Origin: a bacterium
GTDB lineage: Bacteria; Patescibacteriota; Minisyncoccia; Phycocordibacterales; UBA5272
Assembly: GCA_043719155.1 (NCBI GenBank)
Contig: JAYSUJ010000038.1
Location: 1-61,506, forward strand
Length of the DNA: 61,506 nt
Direction of reading: 5' to 3'
The notes under the pieces were generated by a model, which worked only from the letters and a program-made list of their open reading frames with translations, was not told where the DNA came from and ran no database searches. Positions 1 to 61,506 of this stretch are shown one piece after another. The number at the start of each line of letters is the position of its first letter. Positions within the stretch are counted from its first letter, which is position 1. Both the position numbers and the translations under genes were made by a program.

Positions 1-55
1 GTGCTGGTCTTTGGAACTATCATCTGGATTTTGCAAATTAAATTGAAAACGGAAT

Positions 56-1327
56 TTGGGAGTGGTTTTTAAATTCTTAAAAGGGAGCGGGTCTAATGAT
101 TTAATACCTCAAAGTATTAATCCTCGTAAAATCACTAAAGCAGAAATTAAAGTATTGGAAGACTCACTTACTAAATTTGGTTTAGTTGAAATACCAGCTG
201 TGAATTTTGATAATACAATTCTCGCAGGTCATCAAAGGTGTATGATTTTAAAATTACTAAATCGTGGTGAAGAATTAATTGATGTTAGATACCCAAATAG
301 ACAGCTTGATACAGATGAAGCAAATAAGTATTTGCTGTTAAGTAACAAGTCAGGTGGCACTTGGGATTATGATCTACTTAAGAAATTTGACATGGGAATA
401 TTAGAGTTTGCGGGGTTCGATAAAATTGAATTATCAAAAGAATGGGATGGAATGCCTATTAAAAAAGTAAAAGAATTTGATGTAGATAAAGCTGTCAAAG
501 AAGTTAAAAACCCTATCACTAAGCTCGGAGATAGAATATTACTTGGAGATAATGTTCTCATCTGTGGTGACAGTACCGATTCAGACACAGTTAAAAGATT
601 AATGAATGGTAAAAAAGCTAGTCTCATAAATACAGATACGCCCTACAATCAAAATCTTGACTACAATAAAGGTGTAGGAGGTAATAATTCTAAAAGAAAT
701 TATGGCGGCGATGTGCAAGATGATTTACCAGACAGTGAATACAAAGAATTCGTTAGAAAAATAATGAAAAATGCACTCGATAACTCACATGAAGATGTAC
801 ATGCATTTTTCTGGTGCTCAGATTATTACATTTGGGTATTTCAAACGAACTATTTAGAGCTTGGACTGCAAAACAAGAGGGTTCTATCTTGGGTAAAAAA
901 CAATGCCTCGCCGACACCTATGGTCGCATTTAACAGAGCTACTGAAAGCTGTTGCTATGCAGTGAGAGGTAAACCGTATCTAAATGATACTATTAATAAT
1001 CTAAACGAGATACAAAATGATGATATCGGTACAGGTAATGAAATGCTAGATAATCTAAATAACTTACTTTTAGTTAAAAGATTATCTTCTAATAAATATC
1101 AGCATCCAACCGAGAAGAATCCTGAGGTTCACTTTAAAGCTTTAAAACGTTTCTCTAAAATAGGTGACATAGCACTCGATTTAACTGCTGGATCTGGCTC
1201 AATATTGACTGCGTGTCATGAGTTAAAGCGCATAGCATATATGTGCGAGCTCAATCCTGTATTTTGCGATGTAATAGTTAAAAGATATGAATTGTTAACT
1301 GGTAAAAAAGCAGAATATATTAAATAG
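56..1327 (+). CDS. ParB-like nuclease domain fused to N6-adenine/N4-cytosine DNA methyltransferase (phage type)
   Basis: N-terminus has INPRKI...ILAGHQR (ParB-like). A central TDTPYN (DPPY-type catalytic motif) precedes the C-terminal DLTAGSGS (FxGxG SAM motif), which is the beta-class order. The track uses a TTG start. Confidence 0.8.
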   Translation: MGVVFKFLKGSGSNDLIPQSINPRKITKAEIKVLEDSLTKFGLVEIPAVNFDNTILAGHQRCMILKLLNRGEELIDVRYPNRQLDTDEANKYLLLSNKSGGTWDYDLLKKFDMGILEFAGFDKIELSKEWDGMPIKKVKEFDVDKAVKEVKNPITKLGDRILLGDNVLICGDSTDSDTVKRLMNGKKASLINTDTPYNQNLDYNKGVGGNNSKRNYGGDVQDDLPDSEYKEFVRKIMKNALDNSHEDVHAFFWCSDYYIWVFQTNYLELGLQNKRVLSWVKNNASPTPMVAFNRATESCCYAVRGKPYLNDTINNLNEIQNDDIGTGNEMLDNLNNLLLVKRLSSNKYQHPTEKNPEVHFKALKRFSKIGDIALDLTAGSGSILTACHELKRIAYMCELNPVFCDVIVKRYELLTGKKAEYIK

Positions 1328-1328
1328 T

Positions 1329-1703
1329 ATGAAAACTAATCTCAAAAAAGAACTGCTCGAGCAACTGAAGACTATACCCATAGTGGAGCTAGCTTGTAGC
1401 AAGGTAGGAATATCTAGGCAGACATACTATCGCTGGTTAAAGTCTTCCAAAGATTTTTCTCTTCAAGTTGAAGAATCTAAAAAGCAAGGTGTTTCCTATG
1501 TAAATGATATGACTGAAACTGAACTCTTGAATTTAATTCAAGACAAGAATTTTCAAGCTGTAGCTTTTTGGTTAAAACATAGACATCCTGAGTATAGGAA
1601 TAAAGTGGAAATTACAACAGCAGAAAAAGATAAGGAATTAACCAAAGAGCAAAAAGAAATCATTAGTCAAACTATAAAGCAATTAACTAATCATGAAAAC
1701 TAA
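1329..1703 (+). CDS. HTH protein, putative terminase small subunit
   Basis: HTH-like segment VGISRQTYYRWLK. The gene lies immediately upstream of TerL and overlaps it by 11 nt. Confidence 0.5.
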   Translation: MKTNLKKELLEQLKTIPIVELACSKVGISRQTYYRWLKSSKDFSLQVEESKKQGVSYVNDMTETELLNLIQDKNFQAVAFWLKHRHPEYRNKVEITTAEKDKELTKEQKEIISQTIKQLTNHEN

Positions 1704-3168
1704 AATCATAATACCGAACAATCGTGCCGAAGCTGTTAAAAATCTAGATGACCCAGCCATTAGGGTTGGGGTGACAAAAAATTCTTTTCTTTTGTTTTTA
1801 CAAATATATTTTCCACATCATTTAAATTACAAATTAGCATATATGCACATGGAAATGATAAATATTTGTGAGTCTACAGAAATTGAGCTAGCCCTCATCA
1901 TGGCTTTTCGTGGATCAGGTAAATCTACCATTGTGTCTAATGCTTACCCGCTTTGGGCAATATTAGGAGCTCAAAAGAAAAAGTTTGTAGTCATAATTAC
2001 TAAAACTATTGATCAAGCTAAAATCATAATGAGAAACATTAAATCCGAAGCCGAAGACGAGGGATTTCTTAAAAAAGATTTAGGACCTTTTAAAGAAGTC
2101 TCTGATGAATGGGGAGCAGAAAGTATAATCTTCAAAAATGAAGATGCTAGGATTATGGTTTTATCTATTGAAAAAAGTTTAAAAGGTATAAAGCATAGGC
2201 AACATAGACCAGACTTGATAATCCTAGATGATGTGGAAGACAATGAATCTACAAAGACAAGGGCTGGTAGGGACAAAACTTTTGAAAAGTATGTGCGTGA
2301 GATAGTCCCACTCGGTGATAAAAATACCAAGATACTCCATGTTGGAAATATGCTACATAATAATTCTCTCATGATGCGATTATCTGAAAATATCTTAAGT
2401 ACCGACAGTCATCAAGTCTTTAAAAGATATCCAATTATAGACGAGAAGAACAATATATTGTGGCAAAGTAAATTTACTGATCTTTTGGAAATTGAAAAGC
2501 TAAGAAAGAAAGTTGGAGATGAAGTGGCATGGCATTTAGAATACTTACTCAGAGTCATAGCTAATGTCGGGCAAATTGTTAACCCTAAAGATATACAGTT
2601 TTATGATAATATTCCAGCTAATAAAATATCTAGAGACGGATATTTTCCAACTAGGAAAATCATAGTTGGTATAGACTTGGCTATTTCTGAAAGTAACAAC
2701 GCTGACTTTACCGCAATAGTCCCAGTGCTATACAACAAAGTAAATGATAAATGGGAAGCCTATGTACTCAAAGAGTTTGTACATAAAAGACTACAATTTC
2801 CAGAAGTTATAAAAATAATAATGGAATTAAATAAATCATTAAAACTCTATACTAATAATATTGAGTTTGCAGTTGAAAGTGTGGGTTATCAAGAAGCAGT
2901 AGTACAAGCTGTAAAAGCTGAGGATGAATATGTAGAAATAGTTGGTGTAGGCGTAAGGCTAGGTAAAGAAGAAAGACTGAGATCCATTACTCCTATGTTT
3001 TCAAATAAATTACTATTCTTCCCAAGTGTTGGTGCTGAAGTATTGATAGAAGAGATTTTAGGCTTTGGTAGTGAAAAGCATGATGACTTGGTAGACGCTT
3101 TAGTGTATGCACTACGCCGTGGTTATGAAAGTATTTTAAATACTGAAGAGGTATTTATTGCAGAATAA
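1693..3168 (+). CDS. Phage terminase large subunit
   Basis: Walker A FRGSGKST, Walker B DLIILDDVED, and a C-terminal RNaseH-like nuclease region (GIDLAIS...DFTAIV...HDDLVDAL). The 491 aa size fits. Confidence 0.85.
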   Translation: MKTKIIIPNNRAEAVKNLDDPAIRVGVTKNSFLLFLQIYFPHHLNYKLAYMHMEMINICESTEIELALIMAFRGSGKSTIVSNAYPLWAILGAQKKKFVVIITKTIDQAKIIMRNIKSEAEDEGFLKKDLGPFKEVSDEWGAESIIFKNEDARIMVLSIEKSLKGIKHRQHRPDLIILDDVEDNESTKTRAGRDKTFEKYVREIVPLGDKNTKILHVGNMLHNNSLMMRLSENILSTDSHQVFKRYPIIDEKNNILWQSKFTDLLEIEKLRKKVGDEVAWHLEYLLRVIANVGQIVNPKDIQFYDNIPANKISRDGYFPTRKIIVGIDLAISESNNADFTAIVPVLYNKVNDKWEAYVLKEFVHKRLQFPEVIKIIMELNKSLKLYTNNIEFAVESVGYQEAVVQAVKAEDEYVEIVGVGVRLGKEERLRSITPMFSNKLLFFPSVGAEVLIEEILGFGSEKHDDLVDALVYALRRGYESILNTEEVFIAE

Positions 3169-3987
3169 TTAAAGCCTTGAAAAATCCACCCCAAACTCCT
3201 CCTCTACAAACGAGAGAGTCTTTGGTTGCGCCGTTAGACTAGCCTTTATGAGCTGAGTAGTAAATAGTCCTGACTTTACTTTCCATTTGGCTTCAGACTT
3301 TTTGAAAGTTTTGCTCCAAGTTATACCTACTACATATTCAGATTTATCTATGTCATCTTGATTCTTAAATAATCCTGTTGATTCTAAATTGTATTCACTT
3401 AAATACTTATCTTTGTATTTAAAATCTTTAGCTTTAACGGCTGTTTCATTTACTTTCCCAACTCCAACATAGCCGTGATTCTTAAGATAAGCTACTACTA
3501 TGTCTCCTTTGTTTAAACTGCGTATTGGGTCACTCCATTTCGGATCTTGTCCGCCTGCAAGGAAGCCGTATTTGATAGAGTCTTCCCAAGATCAAAATAG
3601 ATCTTTACCTTCTCCTACATTTACATAATATATACCATTTTTAAAATCAAATTCTGGTAAGTCATCACGGTAGAGCGTAAAGTGTGGACGGAATTTATTT
3701 GCAAACATTCCACTAGATTTGTTAGTGAGTGTTCTACCTAATTTCCATATGAGTGTCTTTTCTATTAAAAATGCTTCTCGCTCAGTTAAATCTTTAGCTA
3801 TAACTCTTATCATAGGTTCTAAACCTTCTTTTTTGATAGCTTTGATACGCATAGCTTTCTCACTATCACTATCATCTTTTAAATGAGCTTCTTTTCTATT
3901 TCCTTTACCTTTACCATAGTAAAAGTCTTCGAAGTTACGAGGGTCGATGTAGACGTAGACGTAAAACTCAGAATTAATTTCTGTCAT
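3169..3987 (-). pseudogene. GIY-YIG nuclease gene with one in-frame TGA (either an interrupted or a recoded/readthrough gene)
   Basis: The track ORF 3592..3987 has a GIY-YIG motif (YVYVYID...YYGKGKGNR). Directly after its TGA the same frame stays open for about 140 more codons (SWEDSIKYGFLAGGQDPKW...EEEFGVDFSRL) down to a TAA at about 3169. That stretch has no ATG/GTG/TTG start until its last few codons. Confidence 0.6.
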
Positions 3988-4020
3988 ATATTTGTAGCGG
4001 TTTAAATATATTTAAAATTA

Positions 4021-4467
4021 TTAATCTTTTAATTCATCTAATAACTTTTTGAGCTTGTAAGGATTCGCTACATTGTATAGGACAACTTCTTCACCTCCAG
4101 ACCCTGCTGTATTTATAGCTATTGTTCCTGACTTTGTGAGCAGTCTTTGAAAGAAAGATTCGGATACAAAAACATCAGTTATTTTATTATAATCAATACT
4201 TGTTAAATTGGTAGACAGCCAACCTCTGTGTATAAGAACTCTTTTGTTTGTAAAAGCATAAATATTTGCTTTCTTTAAGTAAAAGAAATAATAGAAAGCT
4301 GGGAAAATTGCACCAAGTCCAAGTAAAGCTAATGTAAATATTCCGAGCACTATTGTCCAGAATCCTCCCCAGATATTTATATATCTGTTGCTTATAGAAA
4401 ATTCTTCTTTAATAATTTCATCTTTAGATAAAACTTTTTGCCAAGTGGCATTTGTTTGTGTATTCAT
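4021..4467 (-). CDS. Membrane protein with bacterial PH domain (YdbS/bPH_2-like)
   Basis: Two adjacent TM helices are followed by YAFTNKRVLIHRGWLS...IDYNKITDV, which is typical of bPH_2 proteins. Confidence 0.6.
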   Translation of the reverse strand: MNTQTNATWQKVLSKDEIIKEEFSISNRYINIWGGFWTIVLGIFTLALLGLGAIFPAFYYFFYLKKANIYAFTNKRVLIHRGWLSTNLTSIDYNKITDVFVSESFFQRLLTKSGTIAINTAGSGGEEVVLYNVANPYKLKKLLDELKD

Positions 4468-4526
4468 GTTTTTGTAGCGGATTTTTAAATTGATAAAAAG
4501 CGAAATAGAATCTTGAGCCTTGAGAC

Positions 4527-4634
4527 AAAAGACTCCTCGCCATTGTTGTAAAAGTATTTCTACTTTTACACATACCAGTTTCCTAGTACGACCGCTACAG
4601 TGACTCTGACGAGGAGTCTTTTATACTGTAGCGG
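4527..4634 (+). promoter_or_regulatory. Highly structured non-coding element (nested perfect inverted repeats)
   Basis: A 13-bp stem pairs 4527-4539 with 4610-4622. An inner 10-bp hairpin pairs 4547-4556 with 4561-4570. A competing 9-bp pairing joins 4592-4600 with 4626-4634. No ORF is present. Confidence 0.4.
4585..4610 (+). repeat. Direct repeat copy 1: AGTACGACCGCTACA(GTG)ACTCTGAC
   Basis: Near-identical to 10700-10723. The two copies bracket the DGR/AAA+/vWA module. Confidence 0.6.
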
Positions 4635-4783
4635 ATTTAAAACCGTATTTTTCTGAAAAAAAACCTTAGGTTTCGTATTTAGAATAATAGCATATTCTCT
4701 ACTATTATTCTACCTATATTATATCGCAGAACCTTGAAAAGTTAGAGGATTGATTTTTAATTTTATGATATAATATATCTATT

Positions 4784-5164
4784 ATGGAAAACTTACAAAC
4801 ATTTTTAGAAAAAATAGTAAGCACGACTTCGGTGTCAGCTATTATCACCAGCAAAGAAAATGTTTCTGAAATAGAAAAAGTTTTAACTTCAAACTCTTTT
4901 TCTAAAACAGAAAACATTGATAAATTACAAGATAATTTAATTTTAAAAAGAAAAGTATTCATTTCTGATATTTATGAAAATAATGTTTTAGATTGGTATG
5001 ATGTAGCACATGGATTTTCTAGTGGGCAAATAATAATCGAAGAAAAAAACATTCGCATAAATCCTAATTATGAAAAGATGAATATTATCTATATTCTAGA
5101 AAAAGAAATAGTAGAAAAATATCCAAAATTATTAGAAGTAATTTCATTAACTTTAACAATGTAA
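4784..5164 (+). CDS. Hypothetical protein, first gene of the DGR target operon
   Basis: ORF with an extended -10 box (TGATATAAT at about 4766-4774) 9 nt upstream of the ATG. A 4-nt gap separates it from the next CDS. Confidence 0.5.
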   Translation: MENLQTFLEKIVSTTSVSAIITSKENVSEIEKVLTSNSFSKTENIDKLQDNLILKRKVFISDIYENNVLDWYDVAHGFSSGQIIIEEKNIRINPNYEKMNIIYILEKEIVEKYPKLLEVISLTLTM

Positions 5165-5168
5165 TTTT

Positions 5169-6842
5169 ATGATAACTCCAGAACAAAGACCATTGCAAGC
5201 TATAATTCCAGAAACTGTAAACGTGCATGGTATAGAATTAAAAAGAGCAAAAATAACAACAGGTGCTCCCAAAAAAGAATCCTTTACTGACTATGTAGAA
5301 GATGGTATGGCTGTAGAAATGCAACAAAAAGTTGCAAAGGCTTGGCTCATGGATGAGCCGGTACTACTTGAGGGAGGCACATCACTTGGTAAAACAAGAA
5401 CAGTTCTAAAGATGTGCTCCGATCTTGGATATGAAGCTCATAAACTTGTTCTAAGTAGAGAAACAGACAGAATGGAAATCTTAGGTAGTCCCACCGTAAA
5501 CCCAGATCAAGGTACAAAAACTGAAACTGGAGAAACTGATGAAAGAAAATTCATAATTGTGCTAAGTCAATTAGTAAAAGCTATACAACCAGAAGATGGG
5601 AAAATTAAAGTTTGTATTGTTGATGAATTTAATTCAGCTATGCCCGGGGTTGTTATACGTCTACATGAAATATTAGATGCATATAAATTTAATAGTTCGG
5701 AATTAGTTTTTGCCGAGCTTGGTGGGTTAAAAGTAAAGATAGACAGAAGTAAGGTAAAATTTGTTGCTCTAATGAACCCACCAGGAAATGGATATAGTGA
5801 CAGAAATCAAATTGATCCTGCAAACCTTCGTCGCTGGGTATATCAGAAACTACCAAACTCTATGCCAGAAGATGTACTTAGAGACTCAATAGATACAGTA
5901 TTTGGTTTAGATTCGAAAGCAAAGGCTGAAACTTCTGTTACTCCAATTTTGAATAATAAGGAAGCCTTACCTCTTTCAGAATTTGAAAACATTAAAGGAA
6001 TTAGAGAGATATTACCTCAGTATTTAGCTTTTCATGAATCAATAAAAGCACAAATAGGACAAAGGCAAATAGCAAATGGTCAGCCACAAAGATTTACTTT
6101 TGACGATAGAGAAGAACCAAGAAGAGTGAGAAATTACATTGCTCAATTCTATCGTGGTGATATAAATGAAACAATGCAAGAAGCTCTTAGATATATTTAT
6201 GGGGGTAAAATAACAGACGACACAGAAAAAGCGAAAGTAGAAGAAATCATAAGAAAAGTTGCAGTTTTAGACAGCTCAAACAAAGATCGTAAAGGTTTAG
6301 CTGAACATACAGCAGAATCGCAGCCAATTCCTAGTGACCCTGCTTTTTGGCAAAAACCGGACATACAATCCATCATGGATAAGGACTTAGTGAAAGGAGT
6401 AGAATCTTCTCCAGGTATCATAAATTTAGAAACGAAAGGTTTTAAAGGTAAAACAGCTACACAGCTTATAGATCAAGGTAAATATGACGATATAGGAAGT
6501 TATCCAAAAGAATATGATAGACCAGAAGATAAAATTACATCTGACTCTTTAGAGGTAACTTTTTTAAATCCTACTAAGTCTAGAAAAACTACTGATATAA
6601 AAGCTGAGATGGATAGGCTGGGAGTTAGACCTCTTAATGCCCATGAACTATATGCGCTAGGTATAAAATACCCAGAGTTACAAAGAAAACAAGCTTTAAT
6701 AGCTTTAGGTTCTGCTAAAACTTTCGACGGTGGTACTCGCTTCCCGTATCTCTGGAGGGATGGCTCTGGTCGTAAGGTGTTCACGGGTGTCGGTAGTGAC
6801 GACTGGAATGATATTTGTCGTTTCCCTGTTGTCCGTAAATAG
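5169..6842 (+). CDS. DGR variable protein: N-terminal MoxR/CobS-type AAA+ ATPase with C-terminal lectin-like variable domain
   Basis: Walker A GGTSLGKT and Walker B KVCIVDEFN. The last 40 codons form the VR (KTFDGGTRFPYLWRDGSGRKVFTGVGSDDWNDICRFPVVRK). Confidence 0.85.
   Translation: MITPEQRPLQAIIPETVNVHGIELKRAKITTGAPKKESFTDYVEDGMAVEMQQKVAKAWLMDEPVLLEGGTSLGKTRTVLKMCSDLGYEAHKLVLSRETDRMEILGSPTVNPDQGTKTETGETDERKFIIVLSQLVKAIQPEDGKIKVCIVDEFNSAMPGVVIRLHEILDAYKFNSSELVFAELGGLKVKIDRSKVKFVALMNPPGNGYSDRNQIDPANLRRWVYQKLPNSMPEDVLRDSIDTVFGLDSKAKAETSVTPILNNKEALPLSEFENIKGIREILPQYLAFHESIKAQIGQRQIANGQPQRFTFDDREEPRRVRNYIAQFYRGDINETMQEALRYIYGGKITDDTEKAKVEEIIRKVAVLDSSNKDRKGLAEHTAESQPIPSDPAFWQKPDIQSIMDKDLVKGVESSPGIINLETKGFKGKTATQLIDQGKYDDIGSYPKEYDRPEDKITSDSLEVTFLNPTKSRKTTDIKAEMDRLGVRPLNAHELYALGIKYPELQRKQALIALGSAKTFDGGTRFPYLWRDGSGRKVFTGVGSDDWNDICRFPVVRK
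6719..6840 (+). repeat. DGR variable region (VR)
   Basis: 122-nt repeat aligned to TR without indels. There are 14 mismatches, 12 of them opposite TR adenines. Confidence 0.9.
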
Positions 6843-7175
6843 ATCTTGATCTTAAAATATTTATCTTTTGAATCTTTTTATTTTTCTTTTTTGATATATA
6901 ATATATATCGAGAGTATGGAATCTATACATGTACATGTTATATGCATGCCAGAAATCAATACACCTAAACGTCAGATTATAAGATTTTGTGCCTTTGCTC
7001 ACAGAGGGTAAAGGAAAGTTTGAAAACCTTGGTTTTCAAAAGCGCAAAATTTTTTAGAGTACTTTAGGGTTTCTTTGAAACAGTATTTGGTGTATATAAT
7101 AAATGTATTTAAATACAGACAAATTTTCAAACATTGTATAAGTATGATGTTGGTGGCATAGACTATTATATACGC

Positions 7176-7297
7176 AACTTTCGACGGTGATACTCACTTC
7201 CCGTATCTCTGGAGGAATGACTCTAGTCGTAAGGTGAACACGAATATCGACAATGACGACTGGAATGATATTTGTCGTTTCCCTGTTGTCCGCAAAT
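7176..7297 (+). repeat. DGR template region (TR)
   Basis: The invariant copy is non-coding in context. Read in the variable-protein frame it has Asn AAC/AAT codons at the variable sites. Confidence 0.9.
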
Positions 7298-7313
7298 GCA
7301 TGAATCAAAAAAA

Positions 7314-7345
7314 GAAAAGCACTAGTATTGATACTAGTGCTTTTC
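7314..7345. terminator. Perfect 14-bp hairpin (GAAAAGCACTAGTA-TTGA-TACTAGTGCTTTTC) between TR and avd
   Basis: It overlaps the avd stop codon. On the minus strand it is followed by a T-run, so it looks like the avd terminator. On the plus strand it sits about 17 nt after the TR end. Confidence 0.6.
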
Positions 7346-7732
7346 TGATTCCTTTAAGGCTTTATTATACCAGCCTGATAAAATTTTACTACATTCATCT
7401 AACTCTTTTATCAAATGTTCAAATTGTGATAATTTTATAGCATTAATTTCTGTGCCGATGCCTAATAGAAATTTTGTAGTGTCCAAATTCATGGATGCTC
7501 TTTTAATTAAAATGGGTCTAGTTTTATCTTTTGTGTTTATGGCTAAATGTATATCACTTATACAATTCACAAAAAGTGTGTCTATTTTTGTGCCTAAACT
7601 ATATCTATGAATTTTAGGAAATAGTATAATAATACTATGCCAAATTTTATAAGCAGTTTGAACTTTCAGAATAATTGTGGGTGTAGTATAGGTAGCGGTC
7701 ATACTAATAAATACATTATACAATATAATCAA
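7334..7732 (-). CDS. avd: Avd-like four-helix-bundle accessory protein (likely start at the internal Met, about 7702)
   Basis: The LFPKIHRYSLGTKID pattern and about 120 aa size are typical of Avd / S23-IVS four-helix-bundle proteins. It sits between TR and RT but on the opposite strand. Confidence 0.75.
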   Translation of the reverse strand: MIILYNVFISMTATYTTPTIILKVQTAYKIWHSIIILFPKIHRYSLGTKIDTLFVNCISDIHLAINTKDKTRPILIKRASMNLDTTKFLLGIGTEINAIKLSQFEHLIKELDECSKILSGWYNKALKESEKH

Positions 7733-8662
7733 TTAATTACACTAGAAAATTTGTATCGCTCTTGGGAAAAGTTTAAGAAAAGTAAAAGTAGCAGAGATGA
7801 CGTGGATAAGTTTGCGGTAAACTTGTTTACCAATCTTTTAAAAATAAAAAATGATTTGGAGCAGAATAAATTTGTTCACGATTCTTATCAAAATTTCATA
7901 GTATTTGACGTCAAAACTAGAATAATACATAAAGCAACTATCAGGGATAGAATTGTAAACAGATTAATGTATGATGAATTGGTTAAAATTTTTGATAAGA
8001 AATTTATTTTTGACTCATATTCTTGCAGAAAAGGAAAAGGCACTTTAAGAGCTTTGGAAAGGTATAAATATTTTTTTGGAAAAATTACAAAAAACTATAC
8101 AAAACAAGCTTGGGTTTTAAAGTTTGATATCAAAAAATGCTTTCAAAATGTAGACACAGAAATTTTAAAAAACTTACTTCAAAAACAGATTTGCGAATCA
8201 AATTTTCTAAACTTGAATTTCAGTATCATAGACTCATTTAAAAAATATGACATGGGCTTACCTTTAGGTAATTTAACATCTCAAATTTATTTAAATATTT
8301 ATTTGCACCAATTAGATTTTTATTGCAAAAATACTTTGAAAATAAAATACTATATCCGCTATGCTGATGATGTAGTTTGCATGTTTGAAAGTGAAGAATT
8401 TGCAGAAGAAACTCTCAAGAAGATACTTGAATTTACAAAAAATAAGCTAAAAATTGAACTACACAAAATACAAATTAAAACTATCTATAGTGGGACAGAT
8501 TTTTTAGGGTGGAAACATTACAAAAGTCATAGAACTATGAGGAAAAACACAGCATCTAAAATGATAGAAAATTTATCTGACAAAAATATCACAAGTTATC
8601 TGGGCTTACTTAATTTTGGAAGTGGCTATAAATTACAAGAAAAAATCAAAAAAATGATATAA
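7637..8662 (+). CDS. DGR reverse transcriptase
   Basis: Has LPLGNLTSQ (the DGR-specific [I/L]GxxxSQ motif), an IRYADDVV (YxDD) catalytic box, and RDRIV and DSYSCRKGKG motifs. The true start is uncertain because the annotated 5' end overlaps the avd 5' end. Confidence 0.9.
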   Translation: MPNFISSLNFQNNCGCSIGSGHTNKYIIQYNQLITLENLYRSWEKFKKSKSSRDDVDKFAVNLFTNLLKIKNDLEQNKFVHDSYQNFIVFDVKTRIIHKATIRDRIVNRLMYDELVKIFDKKFIFDSYSCRKGKGTLRALERYKYFFGKITKNYTKQAWVLKFDIKKCFQNVDTEILKNLLQKQICESNFLNLNFSIIDSFKKYDMGLPLGNLTSQIYLNIYLHQLDFYCKNTLKIKYYIRYADDVVCMFESEEFAEETLKKILEFTKNKLKIELHKIQIKTIYSGTDFLGWKHYKSHRTMRKNTASKMIENLSDKNITSYLGLLNFGSGYKLQEKIKKMI

Positions 8663-8672
8663 TGTAACTATT

Positions 8673-10607
8673 ATGAAATTAGAAAGTTTGAGCCCTATTA
8701 AAAATCCATTGGAACAATTTTCTCCTAAAGAAAAAGACACTATCCTCTCTAGACTTGCTGTTCTAACGCCACTTTGTCATATGGTTTCTGGTGATATACA
8801 AATGAAAGTGGAAGTAAATGGAGATGCTGGTTGGCATTGGGACTTTGAACATAATGTAGTTAGATGTGATCCAAAGGATTTACTCGAAAAACCAATTGAT
8901 TATTTAAGATTTGTAATGCAACACGAAGCTGGACACAGGAAAGTTACAAGAGTGAAAGGCGTGATCCCAGACGAAGTATGGGATCAGCCAGGATTTTCTT
9001 TTATGATCAATGCCATAGAAGACCCCAGAATGAATAATTATGTGGCAGACACAATTCCAAAATTTAGAGATGAAATGATTTTTAGTTATGGTCTAGATAA
9101 AGATTTTGAAGTAGAGATGAGAGCCAAAGCAAAAGATAAAACTGGGCAAATTCCAAGATTCATGCAGGCTGGTTTTGAATATATAAATTTATGGCTACAA
9201 GAAGTTAAAGGTACTCCAAAACAAATTGATCCTAGTTTGCCCGAAGATGTAAAAGCGGTAATAGAAAAAACTTTAGAAGCGGCTAGAAGTAGCTGGCTAA
9301 CTTATCCAACCAGAAAAGAAGTGGATAAAGGGGCTATGGTTTCGGGTAAAACATTAACAGGCGAAGAAACCATAACTGAATATGCAAGAGCAAGTTATCA
9401 GGTTAATTTAAACGATGTCTGGCCTCTGTTTAAGACTTTAATTGACCAAGATATAGAGGACTTAAAAGATCAATTAAAAAAAAAAGGTAAAGGTGGTGAT
9501 AAGGGTGAGAAAAGCAAAGACAAAGCCGACACTGGAAAACCAGAAGATTCAGAGTCAGGAGAAGAAAATGAACAAGGTGGAAGCGATGAGCAAATGACAG
9601 AATCAGAAGCGAGAGAACTTGCTACGCAAATAATTAAAGAAATAGAAAAAGCTTTAAACGAACATTTCGAAAGTAAAGACGAGTCTAAAGATGTGCCACA
9701 AGGTAAATCAGAAAAACCCAAAGAAGCTGATCAGCCAACAAAAACATCAGATAGAGTAGATAACACGGAAGATGCTAAGGTAGAAAAAGATAAAATTCAA
9801 CAAGCCCTAGATGAGATTAGAAAAAAATTCGAAGCAGAAACTCCAAAAGGTTTATATAGAAAAACTTTAGCTGAAGTATCTCCTATTATAACTAGACTAG
9901 AAGATGAACTAAGAGAAATCTTTGTGCAAAGGAAAAGAAATGCTTTTTTTTCTGGATTTAGATCAGGTGTGCAAGTGGATATAAAAAGAGAAATAGCTAG
10001 CGAGATGACAGGAGTACCAGACGCCAATACTTTTATGAAAAGAGAGCTACCTCTTGAGCACGATTATGCAATAGAAGTTCTAGTTGATTTGTCTGGCAGT
10101 ATGAGAGGTCAAAAAATTGACGAAACCTACAAAGCTGTAGTTGCACTCTGCGAAGCGTTAAAAAATATTGGAATAAATTTATCAGTGACAGGTTTTAATG
10201 ATAGACTTTATCAATATAAAAATTTTGATCAGAATTATACAGATGATTTAAGAGAAAATACAGAAAGAATGCACGCTGAGGTAAGTGGTAGTGGTGCTAG
10301 ATATAACGACGATGGCTGGGCAGTAAAAGAAGTGGCAGACAGAATTAAAAAAAGAAAAGAAAAAAGAAAAATAGTCTTTGTGCTATCTGACGGCTTGCCA
10401 GAAGAATCTCCTCAACATCAAAATTTTGAACTAAAACAAATTGTAGCTAATATTGAAGCTGAAAAAGAAATTCATATTATAGGTCTAGGTATAGGCCCAG
10501 GTACTGGTCACGTTAGTCGTTTTTATTCTGACAACTTAGCTGATGTTTCTCTTGCAGAATTTGCACATAAATTAGCTATAAAAGTTAGAGAAGCTGTTGA
10601 AAACTAA
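8673..10607 (+). CDS. Zincin-like (HExxH) N-domain, acidic/Lys-rich linker and C-terminal vWA domain protein (DUF2201/CobT-like partner of the AAA+)
   Basis: Has MQHEAGH, a low-complexity KKKGKGGDKGEKSKDKAD...ESGEENEQ linker, the MIDAS motif VDLSGSMRG, and VFVLSDG. Confidence 0.75.
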   Translation: MKLESLSPIKNPLEQFSPKEKDTILSRLAVLTPLCHMVSGDIQMKVEVNGDAGWHWDFEHNVVRCDPKDLLEKPIDYLRFVMQHEAGHRKVTRVKGVIPDEVWDQPGFSFMINAIEDPRMNNYVADTIPKFRDEMIFSYGLDKDFEVEMRAKAKDKTGQIPRFMQAGFEYINLWLQEVKGTPKQIDPSLPEDVKAVIEKTLEAARSSWLTYPTRKEVDKGAMVSGKTLTGEETITEYARASYQVNLNDVWPLFKTLIDQDIEDLKDQLKKKGKGGDKGEKSKDKADTGKPEDSESGEENEQGGSDEQMTESEARELATQIIKEIEKALNEHFESKDESKDVPQGKSEKPKEADQPTKTSDRVDNTEDAKVEKDKIQQALDEIRKKFEAETPKGLYRKTLAEVSPIITRLEDELREIFVQRKRNAFFSGFRSGVQVDIKREIASEMTGVPDANTFMKRELPLEHDYAIEVLVDLSGSMRGQKIDETYKAVVALCEALKNIGINLSVTGFNDRLYQYKNFDQNYTDDLRENTERMHAEVSGSGARYNDDGWAVKEVADRIKKRKEKRKIVFVLSDGLPEESPQHQNFELKQIVANIEAEKEIHIIGLGIGPGTGHVSRFYSDNLADVSLAEFAHKLAIKVREAVEN

Positions 10608-10699
10608 TTTTCCCCTTACCCCACAAGCTCACCATATAGACCTTTCCCCCTTCTGCATAGTCTTAGCAAAAGACTCTTTTTCTGTCATTAATATATATA

Positions 10700-10723
10700 G
10701 AGTACGACCGCTACATACTCTGA
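10700..10723 (+). repeat. Direct repeat copy 2: AGTACGACCGCTACA(T)ACTCTGAC
   Basis: Matches 4585-4610 and is also preceded by CAAAAGACTC, as copy 1 is. It lies about 10 nt upstream of the recombinase ATG. Confidence 0.6.
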
Positions 10724-10732
10724 CAAATATAT

Positions 10733-12052
10733 ATGAAAATGACACAAAATATAGGTAAAATAGAAAGTAATATAGTCTTTAAGGAAGAAGAAACTAAATA
10801 TGTACTGTACTCTCGTAAAAGTACTGAAGATGATGAATCACAAGCATTATCAATAGAATCTCAAGTAAAAGAAATGTTTGCTATTGCAGAGCGAGAAAAG
10901 CTCAATGTAGTAGAGATAAAAAGAGAAGCTCATAGTGCTAAAGCTTCAGGTCAGCGTCCAGTATTCTTAGAAATACTTAGTGATCTTAGATCTGGTAAAT
11001 ATAATGGCATACTGACATGGGCACCAGACAGACTAAGTAGAAACGCAGGAGATCTAGGCTCACTGGTAGACCTCATGGATCAAAAGAAATTAGCCCATAT
11101 ACAGACTTTTACTCAAAAGTTTACTAATGACCCCTCTCAGAAGTTTTTACTCATGATACTGTGTTCTCAGGCTAAATTAGAGAATGATAATAAGAGTATA
11201 AATGTAAAGCGTGGACTAAGAGCAAAGGTAGAGCTAGGATTATGGCCTGCAGTACCACCAGTAGGCTATTTAACTTCTAGTAATAAAGGAGATAGTGGTG
11301 TAGCAGTCATAGACGAGATAAGATCTAAATTGATCAAAGGAGCTTTTGAGAAAATAGGTTATGACGGTTGGAGCGGTGTTAAATCATATAACTGGCTGAG
11401 TAATGAAATGAAGTTTAAGGCTCCAAAGAATAAAACGCTCAGTAAAGGTAATTTCTACCTAACCCTTCGTAATACTTTCTATTACGGAGTCTTTGAATAC
11501 CCTAGAGAAAGTGGTAATTGGTATAAAGGGATACATACTCCGATAATAACTAAAGAATTATTTGATCTAGTACAACAAAGATTAAAAGATAACGCTCAAA
11601 GCTCAGGACCTAGGAATAAAGAATTTGCTTTTACTAGATTACTCACTTGTGGTAGCTGTCAGTCAGGCGTAACAGCTGAGGAGAAGTTTAAAGACTTGAA
11701 AGACGGTGGTAGAAGTAGGCATGTGTACTACAAATGTACTAGAGTAAGAGATCTTGAATGTTCAAATAGAATGAATGAAGGTGATCTCATAATTAAGTTA
11801 AAGATACTAATAGATACTATAGATTTAAATAGACTAGCTCTTAAAGAGAAAATACAGAAAGAAGTGACTAGATTTAAAAGATTTCAAAGTAGATTACTAC
11901 TAAATGACAGTAAGATAGTTTTAAAAGAAATAGACATCAGAGAATATGTAAAGTTCATATTAGATGAGGGAGAATTGGAAGAGAAAAGAGAAGTGCTGAA
12001 TTGTTTGAAAGGTAATTTGATATTTAGTAAGGATAAATTAATTTTAAAGTAA
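10733..12052 (+). CDS. Large serine recombinase / integrase
   Basis: Resolvase-type catalytic N-terminus YSRKSTEDDESQALSIESQ, WAPDRLSRN, a recombinase domain, and a Cys-rich zinc ribbon (CGSCQSG...YYKCT). Confidence 0.85.
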   Translation: MKMTQNIGKIESNIVFKEEETKYVLYSRKSTEDDESQALSIESQVKEMFAIAEREKLNVVEIKREAHSAKASGQRPVFLEILSDLRSGKYNGILTWAPDRLSRNAGDLGSLVDLMDQKKLAHIQTFTQKFTNDPSQKFLLMILCSQAKLENDNKSINVKRGLRAKVELGLWPAVPPVGYLTSSNKGDSGVAVIDEIRSKLIKGAFEKIGYDGWSGVKSYNWLSNEMKFKAPKNKTLSKGNFYLTLRNTFYYGVFEYPRESGNWYKGIHTPIITKELFDLVQQRLKDNAQSSGPRNKEFAFTRLLTCGSCQSGVTAEEKFKDLKDGGRSRHVYYKCTRVRDLECSNRMNEGDLIIKLKILIDTIDLNRLALKEKIQKEVTRFKRFQSRLLLNDSKIVLKEIDIREYVKFILDEGELEEKREVLNCLKGNLIFSKDKLILK

Positions 12053-12053
12053 C

Positions 12054-13094
12054 TTAGCCGAGTCTATTTGCAATTTCATTCAATAATATATCTAGATTTG
12101 CTTGAAAGCTTATCTGTGTCCTATTTATTGATAAAACCTTAGTATCCACTTGGGTGTGGAGATAGTTGTCACTAATTTTTCTAGCAGTATCTTCAAGTGG
12201 CTTCATAATATCTTTAAAGCTTTTAGAGCCATATTGCGTAGATACCTCTAAAAAACTTTTCTTTTTAAAAATAGGCGGAATATGATCTAAAATTGCCCTT
12301 AATAGCATAGAACATGAATAGTAGTTCTCTAATCCGAAATTATCATCAAGTTCTTTACATAAAGATATTAATCTACTGATATCAAAATCTTTATTTTCTA
12401 TTTTTGAAAGTCTCAATAATGTATTCCGATCTACAAATGACTGGAGAGAATTTTTTACTACTCCACCTACAACTGGTAAACGATTTATATCTATAGTAGC
12501 TTTCTCAACTACAAATAAAAAATCTTTGAGCTGATCAACTACACCCAACAGAAATAAAGCTGCTGCTTCAAAGTATTTATGAGTAGGGACCTGTCTACCA
12601 GCATAAAGTGCCTTGGTATCTCTAGTAATAAGTTGTCTTTTCCAATAATCATTAAAAATATCTGTTTTATTTTTAAGTATAAATTTTTCTATTTCTTTAG
12701 AATTTTCCCTCGAGTATTTAGAAATTAAAAGAATTATACTTTTCCTAATTTCTTCAAACTTATTTTCTATTTCTTCAGCTTCATTGTCAAATTTTTCAAA
12801 ATCAAAAGAGTCTTTAGGTTGAATTTGTATACGAATTTCAGTATCATTTTTTTCATTCCAACCATCTGGGATTCCACGTATTAAACCCCACTCAACATTA
12901 AATCTTTTATGAGCTGAAGGTGTCTCAAAGTTTTGATAGAACAAATTAGCATGCCCTACAAGATCTGAACCACTCCATGAATTATTTACAATATTGCAAG
13001 CTGTACTAACTTTTTTTGCAATCTTTTGTAAATTTATAGCTATAATAATCAAATTATTAATTTCTTTAATTTTATCTTGAATTTGATTATCCAT
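12054..13094 (-). CDS. Hypothetical protein (orphan cargo between integrase and tRNA)
   Basis: Long clean ORF convergent with the recombinase. I recognise no motif in it. Confidence 0.5.
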   Translation of the reverse strand: MDNQIQDKIKEINNLIIIAINLQKIAKKVSTACNIVNNSWSGSDLVGHANLFYQNFETPSAHKRFNVEWGLIRGIPDGWNEKNDTEIRIQIQPKDSFDFEKFDNEAEEIENKFEEIRKSIILLISKYSRENSKEIEKFILKNKTDIFNDYWKRQLITRDTKALYAGRQVPTHKYFEAAALFLLGVVDQLKDFLFVVEKATIDINRLPVVGGVVKNSLQSFVDRNTLLRLSKIENKDFDISRLISLCKELDDNFGLENYYSCSMLLRAILDHIPPIFKKKSFLEVSTQYGSKSFKDIMKPLEDTARKISDNYLHTQVDTKVLSINRTQISFQANLDILLNEIANRLG

Positions 13095-13128
13095 ATTAGT
13101 TTAATTATAACATTTATTAATTTTAAAA

Positions 13129-13160
13129 TAAAAAATAGCTGAAACTAATCAGCTATTTTT
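13129..13160. terminator. Bidirectional hairpin terminator (AAAAAATAGCTGA...TCAGCTATTTTTT)
   Basis: A 7-bp stem flanked by an A-run and a T-run. It lies downstream of tRNA-Tyr on the minus strand. Confidence 0.5.
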
Positions 13161-13206
13161 TATTCGTAATATATTGACATATGATAGATGTCGTGCTATC
13201 ACGAGG

Positions 13207-13292
13207 TGGTGCGGCGAGAAGGATTTGAACCTTCGAAGCCCGAAGGCGCCAGATTTACAGTCTAGTGCGATTGACCACTCCGCCATCGCCGC
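13207..13292 (-). tRNA. tRNA-Tyr (GTA), long variable arm, CCA encoded
   Basis: Cloverleaf read by hand: acceptor GCGGCGA/TCGCCGC, anticodon loop CTGTAAA, variable arm GCCTTCGGGC, T-arm GAAGG-TTCAAAT-CCTTC. Confidence 0.85.
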
Positions 13293-13343
13293 ATATTTAG
13301 ACAACGCATTTATTATACAATATTTTGCTTTTTTTTACAATTT

Positions 13344-13742
13344 TTAGTAGAACAAAACCCAGTAAGCTGGCAAAACCCAAGAGATAAAATCTGTTACACT
13401 TTTTTTATACGGCTGATTTAGATATTTTGGATGAAAATAAAACTCTTGTATAAAAATTACTAAGGCTAGTGAGGCAAAGAAAAGAGAAGTAGATTTTGGA
13501 AATATAAAAATAATTAGAGATGACAAAACAATACTCGCAGCCACATGTATTAAAAATCTCCAAAACTGTAAAACAAAAGTTTTGTATTTAAATTTATTAG
13601 AAAAATACGAAGTATCTATAAATAAATCATAACTCTTTTTGCCAAAATAAACTCTTCTTTTATTGAAAAAAGGAAACAAGAAAAATATTTTAGAAAAGTC
13701 GAGTAACAAATTGTGTAGACTTTTTATTAAATTGTGAATCAT
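13344..13742 (-). CDS. Small polytopic membrane protein, hypothetical
   Basis: Hydrophobic segments, and it sits downstream of pilC on the same strand. Confidence 0.4.
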   Translation of the reverse strand: MIHNLIKSLHNLLLDFSKIFFLFPFFNKRRVYFGKKSYDLFIDTSYFSNKFKYKTFVLQFWRFLIHVAASIVLSSLIIFIFPKSTSLFFASLALVIFIQEFYFHPKYLNQPYKKSVTDFISWVLPAYWVLFY

Positions 13743-13749
13743 TTTAAAA

Positions 13750-14979
13750 TTAGAAACTCCCAGCCAAGTTGTAAATAGGCATTAAAACCGAAACTAGTAA
13801 AACCCCTACACCAAGACCTAGCAAAACTATCATCATGGGTTCTATTAGTCCAACCATCGTATCTATTGTCGTAGATAGTTCACGTTGATAATATTTGGCA
13901 ATATTGCCCATAAGTTTTCCTATCTCTCCTGTCTCCTCTCCAATTTTTAGCATTTGAGTAAGAGTGGGCGGTATCAAATCTTTGTGCTTTGCAAAGGAAG
14001 TAGAGAAAGTTGTGCCGGCTTTTACATCTATCAAAGCCTGCTCCATGATTTTTTTATAATGAATATTCCCTACTACATCTCCAGTTATTTGTATTGCTTT
14101 TGTCAGCGAAACACCAGAAGTCAAGAGAGTCTGGATGTTGTCAGCGATTCTGGTCACATACAACATTTTAAATACGTTTTTCACAACTGGTATTTTAATT
14201 TTCAAGGTATCAAAAATTTCTGTCCAGCCAGCCGTGTCTTTGAAAGTAAGGAAAACGTATGTCCCTATTCCACCCATAAAAACAAAAAAGTAAACACCAT
14301 AGGCTATTAGGAAATCTGAAATACCCAAAACAATTTGAGTTAAAACTGGAAGCGGTACATTTGACTCTTTTAAAATTTCTGCCAAACGAGGTATTACCAT
14401 CGTAAACACCAAGATCATTACAATCAGAAAGACCCCAATTACAAAGGCTGGGTAGATCATTGCATTTCTAACCTTTACAACCAAAGCATAGTTTCTGTCT
14501 AAATACTCAGACAAATAGGCAAAAGCCTGGGACATCTTTCCAGACTCTTCTCCACTTTTAACCAAGTTAACGTAGAAATCAGAAAAGAATTTCTTATGTT
14601 TTGCAAATGCAAAAGAAATTGGCTTTCCGCTTTTTACATCTTGCAAGACAATACCCAAGGTGTTTTTAATAATTTCCTTCTCAGCTCCATCTTGGAGTAG
14701 TTGTAAAGCCTTGACCACCGATACACCCGCATCCAACAAAGCCGACATTTGTTTAGAGATGTCTACCACGTCTTTTAAAGAAACTCTGTCAAAGATGCCT
14801 CCAAATTTAAAATATTGTCCCAAATCCATGTTGAGAGTACCGGGCTTTTCTTCGGTTATAGAAACCAAATCCAGCTCTTTTTCCTGAAGCATTTTTAATG
14901 CATCTTCTTTTTTTACAGCATTAACAATGCCACTTATAACTTTTCCTTCCAAGTTTTGAGCAATGAATTTGAATCTCAT
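13750..14979 (-). CDS. pilC: Type IV pilus platform protein PilC (GspF family)
   Basis: Two GspF repeats (KSGEESGKM and KIGEETGEIG), three TM regions, 409 aa. Confidence 0.9.
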   Translation of the reverse strand: MRFKFIAQNLEGKVISGIVNAVKKEDALKMLQEKELDLVSITEEKPGTLNMDLGQYFKFGGIFDRVSLKDVVDISKQMSALLDAGVSVVKALQLLQDGAEKEIIKNTLGIVLQDVKSGKPISFAFAKHKKFFSDFYVNLVKSGEESGKMSQAFAYLSEYLDRNYALVVKVRNAMIYPAFVIGVFLIVMILVFTMVIPRLAEILKESNVPLPVLTQIVLGISDFLIAYGVYFFVFMGGIGTYVFLTFKDTAGWTEIFDTLKIKIPVVKNVFKMLYVTRIADNIQTLLTSGVSLTKAIQITGDVVGNIHYKKIMEQALIDVKAGTTFSTSFAKHKDLIPPTLTQMLKIGEETGEIGKLMGNIAKYYQRELSTTIDTMVGLIEPMMIVLLGLGVGVLLVSVLMPIYNLAGSF

Positions 14980-15006
14980 ATTAAAAATAGTTTAACATGA
15001 ATTTAC

Positions 15007-17538
15007 CTAAACTTTGGAAAGTTTTTCATAAATTGTAAGCAGTTGAACAATTGCATTGTCTTGTGGGTGAATATAGGCACCGTATCTAGGGTCATTACTT
15101 TTAAACTCTTTTTTCAAAGCTACAAAATCCACTTTTCCACTTTCTATTTTTCTATCCAATCCAAAGCCATAAGGGTCGGCTATTGCCATCGTCCCAATGT
15201 TTCTAGTTCCGAACATTTTTTTTATACCCATGGCGTTTATTCTTGCAAATTCTTTTTCACCCCCACAAGAACGCATATTTACAAACACTACAGTTCCATT
15301 AAATTTTTGATATTTCTCTAGGGTATCTAGGGATCTATAAGCATGGTAACTATGCCCCATATGATGAAAGATCTGTGGTTTGTAGATCTCTATTGCCTTA
15401 GTTTTTACCCCACCTCCGGACTCTTTTGGAATTTTAGGTAGAGTCAGAACATGCCTCATAACTCCTAACCCAACTTTTTTTTCTAAAACAATGTAGCCGT
15501 CTTTTTTCAACCTTACGTTATTTACAATATTCCAACCTTTTCCTACACTTGCACCGTTTATTACTCCCGTTTTCTTATCATAGTCCAAGCCACCACCATT
15601 TGTAATAAGAAAATTATCTAGTGACCTATGTCCATCCCAGTGCTCTGAGCTTTGGGAAACACCCAAATCATCTGTGGTATCGTCATACGAAAAGGTCAAT
15701 TGAGTACTCACCAACACCTCTTTCCCATCAATAATTTCCTTTCTCCATAGCTCATCTTTACTAATTTCCTGATTTTTTTCTTGTAGAGTCAATTTATTTT
15801 TATCAAAAATGCTTTTAAAATTTTCTGGAATATTTCTATAATTTTTTGGGTCGTCAAAGTATTTTACGAGCAAAGCTGTCGCTACTTTTTGAGTCTCCGG
15901 GTCGTCACTCAATAGTTTAGCCTCCAAAAAACTTACAGTCATTTTATTTATTTCAGGACTACTACTAGCCAATAAATCGTAAACAGTTCCAAGGTCTTTA
16001 GCTTCAATTTTTTCAAATTTTGAAAAGAAATAAGTGTTGAAAATTTCTTTTTGTTGCTCTAATGTGCCCAAGTCAGTCAAAAACACATCCAATTGGTTAT
16101 GGATTGAAAGTGACCTCACAAAATTTATAAATTCTCCACTCGTGAGTTTATAGTTTCCATTTTGCTTTTGATTAAAAAAAGAATAGAGAGAGCCGCATTC
16201 TTTTTTCGACTTTTCTTTAAAGTCTTTGTATAAAAGTTCGCATTCACTTTTTAATTTACTTACAAAATCAAGTCCACCCTCTTCAAAATTTTTACGCTTA
16301 CCGTCACTGTTATATGCCAATTTGAAGGAGGAAAGATAGGCATCCGAGCCTGCTGTGGCCAATATCTCCAAAATTATTCGAGCGTTTAGATCCTTTAGAA
16401 CTTCAAGTCTTTTTTGATCAGATTGATTGTGTAAATTGTTCATTTTTAAAATAGGCCAAACAAACATTTTATCCCTGTCTTCATTTAAAATCAGCTTCAG
16501 TGCGGAATTGTCTGGTAGCTTGGCGGTAAGCTCAGTAAAATTTACAATATTTAAATCTTGAGACAAGCCAGGTGCTATTTTTTCAATTTCCAACCTTGTG
16601 TATTCATGCATAATGTTTTTCACGTTAGTTTCGGTAAGGTTTTCAGGGATAAGTATCTCTCCGCTCCTTATCCCGTTTACAACATAGTCACGGAAATCTG
16701 CATCTTGTATTAGGGCCTTGTTAAAATAAATAACCAAAGTCATGGCTTTGTCTTTTTCATTTTGAGAAGAAAATTTACCCATCATTTCTTCTAACTTTTC
16801 CCAATACTCATCCTGACTTGGGTATTTCGCCAATACCAACAAAGCAATTACTGAAGGAAAAGATTTGCTGCTACTATTTGTAAAAACCAAACTAAATTGA
16901 GGGTGAAGTAAAGCATCTAAGTAGCCTGAGAAAATATGCCCGTAGAAAAGAGGCCTATCTTTCAACATTTTCAAATTTCTCATAAAAGCCTCATTAGTTA
17001 AAAGGTCTTCCCTATCTTTTAAGGCATACACATCAGTCATTCCAAATTGACTGTTTTCATTTAAACCTCTTTTCAATAAAATATAGAAATCCAAATATTT
17101 TCTGTTTTCCAGAACAAACAAAGCTTTTTCAATATGTTCCGGATTGTCCGAAACCATGCTAGGCAAAACACCACTGTTTACCGTGTAGATGAAATTATTT
17201 AACCCATTTTCAGTTTTACTTACTATTCTAAAAAAGGAATTATGATAAAGTAGTCCTAGCACGTCTTCATATTTTATAACATTTCCAGATTCTCTTTTTG
17301 TTTCTTTTACGACCCTTTCCCCTATTTCTTTATACTTTATGTCTGAAAATTTTTTCTCAATACTTTTTTCCAATCTTTCAATATGAGCCTCTAACATTAG
17401 CAATTGTTCGATACCAGTTTGACCACTAGATTGAGCCTTTGCTTTAGGGGTTCCCAAAACAACTCCTGCCATGCTTGTAGCTGCCAACATGCCTACCCCA
17501 ATTCTCGATAATTTTTGATTAAACTCTTGTACTCCCAT
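15007..17538 (-). CDS. Large secreted protein, paralog A (unknown family)
   Basis: Signal-peptide-like N-terminus (GMLAATSMAGVVLGTPKAKAQ). It is colinear with ORF 17583..20057 and has a conserved C-terminal module. Confidence 0.7.
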   Translation of the reverse strand: MGVQEFNQKLSRIGVGMLAATSMAGVVLGTPKAKAQSSGQTGIEQLLMLEAHIERLEKSIEKKFSDIKYKEIGERVVKETKRESGNVIKYEDVLGLLYHNSFFRIVSKTENGLNNFIYTVNSGVLPSMVSDNPEHIEKALFVLENRKYLDFYILLKRGLNENSQFGMTDVYALKDREDLLTNEAFMRNLKMLKDRPLFYGHIFSGYLDALLHPQFSLVFTNSSSKSFPSVIALLVLAKYPSQDEYWEKLEEMMGKFSSQNEKDKAMTLVIYFNKALIQDADFRDYVVNGIRSGEILIPENLTETNVKNIMHEYTRLEIEKIAPGLSQDLNIVNFTELTAKLPDNSALKLILNEDRDKMFVWPILKMNNLHNQSDQKRLEVLKDLNARIILEILATAGSDAYLSSFKLAYNSDGKRKNFEEGGLDFVSKLKSECELLYKDFKEKSKKECGSLYSFFNQKQNGNYKLTSGEFINFVRSLSIHNQLDVFLTDLGTLEQQKEIFNTYFFSKFEKIEAKDLGTVYDLLASSSPEINKMTVSFLEAKLLSDDPETQKVATALLVKYFDDPKNYRNIPENFKSIFDKNKLTLQEKNQEISKDELWRKEIIDGKEVLVSTQLTFSYDDTTDDLGVSQSSEHWDGHRSLDNFLITNGGGLDYDKKTGVINGASVGKGWNIVNNVRLKKDGYIVLEKKVGLGVMRHVLTLPKIPKESGGGVKTKAIEIYKPQIFHHMGHSYHAYRSLDTLEKYQKFNGTVVFVNMRSCGGEKEFARINAMGIKKMFGTRNIGTMAIADPYGFGLDRKIESGKVDFVALKKEFKSNDPRYGAYIHPQDNAIVQLLTIYEKLSKV

Positions 17539-17582
17539 ACTTTTTTATTAAATAGCTTATTTCATTAAAGTATACTGTAAAA

Positions 17583-20057
17583 TTACTTTTTAGTCCCATC
17601 TTTCTCAACTTGGTCGTACAAAGATCTTAGTTGAACTGTCACATTGTCCTGTGGCCAAATGTAAAACTGGTATCTTGGATCGTTATTTTTAAATTGAGCT
17701 TTAAATTTTTCAAAATCAACTTGCCCTGCTTCAATACGTTTGTTTAACTCGAGTGAAAAAGGGTCATTAACCCTCATGGTTCCAACCCCCCTTGTCCCAA
17801 ACATTTTAAAAACACCCATGTCATAAAGTTTGGAAAATTCTCGCTCCCCTCCGCAAGATCTCAAATTTGTAAATACTACATTACCACCACTGCTGATGTA
17901 GCTGTTTATCAAATCCAAACTCTTGCTTCGAGCATGATAGCTGTGGCCGATATGATTTATAATCTGTGGTTTAAATATACCCAAGACAACATCTGCACTA
18001 CTAAAATCTGAAGTTACCTCTACTGGCTCCTTAGGCAAAGTTATAATGTGACGCATAATCCCCAGTTTTACTCTTTTTTCTAATACCAAATATCCATTTT
18101 TTTTAAAAGTTGTCTCATTTTTAATTTTCCAATCCTTTCCAACTGTGGCAGATAGTATTTCTCCAGTGACTTTATCAAATTTTAACCCCCCTCCATTAAC
18201 TTTTAACAAGTTGTCTACGGACTGATGTCCGTCCCATTGTGCATGGTTTTTACTATCTTTAGTATCGTCGTAAGAAAGCGAGACTTGGGTACTAATAAAA
18301 GTTTCCTTACCTTCGACAATTTCCTTCCTCCATAAGTCTTGAAATTTCAAGCTTGTGTTTTTACTTTCCATGTGCGTCTGGTATTTTTCAAAAGTTGCAG
18401 TAAAAGAATCTGGAACAACAACGATTCCTCTATTTTTATGAAAATATTTCAATAAAAGTGTAGTGGCTGTGTTTCTAGTCTCCATGTCAGTACTTTCAAG
18501 CTTTTTAAGCAGGAAATGATAAGTCATGTCGTTTACTTTTTTACTTTTAGTATCCAACAAATCGTAAATTGAGTTTAAATCTGAAATGCTAATTTTTTCA
18601 TATTGACTGTAAAAGTACAAATTCAGGATTTCCTTTTGATTTTCAAATGAGCCCAAGTCATTTAAGAAAAATTGCAAATAATTATGAAGTGAGAGAGACT
18701 TAATCAGCAACACGAACTCTGCACTACTCAACCTATATTCACCATCTTTAATTTTGAGAAAATAAGCATGCAATGTTCCACATTCTGCCTTGGCTTTTTC
18801 GAGCATGCCTTTATATATAGTTTCGCATTCCGCTTTCACTTTTCCAACAAAATCCATTGCTAACTCCTCTCTAGTTTTACTTTTATTATCATTGTTGTAA
18901 GCCAGCTTAAATGAGGAGAGGTAGGCATCTGGACCAGCAGTTGTTAATATTTCTAAAATAGCTCTTGCACTATATGGTTTTAGAACAGCTAATCTTTTTT
19001 GGTCAGACTCGTTATGTAACAAGTTTATATCTAAAATTGGCTGAGTAAATATTTCAGCCCTACTTTCACTAAGAATTATTTCTAATGCAGAGCCAACTTC
19101 CAGTTTTTTCATCAATTCGAGATAATTATTAATATCTAACATATTTACGTGTACACCCATTTTCTCAACCAACTCAAAGTTAACATAGGCAGCGTTTATG
19201 TTACCAACAAGCCTCGTCACAGCTTCATGAGTTACATCTTGGAAAAGATTTGCTACTTCAGAGCCTAAAAAATCTGCGTATTTTTGATCGTAAAGTAAGT
19301 TCTTATCTGCTGCAATTAAAAAAATGGCCAGGCCACCGCTCTTATCAGTAGAGCTGGCCTGCAACCGTCTAAATATATCCCAATACTTGTCACTTTCCTC
19401 CAAGTTTTTAAGCTTCTCGAAAGCAAAATGTTGAAAGGCTGTTCTGTTTTCGGTTTGAGTATGTAAAATATTAAAATGTGGACTAACCAGTGTTTGTAAA
19501 TATTTATTAAACAACTTCGAGTAGTTGACACCTACCCCGGACAAAGATTTTAAATTTTCAAAGGCTTTAGGGTCTTCAAAGAAATCTGGGGACGAGAGAA
19601 GATAAGCCATATCACTAAAATGCATTCCGAACATTTTTTCTTTTCGAAACTTAGCAAATAGTTCCACCAATTTAAAATTTTCCAAAACAGAAATAACTAG
19701 TCTTGTTTCTGGATCTCCTTTTGGGGAAACTAGCATTTTTGCTGGACTAATTCCCAAGTTTACACCAGCAACAAAATTATCTAAAATTGTTTTTGACTCA
19801 CAGATTTTTTTGAAAATTGGGTAATTAGAATATTCTTCTTGTATTTCCCTGAGAGTAATCTGTCCTCTCGTTTCGGAAACTATTTTTTTATAAGCTTCAG
19901 CAAGATTTAAAGTTTCACTTTGACTGGTGGGCAACCTGTTTGCTTCTTGGGCATTTACAGGTACGCTGAGTATGGCTACAGAAGCTACAGCCACTCTGGC
20001 TACATTCCTGAACTCTCTACTAAATCCTCGAATTTTTAAAAAACTACCTAGGGTCAT
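17583..20057 (-). CDS. Large secreted protein, paralog B (unknown family)
   Basis: Signal-peptide-like N-terminus (VAVASVAILSVPVNAQE). It shares blocks with paralog A: AYLSSFKLAYN, WRKEI, LVLEK, KPQI..H.GHSYHA, RSCGGE, KMFGTR, NDPRY. Confidence 0.7.
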   Translation of the reverse strand: MTLGSFLKIRGFSREFRNVARVAVASVAILSVPVNAQEANRLPTSQSETLNLAEAYKKIVSETRGQITLREIQEEYSNYPIFKKICESKTILDNFVAGVNLGISPAKMLVSPKGDPETRLVISVLENFKLVELFAKFRKEKMFGMHFSDMAYLLSSPDFFEDPKAFENLKSLSGVGVNYSKLFNKYLQTLVSPHFNILHTQTENRTAFQHFAFEKLKNLEESDKYWDIFRRLQASSTDKSGGLAIFLIAADKNLLYDQKYADFLGSEVANLFQDVTHEAVTRLVGNINAAYVNFELVEKMGVHVNMLDINNYLELMKKLEVGSALEIILSESRAEIFTQPILDINLLHNESDQKRLAVLKPYSARAILEILTTAGPDAYLSSFKLAYNNDNKSKTREELAMDFVGKVKAECETIYKGMLEKAKAECGTLHAYFLKIKDGEYRLSSAEFVLLIKSLSLHNYLQFFLNDLGSFENQKEILNLYFYSQYEKISISDLNSIYDLLDTKSKKVNDMTYHFLLKKLESTDMETRNTATTLLLKYFHKNRGIVVVPDSFTATFEKYQTHMESKNTSLKFQDLWRKEIVEGKETFISTQVSLSYDDTKDSKNHAQWDGHQSVDNLLKVNGGGLKFDKVTGEILSATVGKDWKIKNETTFKKNGYLVLEKRVKLGIMRHIITLPKEPVEVTSDFSSADVVLGIFKPQIINHIGHSYHARSKSLDLINSYISSGGNVVFTNLRSCGGEREFSKLYDMGVFKMFGTRGVGTMRVNDPFSLELNKRIEAGQVDFEKFKAQFKNNDPRYQFYIWPQDNVTVQLRSLYDQVEKDGTKK

Positions 20058-20118
20058 ATTTTTATATTAACAAAAGTATACTGTTTTTTTGAGCTTCTGC
20101 AATTTTTGAAAAGAAAAA

Positions 20119-20140
20119 GGCGGCACGCTTGCGTGCCGCC
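20119..20140 (-). terminator. GC-rich intrinsic terminator (GGCGGCACGC-TT-GCGTGCCGCC) followed by a T-run on the minus strand
   Basis: Perfect 10-nt arms. It lies about 30 nt after the stop of ORF 20171..20359. Confidence 0.7.
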
Positions 20141-20170
20141 TTCGGCTTGTTTTAAGCCAAGCTCAACTTT

Positions 20171-20359
20171 TTACCAGTCGAGACTTGGTTTGCAACAGCC
20201 GGGTTGCCGAGGCACAGGTTCAGGTGCCGCAGCTGCCGTCTCAGGAGCCTCGACTGGTACATGGGTCTGGTCTGGGAGCTGAGTCGCCTCAACCCGGACC
20301 TCCTCTACTGTTCCATCTGCTTTGAAGATTTTTGCGATAAAATTGTAAACTTTGGACAT
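20171..20359 (-). CDS. 62-aa protein of atypically high GC (Pro/Ala/Glu-rich, C-terminal GCCKPSLDW)
   Basis: An AGGAG box sits 6 nt upstream of the ATG, which is rare in this window. The gene has its own terminator and its GC is far above its surroundings. Confidence 0.55.
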   Translation of the reverse strand: MSKVYNFIAKIFKADGTVEEVRVEATQLPDQTHVPVEAPETAAAAPEPVPRQPGCCKPSLDW

Positions 20360-20418
20360 CCCAGTCTCCTGTTTGATGTCGTTTCTAGCTTAAACATTCT
20401 AAATTATACATTAAAATA

Positions 20419-21759
20419 TTAAAAAGTCAAATCTCGTATTGGTGATATTAACCTCAGGAGAACAGCCAAACGGAGCGCCTCATCTTCTATTTCATATATA
20501 AGTTTTTTCAAAGAAATGTAGCTATCCTGAACAAAATATGGAACGTTTACTGAAAACTGTTTTTCAAATTCTAAGAAGTCTGCTATTTCTTTTGGGTATA
20601 ATTCCCTATAAGCTTTTAAATTTTCCAATTCACTTTTATTGAACTTTTCATGCTCACCAAAAGTTATTTGCTCACCATTTAAAATTTTTTGATTTTTCCT
20701 ATTACAGTACACGTCCAATACTTTTAATAAAAATTTGGCCGCGTCCCTTTTTTTATATACCCCTTCTAGACTCCTATGCTCTTCTGCCATCCTGGACTCA
20801 AGTCTTTGAAATGTTTCTGCTAGTTTTGGGAAAAGCTCAAGCTGCAGTTTCGAAAAGTCTATCCCTTTCAAATATTCCCCTATTCTTTTTAGAAAACGTT
20901 TTCTCATTTCTATGTCTGTCATACCTATACCTCGGACATCTTCACCCTTTGCTATAGCCTGAAAAGCTCTAAAACTTTCTAAAATTTCATATAAAATACT
21001 TTGCTTAAAGTCACAAACCACTAACAGCTTTTCGTCACTGGTTTCCATATCTAATTGACTTCCTTTTGGTATTTTATTAAAATCAAGTACTTGTATTTCT
21101 TGGTCTTCTTTAATTAAATTCACAGGGAAGCTCGAAACTCCGTATAAACTTAGCATAAATACCTCCTCCTTAACGCTAACTATTAGAAACGGATGATTGA
21201 CTCCAATTGCAAGTTTTGGAATAAACCCAGCTTTTAAGAGCATTGCTGCCAAGACTTGCACAAACCCCAAACAATTTATCCCTAAGTATTTTTTAGAAAT
21301 CTGTGGAGTAAAACCGTATTCATAATAGTCTTTTCCATCGGCTTTTATCCTATCCATAACGCTTTTAAAAATTAAAAACATAAGGTCTATTTCAGTTAGC
21401 CCATAAGCATTTTCAAGGAGTTCGTTAGTAAACTTTGCTCTTTTTACATTGTGTCTTAATATCTCTCGAATTCTCTCTTGACTTATATCTACTGGCTTTA
21501 CATAACCTTTATAATCAAAAAGATGATACATTTGATAGTAGTGTAAATATTCATCCAAAATAGCATCTACAAGTTCGCTTGTTTTGTTTGGGTCAAATTC
21601 AGTTATTTTTCTTTTACTCAAAACAATCTCGTTAAATAGTGCAGTTATTTCTGCCTTATGGACTTCGCTTTCAATCTGTGGAACTTCTTTTTTTTCTGGG
21701 TTTACAACAGCTACTCTTTTAGGCCCAAATTTTTCAAATATTTTTGACAGGGAAATCAT
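20419..21759 (-). CDS. Hypothetical protein with possible transglutaminase-like Cys-protease core
   Basis: NCLGFVQVLAAMLLKAGFIPKLAIGVNHPFLIV resembles the GxCxxFAxLxxALLRAxGIPAR...H core pattern. The match is weak. Confidence 0.45.
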   Translation of the reverse strand: MISLSKIFEKFGPKRVAVVNPEKKEVPQIESEVHKAEITALFNEIVLSKRKITEFDPNKTSELVDAILDEYLHYYQMYHLFDYKGYVKPVDISQERIREILRHNVKRAKFTNELLENAYGLTEIDLMFLIFKSVMDRIKADGKDYYEYGFTPQISKKYLGINCLGFVQVLAAMLLKAGFIPKLAIGVNHPFLIVSVKEEVFMLSLYGVSSFPVNLIKEDQEIQVLDFNKIPKGSQLDMETSDEKLLVVCDFKQSILYEILESFRAFQAIAKGEDVRGIGMTDIEMRKRFLKRIGEYLKGIDFSKLQLELFPKLAETFQRLESRMAEEHRSLEGVYKKRDAAKFLLKVLDVYCNRKNQKILNGEQITFGEHEKFNKSELENLKAYRELYPKEIADFLEFEKQFSVNVPYFVQDSYISLKKLIYEIEDEALRLAVLLRLISPIRDLTF

Positions 21760-21768
21760 GGTCAGAAA

Positions 21769-22830
21769 TTATTGCCCTATGAGCGACAGCAAAGTTTCTT
21801 TATCTTGCGAATAGTTTAATGCTGTTTCCCGAGAAATAGTTCCTGAGAAAAAAAGTTGAGAAAGTGAGCGATTATATGACACGTGCCCATCTCCCATTCC
21901 ATTTTCAATTGTTAAGTCCAAGTCTTTCACTCTGCCTTCACGAATTAAATGCGACACAGCAGGGGTGTTTAGCATCAACTCATAAGCTGGTACAAGCTTT
22001 CCGTCGATAGTTGGCACAAGCTTTTGTGAAAACACTCCCAGCAAGGAAACCGAAAGCTCGACACGAATTTGTTTTTGCTCCTCTGCTTTAAAAACATCAA
22101 TTATTCTTTCTATAGATTGAGAAGCGTTGTTGGTATGCAGTGTCGAAAATACAAAATGTCCCGTTTGAGCAGAAGTAACTGCCATGCGTATTGTTTCCAC
22201 ATTTCGCATTTCCCCTACCACCATCACGTCAGCATCTTCTCGTAGAGCATTTTTTAATGCACTTTCAAAATCTGGTACATCAATGCCAATTTCTCTTTGA
22301 TCTACAAAAGACAATTCATCCTCATAGAAAAATTCTATTGGGTCCTCTATAGTTATGATGTGTTTTTGTTTGGTTCTATTTATTAAGGAAATCATAGAGG
22401 CAACAGTAGTTGATTTGCCATTTCCAACAGAGCCAGTTACCAAAAAGAAACCTTGTTCTCGCATGGCTATATCTTTCAAGACTTCTGGCAAGCTGAGCTC
22501 CTCTATTTTTTTTATTACAGGTATTAAGCGCAATGTCACTGCCAATTTCCCCCTTTCTACAAAAGCATTTCCACGAAGTCTGCGACCAAGCGCAATATGC
22601 GAAAAGTCGACACTTTTTTCTTTAGAGTATAGTTCCATTTTATCTTTTGCTAGAAAAGTTCTTATCAATTCTAAAATATCTGCCCTAGAAAAAGGTTCGA
22701 CCTCAACTGTAGGCTCTACAATTTTTTTACTTCGAGTATAAGCAACCCTGTCCTCTCGTATATGCAAATCTGAACCATTGATATTAATAAGTTTTTGTAA
22801 GCAATTTGTAAATTTATCTTGGGCATTCAT
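21769..22830 (-). CDS. pilT: Type IV pilus retraction ATPase PilT
   Basis: Walker A GSVGNGKST, Walker B VMVVGEMR, FSTLHTN His box, 353 aa. Confidence 0.9.
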   Translation of the reverse strand: MNAQDKFTNCLQKLININGSDLHIREDRVAYTRSKKIVEPTVEVEPFSRADILELIRTFLAKDKMELYSKEKSVDFSHIALGRRLRGNAFVERGKLAVTLRLIPVIKKIEELSLPEVLKDIAMREQGFFLVTGSVGNGKSTTVASMISLINRTKQKHIITIEDPIEFFYEDELSFVDQREIGIDVPDFESALKNALREDADVMVVGEMRNVETIRMAVTSAQTGHFVFSTLHTNNASQSIERIIDVFKAEEQKQIRVELSVSLLGVFSQKLVPTIDGKLVPAYELMLNTPAVSHLIREGRVKDLDLTIENGMGDGHVSYNRSLSQLFFSGTISRETALNYSQDKETLLSLIGQ

Positions 22831-22880
22831 ATTTAGTTTTATTAAATTTAGTATAGCAATAAATTTATATATTTAAAAAA

Positions 22881-24611
22881 CTATAACCCCATACTTTCCC
22901 GAAAAGGCACTGTGCCATTCATAGATTTTAATAGCGCGTCTTCTTTTAAAGTAATCATACCTTTTTCGCGGGCGATTTTAAAAATCTCATTTTCATCCGC
23001 TTTTTTTAAAATCGCCTTTTCAACATCCTTATCTACTTCCAACATTTCAAAAACAGCAATTCGCCCCTCTGTTCCCGACCTTGACCTGGTACTTGGTTTC
23101 TGAGCATGTAAACTATCTGTAAAAGGCATATTACTCAGAAACTCCGGACTCAAGTCTCCAAATTGTTTTTTAATCATTTCTTTATAACTTCCTTCAATGG
23201 GTATAATCTCCTGAGGTGTATCAGCACTGTCTGGTACAAGCTTATGAACTAGCCTTTGGGCGATAATCAGCTTTACTGTTGGCGCAATAAGATAATGTGG
23301 TATTCCCATTTCTACAAGTCTAGTAATTGTTGAGATAGCGGTATTGGTGTGAATAGTAGAGAAAACCAGGTGACCTGTAAGTGCAGCTTGCACTGCAAGT
23401 TCTGCTGTTTCTGCATCCCGGATTTCCCCAACCATAATCACATCTGGATCCTGACGCAAAATACTACGCAAACCATTTGCAAAAGTGTATCCAATCTCAG
23501 GTGCTACTTGTGACTGATTTACACCTCCTACAGAATATTCGATAGGGTCTTCTAGAGATACAATGTTTCTACCTTCTTTGTCTAAGGCGTTTAGCATAGA
23601 GTACAAAGTAGATGTTTTTCCAGAGCCTGTAGGGCCAGTAACCAAGACTATTCCATAAGGGAAATTTAAGGCCTCTTTTACCACTGCCAAATGTGGAGGA
23701 TACATCTGTAAAGAGTCCATATCCCTTACGCCTCTGTAGGTATCCAAAATACGTAAAACAACTTTTTCTCCAAAATATGACGGCATAGTGGACACACGAA
23801 AATCTATCTTTCTTCCCTCATAATCAATAGAAAAATGTCCGTCTTGTGGCTTTCTTCTTTCATCTAGTTTTAAGTTCGACAAGATTTTTATACGCGCAAC
23901 GATAGCCTGATGTTGAGTCATAGGTATTTCTCTCACCGTCACCAAATCTCCATCCACTCTATATCTGAAATGCACATCCGAGGCAGAGGCCTCTATGTGT
24001 ATATCTGATGCTCCTTTTTTTATCGCCTCTGCAACCACGTCACGGACAAGTCGCACCACTGGACTGTCGTCAACTTTTATTTCAGTTCCATTTTGATTAT
24101 TAAACTTAATACCGACATTACTAGCATTTTTCTGTAACACGTCTGAAACTTCACTCTCTTCAACTTTATTAATTTTCTTACCGAAATACAAACCAATATA
24201 ATCTTCAAATTGGCTTTGGGTTAAGACAAAAAATTTATAGTTTTTATTTCCCCAAGCTTTAGCTAAAAAAACTGCCGCATCTTTTAATCCATTGATTTCT
24301 GGGTCTACAACACCAAGAGAGACTGTTGTTTCATCTTCACCGAGAAAAATCATCTTATAATGTTTTGAAGATTCCCCAGAAAGTTTTTTAACCACATCAA
24401 CAGTTGGGTCTTCACCTATCCACCTTGGTAAGTCATAAACCTTACTCTTAGCGTCAGCTATTTTTTCCGATGGAATTTGAAAAGATTTAACTATTTCTTC
24501 AAAATCTTCTCCCGCTGCTAACTTTTGATTTATAGAAAGTACTCGATCTGGGGAAAGTAAACCTTGATTTTCTAATACTTTTAAAATTTCCGACTTTAGA
24601 TTTTGTGGCAT
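22881..24611 (-). CDS. pilB: Type IV pilus assembly ATPase PilB (GspE family)
   Basis: GspE N-domain, Walker A GPTGSGKTST, IMVGEIRD, FSTIHTN, 576 aa. Confidence 0.9.
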   Translation of the reverse strand: MPQNLKSEILKVLENQGLLSPDRVLSINQKLAAGEDFEEIVKSFQIPSEKIADAKSKVYDLPRWIGEDPTVDVVKKLSGESSKHYKMIFLGEDETTVSLGVVDPEINGLKDAAVFLAKAWGNKNYKFFVLTQSQFEDYIGLYFGKKINKVEESEVSDVLQKNASNVGIKFNNQNGTEIKVDDSPVVRLVRDVVAEAIKKGASDIHIEASASDVHFRYRVDGDLVTVREIPMTQHQAIVARIKILSNLKLDERRKPQDGHFSIDYEGRKIDFRVSTMPSYFGEKVVLRILDTYRGVRDMDSLQMYPPHLAVVKEALNFPYGIVLVTGPTGSGKTSTLYSMLNALDKEGRNIVSLEDPIEYSVGGVNQSQVAPEIGYTFANGLRSILRQDPDVIMVGEIRDAETAELAVQAALTGHLVFSTIHTNTAISTITRLVEMGIPHYLIAPTVKLIIAQRLVHKLVPDSADTPQEIIPIEGSYKEMIKKQFGDLSPEFLSNMPFTDSLHAQKPSTRSRSGTEGRIAVFEMLEVDKDVEKAILKKADENEIFKIAREKGMITLKEDALLKSMNGTVPFRESMGL

Positions 24612-24614
24612 AGT

Positions 24615-25055
24615 TTAGCGTCTTATCCTGGCTCCACTTACAGCTCTCACAGACTGATTGTTGTTTACAGCTCTTTGATTACTATAAACAACTGCCCCAA
24701 CAGAAGAGGTTGCCTTTGCTGCCACAACAACAAAATTACCGACGAATGGGTTATTCTTTCCAAAGTTTACCAAGGTCTGCGTGTCAACTGGGAAAGCTGG
24801 GAGCGGGGCTAGACTTTGAAAATATGGAGACGTAAGTGTTTTTGTATCCAAAGTTATTCGGTCTAAAGACAACAGCAAGTCTGCAGTTTCTGCAGAAGCT
24901 AAGCGCGAATTTGCCAATTCATTACCACTTGTTAGTATTACAATTTGTTCAAATATAAAGTCTTTACTCATAACCAAACCAAACATTACAATCATTACAA
25001 TAAGGATTAAATATAAAGACATTGGTCGCGAGTTGTTTGATGTTATGTTTTGCAT
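24615..25055 (-). CDS. Membrane-anchored hypothetical protein in the pilus operon
   Basis: Single N-terminal TM helix, with a 3-nt gap to pilB. Confidence 0.45.
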   Translation of the reverse strand: MQNITSNNSRPMSLYLILIVMIVMFGLVMSKDFIFEQIVILTSGNELANSRLASAETADLLLSLDRITLDTKTLTSPYFQSLAPLPAFPVDTQTLVNFGKNNPFVGNFVVVAAKATSSVGAVVYSNQRAVNNNQSVRAVSGARIRR

Positions 25056-25070
25056 ATCTATTTTAATAAA

Positions 25071-25613
25071 TTAATCAATGTTGATGCCATAGGTATAAAG
25101 TTTAACATTAAAAACCAAAATTTCACTTGTGTTTGAAACCTTGGCAGCACGGATATTTACAACATCAATTAAAACATTAGACTTTTCGATAACATCCAAC
25201 CATTTTGTGAAGTCTTCATACCTACCCTCGAGCGAAATTTCAACTAAAAGTTTTTTTTCTTTTGCATCCTGTTCACTTTTTTTATCTTCAACTAGCGAGT
25301 ATTGCAGGCTTTTAACAGACAATCTATTAACGTTTCCAAGCTGGGCAAGGTTGTAAATCATCGCCCCAGAGTGCAAGTTTCCAGGTATAAAATTCTGTAA
25401 GAGGAGCAATTCTTGTGTACCCAGCTGCTGTTTTTTTAATCTTAACATCTTTAAGGACTCTTGTTCCCTAGCTCTTTGTAAACCACTCTCCAGTTTAACC
25501 AGTTCTTCGTCTACCGTGTCTACGGCCATGGCTTTAAATGGCAAGATAAAAGTATAGAGAAAAAGTCCAGTGGCCACAACAATAATTCCAGAATAAATAA
25601 TTTTAGTGTTCAT
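25071..25613 (-). CDS. PilO-like bitopic pilus alignment protein
   Basis: N-terminal TM helix plus coiled coil plus a small globular domain. The call rests on position after the pilM/N-like genes. Confidence 0.4.
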   Translation of the reverse strand: MNTKIIYSGIIVVATGLFLYTFILPFKAMAVDTVDEELVKLESGLQRAREQESLKMLRLKKQQLGTQELLLLQNFIPGNLHSGAMIYNLAQLGNVNRLSVKSLQYSLVEDKKSEQDAKEKKLLVEISLEGRYEDFTKWLDVIEKSNVLIDVVNIRAAKVSNTSEILVFNVKLYTYGINID

Positions 25614-25616
25614 ATA

Positions 25617-26312
25617 TTAATTTACTTCTTTGTTTAATGGCAAGTCAAAACCTTGGGCCGAGACTTTTGTTTTTTCAAAAACCAACTTCATGCTAGACCT
25701 AACTCTTTTAGTATCTGGCTCGATTGAGATATTGTAAATATTAAAATCTTTTATACTTCCTGACTGCTTTAAAATATAAAGTTTTTCAGATTGCTCTGTT
25801 AAATCTTTAAGTGTTGGTGAGACTGAACTGAGGTCAGCTTCTACTGTTTTATCTTTCACATCAATTTTATAGTCTGTTACTTGCAAGTTGTTACGGATAT
25901 TATTGTTTATAAAGATAAATATACCGGAGTTTAGAATATGGTTTGCCATTTTTCCATTCATAAATTTCAAAGACTTTTCCATGTTTTTAAATTCCTCCAT
26001 TTCAACTTTGTCTATACTTAGACCCAACTCATGCAATTGATTGCTGTAGTCAGTTATTTTGTTTAAACTATTTACTCTTTTAAAAATTAAAAAACCAAAA
26101 TAGGCAAAGGAAAAGAGCAGTAGAAGAACCGAAATGAGAAGGAAAACACCCCCACCTTCTTTTGGTTTATTTTTCTCGGCTTCTTCGTCAACTATTTCTA
26201 TACCAAAATTTGAATTTACCCCAACTGATGAAGTTTGTGGCTCTTGCGTATTATTTGCATTTGCAGGTCTATAGATACTTTTATCTACAGGAATTACGTT
26301 GAAACCATCCAT
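25617..26312 (-). CDS. PilN-like bitopic pilus alignment protein
   Basis: Single TM helix (VFLLISVLLLLFSFAYFGFLIF). The call rests on operon position. Confidence 0.4.
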   Translation of the reverse strand: MDGFNVIPVDKSIYRPANANNTQEPQTSSVGVNSNFGIEIVDEEAEKNKPKEGGGVFLLISVLLLLFSFAYFGFLIFKRVNSLNKITDYSNQLHELGLSIDKVEMEEFKNMEKSLKFMNGKMANHILNSGIFIFINNNIRNNLQVTDYKIDVKDKTVEADLSSVSPTLKDLTEQSEKLYILKQSGSIKDFNIYNISIEPDTKRVRSSMKLVFEKTKVSAQGFDLPLNKEVN

Positions 26313-26326
26313 ATTTTTAGTATAGT

Positions 26327-27424
26327 CTACTTATTCCTTAAAGCAAGACCAAAACACTGTGCATATCTTTTCAACTCTTGTATATCAAAGCTTTCTGCTT
26401 CAAAATTACCCAAGTTTTCTTCATTTATAAAATCAACTTTTAGCTCTGCATCAAACTCGTCAATTATGGCTTTTTTAATTTTAGTAGATGGGTAAACACC
26501 AGAGATTATCAAATCCTTTATTTCTTGATCTTGTTTTTTTTCATATTCCAAAATATTCAAAGAAATCGACTTTGCAATCTTTGCATTTAATTTTTTAACA
26601 TACTGCTCCAAAATTTTATAACCTACACGTCCCGCGTCTTCAAGTTTAGATAAAGATTTTTTTAAAATTTCTATTTCAGAAAATTTTAAACCGAGGTCTA
26701 AAACAATCTCTTTGTTTATATCATTTTCGCCCATTTCAAGTTTTTTTACATCTTGGATAATCTGTCCATTGAGAAAAATTAAGCTAGTACTGCTTTTGCC
26801 TATTTGTAAAATAAGTCTGTTTTCTTTATCTCTTGGGACAATACGAGCTAAAGAAAAAACCTCAATTTCAAAATAAGGGTTTACACTAAATTTCGAGAAA
26901 AGATTTTTAAAATTTTCAAAAAGCATTTTTTGTATCCCAACACAAAAGAAACTTTTCTTTTCTTCATGTCTTGAACCCAAATCATTTTGAGCAAACAAGA
27001 CTTGTGAAAAATCCACAGGCAAAGTTTTCTTGATTTCTGCTAAAATCATTTTTTGAGTATCCGCCTCTTGCATACTTGGAACTTCAACGTTTTTAAAAAA
27101 TACTCCATCCGAAGGCAGAGACACATTTACCTCTTCTTTATTATCTATTTTCTCTCTTTTATTTGTTAAAACCTTTAGGAGTGATCCAAAGATATCCCTT
27201 ACAGGTTCACCTTCTTCCAAGTTTTCTACAGGGCCTAGGGCAACCTCTTCCCAACTAACTATTTTGTTTGGCGACACAAAAGTATCTATCTCTAGAAAAT
27301 TAATTCTAGTTTGGTCAATAGAAATAAACATTGTGGTTTTATGTTTCTTCTGATTTCCACTTTCGTCAACACTAGACGAGGTGTTACTAGCGGTTTTACT
27401 CACGATATCTGTAAGCCATGACAT
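26327..27424 (-). CDS. pilM: PilM-like actin-fold pilus assembly protein (start moved to internal Met MSWLTD)
   Basis: Size, operon position, and phosphate-loop-like strands (MFISIDQT, LILQIGKSSTS). A TATACT box lies 9 nt upstream of the internal ATG. Confidence 0.55.
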   Translation of the reverse strand: MSWLTDIVSKTASNTSSSVDESGNQKKHKTTMFISIDQTRINFLEIDTFVSPNKIVSWEEVALGPVENLEEGEPVRDIFGSLLKVLTNKREKIDNKEEVNVSLPSDGVFFKNVEVPSMQEADTQKMILAEIKKTLPVDFSQVLFAQNDLGSRHEEKKSFFCVGIQKMLFENFKNLFSKFSVNPYFEIEVFSLARIVPRDKENRLILQIGKSSTSLIFLNGQIIQDVKKLEMGENDINKEIVLDLGLKFSEIEILKKSLSKLEDAGRVGYKILEQYVKKLNAKIAKSISLNILEYEKKQDQEIKDLIISGVYPSTKIKKAIIDEFDAELKVDFINEENLGNFEAESFDIQELKRYAQCFGLALRNK

Positions 27425-27484
27425 ATGCAAAAAAGTATAACACTCATTTAAAAAGTAGCACCCTCTTCTCCACAAGAAAATATT

Positions 27485-27985
27485 TTATTTTTTTGATAAA
27501 GCCTGGCAAGCTACTCCATTTTTATCACCGTCCAGCCCATTGGTGTCACCTTTCACTCCACCAACATTGTCGTAAAAGGTTTGAGCTTCTATTTGTGTCT
27601 TAAAATCTGCACAATTATATTCGTCTGTTCCTTTAGCAATTTTGTTTCCTGCTTTTATTTCTTCTGCAGTTACAATATTACCAGTTTTATCTCGCAAAAC
27701 TTTCGAAGCTTTAAAATCACCTTTTGTATCTACAAGTTTTTTTAAGTCAAAATCATTGTTACTAGCCTCCAAGCCAAGAGCAGCACCCATAAGTCCAAAC
27801 AAACCTATCAAAACTTTTTTTTCTGTCGTATCTGGTTTAAGCTGAGCTTGCAGCTCACCCGTAGCGCCCTCTATTGTTCCCATATTACCAGTGTCTACAT
27901 TTCTAAAGTAGAGTACAGCAATCAACAACATTAAAAAGATGATAACCCCAAGTCGCACTTTTTTATTATTTCTTAAATTTTGCAT
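27485..27985 (-). CDS. Membrane-anchored protein with C-terminal Excalibur calcium-binding domain
   Basis: N-terminal TM helix and C-terminal GDTNGLDGDKNGVACQ (DxDxDGxxC Excalibur pattern). Confidence 0.6.
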   Translation of the reverse strand: MQNLRNNKKVRLGVIIFLMLLIAVLYFRNVDTGNMGTIEGATGELQAQLKPDTTEKKVLIGLFGLMGAALGLEASNNDFDLKKLVDTKGDFKASKVLRDKTGNIVTAEEIKAGNKIAKGTDEYNCADFKTQIEAQTFYDNVGGVKGDTNGLDGDKNGVACQALSKK

Positions 27986-28097
27986 ATTATATTTATTGTC
28001 TTAGTATAGTACTACTTTAATACTTTGCAAATCATTAAAGCGGAACAGAGCTTCATTCCGTCTTTAAATCCCCAAGAAACACGAAACTAATAAAAAT

Positions 28098-28123
28098 AGC
28101 CAAAATTTTATTTGGCTTTTTTT
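28098..28123. terminator. Hairpin (AGCCAAA-loop-TTTGGCT) with flanking T/A runs, downstream of tRNA-Asp
   Basis: 7-bp stem with T-rich flanks on both strands. Confidence 0.45.
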
Positions 28124-28132
28124 ATTTGTTTG

Positions 28133-28206
28133 CGGAGTTGACGGGATTTGAACCCGCGACCTCTCGCGTGACAGGCGAGTGCTCTAACCAGTTGAGCTAC
28201 AACTCC
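28133..28206 (-). tRNA. tRNA-Asp (GTC)
   Basis: Acceptor GGAGTTG/CAACTCC, anticodon arm CTCGC-CTGTCAC-GCGAG, T-arm GCGGG-TTCAAAT-CCCGT. CCA is not encoded. Confidence 0.85.
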
Positions 28207-28257
28207 ATAAATATTGCTATTTATATGCAATATTATAACACACAATTTATTTTTTTG

Positions 28258-28704
28258 CTAAATTTGACAGCCTGTTTTAGCTTTTAATTCTTCGATAGAC
28301 TTTTCTCCACTAATTATCTCTGTCCCAGTTGCTGTCATAAATTCCCACGTTGGGTACCCCTCTATTTTCTTTTCTTTACAAATTTCTGTTTGCCCTTTTT
28401 GGTCAGCAGTTGAACATTCTACATATGGTAAGTATTGTTTAGACTTTCCAAACAAAGCTTTTTGCTTTTGGCAATGAGAACACCAAAATGCCCCGTAAAA
28501 CTTTGCTCCTTTTTCAGTTAAACATTGAGCAAATTTGTCATACTCTCCCGGCTGACTTTGGTCATTGTACCAATATCCAAGCGCAATTACAGCTACAAGC
28601 CCAAAAACCGCTAAAATAGCATTTAAATTGTTATTTTTTTTCATACATAAATTATATACTAAAACTAGCAATTGTCTAGAAAAGAAACTAGTGTTATAAT
28701 ACAC
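28258..28704 (-). CDS. Thioredoxin-fold CxxC protein (VKOR-partner/DsbA-like), likely starting at the internal MKKNNN
   Basis: N-terminal TM helix, then GAFWCSHCQKQK (CxxC) and a second Cys pair. Confidence 0.6.
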   Translation of the reverse strand: MYYNTSFFSRQLLVLVYNLCMKKNNNLNAILAVFGLVAVIALGYWYNDQSQPGEYDKFAQCLTEKGAKFYGAFWCSHCQKQKALFGKSKQYLPYVECSTADQKGQTEICKEKKIEGYPTWEFMTATGTEIISGEKSIEELKAKTGCQI

Positions 28705-28714
28705 TTAAATAGAT

Positions 28715-29224
28715 ATGTCAAAGATTGTCACCAAAGGTCACGCTGCCCTTTCCAAAGTCGCAAGAGAAATCGCAACTAAAGAAATTGGTAGCCCTGAACT
28801 AAACAAAATAATAGAAACCATGCGCACAGAGCTAGCTTCACAAAGTGACGGAGTGGCCATTGCCGCCCCTCAAGTTGGCGAGTCACTTCGACTGTTTGTT
28901 GTGTCTCCTTTAGCCTTTCATAAAAATACCAAACATTTTCAAACAGTATACATCAATCCAAAAATTTTAAAAAAATCTAGAGATACCGAGTTTATGCTAG
29001 AAGGCTGTTTGTCTGTGCGCTGGCTTTACGGTGAAGTAGAGAGGTCAAAACAAGTTTTACTTGAAAGTTTAGACGAATTTGGCAAAAGACATGTACGTGG
29101 GGGAAGTGGCCTAATGGCCCAAATTTTTCAACACGAAACAGACCATCTAGATGGCATCTTGTTTGATTCTAAGGCAGAAGATTTACGTGACATGCCACCA
29201 GAGGATTTAAAAACGCAAAAATAG
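28715..29224 (+). CDS. def: Peptide deformylase
   Basis: The EGCLS and QHETDHL motifs are present; the first (GxGxAAxQ-type) box appears as GVAIAAPQVG. Confidence 0.9.
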   Translation: MSKIVTKGHAALSKVAREIATKEIGSPELNKIIETMRTELASQSDGVAIAAPQVGESLRLFVVSPLAFHKNTKHFQTVYINPKILKKSRDTEFMLEGCLSVRWLYGEVERSKQVLLESLDEFGKRHVRGGSGLMAQIFQHETDHLDGILFDSKAEDLRDMPPEDLKTQK

Positions 29225-29240
29225 CTTACTTATAAGCAAG

Positions 29241-29705
29241 CTACATGTCAGTTAAATGATCACCAGTTTTTTTAAACTGCTCAATATCCGACATTAATTG
29301 TACAGCTCTTTTATTTAGAGTTCGCAGACTTTCAGATATTTTTTTTAAGTCCTTATCTTTATTTTCTAATGGGAAATTTTTCATGTCTACTGTTAGAGAT
29401 TCCCATTTTGTCAGAAGTGCTGAGTGCGACGCCAACATCCTTGCTTCAAGTCCATAATTATTTTTTATATCCTTAAAGTTTGTATCAATAATTTTCATAT
29501 TTAATGAAAGTTTATCCAGATCTACTTTAAGTGCCGGATCTCCGCCTAGTTGTGGCACTGCGGTCAAAAACTTTTCATAAACATCAAACGCTATTAAACC
29601 AGCTGAAATAGTTGCTGCAAACACAAATCCACGTTTCGACGTATCTACAGGTTCTGTTGGTTTCTGACCAAACATCTTTCTTGTTTTTAAAAATTCAAAT
29701 GCCAT
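29241..29705 (-). CDS. Hypothetical membrane-anchored coiled-coil protein
   Basis: ORF only, with one hydrophobic segment. Confidence 0.4.
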   Translation of the reverse strand: MAFEFLKTRKMFGQKPTEPVDTSKRGFVFAATISAGLIAFDVYEKFLTAVPQLGGDPALKVDLDKLSLNMKIIDTNFKDIKNNYGLEARMLASHSALLTKWESLTVDMKNFPLENKDKDLKKISESLRTLNKRAVQLMSDIEQFKKTGDHLTDM

Positions 29706-29736
29706 ATTTTTGTAGTATAATACTTAAAGAAAAATT

Positions 29737-30684
29737 ATGCAAACAGATAGTAAGAAAATTCGAATAGCTTTTTTTGGTACCCCAGATTTTACTGTAGAGT
29801 TTCTAGAATTATTTAAATTGCAAGAACAGAGACTTAATTTTGAAATTGCACTTGTGGTAACTGGCGAAGACAAACCCTTTGGCAGAGGTATGCAGCTAAA
29901 AAGCCCTGTCCCAAAAATTTGGGGGGATTTAAACAAAATTAAAGTTTTGCAGCCTGAAAAACTAAACTCGATAGAAAGTGAACTTATAGATTTTGACTTA
30001 TTTATAGTAATTGCCTATGGGAAAATAATACCTGAAAAAATAATTAATTTGCCAAAATTTGGAACTATAAATTTACATTATTCCCTACTTCCAAAGTGGC
30101 GTGGGGCCAGCCCAGTAGAGTCAGCCATTTTAAACAATGAAAAAGTAACCGGCATCACCATACAACAAATGGTTTACAAACTAGATGCGGGCAATATCTT
30201 ATTCCAAGAAGAAATGCAGGTTTTAGATACAGAAACAACTACAGAGTTAAGAAATAAGTTAAACAACAAAGCACGAGATATTTTCCCTGAGTTTTTGAAC
30301 AAGTTATTTTCTACCTCACCCAGCTCAGGTTCCCTGACCTTACAAAGGAGAGGTGAACTAGGGCAAGTGCAAGATGAAAGCCTGGCGACTAAATGTGGCA
30401 AATTTAGCAAACAAGATTTTAACATCACAGAAGATTTAGTGGAAAGAAATTTGGAGAAAATATATAGAAAGTATAAGGCTTTTGACAGGAAGATTTATTT
30501 TTTGTATAGAAGAACCCTACCTCACCCAGCCTCTCCTTACAAAGGAGAGGAGAGAGTGCGAATTAAAATTACCAGCATGACAAGAGATGAAGATGGTGAA
30601 ATTAAAATTTTGAGAGTCTTACCAGAAAGTAAAAAGGAAATTAGTTTGAAAGAATTTGAAAAAGCATTTGGAAAAATATTTTAA
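29737..30684 (+). CDS. fmt: Methionyl-tRNA formyltransferase (with two in-frame repeat insertions)
   Basis: FFGTPDF N-terminus, NLHYSLLPKWRGASP, and a C-terminal domain with VQDESLATKCGKFSKQD. Confidence 0.9.
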   Translation: MQTDSKKIRIAFFGTPDFTVEFLELFKLQEQRLNFEIALVVTGEDKPFGRGMQLKSPVPKIWGDLNKIKVLQPEKLNSIESELIDFDLFIVIAYGKIIPEKIINLPKFGTINLHYSLLPKWRGASPVESAILNNEKVTGITIQQMVYKLDAGNILFQEEMQVLDTETTTELRNKLNNKARDIFPEFLNKLFSTSPSSGSLTLQRRGELGQVQDESLATKCGKFSKQDFNITEDLVERNLEKIYRKYKAFDRKIYFLYRRTLPHPASPYKGEERVRIKITSMTRDEDGEIKILRVLPESKKEISLKEFEKAFGKIF

Positions 30685-30694
30685 AACAAAAAAA

Positions 30695-30721
30695 CTCTTG
30701 CAATATTGCAAGAGTTTTTTT
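30695..30721. terminator. Bidirectional terminator between fmt and secF (CTCTTGCAAT/ATTGCAAGAG palindrome flanked by A- and T-runs)
   Basis: Perfect 10-nt arms with a T-run on each strand. Confidence 0.75.
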
Positions 30722-30727
30722 GTTTTT

Positions 30728-31726
30728 TTATTTATTCTTCCAATATTTAGCAGTGTAAACTAAAAGTGGTGACGCTACGAATATAGAAGAGTAAGTTCCT
30801 ACAAACATACCAATAGTCAATGTAAGTGCAAAATACTTTGTTGAATCTGGACCAAAAAATACTAAAGCAAGTAAAACAATCATGACAGCAAGGGATGTAG
30901 ATACAGACCTAACAAAAGTTTCATTGATACTTTGTCCTACTATTTTCTCAAACTCAACATTCTTTGAAGATTTTTTAAGATTTTCACGAATTCTGTCAAA
31001 CACTACAATTGTATCTGAAATGGAAATACCCAGTACAGTAAGTATGGCGACAATGAACAGTGCGTCTATCTGTACCCCATACCAGTGACCCAAGAGAGCG
31101 AAAACACCAGTTGGAATCACGATGTCGTGGATAAGTGTAGTGATGGTAATAAGTCCGTATTTGAATGAAGAAACTGGGTGGGAAACACCCCTAAAAGAGA
31201 ACCAAACAAAGAGGATAATAGCCAACACCACTAATACAATCCCCCAGATAGCACTCTTTACAATTTCCGAACTTACTGTCGGACCCGTCATGGAAAAGCT
31301 TTTCACATCAACTGTAGTAGAGGCGTTAACCTTCAAAGCAGCAGTTAGTTTTTCATAATCAGATTCTTTTAAATCTCGAAGATAAGCTTCGTAAGTGGAG
31401 GACCCCACATCATTAAGTTTTACCTCACCAAAATTTGTAGTTAAAGAGTTGAGAATTTGAGCTTGGGTAGGAGTTTCAGCCTTGAAAGTACTTTTGTTTC
31501 TACCAAAATATTTGTCATTTCTAAACTTCCACAAGTCTTTTGGTAAAACAGTTGCTTCATCCGGGTAGCCTGTGTAGTTGGCACCGTCAACTGAAAAGAC
31601 AACTTTTGCCCCACCAGTAAAGTCTATACTTTTTTTCAATCCATAATTAAATACGGAAAGAAGTGACAGCAACACCACTAGTAACGATAGTCCGAGAAAG
31701 AAATTTTTATATTTTAAGATAAACAT
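30728..31726 (-). CDS. secF: Protein translocase subunit SecF
   Basis: Six-TM SecF topology, DTIVVFDRIREN motif, adjacent to secD. Confidence 0.9.
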   Translation of the reverse strand: MFILKYKNFFLGLSLLVVLLSLLSVFNYGLKKSIDFTGGAKVVFSVDGANYTGYPDEATVLPKDLWKFRNDKYFGRNKSTFKAETPTQAQILNSLTTNFGEVKLNDVGSSTYEAYLRDLKESDYEKLTAALKVNASTTVDVKSFSMTGPTVSSEIVKSAIWGIVLVVLAIILFVWFSFRGVSHPVSSFKYGLITITTLIHDIVIPTGVFALLGHWYGVQIDALFIVAILTVLGISISDTIVVFDRIRENLKKSSKNVEFEKIVGQSINETFVRSVSTSLAVMIVLLALVFFGPDSTKYFALTLTIGMFVGTYSSIFVASPLLVYTAKYWKNK

Positions 31727-31758
31727 ATATTTAGATATTTTAGTATTTCAAATTATTT

Positions 31759-33207
31759 TTAAAATGGTGATTTGAAAAGGAACTTTGCATACTTACTATT
31801 TCCGACTAGTAGTAAAACCATTTGTAATACCCTTCTGGTGATAAATACTGAGGCGAACATAGAAACCGAAACTCCAATCATCAAAGTCAAGGCGAAGCCT
31901 TTTACAACAGATGTCCCTATCATAAACAAAATAACAGACACAATTAAAGATGCCAAGTTTGAGTCTCGAATAGATGTCCAAGCTCTGCCGAAAGCCTCTT
32001 CAATAGCGTCATGGATATTTTTACCTCTGTTCAGCTCTTCTTTTAATCTTTCAAAAATCAAGATATTTCCGTCTACTGCCAGACCCATTGAGATAATAAA
32101 CCCTGCAATAGCTGCAGCCGACAAAGTTACAGGGATAAGTTTGTAAATAGAAAGAACTATAACCATGTATGAAACAAGGGAGAATACCCCGACCAAGCCA
32201 GAAAGCCTGTACCAAACTATTAGCAAAATAGCAATGATAAGGAAACCGTAGAAGGCCGCCATCAGACCTGCATCTAGGGCTTTCGCTCCTAAAATCGGTT
32301 GTATAACCTCACTAGAAGCAATAGCAATTGGCACAGGCAAGGCCCCAGTTTTAAGTCTTGTAGCCAGGGTTTTAGCCTCTGTCCTGTCACCGATTCCAGT
32401 TATAACAGCTTTTCCGTCTGTAATAGCCGACTGGATATTTGGAGCTGAGATCATTGCCCCGTCCAAAACTATACCCAGCCTTTTACCGATATTTTCTCCA
32501 GTAGTTTTAGCAAACAATTCTTTTCCTTGGTCATTCCACTCTATAGAAACTTGCGGGTTTCCTGTTGTTCCATCAAAAACTAGTTGGGCATTTTTCAAAA
32601 GTCTACCATCCAAACCAATTCTTTTAAATTTCTCATCTTCAAAAAGAAGAGGGGTAATTGTCGGCGTTTTACCAAGTTTTATTTGTTCTTGATATGCCTT
32701 TTTTGCAGCCACTATCGCCAAAGTTTCAGTGGAAGAGGCATCTCTTTCCAAAACAAATTCTAATGTTGGAGTTTGCCCTATTAGTTTCAAAGCTTGGTTT
32801 ACATCTGTAAGACCTGGAAGTTCTACCAACATTTTACTTTCTTTACTCAAAACCGAGTTTTCTATTTGCACTACTGGTTCTGAAACTCCAAAAGAGTTTA
32901 CTCGCCTCTCTACTACGTCTCGCAGCACAGTTAATGATTCTGCACCTTCTGTTCCGGGTAAATTTTTAGTATCAGCTAAATAAGTTAGTCTGACACCACT
33001 AGATAAATCTAGCCCAAGGCGAAAAGGATAGGCTTTTAACATTTCTATACTTGATGAAGTTGTAGAAGCCAAAACTGGATACTGATTTAATTTATTATTT
33101 ACTTTAGTAAAAATTTCAGGTTGTGAAAAAGTTACAAACCACGCACCAACAAAAAACGGCAGTACGGCAATGAGTCTGTAAACCCAAGTTTTTTGATCTG
33201 TTGTCAT
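31759..33207 (-). CDS. secD: Protein translocase subunit SecD
   Basis: Periplasmic-domain motifs (LGLDLSSG, IVLDGAMISAPNI) and a C-terminal six-TM bundle with DGNILIFERLKEE. Confidence 0.9.
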   Translation of the reverse strand: MTTDQKTWVYRLIAVLPFFVGAWFVTFSQPEIFTKVNNKLNQYPVLASTTSSSIEMLKAYPFRLGLDLSSGVRLTYLADTKNLPGTEGAESLTVLRDVVERRVNSFGVSEPVVQIENSVLSKESKMLVELPGLTDVNQALKLIGQTPTLEFVLERDASSTETLAIVAAKKAYQEQIKLGKTPTITPLLFEDEKFKRIGLDGRLLKNAQLVFDGTTGNPQVSIEWNDQGKELFAKTTGENIGKRLGIVLDGAMISAPNIQSAITDGKAVITGIGDRTEAKTLATRLKTGALPVPIAIASSEVIQPILGAKALDAGLMAAFYGFLIIAILLIVWYRLSGLVGVFSLVSYMVIVLSIYKLIPVTLSAAAIAGFIISMGLAVDGNILIFERLKEELNRGKNIHDAIEEAFGRAWTSIRDSNLASLIVSVILFMIGTSVVKGFALTLMIGVSVSMFASVFITRRVLQMVLLLVGNSKYAKFLFKSPF

Positions 33208-33265
33208 ATTTATTTTTAATTCCTGTATTTTAGCAAAAATTACAGTTTAAATAAACTTGACAAAG

Positions 33266-34069
33266 CTAATACAAATTGTCTAAAGTTACGAACTCATAGC
33301 CATTTTCTTTAAGTTTTAAAATTAAGTCTTCTAAAATAAGCTCGGTGTTTGCATCTGTTATTTTTTTACTCTCTGTACCAGAGTAAGTACTTTTCCCGTC
33401 ATGCAACAATATAACTGAGTTATTTAAAACACTGCTTAAAATATTTTTTTCGATTTTGTCACCATTACTTTTTACGTCCCAGTCTTTTGGGTCAATATCC
33501 CAGAGTATGACTTCATACCCTGCTTCACGTAAAACTCTTTCCATTTTAAAACTCACTATACCATATGGTGGTCTGAAAAGTTTTGTATTGTATTTGGTAA
33601 AGTTTTTCTGACCCAAGGCCACCTCAATTACTTTTTCAGTCTTTAAAACGTCGGCCAACATGTCATCACTTTTCATTTTTGCCAAGTTTTTAGAGTGGCT
33701 ATAGCTGTGATTGCCTATTTGATTTCCACTTTCAAAAACTTTTTTAAGGACGTCTGGTCTTTCTTCTACATACTTACCTACTACAAAGAAAGTTGCAACA
33801 ACATTTTGCCTTTTTAATATTTCTAAGATATCCAAAGTTTTATCGCTTGGACCATCATCAAAAGTAAGGGCAATTTTTTTCTTTGAGCTGCTCCCATTTT
33901 CAGCTACAATATCAGAAAGTTTTGAGGATATGTCCATCTCGCTTTTTTTAATATAGAAATTAAAAGGCATTTTTGCATAAGCAAAACAGAGGCTTAAAAC
34001 CAAGAAAATTAACAGAAAAGACCAGAACGACTTGAGCCGAATAATTTTTCTTACAAATGTCAATTTCAT
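33266..34069 (-). CDS. Polysaccharide deacetylase (NodB homology domain), membrane anchored
   Basis: ALTFDDGP, NHSYSH, LFRPPYG motifs. Confidence 0.8.
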   Translation of the reverse strand: MKLTFVRKIIRLKSFWSFLLIFLVLSLCFAYAKMPFNFYIKKSEMDISSKLSDIVAENGSSSKKKIALTFDDGPSDKTLDILEILKRQNVVATFFVVGKYVEERPDVLKKVFESGNQIGNHSYSHSKNLAKMKSDDMLADVLKTEKVIEVALGQKNFTKYNTKLFRPPYGIVSFKMERVLREAGYEVILWDIDPKDWDVKSNGDKIEKNILSSVLNNSVILLHDGKSTYSGTESKKITDANTELILEDLILKLKENGYEFVTLDNLY

Positions 34070-34093
34070 TTAAAATAGAGTCTATCTTAGAAT

Positions 34094-34122
34094 TTGCGAA
34101 AAACAAACTTTAAAGGTATAAT
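34094..34122 (+). promoter_or_regulatory. Sigma70-type promoter for tRNA-Asn (TTGCGA-17 nt-TATAAT)
   Basis: Consensus-like boxes about 25 nt upstream of the tRNA 5' end. Confidence 0.45.
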
Positions 34123-34147
34123 ATTCTCTGTTAAAAACCTCCAGCGT

Positions 34148-34220
34148 TCTGCGGTAGCTCAGCTGGTAGAGCAACTGGCTGTTAACCAGTGGGTCCTAGG
34201 TTCGAATCCTAGCCGCAGAG
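34148..34220 (+). tRNA. tRNA-Asn (GTT)
   Basis: Acceptor TCTGCGG/CCGCAGA, anticodon arm ACTGG-CTGTTAA-CCAGT, T-arm CTAGG-TTCGAAT-CCTAG. Confidence 0.85.
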
Positions 34221-34247
34221 CATTGTAGGTTTTTTTCTTTAGTTTTT

Positions 34248-35213
34248 TTAAAGTTCTTTTATTAAATTACAAATCATCTCACCTACACTCACCACCACTA
34301 TTTTATTTCGTGTTTTTTCCGCTTCGCTTTTTTGCTTTTTTTCAATCGTGTTGGTAATAAATATTTTTTCCAAAACCGAGTCATTTATTTTTTGCTCTGC
34401 GTCATGAGAAAAGATAGCATGAGTAACCACTGCGAAAACCCTTGTTGCACCTTGTTCTTTTAAAAGTTTTGCCGACTGGACAATAGTTTCGCAGGTGTCT
34501 GCCATGTCGTCGACAATAAAAACTATTTTACCTTTCACTTCACCCACTAAACGCATACTTGAAATATGATTGGCTTTTAACCTGCTTTTGGAAACTATAG
34601 CCAGCTCCGAATGTCCCAACAGACTCATGGAGAAATTTCTAGCATTGTTTGCAGCTCCAGTGTCGGGGGCTACAACAATTATTTCATCTTTTTTTATTTC
34701 GGCATGAAAGTTCTTTTTTAAAAAATCTGTAAACATAGACACAGAGTTCAAGTGGTCGACAATAGTAGTTGAAAAAAAACCTTCTATCGCCTTAGAGTGC
34801 AGGTCTATAGTCACTATCCTGTCTACACCGAGAGTCTCTAAAATTGTGGCAAAAACTTTGGTAGAAATAGCTGTGCCGGGCTCGGAAAGCCTTTCTTGGC
34901 GAGAATAGCCAAAATAAGGGATAACAGCAACGATCTCCTCTGCCGAGGCTCGCCTAGCTGCGTCCACTGCCAAGGTCAATTTGGTAAAACTCGAGTCTGG
35001 TTGATGGGTGGATTGCAAAAGGAAAACTTTTTTTCCCCTACAGTCTTCTTCCAACTTTAAGTTGATCTCGCCATCTGCAAAGTTATTTATATTTATTTTC
35101 CCAAGCTTGGTTTTTAATTTTTTTGCAACTTCCAAAGCCAAAGACGGGTTATTGCCGAGGCTAAAGATTATATTTTCATTTTCTGTTTTTTTCTGAATTT
35201 TTCTTTGATACAT
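34248..35213 (-). CDS. prs: Ribose-phosphate pyrophosphokinase
   Basis: YFGYSRQER, VVAPDTGAANNAR, and the PRPP loop IVDDMADTCET. Confidence 0.9.
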   Translation of the reverse strand: MYQRKIQKKTENENIIFSLGNNPSLALEVAKKLKTKLGKININNFADGEINLKLEEDCRGKKVFLLQSTHQPDSSFTKLTLAVDAARRASAEEIVAVIPYFGYSRQERLSEPGTAISTKVFATILETLGVDRIVTIDLHSKAIEGFFSTTIVDHLNSVSMFTDFLKKNFHAEIKKDEIIVVAPDTGAANNARNFSMSLLGHSELAIVSKSRLKANHISSMRLVGEVKGKIVFIVDDMADTCETIVQSAKLLKEQGATRVFAVVTHAIFSHDAEQKINDSVLEKIFITNTIEKKQKSEAEKTRNKIVVVSVGEMICNLIKEL

Positions 35214-35329
35214 AAAACTTTTTTATCCTAATTTTTTTATACTTGATAACACCTTCATAACTATCATATTTATTAAATATAATAACATTTTTCAGACTTT
35301 TCTTTCCGTAAAATTTTAGAACTCTCCGT

Positions 35330-35425
35330 TTTGAGCTACCTGTGCGCTCACCTTGGTCCAGCTGCATCTCCCCAACCATCTAGACTACATTCTTCTTATA
35401 TATTGGAAACTTTCAATAAATACTC
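35330..35425 (-). pseudogene. Remnant of an FkbM-type methyltransferase 3' end
   Basis: About 80 nt resemble 36730-36810, roughly 70 percent identical by eye. It translates to EEYLL...KKNVV*MVGEMQLDQ, against AEEYLLQDAEYVKKNVVQVVGEMHPDL in the intact gene, with a frameshift and a stop. Confidence 0.5.
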
Positions 35426-35427
35426 CT

Positions 35428-36558
35428 CTATTTTAAAAAAGTCTCAAAATTTTCAAAAGTCACAACATTAATTACTTTTGGTTTATAATTTTCTTCAAAA
35501 ACTTTTAAACCCTTACTTCCTCTATTTTTATATTTACACTCATAACCAAATAAATCTCCATCGATTTCTTCAATATAATCAACTTCTCTATTTTCGTAAT
35601 CTCGCCAAAAATACTTATTAGCCCTTAGTTCATTATTATTTAACAACTTTATCCGTTCCATAATAAAATAATTTTCAAAAATTACACCATTATCGCTTCT
35701 AAAATTCATATCTTTAAAATCATTCAAAATACTATTTCTGAGACCAATATCAACAAAGTAAAGTTTAAAATTTTTCTTTAATTCGTTACTTAAGTTTTTT
35801 GAGTAAGCATATAATCTAATAACTATAAACATTTTTTCTAAAATTGTAATATATCTTTCTACAGTTTTGGTTGTAGTGTTTAGTTCTCTTGCCAAGCCTA
35901 ACAGAGAAAGGTCATTACCTATGTAATTTGCCAGTAAAATCGAAAGATGTTCTAGAACTTTAGGTTTTTTAATATTTTCAATTGTAAGAATATCTTTATA
36001 TAAAGCACTATTTTGTATTTGAGCCAATACTCTTTTTTTACTTTCTTCCTCTAAGTTGAAAATTTCAGGGTAAAAACCATATAGGAAAGTTTCATTAATT
36101 TTTTGTATTTTTTCAGAATTTAAAATTATATTTTGAAAATTCAGCTCTTCAAAAGAAATTGGATAAAGTGTAAATTCCAAAGCCCTACCAGTAAGGGGCT
36201 CTGTAATTTTATTTGCCAAGTCAAAAGAACTAGAACCTGTTGCAATAATTTGAATCTCTGGAAAATTATCAAAAAATGTTTTAAGTATTGTGCCGATATT
36301 CTCAATTTGCTGAGCTTCATCTATGATGACCAATTTTGCATCCCCAATACTTGCTTTAATTTTAAATGGATTAACATCTTTCCAGACGTTTCTGTCAACA
36401 GGTATATCGGCCTGATAATATTTCTTAGAACCATTGTAGTCATTTAAGATTTTTTTCGCTAAAGTTGTTTTTCCAGCTTGCCTAGGACCATAAATAATTA
36501 TGATTTTTCTTTTAAACAGAAAATTCACAATTTTATCTTCTAGTTTTCTTTTTATCAT
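35428..36558 (-). CDS. AAA-family ATPase with DUF4143-like C-terminus
   Basis: Walker A GPRQAGKTT and Walker B LVIIDEAQ. The 376 aa architecture is typical of the ATPase+DUF4143 family. Confidence 0.75.
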   Translation of the reverse strand: MIKRKLEDKIVNFLFKRKIIIIYGPRQAGKTTLAKKILNDYNGSKKYYQADIPVDRNVWKDVNPFKIKASIGDAKLVIIDEAQQIENIGTILKTFFDNFPEIQIIATGSSSFDLANKITEPLTGRALEFTLYPISFEELNFQNIILNSEKIQKINETFLYGFYPEIFNLEEESKKRVLAQIQNSALYKDILTIENIKKPKVLEHLSILLANYIGNDLSLLGLARELNTTTKTVERYITILEKMFIVIRLYAYSKNLSNELKKNFKLYFVDIGLRNSILNDFKDMNFRSDNGVIFENYFIMERIKLLNNNELRANKYFWRDYENREVDYIEEIDGDLFGYECKYKNRGSKGLKVFEENYKPKVINVVTFENFETFLK

Positions 36559-36626
36559 AAAAATAGTATATCAAAGTCTCAATATTATGTCAAATATTGA
36601 GACTTTGGGTACTAATTTTAAAGATT

Positions 36627-37436
36627 TTACAAAACCCCGTAGATTATATATCTCCCCCCAGACAACTCAGTTCTTTGGGTGTTTTTTAGCTCCAGGCGCG
36701 CCACTGTAGGGCCTAGTGGCGCGCCAACTAGGTCCGGGTGCATCTCCCCCACTACTTGCACCACATTCTTTTTTACATATTCTGCATCTTGCAGTAGATA
36801 CTCCTCAGCTCCCTCTATATCAAACTTTAAAATATCCACTCTCCCTATATTTTCCTTTTCACAAAAGTCTTTCAAGCTATAAACGTCTACCTCAACACTT
36901 TTAGTATTCTGTTTTCTTACATTTATCGACGACCCCAAATGCGAGTCCCCAAAGTATAAATTTATTTTTCCTGTTTTATTGGAGACTGCACATTTACATA
37001 CCTTTATATTTGGAAATTGCTTGGTGTTCAATTCCAATTTCGCATGTACCTGTGGGTTTGGCTCTACTGCATATATTTTAGCACCCGGATATTTAAGTGC
37101 ATAAAATATAGCCGTGTCCCCCACATTGGCCCCCAAGTCTAATATAACTTTTCCAGATCCAGCCTCATTGCCTTCACTCATTTCTACATACGGAAATTCA
37201 TATTCTTTTTTTACGAAAATCTCCCACAATACAGCAATATCCATACGGTCGTCAATCTTAAAAATAAAATCTCTACTCCTGTAAGATAGATTTTCAGTAA
37301 AATTAATCTTTAAAAATTTATTACAAATTATAAAAAAAACTATTCTCAAAAAAAACAAACACCTACCAATAGAATCTTTCTTTAATTCTGTAGATATACT
37401 CCAATTAGTAAAAATTAAATTTAATATTCTTTTCAT
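36627..37436 (-). CDS. FkbM-family SAM methyltransferase
   Basis: LDLGANVGD motif I and ILKFDIEGAE FkbM signature. Confidence 0.75.
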   Translation of the reverse strand: MKRILNLIFTNWSISTELKKDSIGRCLFFLRIVFFIICNKFLKINFTENLSYRSRDFIFKIDDRMDIAVLWEIFVKKEYEFPYVEMSEGNEAGSGKVILDLGANVGDTAIFYALKYPGAKIYAVEPNPQVHAKLELNTKQFPNIKVCKCAVSNKTGKINLYFGDSHLGSSINVRKQNTKSVEVDVYSLKDFCEKENIGRVDILKFDIEGAEEYLLQDAEYVKKNVVQVVGEMHPDLVGAPLGPTVARLELKNTQRTELSGGRYIIYGVL

Positions 37437-37451
37437 ATCTTACACATAATT

Positions 37452-38072
37452 CTACTTAGATAGAAGAAAACAATGTATCATCGGACAATCTACCGGAGAG
37501 AAGTGGTCAACTATTTTTAGTTTAACGCTTTTTATTTCCTCCAGAATTCTCGATAAAGGATACTCTTTGTGTCCAATTTCCCAATAATGAAATCCATCAA
37601 ATTTATGTTTCCTAAATGTAGGAACCCGTAGATTAAAACTAATTTCCTCAATAAAAGGTAGCTTAAAAGAAATAGAAAATGGCACTCTTCTGTGGTCAGG
37701 AACTGTGACTAAGACATACTTACTGGAAACTCTTGAAAGTTCTAGTAAAGATTTTTTAAATTCTTCGAAAGGCAAATGTTCCAAGACTTCACAGCAAAGT
37801 GTGAGTTCAAATTCATCATTTTTAAAAGGTAATTTTGTGACATCTGCTAAGAAGTCTGCTCCCAGATTCTCCTCATAGTCGACTGTCGTAACGTTGAATC
37901 CAACCTTTTTAAGATATGTAGATGTAGTACCGTTACCTATACCCACTTCTAATATCTTAGTTACACCAAGTTCTTTAATTTTTGAATACTGATAATAGTA
38001 ACTAACCCATCTCCCCTTGTGATCATATACTCCTTTATTGTTATACATTTTGTAATCTTGTTTTTGCCTCAT
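37452..38072 (-). CDS. Class I SAM-dependent methyltransferase
   Basis: ILEVGIGNGTT motif I, with acidic residues downstream. Confidence 0.7.
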   Translation of the reverse strand: MRQKQDYKMYNNKGVYDHKGRWVSYYYQYSKIKELGVTKILEVGIGNGTTSTYLKKVGFNVTTVDYEENLGADFLADVTKLPFKNDEFELTLCCEVLEHLPFEEFKKSLLELSRVSSKYVLVTVPDHRRVPFSISFKLPFIEEISFNLRVPTFRKHKFDGFHYWEIGHKEYPLSRILEEIKSVKLKIVDHFSPVDCPMIHCFLLSK

Positions 38073-38082
38073 ATTTTTTTAT

Positions 38083-38628
38083 TTATTTTTTTAGAATGTA
38101 AACTACCTCATAGGCTGGGAAAATTTTACACAAATAATACTCATATAAATATTTGTTTTTAGTAATATATTTTTGAAATTTTTTAAAATAACATAAATTT
38201 ATATGTATACTCACAGGTGTAAATAAAGAAAAACTCTCATTAGATTTACTACCATTCATAAGAATAGGATCTAAAGATAAACTGTTCCAATAAGACCTGT
38301 GGTGCACCTGATATGCAGTTATATTTGTAAAATGTGGGACCCTTATCTCTGCAATTCCTCCAGGCTTTAATATTCGTCTCACTTCATTTAGCATATCCAC
38401 AGGCTCTCTAACATGTTCTAATACATGGAACATTTTTACCTCATTACAACTTTCATTAGGAATAGGAAACTTGTTATTTAGATCAGCTACCACATCTACA
38501 AGGTCTCCATCAAACATATCGATACCTATATTTCCTCTTTTAATTTTACCTACACCAATGTCTAATACAATTTTTTCTCCCCTAGTTTCTAGTTCTAGCC
38601 TTAATTTATCAAAATTATTTTTTTGCAT
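38083..38628 (-). CDS. Class I SAM-dependent methyltransferase (type 11-like)
   Basis: VLDIGVGK motif I and ILKPGG post-I motif. Confidence 0.65.
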   Translation of the reverse strand: MQKNNFDKLRLELETRGEKIVLDIGVGKIKRGNIGIDMFDGDLVDVVADLNNKFPIPNESCNEVKMFHVLEHVREPVDMLNEVRRILKPGGIAEIRVPHFTNITAYQVHHRSYWNSLSLDPILMNGSKSNESFSLFTPVSIHINLCYFKKFQKYITKNKYLYEYYLCKIFPAYEVVYILKK

Positions 38629-38630
38629 AT

Positions 38631-39725
38631 TTATGTCTGTATAATTGTATCATATATTTGCAGAGCTTTATTATCCCAACTCATTTTAAGAACTTTGTTT
38701 TTAGCTTTTTCTACGTTTACGGTTTTCAAATTAGTATCTAAGTCCGTTTTAATAATAGAATCCGCTAAGTCCTTCGCGTTATCCGCCTCGAAACTCACTC
38801 CACAGTCCATTAAAACCTCTTCTACTAAATCCAACTTAGAATAGATAATGGGTTTCCCAGCAGCCATATATTCGTAAACTTTCATAGGAAATCCAAAGTC
38901 CCTAAAATGTGGCTTGTCCGGATAAGGTATAATTAGAAAATCAGACAATTTCATGAGAGACGATATTTCTTCATGTTTTACTCTACCCATAATAATAATT
39001 CTATTTTGTAGATTATTTCTCTTAACATAATCAGAATACTCTAAAACATCCTCTTCTTTACCCCCGGCCAGTAAGCATATATATTCTGGTGATAAAAATT
39101 TTAAAGAATCTATTAAAGTTTTAAGGCCTTTTTCTTGGCCTACACTTTTAAAACTCCCTATATAAGCCAGTATTTTTTTATTTTCAGGGAAATTTAATCC
39201 TTTTCTAGTAAGGTTGCAATTTGTAAAGTAGTCTAAATTAACTCCACCCAAAATAGTTTTAATATTAGTATTTTTATTCAAACTTAATAATCTACTTCTC
39301 AATTTCTGAGAAGTAGTAATATTTAAATCTGAATTTTTCAAAAATAAACTATCGTTAGTTTCTCCATAAGACATATGCCAGTCAATTACCAATTTAAAAT
39401 TAAAGAATTTTTTATAATAACAAAACATTTTTAATAAAAATAAATCATTAGTCATAAATATATTGTATTTTTGGAAAACTAAAAGAGTTAAAACCAGCAA
39501 GTAAGAGTACGCCAATCTAAACTTAGAATATCCATAATGTACTTTTATAAAACTCGGCTTATCTTTACTAAATTTATTGACATAAAATTTAAAATTTGGA
39601 ACTACCTTACTCAGCGACATAGCTAAGTTTAAAGCGTAAATATCGTCGGCTGCAAGAGAGGGGTACCTCTTGGTTGTAAAATAATTAAACTTAAATTCAC
39701 TTTTATTATTTATAATTTTACTCAT
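38631..39725 (-). CDS. GT4-family glycosyltransferase (start moved to MSKIINNK, overlapping the flippase stop)
   Basis: C-terminal FGFPMKVYEYMAAGKPII (EX7E-type) motif. The ATG overlaps the upstream TAA (TATGAGTAA). Confidence 0.75.
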   Translation of the reverse strand: MSKIINNKSEFKFNYFTTKRYPSLAADDIYALNLAMSLSKVVPNFKFYVNKFSKDKPSFIKVHYGYSKFRLAYSYLLVLTLLVFQKYNIFMTNDLFLLKMFCYYKKFFNFKLVIDWHMSYGETNDSLFLKNSDLNITTSQKLRSRLLSLNKNTNIKTILGGVNLDYFTNCNLTRKGLNFPENKKILAYIGSFKSVGQEKGLKTLIDSLKFLSPEYICLLAGGKEEDVLEYSDYVKRNNLQNRIIIMGRVKHEEISSLMKLSDFLIIPYPDKPHFRDFGFPMKVYEYMAAGKPIIYSKLDLVEEVLMDCGVSFEADNAKDLADSIIKTDLDTNLKTVNVEKAKNKVLKMSWDNKALQIYDTIIQT

Positions 39726-40974
39726 ATTTTTTGCTATATATCTGTATGTATAAACCCACTGTTCCCAGTATACCCGACAATGCCCTTCCCATAACAGCAC
39801 CAAATAAACCAAAATAAATACTACCAAGAATAGTCATAGATATAGATAAACCAGAATTATACACCTCAAAAGTGTATAATTCTTTTTTGAAATTTTGAGC
39901 CTGCATTAGACTGTAAGGAAAGACCGCTAAGACAGAAAATATCGATATCGCATAAATCATTGCTAAATAGCTATATTGGGTGTAATTCGGTAGCAAGATG
40001 TCATAAAGAATAGGTAAAATAGAAACCAAAACTACAAAAATAGCAAATAATAAAAATAAAAATAAAAGAGAGATTTTAAAAAATTTTAATTTAAAATTAA
40101 CAGTATCTATTTTTACAAATTTTGGATAAACAATGCTTCCGATAGATTTGAATACTCCTCTTATTTTTTCTACTATAACCGTTACAAATAGATAGATAGC
40201 CAATTCTTTTGGCCCCAATATTTGAAACAATACAATTTTATCCAAATGACTAGAACCTATAGAAAAAAAATTAACAATTGATTGTGAATATACATAATTC
40301 TTAAATTTATTTATAGTATCCAAGTTTAACCCTGTAGAAACGATATCTAGTCTAGTGTAAAAATAAAAAATAGAGGTAAACAAACATTGAACCCCCAAAG
40401 TTCCAACTATAAGCAAATTTATATCTTTAAATAAATAAAAGGTTGCAGCAGTGGTAATGAGATTTACCAATAAAATTACACTCCCATAAAGTGAAATACT
40501 TTTAAAATCTTCTTTTCCTAATAAATACGCTCTATATAAGTTGAAATTATTCAACATTACTGAAAAAAAAGTAGCTAACATGATCCCAATCGCGTAAATA
40601 TAATTATTATTATAAAAATAATAAGTAGATATTATTACACTTAAGAATATGGGAAAAATTGACCATCTAAAAGCCATAGAGAAGGCATATACAAAGAAAG
40701 AGTCATTTCCAAGAACAATTTCTCTTGTTAGAGAGTACCCCATACCACTTAGTGTTGCCAAAGATACAATAGCAGCTAAGGATAAGATGTATTTATATTG
40801 CCCTAAAATTTCAGGACTAATAAAATTAGCTGTGACATAGATTATGATTATTCCAAAAAAAAGTGAAGTTAATTGTTCTAAGAAAACCCAGAATGAATTT
40901 TTAAAAACATACCTAAAGTTTATTTTAAAGATTGCAGACAGAGAGTCTATTTTTTTTAATAAAACTATTTTCAT
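39718..40974 (-). CDS. Wzx-like polysaccharide flippase (polytopic membrane protein)
   Basis: At least 10 hydrophobic helices, 418 aa, glycan-locus context. Confidence 0.7.
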   Translation of the reverse strand: MKIVLLKKIDSLSAIFKINFRYVFKNSFWVFLEQLTSLFFGIIIIYVTANFISPEILGQYKYILSLAAIVSLATLSGMGYSLTREIVLGNDSFFVYAFSMAFRWSIFPIFLSVIISTYYFYNNNYIYAIGIMLATFFSVMLNNFNLYRAYLLGKEDFKSISLYGSVILLVNLITTAATFYLFKDINLLIVGTLGVQCLFTSIFYFYTRLDIVSTGLNLDTINKFKNYVYSQSIVNFFSIGSSHLDKIVLFQILGPKELAIYLFVTVIVEKIRGVFKSIGSIVYPKFVKIDTVNFKLKFFKISLLFLFLLFAIFVVLVSILPILYDILLPNYTQYSYLAMIYAISIFSVLAVFPYSLMQAQNFKKELYTFEVYNSGLSISMTILGSIYFGLFGAVMGRALSGILGTVGLYIQIYSKKYE

Positions 40975-41153
40975 TATTTCTTTTACTATTTACATGTTAC
41001 ATCGTTTGCGATATTTTGTATTGTTAATACAACTGACTTTTAAAAAAATTTCAAAACATTTTGACTAAATTTACTTTTATTTACAATACTTAATTACGCG
41101 AGAGTCTTGCACCCTTGTTTGAAGAAGATTAGCGATTAAATTTTGTAAGTGAA

Positions 41154-41786
41154 TTACTTTTTCCTCATGGTCCAAAAGTAGCCTAGTGGAATATTAGCAG
41201 ATAATTTTTTGTACTGCGGTACAGCCTGAAGAACCTTATCAAATAAGATACAGATATTTTTCATAATTAATTTCAAAAAGGAGAAGTAAAACCACCCTCC
41301 GACATTTTGATACATGAGTGAAAATAAACCGTACCCAAGGATTTTAATTTCAACGATTTCAAAACCATATCTTTCTGCAAATTTTCGGTAAGCACTTTCG
41401 GTATATCTAACATAGTCGTCTGGCGAACCGTGAATGTGGTGCATATAAGGTACAGAGGAAACAAATAAACCTCCCGGTTTTATAACTCGGGCAACTTCAG
41501 CAAATAGGTTATGTGTGTCAAAGATGTGCTCAATCACATTCATAGTAACAACATTGTCATAGCTTTTATCTTCTAGTGGAAATTTCTCTTCTGCATTGAA
41601 GTTCAAATCTTCACCAGGATGCATGTCACCGTAATTTGCAACAGTCCAGGTGTGTTCGCCACCGACCAACTCTTGATAGCCACTTTTACGACTCCCCCCA
41701 ATATCTAAAACTGTCCCAGAGAGACTAACTTTTTTCAGTTCTTCATATTGCTGATTCCTAATTATTGAGTATGATGGTGTTGACAT
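41154..41786 (-). CDS. Class I SAM-dependent methyltransferase
   Basis: VLDIGGSRKSG motif I and VIKPGG. Confidence 0.75.
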   Translation of the reverse strand: MSTPSYSIIRNQQYEELKKVSLSGTVLDIGGSRKSGYQELVGGEHTWTVANYGDMHPGEDLNFNAEEKFPLEDKSYDNVVTMNVIEHIFDTHNLFAEVARVIKPGGLFVSSVPYMHHIHGSPDDYVRYTESAYRKFAERYGFEIVEIKILGYGLFSLMYQNVGGWFYFSFLKLIMKNICILFDKVLQAVPQYKKLSANIPLGYFWTMRKK

Positions 41787-41874
41787 AAATTTTGTTTTTT
41801 GTTATTATAAGTACGTGCTTGTGGTGCCTAGCACTGCGTCGGCTTTCAAGCTGAAAACAAGCACATTAAAACAT

Positions 41875-42279
41875 CTATCCATCAAATGATGGGTTTTTTA
41901 ATTTGTGTAAATTTTTATCCCGCTTTCCTGTGACCCATTTTGGTATTACGGAATTAAAAATTACCCTACCAACGTTTGCTGTTGATACAACAACTTTGTA
42001 TTTTTTTTCATCTACAATCGCAATGAAAGCGTAAAAAATTTTATTTTCCAAAATTTCTACTTCCTGCAAAGTACCCGATTTTTCGATAATTTCTTTAACA
42101 ACCAAGAGAGAATTGAGCCGCTGCTCTATTTCGGTAAAAGTCCTCATGCTCTGATCAGTCTTCCATATCAAATGTTTAAATCCTGCCATCGTGAATTCTA
42201 CTTCCATATTTAAATATGGACAAAAACTTTTTCCAAACGTCTTATATATAATTCTATACTTTTCAATAATATGATCCAT
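41875..42279 (-). CDS. Hypothetical protein (inserted next to a truncated methyltransferase)
   Basis: ORF only, with no motif I can name. Confidence 0.4.
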   Translation of the reverse strand: MDHIIEKYRIIYKTFGKSFCPYLNMEVEFTMAGFKHLIWKTDQSMRTFTEIEQRLNSLLVVKEIIEKSGTLQEVEILENKIFYAFIAIVDEKKYKVVVSTANVGRVIFNSVIPKWVTGKRDKNLHKLKNPSFDG

Positions 42280-42282
42280 ATT

Positions 42283-42441
42283 TTATTTTTTCATTATTAA
42301 TGTGGAAGACATGAAAATTTGTTCGATATTTTTACTTCTGTCTACCCGCAAACCTCCACCAATGTCTAAGACAAATTTGGAAGTATTAAAAATCTCTAAA
42401 GTTTTCTCTTCAAAAAATTTCTGCCATTTTGTTATTTTCAT
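42283..42441 (-). pseudogene. Truncated SAM-methyltransferase N-terminal fragment (52 codons)
   Basis: MKITKWQKFFEEKTLEIFNTSKFVLDIGGGLRVD... carries motif I but stops after 52 codons. It is not in the ORF track because it is under 60 aa. Confidence 0.45.
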
Positions 42442-42456
42442 ACTTGTTTAGCTTAA

Positions 42457-43134
42457 TTAATTTTGTATTATATTTGTCTTTTTATAACCAGCCAATTCTG
42501 TCATTCTTTTGTCATCATATTTGAAATCTTTTTTTGAGGTTGCTACAATATAAAAATGCGGGCAAACAAAATTAAACAAAAAATCTAAAATTTTGTTTGT
42601 AAAATAAAAACCAGAATTTCGCGAAATATTAAAGCCAGCATATTCCACAGTTTTGTGAAATGTATATCTGGTGAAAAAATTTACATGGGCGCTAGATAAA
42701 GCATAGGAAAATTTATTTAAATATATTAATGGAAAAACATAAGGAACAACAGGAACCCCAATAATTACTATCCCACTCTCTTTTAAATATTTTTTAATTT
42801 TGACTAGAAACAAATGCGGGGCCAACATGTGCTCAAAAATATTGTTGGCGAAAATGATGTCAAACTTTCCATTGAACTCATTACTAAAATCATCTTCTTC
42901 AATATTGCCCATCCTTACATCTACATGCATTTTTCTACCATTTTCTACCTCACCTTGATTGACAGTTAAACCCACGCTTCCCTTACCAAAGTGGGCTAAA
43001 AATTCTCCATTGGAGCAGCCAATATCTAAAACAGTTTTATTTTGTAGCCCAAAATTTTCTTTAAGATTGTTAAAAACTTTGGACTTGCTAACATTTTTAA
43101 ATCTAAGTTCTAAATCTGTTTGTGAAATTAACAT
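42457..43134 (-). CDS. Class I SAM-dependent methyltransferase
   Basis: VLDIGCSNGEF motif I. Confidence 0.7.
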   Translation of the reverse strand: MLISQTDLELRFKNVSKSKVFNNLKENFGLQNKTVLDIGCSNGEFLAHFGKGSVGLTVNQGEVENGRKMHVDVRMGNIEEDDFSNEFNGKFDIIFANNIFEHMLAPHLFLVKIKKYLKESGIVIIGVPVVPYVFPLIYLNKFSYALSSAHVNFFTRYTFHKTVEYAGFNISRNSGFYFTNKILDFLFNFVCPHFYIVATSKKDFKYDDKRMTELAGYKKTNIIQN

Positions 43135-43171
43135 AAAATTTTATTAACAAAGTTTAGCACAAAACAACCTT

Positions 43172-44245
43172 TTACCCCAAGTTATAGGTATTACAAGAAA
43201 AAATGTACTGCTCAACAAAAATTTGCTTGAAGGCTTCTAGACTATTTTGTTCATAAAAAATAAGCACTGCCTCTCTGTATCTTTTTTCATCTACATCTCT
43301 GTATGAGAGTGGGGCTAAGCCCCCAGCCAAAAGCATGGCATTTGCAAACAGCCTACCCGTTCTTTTATTTCCATCTTCAAAAGCCTGTAGATAGCTGATG
43401 CATAAAATAGCAAGCAGTGCTTTAGAGTAAAAATCTTTTTTATTTTTAATTAATTCAATAAATCTTTTAACTTCTGCTTCTATTTGTGGACCCATTCCAA
43501 GTGGCAGATACTTGGTCCCCGTCACCCCAACGGCATTTTTACGTAGACCATGATTTATGCCCAAGCTTTCTACCAAAAGTCTATGTATATTTTCCAGCTC
43601 TCTAAAATTTTCTAAACTTTTTTCCATTTTAACGGACTCCAAAATATATGAAAAAGTTTTTTTGTGGTTTAAGATCATGGTCGTTTCATCTTTTGTATTA
43701 GAACTTGACACTACACCTTCTCTCAAAAGTTTTTCTGTGTCTAAAAGTGTATAAGTATTCCCTTCTATTTTAGATGATTTCCAAGAAAGTTCTATAACAA
43801 ATCTTTCCAATTCCTTTTTTACTATAACATCACTACTACCTGTCCCTTTATTTTTGAAAATTTCTGTATTTTTATTCAGAGTTTCCATTTCTTTTTCAGT
43901 AAAAATTTGTGTATTTTCTAAAATTTGGAAAAGATCGAAATTGTAAGTGGTGATGATATTTTCTCTTAAATCTAAATTAATAAAATAATCTTCAACTTTT
44001 AAAGACCTGTGTATTAAACCAAAATTAGATAAGGTATAAACGCTTCCTCTTTTTTCGCCTTCGATATTTAGAAAATTTAATTCTATTAAACTATTTAAGT
44101 CTCTTTTTAGAGTTGCAAGAGAAATTTTAGAATCCATGTCCACAGCTGAAAATTCCCCAATTTCAGAGATTGGGTATTTTTGTCCAAATTTGAATTTCTC
44201 TAGTAATCTTTCCTGTCTTTGTGTTATTTGTTTTAATTGGCTCAT
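43172..44245 (-). CDS. Fic/Doc-family protein with degenerate active-site motif (His replaced by Gln)
   Basis: QAFEDGNKRTGR stands where HxFx(D/E)GN(G/K)RxxR is expected. Confidence 0.7.
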   Translation of the reverse strand: MSQLKQITQRQERLLEKFKFGQKYPISEIGEFSAVDMDSKISLATLKRDLNSLIELNFLNIEGEKRGSVYTLSNFGLIHRSLKVEDYFINLDLRENIITTYNFDLFQILENTQIFTEKEMETLNKNTEIFKNKGTGSSDVIVKKELERFVIELSWKSSKIEGNTYTLLDTEKLLREGVVSSSNTKDETTMILNHKKTFSYILESVKMEKSLENFRELENIHRLLVESLGINHGLRKNAVGVTGTKYLPLGMGPQIEAEVKRFIELIKNKKDFYSKALLAILCISYLQAFEDGNKRTGRLFANAMLLAGGLAPLSYRDVDEKRYREAVLIFYEQNSLEAFKQIFVEQYIFSCNTYNLG

Positions 44246-44254
44246 ATCTATCTA

Positions 44255-44282
44255 AAGTATAGCTCATGATGAGCCATAGTCA
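44255..44282 (-). promoter_or_regulatory. Promoter of the Fic gene (TTGACT-16 nt-TATACT) with a palindrome GCTCAT-G-ATGAGC in the spacer
   Basis: Consensus-like boxes, with the -10 box 10 nt upstream of the ATG. The 13-bp palindrome could be an operator. Confidence 0.45.
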
Positions 44283-44395
44283 AGTCTTTTTTGAGCCAAA
44301 AAAACTATTCTGGACTACTATTTTTTGCAAATCTGGTTTAACTCACTGCAAGTACTGATAATCAGTGTCATATTTTTGGATAGTTGTTTTTGTCT

Positions 44396-44484
44396 TGACT
44401 TTGTCATGTCTTTTGCTATAATTAAAGAACAAATGGCCAAACGGCCGATGGAGAAAGACCGCGAAAGCGGTCTTTCGAATTTTA
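44396..44484 (+). ncRNA. Candidate small RNA: orphan extended -10 promoter plus two hairpins
   Basis: TTGACT-16 nt-TGcTATAAT, then GGCC-AAAC-GGCC and AAAGACCGC-GAAA-GCGGTCTTT followed by CGAATTTT. It runs antisense to the flanking minus-strand genes. Confidence 0.3.
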
Positions 44485-44661
44485 AGAATCTAAGTTAAGT
44501 AAACTTTTCAAGGATTTCTTTATTTTTGCAAAATTACCTCTAGAGATTTTATACTCCAACTTCCTGATTAATCTCTTAGAGCTAAACACACGTATTTGCG
44601 ACAACAGCATCTCTCACTCAATAAATTGTACATTTTCATAACATTAATTTCATAATCAATT

Positions 44662-45729
44662 TTACAAAATAGTTTTAAGTTGAGCTACAAGTTTTTCCAA
44701 GCTTTGCTTTTCTATTATCTCGTTTTTGGCTTTTTTGACCATTTCCATCAATTCACCTTTTGGGAGTGCAAGTGCAAATTTTAACTTTTCAGCAAGTGAG
44801 TCCGAGCTGTCTTGTTCAACTTTCAGAACCTCCCCCAAAACAGGTGCGAGCATTTCGTTGAAATCGGCTGAGGTAGTTAGTGGCAAACACCCCGCTGCCA
44901 GGGCCTTGAATATTGTTTTGTCCAACATGCCGCTTTTAGCAACGTTTACATAAATCTCGTGCGACAGATAGTATTTATAAGTTTCTCCACTTGGGACTGG
45001 TCCAATAAACTTTACATTTTCAGAAAGATTTAAATCTTTTTTTAATTTAAAAATCTCCTGTTCATAGTTTGGAAACTTATCTTTACTGGTACCGCCCACA
45101 AAGCTAGTTGTAAAATTGACTTTGCCATTTTGCAAGTTAGCCAAAGCTTTTAAAATTATTTCTGGTTTTTTAGACGGGTCCAGGCGGGCGAGCGACAAAA
45201 TTGAATTTGCAGCTCTCTCAATTTTGTCGCCAGTAATAAGTGAGTCGACATCGACACCTACGGGCATTTGTATTGCATTCTTAAACCTGGCATTGTATGA
45301 AGACTTTGAGGTAAAAAAAGTTTTATCCATAAATTTGCAAGCTAGCTTTGTTAGAAAGTTGCCAGCATAATGGTTTCTCCAGAGATAGGTCTTTTTACTA
45401 AAAAGTTTCCAAATAGGTCCACCTAAAATAGCATACTCCTGTGACTGATGAATGAAAACTGAGTCATAGTTTTTCAAATTTTGAATTATATAAAAATAAA
45501 AATTGAAAATGTAATTTATTTTGACAAAAAAAGAGTCAGTTTCTTTTACTTTACCCAAAGAATATACTTTTGTGTTTTCAAGAAAATCGTATTCACCTAC
45601 TTTTAAAGCAACCACTGTCACCTGCTCGTAGTTTTTTGACAATTCTAAAATCCATTTATGGAAAAACCCAAGTGTTGCAGATTTTTTATCCACTTCCTGA
45701 CAGCAAATTAGTATTTTTTTAGGGCTCAT
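44662..45729 (-). CDS. GT4-family glycosyltransferase
   Basis: GT-B architecture with C-terminal KSGMLDKTIFKALAAGCLPL motif. Confidence 0.7.
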   Translation of the reverse strand: MSPKKILICCQEVDKKSATLGFFHKWILELSKNYEQVTVVALKVGEYDFLENTKVYSLGKVKETDSFFVKINYIFNFYFYIIQNLKNYDSVFIHQSQEYAILGGPIWKLFSKKTYLWRNHYAGNFLTKLACKFMDKTFFTSKSSYNARFKNAIQMPVGVDVDSLITGDKIERAANSILSLARLDPSKKPEIILKALANLQNGKVNFTTSFVGGTSKDKFPNYEQEIFKLKKDLNLSENVKFIGPVPSGETYKYYLSHEIYVNVAKSGMLDKTIFKALAAGCLPLTTSADFNEMLAPVLGEVLKVEQDSSDSLAEKLKFALALPKGELMEMVKKAKNEIIEKQSLEKLVAQLKTIL

Positions 45730-45739
45730 GTATTTTGGA

Positions 45740-46777
45740 TTATAGCAAATTTTTTATTACTTTTTTTAGGTCTGCCACATCAAAACCTTCGGCTATATAC
45801 CCATTTTGCCCATCAACCACCACTTCACCAGCACACCCCACATCTGTCATAATGACTTTCGTACCACATAAAACACTTTCGACTGCCGTCAAACCCCAGC
45901 CCTCATACAAAGAAGGTAGCAGGAAAAATCTGGATTCATAATATTCTTTTACCGGGTCTAAAGTCCAGTCAGCCCAAGTTATAAAACTGTTTTGTGAGTC
46001 CTTCTGAGTGGAAAATTTTTCTTGTAAAACTTGTTTCAAACTACCGCTACCAACTATTTTGAGAGAGAGCGGCGGCGAAGCCGCCGCTCTCTCTTTTTGT
46101 ATTTCTTTATTTATTTCCTTAATAGCCAAAATAACATTTTCAATATTTTTTACTTTTTCTATTCTGGACATAATTAAAAAATCTACTTTTTTTTCAAGTT
46201 CCTTTCCACTCTCTTGAAGCTTAAATTTACTTTTATCTGTTTCTATCTGTTGTATATAAATTTTGCTTTCCGCAATGTTTAACTTAGCTACCAGATAGTT
46301 TTGCATCCTCTTAGAAACCACCCGTATTTTATCTGCCCTTCTAAACACAAAAAGTGAAAGTAAATATTGAAAACAATTTCGCACACTTTCTTTTCTAAAA
46401 TTTACAGAACTGGTATCTGTATGCATTTGCATTAAGAATTCTGTTACGGATGTGGTTAAAAACTTACAAAGAAAATAACAAATAAAACCTATTTCAAATG
46501 GGTCTTGGGAACTGATTGTTACACTTTCTTTTTTTGATATTTTTAAAGTCTTTATGTTTTTTATTAAATTTAAAATTTGTAGTAATTTATTTGCACCATA
46601 TATTGGCCATACTTCAAAATTGTCTTCCACTATTTTCAGAGCATTTTTATTTTTCGTAAATATAAAACAGATGTATTTTCCAATCTCTCTTTCTTTTGAG
46701 TATTTTTTTATACGCTCAAAAACTCTTCCTCCTTTTTTAAAAAGCTTTTCCTCGGTGCCTACAGAGATTAAAATCAT
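45740..46777 (-). CDS. GT4-family glycosyltransferase carrying an in-frame GC-rich palindrome
   Basis: PSLYEGWGLTAVESVLCGTKVI (EX7E) motif. Confidence 0.7.
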   Translation of the reverse strand: MILISVGTEEKLFKKGGRVFERIKKYSKEREIGKYICFIFTKNKNALKIVEDNFEVWPIYGANKLLQILNLIKNIKTLKISKKESVTISSQDPFEIGFICYFLCKFLTTSVTEFLMQMHTDTSSVNFRKESVRNCFQYLLSLFVFRRADKIRVVSKRMQNYLVAKLNIAESKIYIQQIETDKSKFKLQESGKELEKKVDFLIMSRIEKVKNIENVILAIKEINKEIQKERAAASPPLSLKIVGSGSLKQVLQEKFSTQKDSQNSFITWADWTLDPVKEYYESRFFLLPSLYEGWGLTAVESVLCGTKVIMTDVGCAGEVVVDGQNGYIAEGFDVADLKKVIKNLL

Positions 46778-46797
46778 ACTTAACTAAATTATACACC

Positions 46798-47760
46798 TTA
46801 TCTCTCGATAAGTTTCATAATCAATTTTACAATATTTTCCTTGTATTCTGGGTTGCTTTCAGCCACTAAAATAGTGAAGGCTGTCAAGGCAGAAGGAGAG
46901 ACTTTACCCATGTCCAGCCTTTTGTTTTGTTCCAGATACCAAACAAAAGCAAATGCCCCACTCCTTTTATTGCCATCTGCAAAGGGGTGGTTTTTGATTA
47001 TGAAGTACAGTAGGTGGGCCGCTTTTTCTTCTACACTACCATACACATGTTTGCCACCAAAGCTTTGCATCACATTGCCCACTATCCCCTCCAAACTTTC
47101 TTTGTTTCTATCGGTCGCAAAAAGGTGTGTTGCTTCACCCTTTTTTATTAAAGTTTTTTTCAAATTTTCTATAGCCAATTTTAAATCACTAGCCACCAAG
47201 TCCACCTTGCTTTTAGTGACTTTTTTAAGTTCTAAATTTTGCTTATCGTATGAGTCGAGAGACAGCCAAGTATTTGCAAAAAGCTTTATAAGGTCAATGG
47301 TGTCTGAACTTTTTAAACTTTCTGCATTCTCTGGCAAAACTTTTTTAATTTCTTCTATCGTTTCTAGAAATTTTTCATAGTTTGCAGCTATTCTGCTTTT
47401 ATCTACAGTAAAACCATCTATTACATGAGTTTTTAGGACTTTTGTCGCCCATTGGCGAAATTCAGTCGCTTTTTTACTGTTTACCCTATAACCAACAGAG
47501 ATGATTGTGTCTAAACTATATATGTTCATTTCTCTAGATTTTCCATCTTTTGCAACCTGTGTAATTTTTGCACAGGTTGATTTTTCGTCCAACTCACCTT
47601 CTTTGTATATATTTTTAACATGTTTCACTACGACAGTTCTGTCAACATTGAAAATCTGGGCCATTTCATGAGCGTCAAGCCATAAGTTTTTCTCTTTTAT
47701 AAAAAAATTTACAGGTACATTAAATGTTTTATTGTAAATCGTAATTTTGTCATTTTTCAT
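46798..47760 (-). CDS. RhuM-like N-terminal domain fused to Doc/Fic domain
   Basis: N-terminus LDAHEMAQIF...YSLDTIISVGYRVNSKKATEFRQWATKVL is RhuM-like. The C-terminus has the intact motif HPFADGNKRSG. Confidence 0.7.
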   Translation of the reverse strand: MKNDKITIYNKTFNVPVNFFIKEKNLWLDAHEMAQIFNVDRTVVVKHVKNIYKEGELDEKSTCAKITQVAKDGKSREMNIYSLDTIISVGYRVNSKKATEFRQWATKVLKTHVIDGFTVDKSRIAANYEKFLETIEEIKKVLPENAESLKSSDTIDLIKLFANTWLSLDSYDKQNLELKKVTKSKVDLVASDLKLAIENLKKTLIKKGEATHLFATDRNKESLEGIVGNVMQSFGGKHVYGSVEEKAAHLLYFIIKNHPFADGNKRSGAFAFVWYLEQNKRLDMGKVSPSALTAFTILVAESNPEYKENIVKLIMKLIER

Positions 47761-47865
47761 ATGAAATTAGTATAACAAAGGCATTCAACCTGTGCAAGTA
47801 CGGAACAGGTTCAGCTATTGCTTTTTGGCCTCACAAAACGTTAAGCACATGATATAATTTACCGT

Positions 47866-49023
47866 ATGAAAAAAAAGCTGCTTTTAGCTACTCCAATTTA
47901 CCACCCAGACATAGGCGGACCTGCCACTTATGTAAAAGAGCTGGTTGAAAAGCTGGGAGATATTTATGACATATCTATTCTGACCTTTGGTGACCAGCTT
48001 TCACCTATTTTCCCAAACAGTAAACTTTTTTATGTTAACAAAAATTTATTTTTACCCATTAGACTTACTATTTATTTTTTAAAAAGCCTGAGACACGTCT
48101 ACACAAATGATTTAGTTTATGTGCAAAATGCTGTGGCAGCAGGCCTTCCGATTGCCCTTACTTGTAAAATTTTAAACAGAAAATTTCTTTTAAAATTTGT
48201 TGGCGACGAGGCCTGGGAAAGATCTGCCCAAAATGGGGACACCGAAAAAAAACTAGAGGACTTTTACTTGAACCCAGACAAAAACTTGCGTACTAAAATT
48301 TTTCTACAAATACAAAAGTTTGTTTTGCAGCAAGCCACAATTGTGACTACCCCCTCAAAATATTTGAGAGAAAGTATAATGAATTTCTATCAATTAAATC
48401 CAGATAAAACCTTAACCAATTACAACGCCTCGAACTTTGAAGTTTTAGATCACAGGGAATTGCAAAAAAATAATCATCAAATCATTACCACCGCCAGACT
48501 CACAAAGTTCAAAGGTGTTGATGGCATAATCCACGCTGTCAAAATCTTAAAAGAAAAATATAGTGATATTAATTTTGTAATTTGTGGAGAAGGCCCCGAA
48601 CTAGAAAATTTAACAAACTTAACAAAGGCACTAGACCTTGAAAGTAATGTTAAATTTTTAGGTAAAGTATCTCGTGATGAAACTTACAGACACAGAAAAG
48701 AGTCTGTGGTCTATGTTTTAAACTCTATCTATGAAGGTCTTCCCCATACTGCCCTCTCAACTTTTCAGGCTGAAATCCCCATTATTGCTACCAACATAGC
48801 CGGCACAAAAGAAGCTGTTTATGACAACGTCTCTGGTTTACTGGTTGAGCCAAACAATCCACAGATGCTTGCTGAAAAAATAAAAATAATCTTTGAGGAT
48901 TTTAATGCTGATAGAAAACTCTGTAACAAACTAGTTGCCGGCGGGACAAAGATATTGCATGAAAAATTCTCTTGGGAAAAACACATTGATAACCTTAAAA
49001 ACTTTTTTTTAAAAATTTCTTAA
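47866..49023 (+). CDS. GT4-family glycosyltransferase
   Basis: NSIYEGLPHTALSTFQAEIPIIAT motif. A TATAAT box lies 7 nt upstream of the ATG. Confidence 0.8.
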   Translation: MKKKLLLATPIYHPDIGGPATYVKELVEKLGDIYDISILTFGDQLSPIFPNSKLFYVNKNLFLPIRLTIYFLKSLRHVYTNDLVYVQNAVAAGLPIALTCKILNRKFLLKFVGDEAWERSAQNGDTEKKLEDFYLNPDKNLRTKIFLQIQKFVLQQATIVTTPSKYLRESIMNFYQLNPDKTLTNYNASNFEVLDHRELQKNNHQIITTARLTKFKGVDGIIHAVKILKEKYSDINFVICGEGPELENLTNLTKALDLESNVKFLGKVSRDETYRHRKESVVYVLNSIYEGLPHTALSTFQAEIPIIATNIAGTKEAVYDNVSGLLVEPNNPQMLAEKIKIIFEDFNADRKLCNKLVAGGTKILHEKFSWEKHIDNLKNFFLKIS

Positions 49024-49991
49024 ATTTTATTATTTTCTTTATACCAAACAACAAACTTTTTAATACCGTCTTCAAACTTGGTCTTTGGTTTCCAATTTAA
49101 AATTCTTAAAGCTTTTTTTGTGTTAGCATGAGTATTTTCCACTGAGGCAGAGTGAGACATTCTGGAAACCACCTTGGCTTTTAGTCCTAAAACTTTTTCT
49201 GTCATTTTCAACAGATCTTTTAGGGCAACTGGTGAAGAGTTGCCAATATTCAAAACCTCGAAACCCACTTTCTTTGCAATACTTTTATTAACAGCATCTA
49301 CTATGTCTCCTACGTAGGTATAGTCACGCTTACGTATCCCCTTGCCAGAAATTTCTACCGTCTGTCCATTTAGAATAGTTTTTACCCATTTATACAAAAC
49401 CAAGTTTGGTCTCATCCTAGGGCCGTAGGCATTGAAAATACGCAAAACAACAATGGGCATTTTAAAGTTATGATGATAGGTGTGAGCTAAAACTTCCCCA
49501 GCTTTTTTGGTTGCTCCGTAAGGAGAAATAGCAAAGTCGGCCTGCATCTCCTCCGTAAACGGAGCCTTGTTTTTGTTTCCATACACAGACGACGAAGAAA
49601 AGAAAATTAATTTATTAACTTCAACATTTTTAGCAGACTCTAGTAAATTCAAAGTGCCGGTTATATTTGTATCTATATATTTGTGAGGCTCTAAAACCGC
49701 ATTTCTGGTGTCAGCAATCGCTGCTAGATGCACCACCACAGACGGTTTGTATTTTTGAAATATCTCCTCTACTTTTTTTCCATCTTTTAAATCTACCTCA
49801 AAAAATACCAACTTTGCATTGCTTAAATTGTGTCTGATATTTATTTTCTTGTCATCACTCTCCACGGGAAGAGTGAGATTGTCTATGACTATGACTTTTC
49901 CCCATTTTTTGTTCTTTAATACATCGTCCAAAAAATGCGAGCCAATAAAACCTGCCCCACCTGTTATCAAAATAGTTTTTTCGTTGGACAT
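49020..49991 (-). CDS. NAD-dependent sugar epimerase/dehydratase (SDR)
   Basis: GGAGFIGSH Rossmann motif, SSSSVYG, and YGATK (YxxxK). Confidence 0.85.
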   Translation of the reverse strand: MSNEKTILITGGAGFIGSHFLDDVLKNKKWGKVIVIDNLTLPVESDDKKINIRHNLSNAKLVFFEVDLKDGKKVEEIFQKYKPSVVVHLAAIADTRNAVLEPHKYIDTNITGTLNLLESAKNVEVNKLIFFSSSSVYGNKNKAPFTEEMQADFAISPYGATKKAGEVLAHTYHHNFKMPIVVLRIFNAYGPRMRPNLVLYKWVKTILNGQTVEISGKGIRKRDYTYVGDIVDAVNKSIAKKVGFEVLNIGNSSPVALKDLLKMTEKVLGLKAKVVSRMSHSASVENTHANTKKALRILNWKPKTKFEDGIKKFVVWYKENNKI

Positions 49992-50079
49992 ATAACCTTT
50001 AATACAGAGAATTATAGCATAAAATTACCTGACCCCTGACGTTTGTGTAGACAGTGTTTTTAACATATAATAATTACAT

Positions 50080-50793
50080 ATGTTAGTTAATCTAAAAATG
50101 AGATTATTTGAGTCTTTACAATTTTTTTACAAAAAAAGATTTAAATCATTCTTCATGACAAAAGTCATCCACAAATACATAGAAAATTTTAACACTCCAA
50201 ATGGGGAGGATTTAATTTACAGAGACTTTCAACTTAGCAGTGAGAGTCGCCACCGAAATCACCAAACACCCCTTAGTCAACTTAGATTTTTAGAAATTTT
50301 CCTAACAAACCTTAGTCCCAAAAATATACTTGAGGTTGGCACATTCGTTGGTTACACCACCTATAGACTTGCTAAATATTTTCCAAATTGCCAAGTCACC
50401 ACAATTGAAAAAGAACACAAGTACGCTGCATCTGCTCAGGTAATGTGGAAAAAATATTGCCCAACCTCAGAAATCGAAATTAAAGAAGGCGACGGAAAAC
50501 TTGTCCTAAAGCAACTAATCTTAGACCAGAAACAGTTTGATTGTATTTATATCGATGCTAACAAATCTGAGTATATAGAATATTTTAAGTCAGCACTACA
50601 ACTAAGAAGCCCAAAGGGTTATATAATCGTTGACAACGTCCTTTGGGCTGGACTAACTGCTTACCCAAACACCAGTTTTTCACACCCAAAGATCATGAAC
50701 GACTTGGTCGAGTTAGTAAAATCTCTCGAGCTAGAATTTTCAATTATCCCAGCCTGGGATGGATTACTCATTTGCCAACCTTCAGATAAGTAG
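50080..50793 (+). CDS. Class I (cation-dependent type) O-methyltransferase
   Basis: LEVGTFVGYTT motif I and CIYIDANKSEY. Confidence 0.7.
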   Translation: MLVNLKMRLFESLQFFYKKRFKSFFMTKVIHKYIENFNTPNGEDLIYRDFQLSSESRHRNHQTPLSQLRFLEIFLTNLSPKNILEVGTFVGYTTYRLAKYFPNCQVTTIEKEHKYAASAQVMWKKYCPTSEIEIKEGDGKLVLKQLILDQKQFDCIYIDANKSEYIEYFKSALQLRSPKGYIIVDNVLWAGLTAYPNTSFSHPKIMNDLVELVKSLELEFSIIPAWDGLLICQPSDK

Positions 50794-50814
50794 TATTATA
50801 TAGGTATAAAATAC

Positions 50815-52029
50815 ATGAGAGAGAAAAACACCGGGACTGTACTTTTAAAAAATATGAACGCAGAAGTGCTTAAGAACTGGAAACAGCAATTTGGAAAGAA
50901 GCCGTATTTGGAATCAGTCTGGAGAAGAACCCAAGAAAGCTACAATACAAATAAATCGGGGTGGAAAAGTGAAGAGGACTTTCGAAGACGCATGGTCCAG
51001 TTTAAGTATGATTTTGCAGTCATTAAACAAGAAGGGAGTAATAATTTGATTTGCAAGAAGATGTTTATCTGGCTACATCTTTCCCTTCCAAAAGTTGAAC
51101 TTGAAAAATATCTAAAGAGAAACATAGATATTCTTAAAAAGAATAGATACACAGAAAATGATGCTGACATATTTACTAAAAAAGAATACACTGTTTCATT
51201 CAAAAAAAATATCCCAAGTAAACTAGACCTTGAAAATGGAACACAAGAAAAATTTACCAAGAAAGGCTATGAGACCTTAGAAATGTTAATTAGTAATTAT
51301 GAAGTTCGGGAGACAGCTCTGGGAAAGCCCTGGGAAACGCTGGAGGTTGGTTATAGAAAAATCTTGAAATCAGGTACTCCTGAAATAAAACCACTTTCTG
51401 TCGATTTGATCGAGCAGTACTTGCCCGCTGAAGTAGAGATCGGCTCTGGTGCGTCATACGAAATAGGTGTTCCACCTCTACACAACTTGCACCACTATTT
51501 TTATGTAAGTGACGAAGGTAAAAATTTTTACCTTGGGGGAGATAATGACAATCTCTTAAAAGACTTTAGTGACAATGAAGATATTTTTTTAAAGAAAACT
51601 TGTAAAGTGGTAACTAAATCCATCAAGGTAAAAGAGGGTGTTTTTCTTAAAAACTTGTACAAAATGTATAAGCAAAAAAAGTTTATAGGCAAGATAAACG
51701 TTAACAGCTTTGATGGATTACACTTAAGGAGCGGGTTAATTAAAGAGAAATTCCTGAGAGAATGGAGCAAAGACAAACTTCGCCCAATCTTTGAAAGACA
51801 AAAAAAATCAAAGGCCCTGTTTGTAGTTGGTTTACATGCCGATAGGCGACAAACTCAGCAATATGCAAGAGAACAAGGTTTGCAGATAATCCATATTGAT
51901 TCTGAGGGTTTTGAAAAAGATACTTTTATCAAGAACTACGCAAAGGAGTCCCTACAAGATGGAGATATTTTAATCCGAGCAAAAGCTTCTGAATTTGGGA
52001 AGGTTCTAGCTAAAATCCTTAAAAAATAA
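50815..52029 (+). CDS. Divergent SIR2-like (sirtuin-fold) protein, paralog 1, with unknown N-terminal domain
   Basis: EIGSGASYEIGVPPL compares with GAGxSxxxGIPxFR. INVNSFDGLHLRSG compares with TQNIDGLHxRAG. FVVGLHADRR is also present. No Cys4 zinc module. Confidence 0.55.
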   Translation: MREKNTGTVLLKNMNAEVLKNWKQQFGKKPYLESVWRRTQESYNTNKSGWKSEEDFRRRMVQFKYDFAVIKQEGSNNLICKKMFIWLHLSLPKVELEKYLKRNIDILKKNRYTENDADIFTKKEYTVSFKKNIPSKLDLENGTQEKFTKKGYETLEMLISNYEVRETALGKPWETLEVGYRKILKSGTPEIKPLSVDLIEQYLPAEVEIGSGASYEIGVPPLHNLHHYFYVSDEGKNFYLGGDNDNLLKDFSDNEDIFLKKTCKVVTKSIKVKEGVFLKNLYKMYKQKKFIGKINVNSFDGLHLRSGLIKEKFLREWSKDKLRPIFERQKKSKALFVVGLHADRRQTQQYAREQGLQIIHIDSEGFEKDTFIKNYAKESLQDGDILIRAKASEFGKVLAKILKK

Positions 52030-52042
52030 CCCACCCACCCAC

Positions 52043-53257
52043 ATGAAACTACCCCTTGTTTTATCGAGCCGGGACAGAAAAATCGGACTTACTAGATGGA
52101 AAAAACAATTTGCAAAGAACCCCAGGCAAGAGGTTATCTGGAGAAGAAACCAAATACCAGCAAACAAAGACATTTCAAACTGGAAAACAGCAGAGGATTC
52201 TAGGTGGCGTATCTTACATGCAATAGACTCATACTCACTCAAAACAAACGGATTGAAGCAGGTAAATTTCTGTTTGAAAAGTATGTATCTTTGTATTAAC
52301 CACTGTTTACCAAGACAAGAATTAGCTGAGGTTTATAGTAACGCACTTAAGCAAATTGAATCCAGAAATTTTAAAGAAATAAAGACTCTACACAAAACTG
52401 TTTTTAAAAAAAAAGACCTCAGAGTAGAAGTGACACACTTAGACACACAAGAAAAGAAGGACAAATTTTATCCAAACATTTCCCCTAATTACGAAATCTT
52501 GGATATTAAACTTTTTTTTGGGAAAAATAAACTTACAATAGAAAAAAAGTCGTCTCCGTGGATGGCTCTCAAGAGTGGTATAAGAGTCAGAAAAGAAAGA
52601 GGAAAACCAACTTATACAAAATCAATTCGGGAAATCCAAAAATATTTACCTTGCCAAGTAGAATTAGGCAGTGGAGTTTCAACTGAACTTGGTATACCCC
52701 CTATAAATTATTTATACGACACATATCAGGTTACCAACAGAGAAACAGGAAAACTAATTTTCGGCATTGAAGACACCCTATTTGAAAAAATTATCAATGA
52801 CGTAGAGAGTTTCCTGCAAAAAACCTCCAAGGTAATGGTTTCTGCCTGGGAAGCAAATGAGAACTCTATTTTTTATATGCTACTTAAAAAAGGTATTGAG
52901 AAAGGGGTTTTTCTGCAGCCAATTATAACCAACAACTACGATAATATACTTAAGCTTCATAACATAAAAATAAATACCATTCGTAGATTTGACGAGAAAA
53001 AGGTGGACACTTTTCGTTTTCACCCAAAGGCTAAATCACTTCTAGTTATAGGGGTTCACGCTGACAGAAGAAATATCCATGATCTAGCTAGAAAATCAGG
53101 TCTCAAAGTAATTTTTGTCGACCCGGAGGTTTACTTAGAAAGCTCTGGCAGGCAAACCAAATATCAACTTGAATCCCCCCAAGATGGGGATCTCATATTC
53201 AACCTTACGGCGTCAGAGTTTGCAAAGATATTTAGCCAGGAAATTATTGATATCTAG
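52043..53257 (+). CDS. Divergent SIR2-like (sirtuin-fold) protein, paralog 2
   Basis: ELGSGVSTELGIPPI, IITNNYDNILKLH, LVIGVHADRR. Same 404 aa length as paralog 1 and colinear with it. Confidence 0.55.
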   Translation: MKLPLVLSSRDRKIGLTRWKKQFAKNPRQEVIWRRNQIPANKDISNWKTAEDSRWRILHAIDSYSLKTNGLKQVNFCLKSMYLCINHCLPRQELAEVYSNALKQIESRNFKEIKTLHKTVFKKKDLRVEVTHLDTQEKKDKFYPNISPNYEILDIKLFFGKNKLTIEKKSSPWMALKSGIRVRKERGKPTYTKSIREIQKYLPCQVELGSGVSTELGIPPINYLYDTYQVTNRETGKLIFGIEDTLFEKIINDVESFLQKTSKVMVSAWEANENSIFYMLLKKGIEKGVFLQPIITNNYDNILKLHNIKINTIRRFDEKKVDTFRFHPKAKSLLVIGVHADRRNIHDLARKSGLKVIFVDPEVYLESSGRQTKYQLESPQDGDLIFNLTASEFAKIFSQEIIDI

Positions 53258-53303
53258 TAATTTTAGCGAGTTAGATCTGTACTAAATGTAGTATAATATT
53301 CTC

Positions 53304-54449
53304 GTGAAGATCCTAATAGCTACCCCAATATTCCACCCTGAGAACCATAGAATAACTAACTTTGTTAGTAGTTTTTATGATTTTGCAAAAAAAGATAACA
53401 GCGTACACGTTGTGGCTTTTGGGAAGGCCCACACAAGCAGTGATTCAAACATCAACATTATCAATAAGCGTGAAAATATGATTGTTAGAAATTTAAAATT
53501 TATTTTTTCAATCATAAAAAATAGGGACGTGGATTTTATTTTTTGCCAAAATGCTATTACAGCAGCAATTCCCTCATTGATTGTAGCAAAAATTTTCAAG
53601 ATAAAACTTGTGGTAAATTTTAGTAATGACGAAATTTACGAAAGGTTTTTATTTTTACATAAAAATAACATCAGTTTAGAAGATTTTTATAAAAAACAAC
53701 CCACGCTAAACATAGGTTTTTACCTGAGATTCCTGACTTCGATTCAAAAAAATATTTTAAAATTTGCGGATGTTGTAGTTGTGCCTAACGATTACTTTAA
53801 AAGAATATTTTGCGAAAAATACCAGCTAAAGCTGAGCAACTTTGTCACAATTTATCCATTTATAAGCGATAAAAATGAATCACCATTTGAAACCACCAAA
53901 GATTTGTTTTCATTAATGACTTCTGTTGCATTGCAAAGCAACGCGGAATCAGAGGTTAAAAACCTAATTTTGGCCATAAAGAAACTTCATAAAGTCTATC
54001 CTAATTTAAAATTAAATATTTTTGGAGATGGAAGTTCAAAGGAATTTCTTATTAATTTTTCCATAAAAAACCAGACGAATACTTTTATTTATTTTCATGG
54101 CAAAGTTTCGAATACAGAACTAACGCATTACAAAAAAATGTCGAGCACATTTATCTTATTATTTCCCTCGGTCAGAAACTTTTTTAATTTATTTGAAAAT
54201 TTTGAGTACAGAACTATCTCACTTTTTAGTAGCAATAGAATTGCCCAAGAGCACATAATGAATCTAAAAAATGGCTTAATGTTTGACCCTGAAAATCCGA
54301 ACGACCTTGAGGAAAAAATATCTCAAATCCTAGTTGACAAAAAATTGCGAGATGCGGTCTTGGAAAATTCAGCTCGCGAGCTTGAGCGCACCTACAATTT
54401 GAATAAGTATTTGAGCTGCTTATTAAATATAGTTAAAAAACAAATATGA
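53304..54449 (+). CDS. GT4-like glycosyltransferase with degenerate C-terminal motif
   Basis: The N-terminus parallels 47866..49023 (ILIATPIFHPE vs LLLATPIYHPD). The EX7E region is not recognisable. GTG start with TATAAT 6 nt upstream. Confidence 0.55.
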   Translation: MKILIATPIFHPENHRITNFVSSFYDFAKKDNSVHVVAFGKAHTSSDSNINIINKRENMIVRNLKFIFSIIKNRDVDFIFCQNAITAAIPSLIVAKIFKIKLVVNFSNDEIYERFLFLHKNNISLEDFYKKQPTLNIGFYLRFLTSIQKNILKFADVVVVPNDYFKRIFCEKYQLKLSNFVTIYPFISDKNESPFETTKDLFSLMTSVALQSNAESEVKNLILAIKKLHKVYPNLKLNIFGDGSSKEFLINFSIKNQTNTFIYFHGKVSNTELTHYKKMSSTFILLFPSVRNFFNLFENFEYRTISLFSSNRIAQEHIMNLKNGLMFDPENPNDLEEKISQILVDKKLRDAVLENSARELERTYNLNKYLSCLLNIVKKQI

Positions 54450-55540
54450 AAGCAACACTGACCAAACAAGAATGGGAAAACTGGAAAGAGCAGGAATTTT
54501 TGGTTATCAAACAAATACTCAAAACAAAAGAGATAATTCTAGACGAAAACCAAAACCATATATCTGGTGAGAGGTTTTTAATGAGCGGCAAAAAACTAGT
54601 ACTGCAAGGTTTACACTCTCCTACAGCAAAAAAAGTAATAGTAAAGTATAGTAGTGACCCAGAGTCGACCGAAGAGATTGTGGACGAAAGAAGGAGAAAG
54701 AAAAACCTCGAAGAAATTCATTTTGGCTACAAATCAATTTATTTCCCTGTCGAGATATTTTACGAAGAAACTAAAATTTATACTATTTTAATTACTGAAT
54801 ATATCGAACAACCTGAGGTTATCATCAAACTTCCAATTCAAGAACAATTTTTTCTGAGTTTGAAAGCCCTCGAGGCTTTTGAAGGTGTTCACAGTGTTGT
54901 AACTTCTCACTCCAAAGCTCTCTCACAGCTTCAGGAACCATTTTCCGCTAAAAAATATTTATCTGAGTTTATGAAGATGTTTCAGGAAACACAAGTAAAC
55001 ATTCCAGATTTGATAGAAACCTTATCCGCACTTCAAAGCGCAAAAAAGTTTTTAGAAGAAAACAAGCCACTTATAGATAAGTATTGTGATTTTTTAACCC
55101 ATAACGACTTTGTTCCACACAATATGAGGATAATGAATAACGACATTGTTGTACTAGACCACTCCTCCCTGATTGTTGGAAATAAATATGAAAGCTGGGC
55201 TCGATACCTAAATTTCATGGTTTTGTATAGCCCGGAATTGGAAAACCTACTTTCTTCTCATGTAAAAAAAAATCGCAATGACGACGAGTACCTAATGTTG
55301 CGAGTTATGCGCGCTTACAAAATCTCATTTCTGATAAACTTTTATTCAAAAGCCATCAATAAAACTGAGGGGGGACTACACATTATTACAAGCAACCGAC
55401 TAACAATGTGGACAAAAAATCTCCTCTCAATACTGGAGGATACAAAAATTCCTGAGCAACTCACCCTAGAGCATCACAAAATTTTGAATGAGCACAGAAG
55501 TGTAGAAGAAAAAAAACGACACAAAGAAATAAGTGGCTAA
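54446..55540 (+). CDS. Aminoglycoside/choline-kinase-like phosphotransferase
   Basis: HNDFVPHN catalytic loop (HxDxxxxN) followed by VVLDHSS. Confidence 0.6.
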   Translation: MKATLTKQEWENWKEQEFLVIKQILKTKEIILDENQNHISGERFLMSGKKLVLQGLHSPTAKKVIVKYSSDPESTEEIVDERRRKKNLEEIHFGYKSIYFPVEIFYEETKIYTILITEYIEQPEVIIKLPIQEQFFLSLKALEAFEGVHSVVTSHSKALSQLQEPFSAKKYLSEFMKMFQETQVNIPDLIETLSALQSAKKFLEENKPLIDKYCDFLTHNDFVPHNMRIMNNDIVVLDHSSLIVGNKYESWARYLNFMVLYSPELENLLSSHVKKNRNDDEYLMLRVMRAYKISFLINFYSKAINKTEGGLHIITSNRLTMWTKNLLSILEDTKIPEQLTLEHHKILNEHRSVEEKKRHKEISG

Positions 55541-56382
55541 ACCCCTAATTTTTTAAAGTTTTCCATTATCTTTTTGTTGGCAAAAGCAAAAACTTTTTGT
55601 TTGTCGAAACTTAATTTTATTTCATTATAATTTTCATCTGTGACGATACCCCCTGCCTCTAGTATAAAAGACATAGCAAAAAGGATATCAAAAACACTTA
55701 CTTGAGAATAGACGCAAATATCTGCACGCCCACAACCAACGAAACAAAAGTCTAAAGCTGAAGAACCTAAACACTTAAATGTTTTTACTGTAAAAATAAT
55801 TTTTTCATATACATTTACGGCCCATTTTCTCAAGTTGTTTTCACGTCCAGGATGCAAAATAATGGTGGACTTTTCAAGTTGAAAACAATCTGAAGTTGTG
55901 ACCTGAGCACCATTCACAAAAGCTCCCTGTCCCAAATTAACAGAAAACAGTTCATTGGTAATTGGATTAAAAGCTCCTCCGCAAACAATTTGACCATTAG
56001 AAAAAAAAGAAATGCAAACAGCATAATGAGGTATACTTTTTATAAAGTTTGAAGTTCCATCAATAGGGTCTATGCACCAGAATGAATCTTCCACTTTAAA
56101 AACTTCACCACCACTAATCTCCTCTGAATAAATTTTTTCACCTGGGTATACTTCTCCTATTTTACTAGAAATAAAGTCATTTACCATAACGTCCACACTC
56201 GTCACCAAGTCCCTCTCGGAATCATTTTTTTTTTCCACGGAGAAATTCTCCACTTTTTTTTCTAAAAGAATTTTACCTGCGTGTTTTAAAGTTTTTAAAA
56301 CAAAATTATATCTGCCAGAAGCTTCCATATAAATAAAATTATAACATAAAATGAAAATTGAAATATGATATAATAAGCGCAT
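55537..56382 (-). CDS. Inositol monophosphatase-family phosphatase
   Basis: WCIDPIDGTSNF and GSSALDFCFVGCGRAD motifs. Confidence 0.8.
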   Translation of the reverse strand: MRLLYHISIFILCYNFIYMEASGRYNFVLKTLKHAGKILLEKKVENFSVEKKNDSERDLVTSVDVMVNDFISSKIGEVYPGEKIYSEEISGGEVFKVEDSFWCIDPIDGTSNFIKSIPHYAVCISFFSNGQIVCGGAFNPITNELFSVNLGQGAFVNGAQVTTSDCFQLEKSTIILHPGRENNLRKWAVNVYEKIIFTVKTFKCLGSSALDFCFVGCGRADICVYSQVSVFDILFAMSFILEAGGIVTDENYNEIKLSFDKQKVFAFANKKIMENFKKLGV

Positions 56383-57253
56383 GAAAAAGACTGCATTAGT
56401 TACTGGAGGCGCTGGATTTATAGGCTCAAACCTATGTAAAAAACTCCTGAGTGAAAATTACAACGTAGTTTCATTAGATAATTATTTCACCGGATCAGAG
56501 GCAAATCATATCGAGGGGGTTACATACATATCCGGACATACAAAAAACATAGCTGACTTGGTAAAAGTAGAAGTAGTCATAGTCTACCACTTGGGTGAAT
56601 ACTCCAGAGTGGCAGAAAGCATTAACGAGCCTGACACTGTTTTCGATTTAAATTTAACAGGTACCATTGCAGTTTTAGAGTTTTGTAGAAAAAAGGACAT
56701 CAAACTAGTTTACGCAGGTTCTTCAACAAAATTTGGAAAATCTCACGATGGAGAGACAGAGGGTTCAAATCTTTCGCCTTACACATGGGCAAAAGCCACA
56801 CTTACCGATTTAGTTGTTCAATATGGAAAATGGTACAGCTTAAAATACGCAATTGTCTATTTTTATAACGTCTATGGCGAGAAAGAGCTGTCTGGAAAAT
56901 ACGGTACCGCAATTGAGGTTTTCAAACAAAATCATCTAAATGATTTACCTCTACCTGTTCGTTCACCTGGTACACAGACACGAATTTATACAGACGTGAG
57001 GGACACAGTAAACGCAATTGTTTTAGTTGGCGAAAAAGGAGAAGGTGACAATTTTGGAATATCAGCAAAGGAAAGTTTTTCTATTTTAGAAGTCGCAAAA
57101 ATGTTTACTGGCTCGGCTGTAGAAATTTTACCTGAAAGAAAAACCAGCAGAACTGAGTCTATGGTTAATTGTGAGGAGATCGAAAAGCTAGGATGGAAAC
57201 AAAAGTTTTTACTTAAAGACTACATAAAAAATACTGTAGACAAGAAAGGATAG
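56381..57253 (+). CDS. NAD-dependent sugar epimerase/dehydratase (SDR)
   Basis: GGAGFIGSN and YTWAK (YxxxK). TGATATAAT lies 6 nt upstream of the ATG. Confidence 0.8.
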   Translation: MKKTALVTGGAGFIGSNLCKKLLSENYNVVSLDNYFTGSEANHIEGVTYISGHTKNIADLVKVEVVIVYHLGEYSRVAESINEPDTVFDLNLTGTIAVLEFCRKKDIKLVYAGSSTKFGKSHDGETEGSNLSPYTWAKATLTDLVVQYGKWYSLKYAIVYFYNVYGEKELSGKYGTAIEVFKQNHLNDLPLPVRSPGTQTRIYTDVRDTVNAIVLVGEKGEGDNFGISAKESFSILEVAKMFTGSAVEILPERKTSRTESMVNCEEIEKLGWKQKFLLKDYIKNTVDKKG

Positions 57254-58491
57254 TGAGTATGAAGAAAAAGAAGATTTTAATTTTTACCCTCTTTTACTAC
57301 CCCAACCCAGTTTCTGGTGCTGAAGTTGCTGTAAGGGAAATTACTGACAGACTTAAAAATGAAGATTATGAATTCCACGCGTTGACAATGCGAGGCACCA
57401 CTGGGCTAAAAAATTCTTCCCAGGAGGAAAACGTTCTGGTACATAGAATTTTTCCTGGAATAAATACAAAGCCAACCCTTGGTGATTTTGCAAAGTTTCC
57501 CTACAATTTTTACAAAAAATTTTTTCAAATTTTTGCTGGTTTAAAGGCTGTTCAACTGCATTTAAAATATAAGTACGAGGCAATCTGGGTTTTAATGCCC
57601 CACTCTGCTGGTGCCCCAGCTGGATTATTTAATTTATTTTTTCCAAAAATACCTATAATTTTAACCCTGCAAGAGGGTGACCCGATAAACGAAATTGAAA
57701 AAAGTGTTTTACCCCTATGGCCGCTCTTCACTCGTGTTTTTAAAAAAGCTACGGTAGTTCAAGCTATCTCCAGCTATCTCGGTGACTGGGCAAGGGTCAG
57801 AGGCTCGAAATGCCCTATACACGTGATTTATAACGGTGCAAATGAAAACGACTTTAAAGAAAATTTGGATGAGGATCTGATGCAAAAAATGCGTCAAAAA
57901 ATTAGTAAAAAATCTGACGAAGTGATATTGGTTACAGTTTCGAGATTAGTAGAAAAAAATGCTATCGATGATGTTATAAATTCTTTAGTGTATTTACCTA
58001 ATAAAATAAAATTTATTATTGCTGGAGATGGTGAAGACTTGGCTAAACTAACTCAACTAAAAACTAAATTGAAACTAGAAAATAGGGTTACTTTTCTGGG
58101 ACAAATTGACAGGAATGAAACTGCTGTTTTGAGAAGACTCGGGGATATTTTTGTGAGGCCCTCGCGAAGTGAGGGCCTCGGGAACTCTTTCGCTGGAGCT
58201 TTTGCTGCAAAAATACCAGTTATTGCTACCCAAGAAGGAGGCATTGCCGAATTTCTTTTTGATAAAAACAGAAATCCAAAACGGGCAGCCACTGGTTTTG
58301 CTGTCGACAAAAACTCACCTACTCAAATAGCAGACCAAGTCAAGTTTATATTGGCCAATCCAGAAATTACCAAGGAAACGGTAAACAATGCTTACAATTT
58401 AGTACTGGAAAAATACCGTTGGGACAGCATAGCGAAAGAAATGAAAGAAAAAATATTTGATTATGTATTAAAAGGTAAAGTAAAAATATGA
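57253..58491 (+). CDS. GT4-family glycosyltransferase (probable ATG start at 57259)
   Basis: RPSRSEGLGNSFAGAFAAKIPVIAT motif. Confidence 0.8.
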   Translation: MSMKKKKILIFTLFYYPNPVSGAEVAVREITDRLKNEDYEFHALTMRGTTGLKNSSQEENVLVHRIFPGINTKPTLGDFAKFPYNFYKKFFQIFAGLKAVQLHLKYKYEAIWVLMPHSAGAPAGLFNLFFPKIPIILTLQEGDPINEIEKSVLPLWPLFTRVFKKATVVQAISSYLGDWARVRGSKCPIHVIYNGANENDFKENLDEDLMQKMRQKISKKSDEVILVTVSRLVEKNAIDDVINSLVYLPNKIKFIIAGDGEDLAKLTQLKTKLKLENRVTFLGQIDRNETAVLRRLGDIFVRPSRSEGLGNSFAGAFAAKIPVIATQEGGIAEFLFDKNRNPKRAATGFAVDKNSPTQIADQVKFILANPEITKETVNNAYNLVLEKYRWDSIAKEMKEKIFDYVLKGKVKI

Positions 58492-59417
58492 AAAAAGGAG
58501 AAATCTTAAGGGAAAAAAAAATTGGGTTTATTGGCCAAGGTTTTATTGGTAAAAGTTACAGTGACGACTTTGAGTCGAGAGGTTTTCTGGTTGTTAGATA
58601 TTCACTTGACCTAGAATATGTTGGAAACAAAGAAGAACTTCTAAACTGTAAAGTTGTTTTTGTAGCTGTAAATGCAGCAACAAAACCACTTGAAGGACAG
58701 TTGCGGGATGACGGCAACCAGAAGACTTTTTTTGATGACAGTAATATTAAGGCGGTAATACCTTTAACAAAACCAGGTACTGTAATTATTTTAAAATCTA
58801 CCCTACCCCCAGGAAAAACAGTTGAGATTCAAAAACTTTTTCCAGATAGGAAAATTTTTCATTCTCCTGAATTTCTAACAGAAATGACCGCAAAAGATGA
58901 CGCTAAAAAACCTATGCGAAATATTGTTGGTGTGCCGGAAATGTCAGCTGAAAACATAGAAATAGCCAGCGAAATACTGACAATGTTTCCACACTCTGAC
59001 TATCAAAAGGTTTTACCATCTACTGCAGCTGAATTAATAAAATACGGTGCCAACGCTTTTCTATTTGTGAAAATTCTTTTTTCCAATGTTTTTTACGAGC
59101 TTGCCGAAAAACACGGGCAGGATTGGGACATTATAAGGGAGGCAATAGGGGTAGACCCCAGAATAACTCCACATCATATGGACCTACATTTAAAAAATGA
59201 CCCCACAGGAGTTATGAACAGGAGAGGAGCCGGAAGAAGTTGTTTTATAAAAGACATGGCCGAGCTTTCCGAACTTTTTGCCACCGACCTTCCACATGAA
59301 AAAACTAGTTTAGAACTCTTGAGAACCATGGAAAAGAAAAACAGCGAGCTATTACAAAAGTTCAATAGATATTTAAATATTTTAGAAAGTGTTTACGGGG
59401 AAAAGCCGTTGAAGTAA
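58488..59417 (+). CDS. Short UDP-glucose/GDP-mannose dehydrogenase-like protein
   Basis: GFIGQGFIG Rossmann motif, SPEFLTE...PMRNIVG, and the catalytic-Cys loop GAGRSCFIKD. At only 309 aa, the C-terminal nucleotide-sugar domain appears to be missing. Confidence 0.6.
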   Translation: MKKGEILREKKIGFIGQGFIGKSYSDDFESRGFLVVRYSLDLEYVGNKEELLNCKVVFVAVNAATKPLEGQLRDDGNQKTFFDDSNIKAVIPLTKPGTVIILKSTLPPGKTVEIQKLFPDRKIFHSPEFLTEMTAKDDAKKPMRNIVGVPEMSAENIEIASEILTMFPHSDYQKVLPSTAAELIKYGANAFLFVKILFSNVFYELAEKHGQDWDIIREAIGVDPRITPHHMDLHLKNDPTGVMNRRGAGRSCFIKDMAELSELFATDLPHEKTSLELLRTMEKKNSELLQKFNRYLNILESVYGEKPLK

Positions 59418-59432
59418 TTTTGCAAATAAAAA

Positions 59433-59456
59433 GGCGGCTCGCTTGCACTCGCCGCC
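59433..59456 (-). terminator. GC-rich hairpin (GGCGGC...GCCGCC) with a T-run on the minus strand
   Basis: It shares the string AAAAAGGCGGCnCGCTTGC with the terminator at 20119-20140. Confidence 0.5.
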
Positions 59457-59479
59457 TCCCAACATTTGTGCCTTAAATT

Positions 59480-59656
59480 TTACAACCCCATCTTGACCTT
59501 TATCATGTAGATCACCACGCCGAGAACGGCGGAGGCGATCGCCATCATGTAGGACAGGCCAATCATGTTTGACTTTTCAGTCAAAATTGAGTGGACAGAC
59601 AGTGCAAACATGAGTATGCAAAGTCCGACGAGAAAGTGGAAAATCGCGGCAATCAT
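59480..59656 (-). CDS. 58-aa two-TM membrane protein, GC-rich (below the ORF-track cutoff)
   Basis: MIAAIFHFLVGLCILMFALSVHSILTEKSNMIGLSYMMAIASAVLGVVIYMIKVKMGL, with AAGGAG 7 nt upstream of the ATG and a terminator downstream. Confidence 0.55.
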   Translation of the reverse strand: MIAAIFHFLVGLCILMFALSVHSILTEKSNMIGLSYMMAIASAVLGVVIYMIKVKMGL

Positions 59657-59710
59657 GGAATTACTCCTTTGGTTGTTGAGAAATATATTGTAACATAGAA
59701 ATATAGTTTG

Positions 59711-60691
59711 TCAATCTTTTCTGGATGACAAATACGAAGCTATAACAAAAAATAAACCAATCAGACCTGTAACAACTTCTGGTATATGAACAATCAGACT
59801 CAGTAACATACAAAAACCAAGTCCAAAAATTGCCCAGTGGGCACCATGCTCTAAATACTTTAACTCATTCAAGGTTTTTTGTTCTACCATAAGTAGTGTA
59901 AAACTACGCACAAAGTAGGCTCCTATTCCCAACCCCACACCAATTACTAACAGATCTTTAGAAATTGCAAAAGCCCCAATTACTCCATCTAGTGAAAATG
60001 CAGCGTCTAAAATATTTAAATAGATAAATAAAGTTAGCCCTCCTGTGACGACTTTTTCTAAACCTTGACCCATGACATTGGTCACGCCCTGCATTAAAAC
60101 AAATAAAGTTATCCCTACAATACCCGCGACTAAAATCTCTAAAGCGTGTTCCGGGACAAAGTAAGCACACCCAAGTAAAACAAAAAGTGCAAACAATATT
60201 TCCACAGACTCAACACTAGCAAAACTCTTCATTTTTTTCTCAATTTGATGTATCCAATGTACATCTTTAGTGTCGTCTATAAAGTACTTCAAGGCTACAA
60301 GCAATAAGAAAATACCCCCAAATGCCCCGATACTATAATGAGCCTCAGATAGCCGCAAACCATAGCTGGCTGGCTCAAAAATAGCCAAATTTAGGACATT
60401 TAGTATACCTAGTCCAGATACAAGGGAAACTATAACCACAGGCAAAACCACCCTAGTACCAAAGACTGCCAGCCAAATCCCCCAATTAATAAATCTTTTT
60501 TGCCAAACAGGGCTCATTTTTTCTAGAACTTTCGCGTTCACCACTGCATTATCAAAAGAAAGAGTTATCTCTAAAACGATTAAAATTAGAACTGAAAACA
60601 ATGCTTGTGAACCTAGATTGAAGTAAACTAAAGCGACACAAAATAAAGTTAGCACAGTTGGGACCAAAAAAAACTTTTTAAAAATTTGCAT
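59711..60691 (-). CDS. DUF475/TerC-like integral membrane protein
   Basis: Polytopic, with an LSFDNAVVNA motif. Confidence 0.7.
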   Translation of the reverse strand: MQIFKKFFLVPTVLTLFCVALVYFNLGSQALFSVLILIVLEITLSFDNAVVNAKVLEKMSPVWQKRFINWGIWLAVFGTRVVLPVVIVSLVSGLGILNVLNLAIFEPASYGLRLSEAHYSIGAFGGIFLLLVALKYFIDDTKDVHWIHQIEKKMKSFASVESVEILFALFVLLGCAYFVPEHALEILVAGIVGITLFVLMQGVTNVMGQGLEKVVTGGLTLFIYLNILDAAFSLDGVIGAFAISKDLLVIGVGLGIGAYFVRSFTLLMVEQKTLNELKYLEHGAHWAIFGLGFCMLLSLIVHIPEVVTGLIGLFFVIASYLSSRKD

Positions 60692-60724
60692 TTACCTATT
60701 TTATCACATTTCAAGAAACCCGAA

Positions 60725-61369
60725 CTAAAATATACTTACATAATTCATTGGGTCTTTAAATATTTTAGAATTTTTTTCTAAATCATTTATATGCCCATAT
60801 CCGTCAAACCCTTCCCAAGCGTTTGCGCTATCAACAATATCAAAATATTCTTTTGTAATGACTTGGACATGCAAATGTGGAAACCAAAAACCATTTTCTG
60901 ATTTTGTACCTACGACACCTATGACCTCTCCTGCTTTTATAATTCCGTTTTTTCTATAGGAATTTTCAGGCGACAAATGACCATACAAAATGCAAATATC
61001 AAGTTTTTCTACATACCCAATCAACATCTGACCCCAACCATGTTTGAGAGGATAATCATTTTCAATGTGCACTATTTTCATTTCGTGATTTGCATAAATT
61101 TTGGTGCCAGACGGCACATTAAAATCTACCCCCAGATGAATAAAGTTACCAGTTTTTTCTAAATAGCTACCTTTCCATAAAAAAGATCTATTTTCAAGCC
61201 ATCCACCATAGGTAAAGTCTACACTATATTTTTTTGCTGCATAATCTACAACTTTTTGACAGAAATCCGAGTCCAGTAAATCCCCACTCTCAACATTTTC
61301 AACATAACACTTTGCCTCGTCATTCAAATTTACATAAGCAAAAATACTTTTTTCTAAGTCTTTAAACAT
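60725..61369 (-). CDS. M23-family (LytM-type) metallopeptidase domain protein
   Basis: HLGVDF (HxxxD) and PHLHVQV (HxH) motifs. Confidence 0.7.
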   Translation of the reverse strand: MFKDLEKSIFAYVNLNDEAKCYVENVESGDLLDSDFCQKVVDYAAKKYSVDFTYGGWLENRSFLWKGSYLEKTGNFIHLGVDFNVPSGTKIYANHEMKIVHIENDYPLKHGWGQMLIGYVEKLDICILYGHLSPENSYRKNGIIKAGEVIGVVGTKSENGFWFPHLHVQVITKEYFDIVDSANAWEGFDGYGHINDLEKNSKIFKDPMNYVSIF

Positions 61370-61450
61370 AATTTAAAATAATTAAAGTAATAATACTTGC
61401 GAACTTAGCATTAGGCTTGCTCCTTTTTAACAAAATGTTAGACTGTAGTA

Positions 61451-61506
61451 ATGTTTAAAACAGAAAAATTAGTTAACGATCCTAGAGCCATCAAAGCCCT
61501 AACAGG
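61451..61506 (+). CDS. Partial ORF running off the window (MFKTEKLVNDPRAIKALT...)
   Basis: ATG followed by an open frame to the window edge. Too short to assign. Confidence 0.25.
   Translation, partial: MFKTEKLVNDPRAIKALT

Follow-up and report, generated by a model that had tools for sequence, protein, structure and literature searches.

Gene content of the locus

The stretch of DNA analysed here (the window) is 61,506 nucleotides long and carries, at positions 4784-10607, an intact diversity-generating retroelement (DGR) of a kind common in the candidate phyla radiation (CPR). The order is target gene with its variable repeat (VR), template repeat (TR), avd on the opposite strand, and then the reverse transcriptase (RT). 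The original prediction had placed a DGR with an AAA+ target here, and all the sequence features that it named are present at their coordinates. The features are the following.

4784..5164, plus strand: small conserved protein (126 aa here, ~135 aa in relatives), directly 5' of the AAA gene
5169..6842, plus strand: DGR target (variable protein), 557 aa; AAA_5 module (aa 1-376), low-confidence linker, VR-bearing C-terminal domain of ~100 aa
5169..6296, plus strand: AAA+ module and helical lid (from AlphaFold, Foldseek and conserved motifs)
5373-5396, plus strand: Walker A GGTSLGKT, aa 69-76 of the target
5619-5633, plus strand: Walker B VDEFN, aa 151-155 of the target
6099-6131, plus strand: family signature FDDREEPRRVR in the AAA+ module
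6540..6839, plus strand: C-terminal domain of ~100 aa hosting the VR, a family of its own by profile search
6719..6840, plus strand: VR, the final 40 codons of the target (stop codon 6840-6842)
7176..7297, plus strand: TR, with 32 adenines, 12 of them changed in the VR
7313..7346, no strand assigned: perfect 16-bp hairpin, 16 nt 3' of the TR, overlapping the avd stop codon
7334..7732, minus strand, opposite to the remaining cassette: avd (Avd accessory protein)
7637..8662, plus strand: DGR reverse transcriptase (RVT_1), with GNLTSQ at 8267-8284 and YADD at 8360-8371
8673..10607, plus strand: partner protein, 644 aa; N-terminal helical HExxH domain, Lys/Glu-rich disordered linkers, C-terminal vWA-MIDAS domain
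8922-8936, plus strand: HEAGH, aa 84-88 of the partner
9018-9023, plus strand: E116/D117 in the partner's N-domain
10086-10100, plus strand: MIDAS motif DLSGS, aa 472-476 of the partner
10383-10394, plus strand: LSDG, aa 571-574 of the partner (holds D573)
10733..12052, plus strand: large serine recombinase flanking the cassette (Pfam Resolvase, Recombinase, Zn_ribbon_recom)
13207-13292: tRNA-Tyr, on the recombinase side of the cassette

The DGR cassette

Over their 122 nt the VR and the TR differ at 14 positions; 12 of the mismatches fall on TR adenines (10 A>G, 2 A>T) and the other two are C>T. All 12 adenine-site changes are at codon positions 1 or 2, and the TR offers 23 mutable codons, five of which are AAY. 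The 3' 38 nt are identical in the two repeats and absent elsewhere in the window, which has a single VR, at the 3' end of the AAA_5 gene. Two related sequences (P0121 and P0250) differ from the window by 15 and 16 residues within the VR, respectively, and all of these residues lie on TR-adenine codons. Exact-pattern scans of metagenome contigs for within-population diversification of the VR gave no matches. The hairpin behind the TR resembles a bidirectional terminator.

The Avd protein matches NCBIfam DivGenRetAVD (E=1.2e-11) and Pfam bAvd (E=7.5e-10, 39.7 bits vs a cut-off of 40); the Avd of the related locus L007, on a Berkelbacteria chromosome, reaches 71 bits with bAvd. Many related loci have an Avd homologue on the minus strand as well, placed between TR and RT. 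We note that the minus-strand avd gene was absent from the account of the original prediction. The RT ORF matches Pfam RVT_1 (E=4e-24), and in the PDB it matches best to a reverse transcriptase of 328 aa (8ub7 series, E=1.9e-28), other RT classes scoring 5e-12 or weaker. The table label of the 8ub7 series is just 'Reverse transcriptase'; we take it to be the Bordetella phage DGR RT (Brt). The true start of the RT is probably 3' of 7637, since the ORF overlaps avd and homology starts near aa 27-30.

The ATPase and its variable C-terminal domain

Judged from its profile matches and predicted fold, the N-terminal module of the target is an AAA_5 ATPase of the MoxR/NorQ class. Residues 64-222 match Pfam AAA_5 above the gathering score (E=4.8e-9), pLDDT exceeds 90 across most of aa 4-376 of the AlphaFold model, and the best Foldseek matches of the module are NorQ (E ~1e-12), CbbQ (6l1q) and the MoxR protein CHU_0153 (2r44), in agreement with the MoxR-type ATPase originally proposed. 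The best PDB matches by sequence are the AAA modules of Midasin (E=8e-15), NorQ being marginal (E=0.55). Across 20 homologues the motif residues (Walker A, Walker B, N203 and R221/R222) do not vary.

The C-terminal part presents a different picture. In the AlphaFold model pLDDT is below 50 over most of aa 377-557, and searches for Pfam and PDB relatives of the VR domain found none. The domain nevertheless belongs to a large family: its profile, run against 1.84 billion representative proteins, retrieved 4061 clusters at E<=1e-3 and 1504 at E<=1e-10, and the domain sits at the extreme C terminus in 137 of 184 occurrences. It differs from the FGE-like type found in most sister proteins, to whose C-termini it has no profile similarity (hhalign probability 0.6%). 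The lectin-like tip suggested in the original prediction is not confirmed by these results. Ligand binding by the VR domain is assumed from its position and variability. Among relatives the same ATPase scaffold bears at least four unrelated types of variable C-terminal domain.

The vWA partner and the small third protein

The 644-aa protein encoded after the RT is a vWA partner of the NorD/CobT/Midasin type. Its Pfam matches are CobT_C (6.5e-15), VWA (3.3e-9) and VWA_2, a PDB profile search returned CobT (4e-20), Midasin (3e-12) and NorD (4e-7), and the AlphaFold model (mean pLDDT 79.8) resembles NorD and the MIDAS domain of Midasin/Rea1 in Foldseek. The 68 homologues compared all keep DxSxS, D573 and H84/E85/H88. 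The HExxH motif sits on a predicted helix after a three-stranded sheet, and comparison of its domain with peptidase families and structures gave no family or fold match. Thus, of the zincin-like/vWA protein that had been predicted, the vWA part is confirmed by the NorD, CobT and Midasin matches, whereas the zincin part has the invariant HExxH as its one sign.

Related loci were found in 77 cases, nearly all in Patescibacteria. The vWA gene adjoins the AAA gene in 71 of them; the other six are truncated contigs or have the vWA gene on a separate contig, and no locus with sufficient sequence on both sides is without it. Co-conservation of the vWA gene, named beforehand as a point on which the prediction could fail, is thus strongly borne out. 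In about 60 of 68 loci the vWA and AAA genes are separated by an ORF of 124-159 aa, and an HMM built from 59 such small ORFs matches the window ORF at 4784-5164 (E=1e-18). The alignment of the small proteins has a conserved motif, YDF..QYPTGQ, and neither Pfam nor PDB relatives were found for them. This third component had been overlooked in the original prediction.

The gene order in the window is a circular permutation of the usual one, i.e. the vWA gene comes after the RT and not before the small ORF. Altogether the locus contains a conserved three-gene module, consisting of an AAA_5 ATPase, a vWA-MIDAS/HExxH protein and a ~135-aa protein, of which the ATPase is the sole DGR target in the window. 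Of 71 complete AAA genes, at least 39 have A-biased VR/TR pairs (at least 80% of the mismatches at TR adenines). An RT lies within 6 kb in 39 of the 55 loci that have at least 3.5 kb of downstream sequence; in the remainder, about 16 of 55, the three-gene module has no RT within that distance. The module therefore works without local diversification too, and its core job may be housekeeping.

No transmembrane segment or signal peptide was detected in the target, the vWA protein or the small ORF (no 19-residue Kyte-Doolittle window above 1.3, while a neighbouring membrane protein, taken as control, scores 2.33). All three proteins are therefore predicted to be cytoplasmic, which agrees with the location first suggested for the target.

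Comparison with known systems

The ATPase-fused DGR target, whose novelty was at first over-estimated, is already known from the CPR. Wu et al. 2018 matched one CPR target class to the Midasin AAA domain ('UVR4'/Midasin, category g1, architecture B3; PMC5758913), and Paul et al. 2017, as cited by Dore et al. 2024 (PMC10907252), described CPR DGR variable proteins fused to an AAA ATPase. As far as these sources are accessible, their systems share with the window the patescibacterial host, an N-terminal AAA/Midasin-like P-loop domain, a C-terminal VR, the TR/avd/RT layout and a target without transmembrane segment or signal peptide. A partnership with an adjacent vWA/HExxH gene and a ~135-aa gene finds no mention in the searchable literature, in which Paul et al. 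2017 is represented through Dore et al. 2024.

The NorQ-NorD couple provides the best fold matches for both proteins, NorQ for the ATPase and NorD for the partner, and here too the two genes are adjacent. NorD is built like the partner: its N-domain is followed by a disordered linker and then, at the C terminus, by a vWA domain bearing a MIDAS motif. However, diversification and a C-terminal binding domain are both absent from NorQ, HExxH is missing from the N-domain of NorD, and no nitric oxide reductase genes were seen beside the cassette. The cobaltochelatase proteins CobS/CobT and similar pairs of tailed phages likewise consist of an AAA_5 ATPase and a vWA domain of the CobT_C type. PHROG families with the annotations CobT and porphyrin biosynthesis match, and phage CobT-like/VWFA proteins gave fold matches over the full length. 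The partner nevertheless scores 49.7 bits with the NCBIfam CobT equivalog model, against a cut-off of 759, CobN was not seen among the neighbouring ORFs, and tblastn identity to phage proteins is ~30% over one third of the protein. We know of no link between these phage pairs and DGRs.

Midasin/Rea1 resembles both proteins: besides the match of its AAA modules to the ATPase, its C terminus aligns to the acidic linker and MIDAS domain of the partner. It is a single eukaryotic polypeptide of ~4,700-4,900 residues with six fused AAA modules, whereas in the window AAA and MIDAS are on separate bacterial genes and the ATPase has a variable domain attached. The MoxR-vWA-VMAP ternary conflict systems resemble the module in having, next to a MoxR ATPase and a vWA protein, a third protein, and in the diversification of a binding domain of one component by a DGR (PMC7159879, PMC10907252). 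In multicellular bacteria the targets of these systems are predicted to be cytoplasmic and a sensing role was proposed (PMC7159879, PMC10907252). Their variable C-type lectin domain is, however, on the vWA protein or a separate sensor, not on the ATPase, and no VMAP, caspase, trypsin, TIR or adaptor (EAD) domains were detected in the window module. Most CPR RTs form a clade separate from the RTs of these systems (Dore et al. 2024, PMC10907252), and CPR were excluded from the multicellularity statistics of Kaur et al. 2020 (PMC7159879). The DGR of Bordetella phage BPP-1 (Mtd/Avd/Brt) likewise mutates adenines on the way from TR to VR, has a C-terminal VR and includes Avd, and its RT would be the 8ub7 match named above; there the target is a C-type lectin protein of the phage tail fibre, acting extracellularly (PMC7159879), and the avd gene of the window, on the opposite strand, follows the TR instead of preceding it.

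Proposed function and alternative interpretations

We propose that Avd and the RT copy the TR RNA with adenine-specific errors and that the resulting cDNA replaces the final ~120 nt of the AAA gene. Up to 23 codons of the ~100-aa C-terminal binding domain would be recoded in this way, giving about 10^17-10^18 protein variants. If the couples NorQ-NorD and CbbQ-CbbO are a guide, the AAA module may form a hexamer on which one vWA partner docks, and ATP hydrolysis would pull or twist this partner; in NorQD the vWA domain inserts a finger into the AAA pore, and the client is bound at the MIDAS site (PMC9976466, PMC13036017). Such a ring would display six copies of the variable domain, which is therefore proposed to choose the intracellular macromolecule that the machine captures. 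The vWA-MIDAS and HExxH domains would then hold the captured molecule and remodel or cleave it. The likeliest role, and the least certain step, would be the recognition of fast-evolving foreign proteins (of phages, other mobile elements or a host) in conflict. A transducer role was proposed for the CPR AAA-fused targets by Dore et al. 2024 (PMC10907252). With PADLOC defence models the RT was the sole match at the locus. Taken as a whole, a DGR-diversified AAA-vWA module with the variable domain as specificity selector and a role in conflict is the reading that we consider moderately probable; the programmable remodelling or recognition machine originally envisaged may describe it.

Other readings have to be weighed against this. 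It is unlikely that a phage-derived integrative element carries the cassette as cargo and that the AAA-vWA machine serves the element and not the cell, e.g. in host takeover, counter-defence or superinfection exclusion. The serine recombinase is probably a mobility function of the surrounding element; it lies with tRNA-Tyr on one side of the cassette, and on the other side are a DNA methylase, a TerS-like HTH protein and a large terminase (phrog_38, E=2e-74). L007 shares this methylase-TerS-TerL-cassette-recombinase-tRNA layout and has an amidase in addition, recombinase homologues stand beside the cassette in 11 related loci, the permuted gene order of the window fits as well, and the nearest non-CPR families are the phage CobS/CobT-like pairs. 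However, among the related loci L007 alone shares the terminase and methylase, most 10-kb flanks are without the neighbour genes of the window, the AAA family occurs on 3 of 2.9 million IMG/VR viral contigs as against 77 cellular loci, and capsid or tail genes were seen neither in the window element nor in L007. Quite improbable, in our view, is a housekeeping chaperone or metal-insertion system with the DGR as a secondary or neutral add-on, although several homologues are named 'cobalamin biosynthesis protein CobT' or 'MoxR-like ATPase' by JGI, structural comparison puts metal-insertion or enzyme-activation couples first, and there are the loci without a nearby RT. The low CobT equivalog score speaks against it, as do the HExxH-bearing N-domain of the partner, which does not align to the CobT and NorD N-domains, and the fact that CobN, nitric oxide reductase and Rubisco genes were not seen among the ORFs adjacent to the cassette. 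Moreover, the several types of variable C-terminal domain, together with the frequency of DGR targets among the AAA genes, point to selection on changing specificity rather than on one fixed client.

In episymbiotic CPR a DGR target is usually taken for a surface or secreted adhesin for host attachment whose tip binds host-cell ligands extracellularly, and characterised targets are mostly surface-displayed. We consider this very unlikely here: none of the three proteins has an export signal or membrane anchor, the ATPase that carries the variable domain has kept its catalytic motifs and requires ATP from the cytoplasm, and both partners are closest to the NorQ/NorD couple, held by its authors to be most likely cytosolic because signal peptides are lacking (PMC9976466, PMC13036017). 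It is most improbable that the DGR is a decaying or inactive relic with historical VR/TR differences. The two C>T mismatches, the marginal Pfam score of Avd and the overlap of the RT ORF with avd could be seen in this light, and Wu et al. 2018 warn of many inactivated genomic DGRs (PMC5758913). Nevertheless, every ORF is intact, the RT keeps YADD and GNLTSQ, the adenine-site changes avoid the third codon position, the 3' ends of VR and TR are identical, and the VRs of close relatives differ at TR-adenine codons only.

In the reading that we prefer, and as far as the predicted structures allow, the locus would be a DGR that rewrites the tip of a cytoplasmic AAA+ motor in a CPR bacterium, the motor working with a vWA/metalloprotease-like partner and a small one.

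Anatomy of the diversity-generating retroelement

The interval 4784-10607 contains five ORFs on the plus strand and one on the minus strand. The features that make up the diversity-generating retroelement (DGR) are listed below.

5169-6842, plus strand: AAA target gene, 557 aa; Pfam AAA_5 at aa 64-222 (E=4.8e-9, above the gathering score); motifs GGTSLGKT and VDEFN
6719-6840, plus strand: variable repeat (VR), the final 122 nt (last 40 codons) of the ORF 5169-6842, with a copy at 7176-7297
7176-7297, plus strand: template repeat (TR), the copy of the VR
7334-7732, minus strand: avd; Pfam bAvd E=7.5e-10 (0.3 bits below the Pfam cut-off) and NCBIfam DGR Avd 1.2e-11, likewise below its cut-off
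7637-8662, plus strand: reverse transcriptase (RT); RVT_1 E=4e-24; GNLTSQ at aa 211-216 and YADD at aa 242-245

The VR and the TR differ at 14 positions, 12 of them at TR adenines (10 A>G and 2 A>T) and the other two being C>T changes. In other words, 12 of the 32 TR adenines are altered in the VR, and all 12 changes fall on codon positions 1 or 2. The 3' 38 nt are identical in both repeats and are found nowhere else in the window, in which a DNA search and a domain search gave no second VR. The TR contains 23 mutable codons, including 5 AAY codons, with a capacity of about 10^17-10^18 protein variants. The same pattern is seen among relatives: P0121 and P0250, two near relatives of the target protein with its C-terminal domain, have VRs that differ from that of the window at 15 and 16 residues, respectively, all of them on TR-adenine codons. 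This would be indirect evidence of ongoing diversification. Scans of metagenome contigs with exact or degenerate DNA patterns gave no further VR variants.

The best PDB match of the RT is a 328-aa RT (E=1.9e-28), which we take to be the Bordetella phage DGR enzyme; other RT classes match at 5e-12 or weaker. The [LIV]GxxxSQ-type motif and the YxDD motif are both present, and these motifs would place the enzyme in the DGR clade. The avd gene, which was missing from the feature list of the original prediction, has positional homologues in related loci. Since many of these loci likewise have avd on the minus strand between TR and RT, the layout of the DGR in the window is typical for the candidate phyla radiation (CPR). 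The DGR is real and appears to be intact.

As called, the ORFs of the RT and of avd are divergent and overlap by about 96 nt (7637-7732). Homology begins at about aa 27-30 in the RT and at about aa 20-28 in Avd, therefore the true starts of both are probably internal. A perfect inverted repeat (16 bp, with 2 nt between the arms) is located at 7313-7346, 16 nt past the TR, where it overlaps the avd stop codon; this hairpin has a terminator score on both strands. If it does terminate transcription, the TR RNA and the RT would come from separate transcripts.

The ATPase module and its vWA partner

The N-terminus of the target protein was predicted to be an AAA+ module, and this is borne out by the Pfam match as well as by matches to MoxR-family folds. 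A word-indexed search found at least 301 relatives of the ATPase, all of them with AAA_5, the named ones being from Patescibacteria; their identity over aa 1-376 is 36-58%. The residues G70-T76 (Walker A), D152/E153 (Walker B), N203 and R221/R222 are invariant among the relatives, as is the family-specific sequence FxFDDREEPRRVR. Judging from their positions, N203 is probably sensor 1 and R221/R222 the arginine finger. The AlphaFold model of aa 4-376 has pLDDT values mostly above 90. In a Foldseek search with the ATPase model NorQ ranked first (E about 1e-12), followed by CbbQ (6l1q) and the MoxR protein CHU_0153 (2r44), with MCM proteins next. At the sequence level the best PDB matches are the AAA modules of Midasin (8e-15), which agrees with the report that the CPR 'UVR4' targets resemble a Midasin domain (Wu et al. 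2018, PMC5758913).

The 644-aa protein encoded at 8673-10607 belongs to a family that is conserved over its full length: most of the 120 matches listed, out of 518, cover 95-100% of the query. Pfam identifies VWA and CobT_C, and the DxSxS...D MIDAS motif is present in the C-terminal vWA domain. A profile of the protein matched CobT (4e-20), Midasin (3e-12, from the acidic linker through the MIDAS domain) and NorD (4e-7) in the PDB, and in the Foldseek search NorD and the MIDAS domains of Midasin/Rea1 ranked first. H84, E85, H88, E116, D117, D472, S474 and D573 are invariant in 68 homologues, and S476 is nearly so. The vWA MIDAS domain of the original prediction is therefore supported by Pfam, by the invariant D472, S474 and D573, and by the fold matches. 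We note that the ATPase and its partner, which were matched separately, both point to the same solved couple, NorQ-NorD.

The AlphaFold model of the partner (mean pLDDT 79.8) consists of a mainly helical N-domain followed by two disordered charged linkers and the vWA domain; two segments of low confidence (422-435 and 447-461) are just ahead of the vWA core. The HEAGH sequence is on a predicted helix (75-91) that follows a predicted three-stranded sheet (strands 45-65). The N-domain gave nothing with Pfam at E<=10, with a profile search of the PDB, or with Pfam on 20 homologues, and the vWA domain dominates the matches of the whole-model Foldseek search. The earlier description of this protein as zincin-like is therefore tentative and at the level of the motif: the invariant HExxH on a predicted helix speaks for it, the Pfam and PDB searches gave no peptidase match, and the N-domain has no detectable relative.

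Conservation of the three-gene module

A one-genome-per-species scan gave 77 loci, nearly all in MAGs of Patescibacteria. Using tblastn with the window proteins, both halves of the vWA gene were found beside the ATPase gene in 71 of the 77 loci (68 upstream on the same strand, 3 downstream), so the vWA gene is co-conserved with the ATPase gene, as the proposed pairing required. Of the remaining six loci, five have the ATPase gene directly against a contig end. In L004, the sixth, a second contig of this MAG ends with the vWA gene, which there follows avd and RT as it does in the window.

In about 60 of the 68 loci, an ORF encoding 124-159 aa occupies the space (about 500 bp) that separates the vWA gene from the ATPase gene. 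An HMM built from these ORFs matches the window ORF 4784-5164 (E=1e-18), and by this match the small protein is a third conserved component of the module. It has no Pfam, PDB, PHROG or NCBIfam match; by these searches, both the small protein and the HExxH N-domain appear to be members of no described family.

The association with the DGR is looser. A 3'-terminal repeat with at least 80% of the mismatches at TR adenines was found for 39 of 71 complete ATPase genes. In the 55 loci with at least 3.5 kb of downstream sequence, an RT is located within 6 kb in 39 and is missing in about 16, therefore the triad of vWA/HExxH protein, small protein and ATPase is the stable unit and the DGR a frequent add-on.

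Typical CPR cassettes were also seen in third-party-assembly MAGs labelled as Gammaproteobacteria, Pseudomonadales, Bdellovibrionales, Geobacteraceae, Anaerolineaceae or Micrarchaeota (L010, L022, L026, L031, L064, L066, L067, L072, L079 and others). These labels may reflect mis-binning or mis-classification and not true spread beyond Patescibacteria.

The variable C-terminal domain

The target protein was predicted to end in a hypervariable, lectin-like tip. Hypervariability is confirmed, as relatives differ in the VR; the lectin-like character is not, given a model of low confidence and no relative in Pfam or the PDB. In the AlphaFold model aa 377-557 have pLDDT below 50 over most of their length. 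The model is poor because the alignment is shallow in this region, a word-indexed search with the C-terminal 172 aa having given one relative.

A profile of the last 100 aa, compared with 1.84 billion representative proteins, matched 4061 clusters (at 50% identity) at E<=1e-3 and 1504 at E<=1e-10. The carriers, some of which have 2 or 3 copies, are mostly about 200 aa long and have the domain at their very C-terminal end. There was no Pfam match to a lectin or FGE family in 50 members even at E<=10, no Pfam model in 10 full-length carriers, and no PDB relative in a profile search. Most sister ATPases have FGE-like C-termini, which themselves bear only a faint resemblance to SUMF2 (E=0.31); hhalign gave a probability of 0.6% for a relationship between these and the VR domain. 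By eye only, the sequence G-x-R-P-x-T-x-x-E-L and the terminal R-F-x-x-V-R-K recall C-type lectin domains, a motif-level likeness that is only an impression. The VR is seated in a very large unannotated domain family, which is useful for annotation.

It is apparent that one ATPase scaffold carries at least four unrelated types of C-terminal VR domain (relatives P0003-P0007 and P0013-P0120). One relative of 859 aa (P0007) has two different types in tandem.

Relatives of about 490 aa (e.g. P0008 and P0012) have yet another C-terminus. Many related loci, including L007 (12108-13076), L033, L043, L048, L049, L054, L059, L073, L078 and L080, contain a second long repeat of 150-270 nt with 70-80% identity to the 3' end of the ATPase gene, in which the mismatches are not adenine-specific. 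In L007, a Berkelbacteria chromosome, this repeat is within the 3' part of a separate 322-aa ORF and was therefore read as a second gene with the same C-terminal domain, possibly an additional DGR target.

Genomic context

The cassette is preceded by genes for a DNA methylase (N6/N4), a TerS-like HTH protein, a large terminase (phrog_38, 2e-74), a GIY-YIG protein and a bPH protein, and by a LOOT RNA. It is followed by a large serine recombinase, an ORF without assignment and a tRNA-Tyr.

4021-4467, minus strand: bPH-domain gene
4550-4672, minus strand: LOOT RNA (RF03000), Rfam 64.8 bits against a gathering score of 46.4, between the bPH gene and the cassette
12054-13094, minus strand: 346-aa ORF between the serine recombinase and the tRNA-Tyr

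Neither Pfam nor PHROG gave a match to the 346-aa ORF, and the related loci contain no homologue of it. In L007 (3278-18086) the succession of methylase, TerS, TerL, cassette, recombinase and tRNA is found again, with an additional amidase and a tRNA-Ser in place of the tRNA-Tyr, and recombinases flank the cassette in 11 loci. The cassette looks as if it were within a small integrative, phage-derived element (window 56-3168 and 10733-13292), in which no capsid or tail genes were seen.

In most of the loci L005-L080 the cassette begins with the vWA gene (vWA, small ORF, ATPase, TR, avd, RT), and the window has a circularly permuted form of this usual order (small ORF, ATPase, TR, avd, RT, vWA). 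The permuted order is common to the closest relative MAG (L004 and L085) and hints at movement through a circular intermediate. Taken together, these observations suggest that in some lineages the cassette is carried by integrative elements of phage origin. Against this, the ATPase family is present on only 3 IMG/VR contigs and most flanks share none of the neighbours seen in the window. Outside the CPR, the relatives that come closest are the CobS/CobT-like pairs found in tailed phages.

Comparison with known systems

Three other assignments were considered and rejected. In the case of an aerobic cobaltochelatase (CobS/CobT), the vWA protein scores 49.7 bits with the TIGR01651 CobT model, for which the cut-off is 759, and the ORFs adjoining the cassette include no gene for CobN or the cobalamin pathway. 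The VMAP ternary conflict systems (Kaur et al. 2020, PMC7159879) also have a variable domain, which in their case is a lectin on the vWA subunit, whereas in the triad the variable domain is on the ATPase. Searches of the three proteins gave no VMAP, peptidase S1/C14, TIR or EAD domain, and the sole trace is one stray VMAP-M5 match (E=0.15) in one homologue. A surface adhesin would need an export signal, and the ATPase protein has no segment hydrophobic enough for a TM helix or a signal peptide: its maximum Kyte-Doolittle value is 0.96, as compared to 2.33 in a neighbouring membrane protein. The original reading of the target as a protein without signal peptide or TM helix therefore holds. Whether CPR targets are truly non-membrane proteins was left open by Roux et al. 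2021.

For the mechanism, NorQ-NorD and CbbQ/CbbO were taken as the systems for comparison. These have the same vWA pairing; unlike the protein described here, their ATPase subunits are without a diversified domain.

DGRs constitute roughly 80% of the reverse transcriptases in the CPR (PMC8632793). AAA-fused CPR targets were already reported by Paul et al. 2017, according to Dore et al. 2024 (PMC10907252), and the CPR targets in Wu et al. 2018 (PMC5758913) include P-loop/Midasin-like ones with unclassified VRs. The headline architecture has therefore been catalogued, though it is uncharacterised. A vWA partner for CPR targets is unmentioned in Wu et al. 2018, Roux et al. 2021 and two reviews, and no literature pairing a DGR with CobT was found. 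Four features are without mention in the literature searched, i.e. the vWA/HExxH partner, the small third protein, the size of the VR-domain family and the permuted order; Paul et al. 2017, which we know via Dore et al. 2024, might report them first.

Possible mechanism and role

In NorQD and CbbQO the vWA domain inserts a finger into the AAA pore, the client is bound at the MIDAS site, and the linker of the partner comes under strain through ATP hydrolysis (for NorQD see PMC9976466 and PMC13036017). By analogy, the ATPase of the triad would form a ring on which one vWA partner docks. Each ATPase subunit ends in a diversified domain, which we propose selects a macromolecule for capture, and the MIDAS/HExxH partner would then hold, remodel or cleave it.

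The most plausible setting for such a machine would be conflict, i.e. the recognition of phage, mobile-element or host proteins. This is proposed because different variable domains were grafted repeatedly onto one scaffold, because there is a parallel with the DGR-linked MoxR-vWA systems of multicellular bacteria (Dore et al. 2024; Kaur et al. 2020), and because mobile elements are associated with the cassette. With the PADLOC defence models only the RT was matched.

A more specific reading, which we put forward tentatively and consider rather unlikely, is that the triad forms an intracellular recognition system of its own in ultra-small CPR bacteria, possibly derived from phages. The ATPase ring would act as an anticipatory receptor, the DGR would continually re-programme the six variable domains of each hexamer to capture unpredictable foreign proteins, and the vWA-MIDAS/metalloprotease partner would clamp, remodel or cleave them. 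If true, this would amount to an effector of immunity or conflict that resembles an antibody, is driven by ATP and differs in mechanism from the VMAP ternary systems.

The locus studied here and its 77 relatives show that the motor subunit of a compact, probably cytoplasmic three-gene MoxR-vWA module is a very common target in the CPR; the module is small enough for reconstitution in a heterologous host. The question of what CPR DGRs diversify thereby becomes a testable one, namely what a NorQD-like machine with a programmable binding domain captures.

Follow-up and report, generated by a model that had tools for sequence, protein, structure and literature searches.

The locus

The window analysed here, a 61,506-nt (61.5-kb) stretch of bacterial DNA (GCA_043719155.1 JAYSUJ010000038.1:1-61506), carries host genes closest to those of Parcubacteria, Paceibacteria, and Saccharibacteria MAGs. 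Near its left end lies the cassette of a diversity-generating retroelement (DGR) in which all core parts are present and intact, a fresh example of the already-known CPR-type DGR. The cassette and its surroundings comprise the following features, with the evidence for each in brackets.

56-3168, plus strand: ParB-methyltransferase, small terminase, and large terminase, a phage-type module at the left contig end (PHROG)
4784-5164, plus strand: small ORF of 126 aa directly upstream of the target, a conserved partner of the ATPase gene (locus comparison)
5169-6842, plus strand: target gene of the DGR (557 aa), encoding a MoxR/NorQ-type AAA+ ATPase, a disordered linker, and a predicted C-type-lectin-like variable domain (Pfam, AlphaFold, Foldseek)
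6719-6840, plus strand: variable repeat (VR), forming the final 40 codons of the target (exact comparison, repeat finder)
6843-6895, plus strand: T-rich stretch directly 3' of the VR that holds a degenerate CTT(N)G repeat and takes in the palindrome AGATCTTGATCT at 6841-6852 (motif counts)
7084-7178, plus strand: conserved structured RNA element of ~95 nt with three helices, abutting the 5' end of the TR (covariance model R1)
7176-7297, plus strand: template repeat (TR), non-coding, with 32 adenines (exact comparison)
7313-7346, no strand assigned: 15-bp hairpin starting 16 nt after the TR (hairpin search)
7334-7702, minus strand: avd, the accessory gene (122 aa if started at the ATG at 7702; the ORF stays open to a TTG at 7732) (PHROG, Pfam, NCBIfam)
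7637-8662, plus strand: DGR reverse transcriptase (RT), 341 aa, start codon uncertain (RVT_1, PHROG 1423, PDB 8ub7)
8673-10607, plus strand: CobT-like VWA protein, 644 aa, presumed partner of the AAA+ target (Pfam, PDB)
10733-12052, plus strand: large serine recombinase, likely the integrase of the DGR-carrying element (Pfam Resolvase and Recombinase)
13207-13292, minus strand: tRNA-Tyr, a candidate integration site and right-hand element border (tRNA search)

Adenine-biased differences between the repeats

The initial annotation had described an ungapped VR/TR alignment of 122 nt, which we reproduced by exact comparison and with an independent repeat finder (family D1); the two copies are 89% identical and their homology ends sharply on both sides. 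Exact alignment also returned the 14 mismatches reported there, 12 of them at TR adenines (10 A>G, and 2 A>T at the adjoining positions 6780 and 6781), and the accompanying translations, with ten amino-acid changes of which four are at Asn codons, were exact. Mismatches thus occur at 12 of the 32 TR adenines versus 2 of the 90 other bases (Fisher p = 1.1e-6), and the bias runs in one direction, with 10 changes from A in the TR to G in the VR and no G>A or T>C. The spectrum is less random than classical A-to-N, A>G making up 10 of the 12 adenine changes. With 23 diversifiable codons, the TR could specify ~10^18 possible peptides.

The remaining two differences, at 6794 and 6836, are C>T changes in third codon positions, each synonymous in context; they show either that the last homing was some time ago or that the TR has drifted. 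The change at 6836 had been taken for an IMH/IMH* difference; this reading found no support, as the sister pair is identical at that position and CGC>CGT leaves the amino acid unchanged. Save for this single C/T, ~40 nt at the 3' ends of the VR and TR are invariant, and the 3' end of the VR reaches the stop codon of the target CDS (TAG, 6840-6842). There was no second VR within the 61.5-kb window. Directly 3' of the VR we saw no clear GC-rich IMH or strong hairpin, just the weak 4-5 bp palindrome AGATCTTGATCT. The T-rich stretch that takes in this palindrome is possibly a target-site element: a CTTNG array is found 3' of the VR across the clade (2.8 versus 0.48 per 120 nt in 66 related TR units), and in the same units the distances between motifs peak at 8 and 16 nt. 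Strict CTTNG matches in the window number only 2.

Reverse transcriptase, Avd, and gene order

The RT, for which an alternative 303-aa form starting at the TTG at 7751 has been called elsewhere, matched Pfam RVT_1 (4.1e-24) and PHROG 1423 (4.8e-78). The closest solved structure was the Bordetella DGR enzyme bRT (8ub7, E = 1.9e-28), with the next match at 5e-12 and retron-type and group II intron RTs at ~1e-11 to 1e-12 in the PDB search. Its LGNLTSQ and YADD motifs, already picked out in the initial annotation, align to IGSLTSQ and YMDD of bRT. By sequence similarity the RT belongs to the DGR clade, and its nearest homologues are in Patescibacteria MAGs; in the scheme of Roux et al. 2021, CPR-type DGRs reportedly correspond to RT clade 2. 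No NCBIfam RT family matched the window RT at cutoff, the sub-threshold likeness being to group II, Drt3a, and retron RTs.

An Avd-like ORF, noted initially with no strand given, matched PHROG 3206 'Avd protein of DGR' (1.4e-13), Pfam bAvd (7.5e-10; 39.7 bits, just under the cutoff of 40), and NCBIfam DivGenRetAVD (1.2e-11; 44.8 bits, well under the cutoff of 80). It lies on the minus strand, convergent with the TR and divergent from the RT, and its position and strand are the same in all related loci. The 122-aa form was also called in L092, a contig of the same organism from another sample. Among 80 RT-related Patescibacteria loci, 63 had an adenine-biased TR/VR pair, and in all 63 a minus-strand avd comes just after the TR; exceptions to the layout were one inverted VR (L151) and longer spacers in L146 and L161.

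A partial gene duplication beside an unrelated RT (of a retron, group II intron, or defence system), with an adenine bias produced by chance or by transition bias, could draw on the 10 of 14 differences that are A/G transitions and on the sub-threshold NCBIfam similarities. We consider this scarcely credible and effectively refuted, given the directional bias (p = 1e-6), an RT whose match to the DGR bRT far exceeds those to all other solved RTs and which is at cutoff in no NCBIfam RT family, the presence of Avd, and a geometry and bias common to at least 60 related loci.

The order of the cassette is target-VR, a spacer of ~335 nt, TR, inverted avd, and RT. The word 'textbook' in the initial annotation holds with one reservation: the inverted avd 3' of the TR is of the CPR type and not of the Bordetella order (mtd-avd-TR-brt in phage BPP-1, where avd lies between VR and TR). 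The cassette does share with the BPP-1 DGR the RT family, the (I/L)GxxxSQ and Y(M/A)DD motifs, Avd, an adenine-specific flow from TR to VR, and a C-terminal variable domain of predicted C-type-lectin fold. The layout appears to match architecture B3 of Wu et al. 2018 (PMC5758913), an equation that we infer from their text, a passage of which gives B3 for 90% of CPR DGRs. The Patescibacteria host, the RT relatives, the gene order, and the inverted avd are all as in CPR DGRs, and we found no essential difference from them.

A structured RNA 5' of the TR and a hairpin 3' of it

Immediately upstream of the TR we found a three-helix RNA that is conserved across the clade and missing from Rfam. The helices in the window are P1 (7090-7101/7164-7175), P2 (7105-7108/7113-7116), and P3 (7130-7134/7147-7151), and the conserved single-stranded motifs are UUGG, an A-rich AAAUAAAAUACA-like motif, GGUGG, and AUAGA. 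Covariance model R1, built from 59 other loci with the window, L093, and L001 left out, matched the 61.5-kb window just once, along the whole model and on the plus strand (51.5 bits, E = 5e-10), with every P1 pair intact. Across the alignment 95.5% of cells were paired versus 68% in shuffled and 31-51% in slid controls, and double changes were seen in 19 of the 21 pairs. A search of Rfam with the element returned nothing even at E <= 10; the Rfam RT-10/RT-n motifs (Weinberg et al. 2017) had no match in the window at gathering score, and the RT-n motifs none at E <= 10 in window positions 6800-7800 or L096 positions 5100-6100. This covarying RNA beside the TR, with no Rfam entry, is what is novel here; Midasin/AAA-fused CPR DGR targets were known before.

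On the other side of the TR, the hairpin at 7313-7346 is followed by a T-run on the minus strand, the avd side, and is the minus-strand terminator for avd. It probably also marks where the TR RNA ends on the plus strand; when the alignment of 66 related TR units was inspected visually, most showed an equivalent plus-strand hairpin followed by TTTTGTTTT. The cassette has its RNA domain 5' of the TR and a terminator at once after it, with no clear GC-rich IMH or strong hairpin 3' of the VR, whereas BPP-1 has a functional spacer (the Rfam RT-10 motif region) 3' of its TR, between TR and brt.

By analogy with Bordetella, the 5' domain (7084-7175), the TR, a short linker, and the hairpin (to ~7346) would form a stand-alone, plus-strand non-coding RNA with these transcription boundaries, in which the 5' domain may recruit RT-Avd or act in priming. 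The RT and a pentamer-forming Avd would copy the TR RNA into cDNA, misincorporating opposite template adenines, and the cDNA would replace the VR, that is, the last 40 codons of the gene at 5169-6842.

The target ATPase and its presumed VWA partner

The target protein consists of an ATPase (residues 1-377), a linker (~378-459), and a lectin-like domain (~460-557). The ATPase matched Pfam AAA_5 (4.8e-9) and has Walker A (GGTSLGKT, residues 69-76) and Walker B (CIVDE) motifs in its sequence; an AlphaFold model of residues 1-377 had pLDDT > 90, and its best Foldseek matches were NorQ (9qh8, E = 8e-13) and CbbQ (6l1q). No Pfam family covered the C-terminal domain. A model of residues 445-557 (pLDDT 85.9) had as its top 29 PDB matches in Foldseek exclusively C-type-lectin-like folds, with probabilities of 0.57-0.98, TM of ~0.5, and weak E-values (0.06 or worse), so that the VR sits, on the predicted structure, within a C-type-lectin-like domain. 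A short lectin-like domain fused to an AAA/Midasin-type ATPase, with the VR at the C-terminal end of that domain, is again as in CPR DGRs (the 'UVR4'/g1 category): UVR4 targets are said to match Midasin AAA in a passage of Wu et al. (PMC5758913), and the AAA ATPase-CLec fusion is given as the commonest CPR target architecture in a passage of PMC10907252 that cites Paul 2017.

Just downstream of the RT, the VWA protein has a MIDAS motif (DLSGS, residues 472-476) and an HExxH motif (HEAGH, residues 84-88), and matched Pfam CobT_C (6.5e-15) and VWA (3.3e-9) and the PDB structure of CobT (9uka, 2.6e-11). An AAA_5 ATPase of the MoxR class with Walker motifs, adjoining a MIDAS-bearing VWA gene, is the arrangement of MoxR-VWA pairs (NorQ/NorD, CbbQ/CbbO, CobS/CobT); the gene pairing recurs in L004, L007, and L093, and by this analogy the target most likely works with its CobT-like neighbour. 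The small ORF upstream of the target has counterparts of like size and position in L001-L003 (126 aa), L004 (141 aa), and L007 (150 aa), its homology being confirmed by a phmmer match in L001; it had no match in Pfam, PHROG, NCBIfam, or PADLOC.

The pair might instead be a CobS/CobT cobaltochelatase, auxiliary metabolic genes as phage homologues are annotated, with the DGR beside them by chance. The PHROG labels ('porphyrin biosynthesis', 'aerobic cobaltochelatase CobT') and the PDB match to CobT fit this, but the NCBIfam CobT score was 49.7 against a cutoff of 759, the nearest folds of the ATPase are the remodelling enzymes NorQ and CbbQ, the VWA protein has the extra HExxH motif, no CobN or cobalamin gene was among the annotated window genes (roughly half of the large ORFs), and a DGR-diversified lectin-like domain on the ATPase would be senseless for a chelatase. 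We regard a cobaltochelatase as very improbable.

The target could also be an extracellular adhesin or receptor-binding protein of a phage-like element or of an episymbiotic cell, like Mtd of BPP-1. In favour are the surface or tail location of classical DGR targets, the apparent phage-like element around the cassette, and the attachment of CPR cells to hosts. Yet inspection of the 557-aa target by eye found no signal peptide, transmembrane segment, or structural-protein domain, tail and capsid genes are absent nearby, and the N-terminal two thirds of the protein are a cytoplasmic-type AAA+ ATPase with a VWA partner, making a surface role decidedly unlikely. Because no signal peptide is evident, the target is presumably cytoplasmic. 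It differs from the tail fibre of BPP-1, being an ATPase fusion in which the DGR would vary a minimal C-type-lectin-like domain tethered by a disordered linker of ~80 residues. In a putative role as an intracellular sensor or binder working with the VWA protein, its variable domain would pick a ligand and the ATPase-VWA machine would act on that ligand or signal.

DGR-linked MoxR-vWA VMAP ternary systems (Kaur et al. 2020, PMC7159879; Dore et al. 2024, PMC10907252) likewise have a DGR-diversified lectin-like domain within the module and no evident signal peptide. We rejected a VMAP ternary conflict system for this locus: neither a VMAP protein as third component, nor an effector of the trypsin/caspase or TIR kind, nor an adaptor domain turned up in the adjacent genes with Pfam and PADLOC, and the lectin domain is on the ATPase, whereas in the systems of Kaur et al. 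2020 (PMC7159879) it is on the vWA protein. Their hosts are a multicellular cyanobacterium or Chromatiales, as against a reduced-genome CPR and an apparently mobile element here. No PADLOC model matched the window cassette.

Apparent mobile-element context

The genes of the left-hand module matched, in order, PHROG 498 (3e-71), 309 (8.7e-12), and 38 (2.3e-74), and large terminases of Mu-like phages were matched by tblastn. A homologous cassette in L004 is flanked by the same ParB-methyltransferase/terminase trio, and recombinases homologous to the one in the window adjoin the cassette in L001 and L004 and lie within 6 kb of it in 8 more loci. From 13.7 kb on, cellular genes take over (T2SS/type IV pilus F and E, SecD, glycosyltransferases). 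Since the cassette has terminase genes on one side and, next to tRNA-Tyr, a serine recombinase on the other, the DGR module appears from its gene neighbourhood to be cargo of an integrated phage-like element, a putative prophage. We found no att repeat, and no capsid, portal, or tail genes were in view, the left end running off the contig. This context and the CobT-like VWA partner add to the CPR DGRs of Wu et al. (PMC5758913), a passage of which speaks of 'essentially no information' on CPR DGR phage association.

It is conceivable, at somewhat under even odds, that patescibacterial DGRs have an undescribed template-RNA architecture (a three-way junction 5' of the TR, perhaps a leader-linker helix closing the TR, and an immediate terminator) and that their cassettes are carried by integrating phage-like elements. 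If so, this arrangement would take the place of the 3' 'Sp' spacer, by which priming is controlled in Bordetella, the RT-Avd-RNA particle would be organised differently from that of Bordetella, and the ATPase-lectin cassettes would be mobile, programmable intracellular binders and not cellular surface-protein diversifiers.

Activity of the lineage

We put at about 85% the probability that the cassette is a complete, functional DGR of the Patescibacteria (CPR) clade working by the RNA/RT/Avd mechanism proposed above. The alternative of an inactive relic, in which homing has ceased although RT, Avd, and TR can still be recognised and the VR/TR differences date from past activity, is unlikely. 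It would account for the two accumulated non-adenine differences, and it fits the lack of variants in public collections: no near-identical copy of the window VR turned up when three collections were scanned for exact patterns, and the 90%-identity protein cluster of the target has a single member. Against it, all ORFs are intact with catalytic motifs, the 5' RNA element still scores at E = 5e-10 with all P1 pairs kept, both non-adenine changes are synonymous, and a sister lineage has several independent adenine-only VR variants. In that lineage the TR of L093 (TR93) differs from the VR of L009 at 16 positions, all 16 at adenines, and from its own cis VR at 20, of which 19 are at adenines. TR93 thus explains two sister VRs by adenine-only changes, which indicates an active lineage; for the window's own DGR, recent activity is supported only indirectly, through these related sequences. 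Two related proteins (P0122 and P0123) are further VR variants on a scaffold ~80% identical, with differences mainly in the VR. Also contrary to a relic, the L092 contig breaks exactly within the repeat, which is consistent with VR heterogeneity or repeat collapse.

The retroelement and its repeats

The initial annotation proposed a diversity-generating retroelement (DGR) with an adenine-specific template, and its parts lie as follows.

Features of the DGR cassette
5169-6842: target gene, an ATPase-lectin of 557 aa
6719-6840: variable repeat (VR)
7084-7178, plus strand: structured RNA element
7176-7297: template repeat (TR)
7313-7346: hairpin after TR, which also terminates avd
7334-7702 (or to 7732 with a TTG start), minus strand: avd, convergent with TR and divergent from the RT gene
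7637-8662: reverse transcriptase (RT)
8673-10607, plus strand: CobT-like VWA protein, the gene after RT

Exact comparison and a repeat finder returned the repeat as claimed, a gapless 122-nt pair of 89% identity whose similarity stops sharply at both ends. The computed alignment has 14 mismatches, 12 of them at TR adenines (10 A>G and 2 A>T), which agrees with the count made by eye; the rate is 12 of 32 for adenines and 2 of 90 for the remaining bases (Fisher p = 1.1e-6), and the changes run one way only, G>A and T>C both being absent. The translations offered for the two repeats, with ten amino-acid changes and four Asn codons, proved exact when checked against the sequence. The two non-adenine differences are C>T at 6794 and 6836, both at third codon positions and synonymous in context. 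That at 6836 had been linked to the difference between IMH and IMH*; since the VR/TR pair of the sister locus (L093) has no difference at this position, we do not read it as an IMH/IMH* signature. The 32 TR adenines give 23 diversifiable codons, or ~10^18 possible peptides, and a search of the 61.5-kb window found no second VR.

The ORF at 7637-8662 is an RVT_1 reverse transcriptase, as proposed, and its nearest solved structure is the Bordetella DGR RT of the bRT-Avd-RNA complexes (8ub7, E = 1.9e-28), with retron-type and group II intron RTs next, at E-values around 1e-11 to 1e-12. The LGNLTSQ and YADD motifs noted earlier are present and align with IGSLTSQ and YMDD of bRT. The Avd-like ORF is also real, with matches to the PHROG "Avd protein of DGR" (1.4e-13), to Pfam bAvd (39.7 bits, the cutoff being 40) and to NCBIfam DivGenRetAVD (1.2e-11, under the cutoff); its strand had not been given in the initial annotation. 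In their longest forms, the avd and RT ORFs share up to 96 nt (7637-7732) in head-to-head orientation. Gene calls on the identical contig L092, from the same organism in another sample, are shorter (avd from 7702, RT from a TTG at 7751) and leave 48 nt between the genes; the starts and divergent promoters are provisional. With the TR/VR bias, RT and Avd in place, the element is a complete DGR, and the reading given in the initial annotation is supported.

Directly 3' of VR (6843-6895) we observed an array of CTT(T/A/G)G motifs. Over the 120 nt that follow VR, 66 related TR units have 2.8 motifs per 120 nt against a background of 0.48, with spacing peaks at 8 and 16 nt and a 16-fold enrichment of CTTAG; the array is degenerate in the AT-rich window. 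It might substitute for the IMH-proximal hairpin of other DGRs.

A standard layout of the CPR clade

Relatives of the RT, at 39-54% identity, come nearly all from Patescibacteria MAGs, and the non-cassette genes of the window (type IV pilus ATPases, SecD, glycosyltransferases) are nearest to those of Parcubacteria, Paceibacteria and Saccharibacteria MAGs at 44-47%. Of 80 retrieved loci, 63 showed an adenine-biased TR/VR pair in a self-BLAST screen. All 63 have a minus-strand avd that begins 10-45 nt past TR, and a plus-strand RT. The common geometry is a plus-strand target with VR at its 3' end, a spacer of 260-420 nt and a plus-strand TR; the exceptions are an inverted VR in one locus (L151) and longer spacers in two others (L146, L161). 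According to Wu et al. 2018 (PMC5758913), the "B3" sub-architecture, which differs in avd/TR order and orientation, makes up 90% of CPR DGRs and is hardly seen elsewhere, and Roux et al. place CPR DGRs in an RT clade of their own, clade 2. The window cassette is a standard CPR-clade DGR, ordinary in kind and a very clean example. Both this kind of DGR and the target architecture are already known; what the locus adds is chiefly a conserved RNA domain 5' of TR, besides its phage-like surroundings and the reading of the target module as a MoxR-VWA pair. With all parts intact on a 61-kb contig, it offers a well-delimited reference case of the CPR type.

One related contig, L004, has two tandem template units at 8728-11449 (VR/TR 8728/9201 and 10429/10917), with an avd-like minus-strand ORF after each and only one RT; the second target has a much higher GC content than the sequence around it.

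Activity of the lineage

Exact-pattern scans with the 3' half of TR, adenines masked, found no near-identical copy of the window VR in metagenome, genome and viral contig collections. The sister locus L093 has an RT 81% identical to that of the window, and its TR differs from the window TR at ten positions, nine of them non-adenine. Compared with its own cis VR, the L093 TR has 19 of 20 mismatches at adenines, and compared with the VR of a 946-aa ATPase gene in another locus, L009 (MAG JAYVII010000046.1), it has 16 of 16 at adenines and none elsewhere; two related proteins, P0122 and P0123, carry further VR variants on the same scaffold. Because one TR fits two VRs in this way and further variants exist, adenine-specific rewriting has been repeated in the lineage, which is demonstrably active. 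That the window's own VR was "recently active", as the initial annotation had it, we infer. The contig L092 begins inside the 3' end of TR, as would happen if a repeat or VR heterogeneity had interrupted the assembly.

The lectin-like VR domain (74-81% identical) also occurs on a different ATPase of 930-946 aa and on a 271-aa protein (L009 7682-10522; P0122, P0123). For the L009 VR, which has no TR or RT within 10 kb, the template acts in trans and is a TR identical to the L093 one. Within the invariant 3' end of the L093 VR (1-135), 11 nt are tandemly duplicated (TGTCGTTTCCC twice), and the contig starts exactly at this VR; the duplication may be a homing or an assembly artefact.

A structured RNA upstream of the template repeat

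By aligning the 125 nt upstream of 66 TRs we found an RNA element with three conserved helices: P1, a 12-bp closing stem whose 3' strand ends beside the first TR base, and the hairpins P2 and P3. Its single-stranded motifs UUGG, AAAUAAAAUACA-like, GGUG and AYAGAUGG are invariant. Among 59 sequences, standard pairs fill 95.5% of cells compared with 68% in column shuffles and 31-51% with slid partners; double compensatory changes occur at 19 of the 21 pairs, and covariation scores 0.86 as opposed to 0.30. A covariance model (R1) built without the window, L093 and L001 (another related locus) has exactly one match in the 61.5-kb window, at 7084-7178 on the plus strand (51.5 bits, E = 5e-10), with 12 of 12 P1 pairs intact. 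R1 also recovers held-out loci; its matches there are always on the strand of RT, immediately before TR, and include contigs without a VR. The element precedes TR in more than 60 loci (e.g., L096 5412-5506 and L161 1747-1841). R1 can serve as a sequence-and-structure marker that finds TRs even with the VR off the contig, as in several loci.

No family in Rfam 15 matches the element even at E <= 10, the RT-n motifs of Weinberg et al. included; one of these, RT-10, is the spacer that separates TR from brt in Bordetella. Wu et al. 2018 (PMC5758913) make no mention of RNA structure. We believe that this conserved 5'-of-TR domain is uncatalogued. In most loci TR is followed by a short linker and then, on the plus strand, by a hairpin and T-run. 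The TR RNA therefore seems to be a non-coding RNA in its own right, some 270-300 nt long, whose structured domain lies 5' of the template. The CPR clade arranges avd and structured RNA unlike the only biochemically studied DGR system, and the RNA domain gives a testable handle on how RT-Avd recognises its template and primes in this clade.

Complementarity between the leader immediately before UUGG and the linker immediately after TR is commoner than expected across the 66 TR units (in the window, 7064-7083 with 7298-7325). Cognate leader-linker duplexes stand out from non-cognate ones (p = 1.7e-5) and from those with a reversed linker (p = 2e-4), and compensatory changes such as AUGAAGA/UCUUCAU to ACGAAGA/UCUUCGU were seen by eye, uncounted formally. 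Single-sequence MFE folding recovers this possible helix, P0, in 12 of 66 RNAs only; with its support statistical only, we regard P0 as a suggestive case of a helix closing TR into a loop.

The target protein and its putative VWA partner

The N-terminus of the target is an AAA_5 ATPase (Walker A GGTSLGKT, Walker B CIVDE), and residues 1-377 are modelled by AlphaFold at pLDDT > 90, with NorQ and CbbQ as top structural matches. NorQ and CbbQ are MoxR-class ATPases that work with VWA partners. A linker of ~80 residues with low model confidence follows, and then a C-terminal domain of ~100 residues. The full-length model gave the VR domain low confidence, and a domain-only run with a deeper alignment reached pLDDT 85.9; its 29 best PDB matches are without exception C-type lectin-like domains (probabilities up to 0.98, TM near 0.5, weak E-values). 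An exhaustive HMMER search found 863 relatives of this domain at E <= 1e-3, where a word-indexed search gave one protein; in most the domain is at the C-terminus of ~200-aa proteins, and in some it is joined to other ATPases or a kinase. No Pfam family matched consistently among 84 members tested, and a search of metagenome and viral contigs with the C-terminal domain for related loci found no match. The ATPase family is large in Patescibacteria, many members having VR-like tails. We considered the 560-710 aa targets of other loci as AAA fusions and rejected this, as they are PcfJ-like or unannotated. The ATPase-lectin architecture is on record in Dore et al. 2024 (PMC10907252), citing Paul et al., and Wu et al. 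2018 (PMC5758913) have UVR4 targets matching Midasin-AAA.

The CobT-like VWA protein has an intact MIDAS motif, DLSGS. Far upstream of it is an N-terminal HEAGH (HExxH, residues 84-88), which hints at a metallopeptidase-like N-terminal domain, one that Pfam does not report. The ATPase-VWA pairing recurs in L004 and in a further locus, L007, and a VWA gene follows RT in L093 too. The locus shows the AAA+ target as a MoxR ATPase of the NorQ/CbbQ type, encoded beside its presumed VWA/MIDAS partner, and suggests the hypothesis that substrates are brought to a remodelling machine by the variable lectin domain. In PADLOC, neither the ATPase nor the VWA protein nor the small ORF upstream of the target gene has a model, and the pairing corresponds to none of its known defence systems. 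Kaur et al. describe DGR-linked MoxR-vWA ternary systems whose VMAP and effector components are absent from the window module; those systems carry the lectin domain on the vWA protein, whereas here it is on the ATPase.

Genomic context

Features flanking the cassette
56-3168: ParB-methyltransferase, small terminase and large terminase, left of the cassette (PHROG 38 at 2.3e-74; tblastn matches to Mu-like phage terminases)
3592-3987, minus strand: GIY-YIG protein (PADLOC anti-phage model PD-T4-3, 8e-13; Pfam LEM-3_GIY-YIG)
4550-4672, minus strand: LOOT RNA (Rfam RF03000; 64.8 bits, gathering score 46.4)
10733-12052: large serine recombinase, right of the cassette, followed by tRNA-Tyr and then cellular genes

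The homologous cassette of L004 is framed by the same methylase, terS, terL and recombinase genes, a recombinase lies directly upstream in L001, and a homologous recombinase is found within 6 kb in ten TR-bearing loci. The terminases, recombinase and tRNA-Tyr around the cassette, and these same neighbours in relatives, argue that the DGR module is cargo of an integrating phage-like element whose left end is off the contig. No phage structural genes are visible in the window, the element extending past the contig end, and no att-like repeat of the tRNA-Tyr region was found elsewhere in the window. Wu et al. 2018 speak of "essentially no information" on the phage association of CPR DGRs, and the present locus ties such a DGR to terminase and integrase genes. 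The GIY-YIG gene is a possible defence gene in the DGR cargo region. Within the putative mobile element, the LOOT RNA has a bacterial-PH-domain gene on one side and, on the other, the small ORF that precedes the DGR target.

Follow-up and report, generated by a model that had tools for sequence, protein, structure and literature searches.

Three roles are established for proteins of the sirtuin fold: protein deacylation, protein ADP-ribosylation (SirTM) and NAD depletion by defence effectors. Stand-alone SIR2 domains serve as the NADase effectors of Thoeris, DSR, SIR2-HerA and SPARSA, and the characterised defence NADases of this type reportedly depend on a catalytic Asn and a catalytic His. 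In SirTM the catalytic His is replaced, deacylase activity is absent and ADP-ribosyl transfer is robust; the enzyme requires an Arg and the Asn equivalent to N99 (Sir2Tm numbering), and an ADP-ribose-processing domain is either encoded alongside it or fused to it (Rack et al. 2015, PMC4518038). Outside this fold, the gPRT-PRP ribofuranosyltransferases combine a PRPP-dependent glycan phosphoribosyltransferase with a HAD phosphoribose phosphatase (Kelly et al., PMC11127046).

The window analysed here is a 61,506-nucleotide stretch of bacterial DNA (GCA_043719155.1 JAYSUJ010000038.1:1-61506). It carries, in tandem and separated by 13 nt, two genes of a protein family for which a full-text literature search returned no description. 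The genes and their motifs are as follows.

50815 to 52029, + strand: paralog 1, 404 aa, the divergent copy, with a novel N-terminal domain (about aa 1-195) and a sirtuin-fold C-domain (about aa 200-404)
51442 to 51477, + strand: paralog 1, predicted NAD-phosphate loop GSGASYEIGVPP, aa 210-221, GxGxS...GxPP, aligning to Sir2Tm G21-P31
51703 to 51720, + strand: paralog 1, NSFDGL, aa 297-302, aligning to Sir2Tm Q98-N99-I100-D101 with Ser at the N99 equivalent
51757 to 51759, + strand: paralog 1, codon of Arg315, invariant in the family and its sister family, directly after strand 311-313
51829 to 51849, + strand: paralog 1, GLHADRR loop, aa 339-345, in place of the sirtuin G188-S189-S190 loop
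52043 to 53257, + strand: paralog 2, 404 aa, nearer to the canonical Patescibacteria members of the family
52667 to 52702, + strand: paralog 2, predicted NAD-phosphate loop GSGVSTELGIPP, aa 209-220, GxGxS...GxPP
52931 to 52948, + strand: paralog 2, NNYDNI, aa 297-302, TNNxD motif intact
53051 to 53071, + strand: paralog 2, GVHADRR loop, aa 337-343

A first-pass annotation of the same DNA had described two diverged tandem proteins of equal length (404 aa), which was borne out by the ORFs and by BLASTP (31 % identity, 124/401, over residues 19-400, E 9e-50). A match of this extent and significance rules out chance and makes the two proteins true paralogs. Every motif that had been quoted was likewise located where it had been placed in both proteins.

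Fold and pocket of the family

Direct scans of both proteins against Pfam, NCBIfam and the PDB (phmmer) gave nothing usable, with zero Pfam families at E <= 1 for either, and profile and fold searches alone succeeded. The family HMM matched paralog 1 at E 7e-131 and paralog 2 at E 3e-140. When the family profile was compared with the PDB, all 20 matches listed (E <= 10) were sirtuins, the best at E 1.2e-4. The family was aligned to Sir2Tm by hhalign at 95.8 % probability (E 6.9e-9) with the GxGxS and TNNxD motifs in register, so that G210/G212/S214...G218-P221 paired with Sir2Tm G21/G23/S25...G29-P31 and the sirtuin FR was represented by LH. Paralog 1 was modelled with AF2 (pLDDT 91.5, pTM 0.90). 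The best eight Foldseek matches in the PDB were all sirtuins (Sir2Tm, SIRT2, SIRT3, SIRT5; probability 0.97-1.0) with modest TM-scores (0.40-0.53, normalised to target), and transhydrogenase dIII was also present in the list (probability 0.66-0.94). PF02146 was touched by 25 of 46 family members (best E 6.6e-8), and a few relatives of the C-domain just reached 24-26 bits. These profile and fold searches, all of which recover sirtuins, support the C-terminal half as a remote, strongly derived sirtuin-fold Rossmann domain, in agreement with the SIR2-like fold that had been proposed. The N-terminal domain of about 195 aa is alpha/beta with an invariant WRRxQ motif (WKQQFGK and VWRRTQ in paralog 1, WKKQFAK and IWRRNQ in paralog 2). 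It had been called novel and shared, and it returned no match in Pfam or NCBIfam and no fold match in the PDB (best E 0.13).

The family retains the NAD+ pocket motifs GxGxS...GIPP and TNNxD, and on this pattern its members would be expected to bind NAD+. In a conservation audit, the Asn equivalent to N99 was 97 % conserved and the Asp equivalent to D101 was 100 % conserved; paralog 2 keeps TNNYD, whereas paralog 1 reads VNS-F-D against a family consensus of TNN-F-D and shares the Ser at the N99 position with its orthologs. The H, D, R and R of the HADRR loop are invariant across the family.

Several sirtuin hallmarks are missing from the family, which has no catalytic His after beta3, no Cys4 module and no GSS loop. 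Paralog 1 has only two cysteines (C80 and C263) and paralog 2 has four (C77, C84, C88 and C204), a distribution that agrees with the earlier claim of a missing zinc module; strands 311-313 and 334-338 are only about 18 residues apart (DSSP of the model), with no Cys there in either paralog. Two finer claims of the first-pass annotation held in part. Motif spacing had been described as shorter than in deacylases, and this is true from NxD to the GSS-equivalent loop (39 aa versus 87 in Sir2Tm) but not from GxG to NxD (88 versus 78). The G(L/V)HADRR motif is conserved but is not the strand that had been described, since in the model HADRR forms a loop and the start of a helix (345-353) after the strand (334-338).

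In the model, the invariant Arg315 would occupy the slot of the sirtuin catalytic His116. The hhalign alignment to sirtuins ends at G108, before the His position, so this equivalence rests on predicted topology and not on superposition. In the sister family, too, the Arg and DRR are conserved and the His is absent.

With Sir2Tm, Sir2-Af, HST2 and SIRT2/3/5 as the nearest relatives in sequence and fold, and with GxGxS...GIP and a (T)QNxD-type motif in the same order as in classical sirtuins (Sir2Tm/CobB, PF02146) and at a similar distance from each other, the family might be taken for a classical NAD+-dependent lysine deacylase carrying an extra substrate-recognition domain. The classical enzymes differ, however, in having the catalytic His, the Cys4 zinc ribbon and the GSS loop, in their longer second half and in lacking the N-terminal domain, which has no known relative. 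Neither window protein scores in Pfam, loss of the His abolishes deacylation in SirTM, and the operon context (below) is sugar metabolism; a deacylase is barely credible.

By analogy, the likeliest chemistry is instead a SirTM-like, NAD+-dependent ADP-ribosyl transfer. The family and SirTM share the sirtuin Rossmann fold with its GxG loop and NxD motif, a replaced catalytic His, from which no deacylase activity is predicted, a conserved Arg (near the nicotinamide ribose in SirTM) and tight linkage, with occasional fusion, to an ADP-ribose-processing enzyme. In SirTM, however, the His is replaced by Gln (QG motif) rather than Arg, the zinc domain is kept together with a GVGx[NT]TP loop, where the family has no zinc module and an HADRR loop, and the N-terminal domain of about 195 aa is absent. 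The SirTM partner is a macrodomain, none of which was found in Pfam scans of the family's neighbours, and the family partner is a Nudix-fold protein confined to some lineages. SirTM modifies a lipoylated protein in a lipoylation operon, whereas the family lies in methyltransferase/GT4/SDR sugar operons. At most, the family would work like SirTM; it is not a member of that group. Against ADP-ribosyl transfer, paralog 1 lacks the N99-equivalent Asn that SirTM and sirtuins need.

A nucleotide could also be bound without cleavage of NAD+, either as an NAD(P)(H) redox cofactor or as an NDP- or ADP-sugar substrate or effector; the protein would then serve the neighbouring sugar pathway as an oxidoreductase, a transferase or a regulatory subunit. 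NAD(P) users that do not cleave the cofactor belong to this fold superfamily as well, transhydrogenase dIII appears among the fold matches, and the family has no catalytic His. The His-less SirTM nevertheless still cleaves NAD+, the top sequence and fold matches are sirtuins and not dIII or other branches of the superfamily, and the equivalents of N99 and D101, which hold and strain nicotinamide in sirtuins, are retained (97-100 %) within a confident alignment. We regard non-cleaving binding as rather unlikely on balance, including the gene context given below.

Gene neighbourhoods and candidate chemistry

The genes flanking the pair in the window are as follows.

49020 to 49991, - strand: NDP-sugar epimerase/dehydratase (SDR), divergent, kept beside the pair in L087, L088 and L103
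50080 to 50793, + strand: Methyltransf_3 (cation-dependent O-methyltransferase family), 21 nt upstream of paralog 1, Pfam E 4.7e-30
53304 to 54449, + strand: GT4 glycosyltransferase, 46 nt downstream of paralog 2; an ortholog follows the pair in L087
54446 to 55540, + strand: 364-aa ORF, family unassigned, with a 4-nt overlap with the GT4 stop and in the same gene string
55537 to 56382, - strand: inositol-monophosphatase-family phosphatase (IMPase; Pfam), with homologs in the family-gene operons of L034 and L025
58488 to 59417, + strand: UDP-glucose/GDP-mannose dehydrogenase-family gene; in Streptomyces a neighbour of this type comes immediately after the family gene

The window island contains five GT4s and more than one methyltransferase, and these flanks (SDR epimerase, O-methyltransferase, GT4s, IMPase) confirm the glycan locus that had been recognised earlier. 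The order of Methyltransf_3 followed by the family gene was also found in Patescibacteria loci L017 and L019. For the 364-aa ORF there was no Pfam match and no PDB sequence relative, and neither the APH kinase of L034 nor c58 was detectably related to it by BLASTP. Site counts in a promoter and terminator scan of the gene string were not above chance and so give no firm indication on co-transcription.

The family comprises about 306 representatives at 50 % identity, from Patescibacteria, more than 45 Streptomyces species, Acidobacteriota, Myxococcota, Alphaproteobacteria, Bacillota and others. For the neighbourhood survey, the loci were divided among 41 independent groups of taxa. A SAM methyltransferase lies directly upstream of the family gene in 15 groups, drawn from three non-orthologous methyltransferase families, a GT4 lies nearby in 11, and a Nudix-fold protein (c1, which carries a Nudix box) lies directly downstream in 9. 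Many of the junctions between the family gene and its neighbours have overlapping stop and start codons, and translational coupling to methyltransferases, GT4s and the Nudix-fold protein recurs across phyla. As an internal control, neighbour clusters at a median distance of >2 kb recurred in <=4 groups. Other conserved partners are aminotransferases and the HAD and IMPase phosphatases; several Patescibacteria loci have no conserved context at all.

Fusions repeat these associations. P0084 joins the family protein to a c1-type Nudix domain (Pfam 21.7 bits against a cutoff of 21.1; c1 HMM E 5.5e-60), and in P0168 and P0174 the C-domain is fused to epimerase/RmlD-type SDRs. Coupling or fusion to RmlD/epimerase-type SDRs characterises the sister family as well: an RmlD-type SDR precedes the gene in 11 of 13 of its loci, which were scanned with the narrower alignment A4 as A3 was too diverse. 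The Streptomyces copy is followed by a UDP-glucose dehydrogenase-type gene (cluster 3), and its neighbours are kept in 49 loci, a pattern of vertical inheritance rather than of a shuffled defence island.

The first-pass annotation had favoured an anti-phage pair of NAD+-depleting SIR2 effectors. Defence SIR2 proteins (ThsA, DSR1/2, SIR2-HerA, SPARSA) do share with the family a SIR2-type Rossmann domain, which in several of them lacks a canonical zinc ribbon, and fused non-sirtuin domains. Paralog 2 gave a weak PADLOC SIR2 match (E 6.7e-4, 16.6 bits, residues 243-306 only), DSR2 ranks low among the fold matches (probability 0.35-0.38), Fic/RhuM genes occur elsewhere in the window island, and at L070, the sole locus with a helicase-like neighbour, a UvrD-like/NTPase gene follows the family-Nudix pair. 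Against this, PADLOC gave no match for paralog 1, the SIR2_2 Pfam family was matched by 0/46 members, and a viral structure library yielded no significant match. The defence proteins reportedly need a catalytic Asn and His, are paired with sensors or other partner genes and lie in defence islands. The family shows no such pattern, and an invariant Arg, not His, would fill its catalytic-His slot. The conserved partners are biosynthetic (methyltransferases, GT4, Nudix, SDRs, aminotransferases and phosphatases) and not sensors, helicases or TIR/pAgo, and the Streptomyces neighbours are stable. An anti-phage role is thus very unlikely.

Placement in sugar and glycan operons across phyla, and not in defence islands, suggests that the family probably performs NAD-dependent sugar chemistry, and the second alternative of the first-pass annotation, a glycan-linked NAD- or nucleotide-dependent activity, gains backing from these conserved operons and fusions. 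We interpret the family as biosynthetic enzymes for sugars, glycans or sugar-derived metabolites that would act by NAD+-cleaving ADP-ribosyl transfer, with the pair in the window's lineage being either a heteromer or two specificities; for this interpretation as a whole we judge the case for and against to be evenly poised. Homology, fold, motif pattern, distribution and gene linkage are shown by the data, whereas NAD+ cleavage, ADP-ribosyl transfer, the class of acceptor and the role of the pair are inferred. In such a scheme NAD+ would be cleaved and its ADP-ribosyl unit moved to a sugar, sugar-phosphate or glycan-type acceptor. A dedicated Nudix partner, where present or fused, could trim the product, HAD or IMPase phosphatases could dephosphorylate it, the flanking methyltransferase could methylate it and a GT4 could extend it. 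The window has no c1 Nudix (c1 HMM), no Nudix box and no c58 homolog, and a Nudix partner is likewise missing from most Patescibacteria loci and from the type-A operons, so Nudix trimming cannot be a universal step.

The same context bears on non-cleaving nucleotide binding, as an NDP-sugar ligand would fit the fusions and neighbouring genes (NDP-sugar SDRs, GT4, UDP-glucose dehydrogenase) equally well, and Nudix enzymes also hydrolyse NDP-sugars.

ADP-ribosyl transfer, our preferred reading, would have a functional analogue in gPRT-PRP, where a ribosyl-phosphate unit is put on a glycan and then dephosphorylated, in glycan loci with glycosyltransferases; the Nudix, HAD and IMPase proteins that co-occur with the family could perform an equivalent trimming. 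The two systems share neither fold nor donor, which is PRPP in gPRT-PRP and presumably NAD+ in the family, and the parallel is hypothetical and one of function only. A more specific proposal makes the family the key enzyme of a hitherto unrecognised NAD+-dependent route by which sugar units enter bacterial glycans and natural products. ADP-ribose from NAD+ would be placed on a sugar or glycan acceptor and trimmed by Nudix and phosphatase partners to a ribosyl or phosphoribosyl group, which could be methylated, and in the window's candidate-phyla-radiation lineage the transferase would be a heterodimer of complementarily degenerated subunits; this version is improbable in its full detail.

If ADP-ribosyl transfer is correct, the family would form a fourth, widespread sirtuin-fold branch and would bring NAD+-consuming chemistry to glycobiology and to the biosynthesis of natural products. 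The family can be tested directly, in cultivable Streptomyces with a single copy beside UDP-glucose dehydrogenase and through the natural family-Nudix fusion. In Patescibacteria, a group with barely characterised surface glycans, the family would point to a large glycan island with an uncommon step of modification.

Copy number and the tandem pair

Copies were counted with the family HMM over ORFs without overlap filtering. The gene is single in 86 of 86 other loci, and the tandem pair is confined to the window's own lineage (the window, L087 and L088), with the arrangement reproduced in an independent assembly (L103 in addition to these three) and with spacers of 13 nt and 3 nt. The two-gene system that had been put forward is consequently not a feature of the family, and the conserved pairing that it implied holds within this narrow lineage but not across the other loci. 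Two kinds of candidate were set aside: unannotated neighbours of about 400 aa in L004 and L005 were ruled out as second copies by the family HMM, and the long ORFs of L026 and L085 (623 and 650 aa), considered as fusions, were over-extended calls with Arg-rich junk N-termini.

Both paralogs retain every strictly invariant family residue. Of 68 conserved columns, however, 11-12 are altered in each copy, where the median for the family is 3 and the 90th percentile 11. Their deviations in the NAD pocket do not overlap (T295V and N297S in paralog 1; L220I, H224Y, G291Q, G306N, E309I and P322D in paralog 2). This loss of different conserved pocket residues would fit either a heteromer or a division into two specificities. 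The window's Patescibacteria-like lineage has kept the gene as a diverged pair, which may reflect one or the other. An obligate heteromer, in which each subunit would lack a different part of the ancestral function, is possible for this lineage only. It would account for the non-overlapping deviations beside shared invariant residues and for the retention of the pair in all three lineage members. Ortholog identities (64-69 % for paralog 1, 50 % for paralog 2) further indicate that neither copy is decaying. On the other side, the family works as one gene product at the 86 other loci, sirtuin-fold enzymes are usually monomeric, and two enzymes with different acceptors would be an equally simple explanation given the GT4s and methyltransferases of the island. 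We hold the heteromer tentatively, with more doubt than confidence.

The history of the pair also bears on this question. In a neighbor-joining tree the two paralogs were not sisters, their most recent common ancestor defining a clade of 29 of the 187 sequences, so one copy may be an acquisition and not the product of a local duplication. The nearest relatives of paralog 2 were L087_2 (50 % identity), P0027 (44 %) and L036/L057 (40-41 %).

The tandem pair and its sirtuin-fold domain

A tandem pair of equal-length proteins had been reported in the first-pass annotation, and both same-strand ORFs are exactly 404 codons long.

50815-52029 (+), first paralog (P1)
50815-51402, N-terminal domain of P1
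52030-52042, 13-nt spacer between P1 and P2, CCCACCCACCCAC
52043-53257 (+), second paralog (P2)

The two proteins are 31% identical over near full length (BLASTP, E 9e-50), and the P1-P2 arrangement is also present in an independent assembly (L103). The spacer is a C-rich tetranucleotide repeat, (CCCA)3C, in a genome of 33% GC; it occurs nowhere else in the window (1 match, 0.1 expected) and contains no obvious Shine-Dalgarno sequence. All motifs previously quoted for the pair were found in both paralogs at the places given, and, in line with the earlier claim, neither protein contains a Cys4 cluster.

Table. Motifs of the two paralogs
GxGxS...GxPP: P1, GSGASYEIGVPP (nt 51442-51477); P2, GSGVSTELGIPP (nt 52667-52702)
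NxD: P1, NSFDGL; P2, NNYDNI
HADRR: P1, GLHADRR; P2, GVHADRR
N-terminal: P1, VWRRTQ; P2, IWRRNQ

The spacing between motifs had been described as short, which holds for the second distance (39 aa vs 87 in Sir2Tm, the classical sirtuin used as reference) but not for the first (88 aa vs 78). HADRR, which had been called a strand, sits in the loop after a strand in the AlphaFold2 model.

As single queries, P1 and P2 returned no matches in Pfam, NCBIfam or PDB sequences. Homologs of ~400 aa were collected by a word-indexed search (45 proteins), and 306 family representatives at 50% identity were found among 1.84 billion proteins by an exhaustive HMM search. For a profile built from a 46-sequence family alignment, the 20 PDB matches listed at E ≤ 10 were all sirtuins (best Sir2Tm, E 1.2e-4), and 25 of the 46 members touched PF02146 (best E 6.6e-8). 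Using hhalign, the alignment was matched to Sir2Tm (sequence identical to 1yc5_A) with 95.8% probability and an E-value of 6.9e-9, pairing P1 residues 209-308 with Sir2Tm 20-108, GxGxS...GIPP with G21-P31, and TNNFD with Q98-N99-I100-D101. The AlphaFold2 model of P1 was confident (pLDDT 91.5, pTM 0.90), and its best eight Foldseek matches in the PDB were all sirtuins (Sir2Tm, SIRT3, SIRT5 and SIRT2; probability 0.97-1.0, TM 0.40-0.53 normalised to target), with transhydrogenase dIII and DSR2 ranking below them. The SIR2-like fold proposed earlier was thus recovered by profile, hhalign and Foldseek, and together with the model this evidence supports the C-terminal domain as a remote homolog of the sirtuin Rossmann domain.

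Residues 1-195 make up an alpha/beta domain whose hairpins are long; its residues W36, R38, Q40, S48, W173 and R181 are invariant across the family. When this domain was modelled alone (pLDDT 83.6), no credible relative was found in the PDB (best E 0.13, TM ≤ 0.33), in agreement with the earlier description of a novel shared N-terminal domain; the novelty is relative to the libraries compared (PDB and BFVD). Its weak top matches in both libraries were phage baseplate, Dit-like and tail-tube N-terminal domains, a likeness that was recurrent but not significant (probability ≤ 0.6, TM ≤ 0.33).

Missing deacylase machinery

The hhalign pairing stops at Sir2Tm G108, short of the catalytic H116. In the P1 model, the beta3-equivalent strand comprises residues 311-313 and is directly followed by Arg315, which is invariant across the family; judged from this predicted topology, Arg315 would occupy the slot of His116. 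Only ~18 residues lie between this strand and the next (residues 334-338), so a zinc module of ~40 residues cannot fit there, and cysteines are absent between these strands in both P1 and P2. In place of the sirtuin G188-S189-S190 loop, the family has G-x-H-A-D-R-R, in which H, D, R and R are invariant.

A sister family (L089-L101; proteins P0165-P0189) of ~350 aa, which carries a WGWKRD motif, has only the C-terminal domain and a shorter, partial N-terminal domain in common with the family. Its members come from Alphaproteobacteria, Cyanobacteria, Solirubrobacterales and Burkholderia, are sometimes fused to an RmlD-type SDR, and are likewise uncharacterised. No His is present in these proteins, which retain GSGxS, (T/S)DNxD, xxDRR and the same Arg. 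Because they likewise lack the His and keep the Arg, the absence of deacylase machinery is a feature of the whole clade.

The data establish that the sirtuin-fold domain has kept the NAD-pocket motifs and lost the deacylase-specific parts. Classical sirtuins are the closest known proteins in fold and in two motifs, but the family differs from them in the His, the zinc module and the Pfam threshold, and a classical deacylase is poorly supported. No description of the family was found in Pfam or NCBIfam models, the source annotation (where all members are 'hypothetical protein') or the literature searched. The family is a distinct, uncharacterised sirtuin-fold branch whose N-terminal domain and biological context are new.

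Copy number and divergence of the paralogs

A scan of one genome per species gave 113 relatives, from which 80 loci were kept; further contigs were added, and copies were counted by running the family HMM on all ORFs of each locus. Apart from the window, two full copies were found in just one locus, L087, from a close relative whose genes (403 and 398 aa) are only 3 nt apart. The contig of L088, another close relative, stops after the first 171 nt of a second gene, and this fragment is 62% identical to the P2 N-terminus. L010 and L025 have one split copy each, and all remaining loci are single-copy. The two-gene system suggested by the first-pass annotation therefore does not stand at the level of the family, where homologs occur singly; the tandem pair is an elaboration specific to the lineage of the window (window, L087 and L088). 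The split genes (L010 10070-11197, Inordinaticella fortuita; L025 8111-9331, Hyphomicrobiales MAG) could reflect a frameshift, pseudogenisation or misassembly.

P2 is an ordinary copy, 40-44% identical to members from Nomurabacteria, Paceibacterota and other Patescibacteria. P1 falls with L087_1 and L088 in a long-branch clade only 33-34% identical to all others, and an NJ tree does not place P1 and P2 as sisters. Each paralog is conserved from genome to genome (ortholog identity 64-69% for P1 and 50% for P2) and keeps all strictly invariant family residues. Among the 68 columns with ≥ 85% conservation, each differs at 11-12 (family median 3, 90th percentile 11), and the two deviate at different pocket positions: T295V and N297S in P1, N297 being the N99 equivalent, and L220I and H224Y, plus G291Q, G306N, E309I and P322D, in P2. 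Judged from sequence, this pattern would fit complementary degeneration in a heteromer and two separate specificities equally well.

Gene neighbourhoods and proposed chemistry

ORFs within 6 kb of each family gene were clustered, and the loci were counted as 41 independent taxon groups. MT23, c1 (a Nudix-fold protein) and GT4 are three neighbour clusters that each recur in 9-11 of these groups. MT23 and c1 abut the family gene (median distances 28 and 38 nt), as does GT4 in type A loci, its overall median of ~1.7 kb being inflated because the window has four GT4 copies. No cluster with a median distance > 2 kb occurs in more than 4 groups. The slot directly upstream is filled by three non-orthologous methyltransferase (MT) families in 15 of the 41 groups.

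Table. Gene orders around the family gene (FAM)
Type A (Acidobacteriota, Myxococcota, Gemmatimonadota; junctions usually overlapping stop/start codons): MT - FAM - GT4 - aldo/keto reductase
Type B (Acetobacteraceae, Hyphomicrobiales, Nocardia, S. tateyamensis; partial in Bacillota, Bdellovibrionales, others): MT - FAM - c1 - c58 - sugar-1-P nucleotidyltransferase - GT4 - class-IV aminotransferase - HAD - IMPase - APH-type kinase - PhyH dioxygenase
Type C (most Streptomyces): HTH regulators - FAM - UDP-glucose dehydrogenase
Patescibacteria (window, L017, L019): O-methyltransferase - FAM

In two further Patescibacteria loci (L008 and L066) a UDP-glucose-dehydrogenase-like gene lies upstream, and several others have no conserved context. 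The c1 proteins carry a Nudix box, ...PGGxI...(R)E(F/L)xEExG(I/V). In P0084, a complete family protein and a c1-type Nudix domain are joined in one chain (Pfam 21.7 bits vs a cutoff of 21.1; c1 HMM E 5.5e-60), and in P0168 and P0174 the C-terminal domain is fused to epimerase/RmlD-type SDRs; these fusions are independent links to Nudix and SDR functions. An RmlD-type SDR also precedes the sister family in 11 of 13 loci, and a GT4 or DinB-like gene often comes after the sister-family gene.

The P1-P2 pair itself lies inside a ~20-kb glycan island (39.7-59.4 kb) with a Wzx-type flippase, two SAM methyltransferases, five GT4s, two SDR epimerases, an IMPase-family phosphatase and a UDP-glucose/GDP-mannose-dehydrogenase-family gene. 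A Methyltransf_3 O-methyltransferase (OMT) is directly upstream of P1, and the spacers in the string OMT-P1-P2-GT4-ORF364 are 21, 13, 46 and -4 nt. No + strand terminator-like sites occur within this string, such sites being no more numerous than chance, and no c1 homolog or Nudix box was found in the window. Other genes of the island are as follows.

43172-44245 (-) and 46798-47760 (-), Fic-domain genes
54446-55540 (+), 364-aa ORF (ORF364)
58488-59417 (+), dehydrogenase-family ORF

The Fic-domain genes, one of which also has RhuM and Bro-N domains, break up the island between GT4 genes and look like mobile or toxin-type insertions. ORF364, which overlaps the GT4 stop by 4 nt, had no Pfam or PDB sequence match, and BLASTP did not relate it to the APH kinase in the L034 operon; it contains HNDFVPHN...VLDHSS, a stretch suggestive of the HxDxxxxN...D catalytic loop in phosphotransferases of the APH/choline-kinase type. 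The dehydrogenase-family ORF (only 309 aa) matches the N-terminal and central domains, not the C-terminal domain, and may be truncated or variant.

The glycan-linked role offered earlier as an alternative is supported by recurrent sugar/glycan operons and fusions across taxon groups, and the data establish that the family is embedded in sugar-nucleotide/glycan-type operons and linked to a Nudix protein. The earlier proposal of a defence system was not upheld: a defence NADase would agree with the sole PADLOC match (the SIR2 model on P2, 16.6 bits) but is poorly supported, and membership among defence SIR2 proteins fails.

Class-M sirtuins (SirTM), in which the catalytic His is replaced by Gln, have no deacylase activity, are robust ADP-ribosyltransferases that need an N99-equivalent Asn and an Arg, and have an ADP-ribose-processing macrodomain as a linked or fused partner (PMC4518038). 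They are closest to the family in their His-less ADP-ribosyltransferase logic, and the family differs from them in the Gln, the zinc module and the macrodomain partner. By this analogy, the most likely reaction of the family is cleavage of NAD+ and transfer of ADP-ribose, within a sugar pathway, to an acceptor that is not a protein. The pyrophosphate would next be cut by the Nudix partner, giving a phosphoribosyl product and AMP, and the final steps would be carried out by HAD or IMPase phosphatases, methyltransferases and GT4. The logic resembles PRPP-dependent ribofuranosylation of glycans by gPRT-PRP (PMC11127046). As the main rival to cleavage, NAD(P) or an NDP-sugar may be bound in this pocket and left intact. 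The family is widespread, its active-site changes are clear and unusual, and the chemistry that we infer is directly testable in cultivable Streptomyces.

Several single loci had other contents. An AbiEi/AbiEii toxin-antitoxin pair (L001 3606-4897) is inserted in the glycan locus of the single-copy homolog P0008. In a Bdellovibrionales MAG (L070 11242-13989), a 635-aa UvrD-like helicase, which also matches STAND-NTPases weakly, comes after the family gene and its Nudix partner; this is the sole defence-like context among the loci. In two Bacillota (L014 12403-14010, with two c1 Nudix paralogs in tandem, and L023 11982-15594), the family-Nudix pair occurs with ATP-grasp ligases, an AMP-binding enzyme, an MFS transporter and a DUF2920 hydrolase, a setting more like a cluster for small-molecule biosynthesis than a glycan locus.
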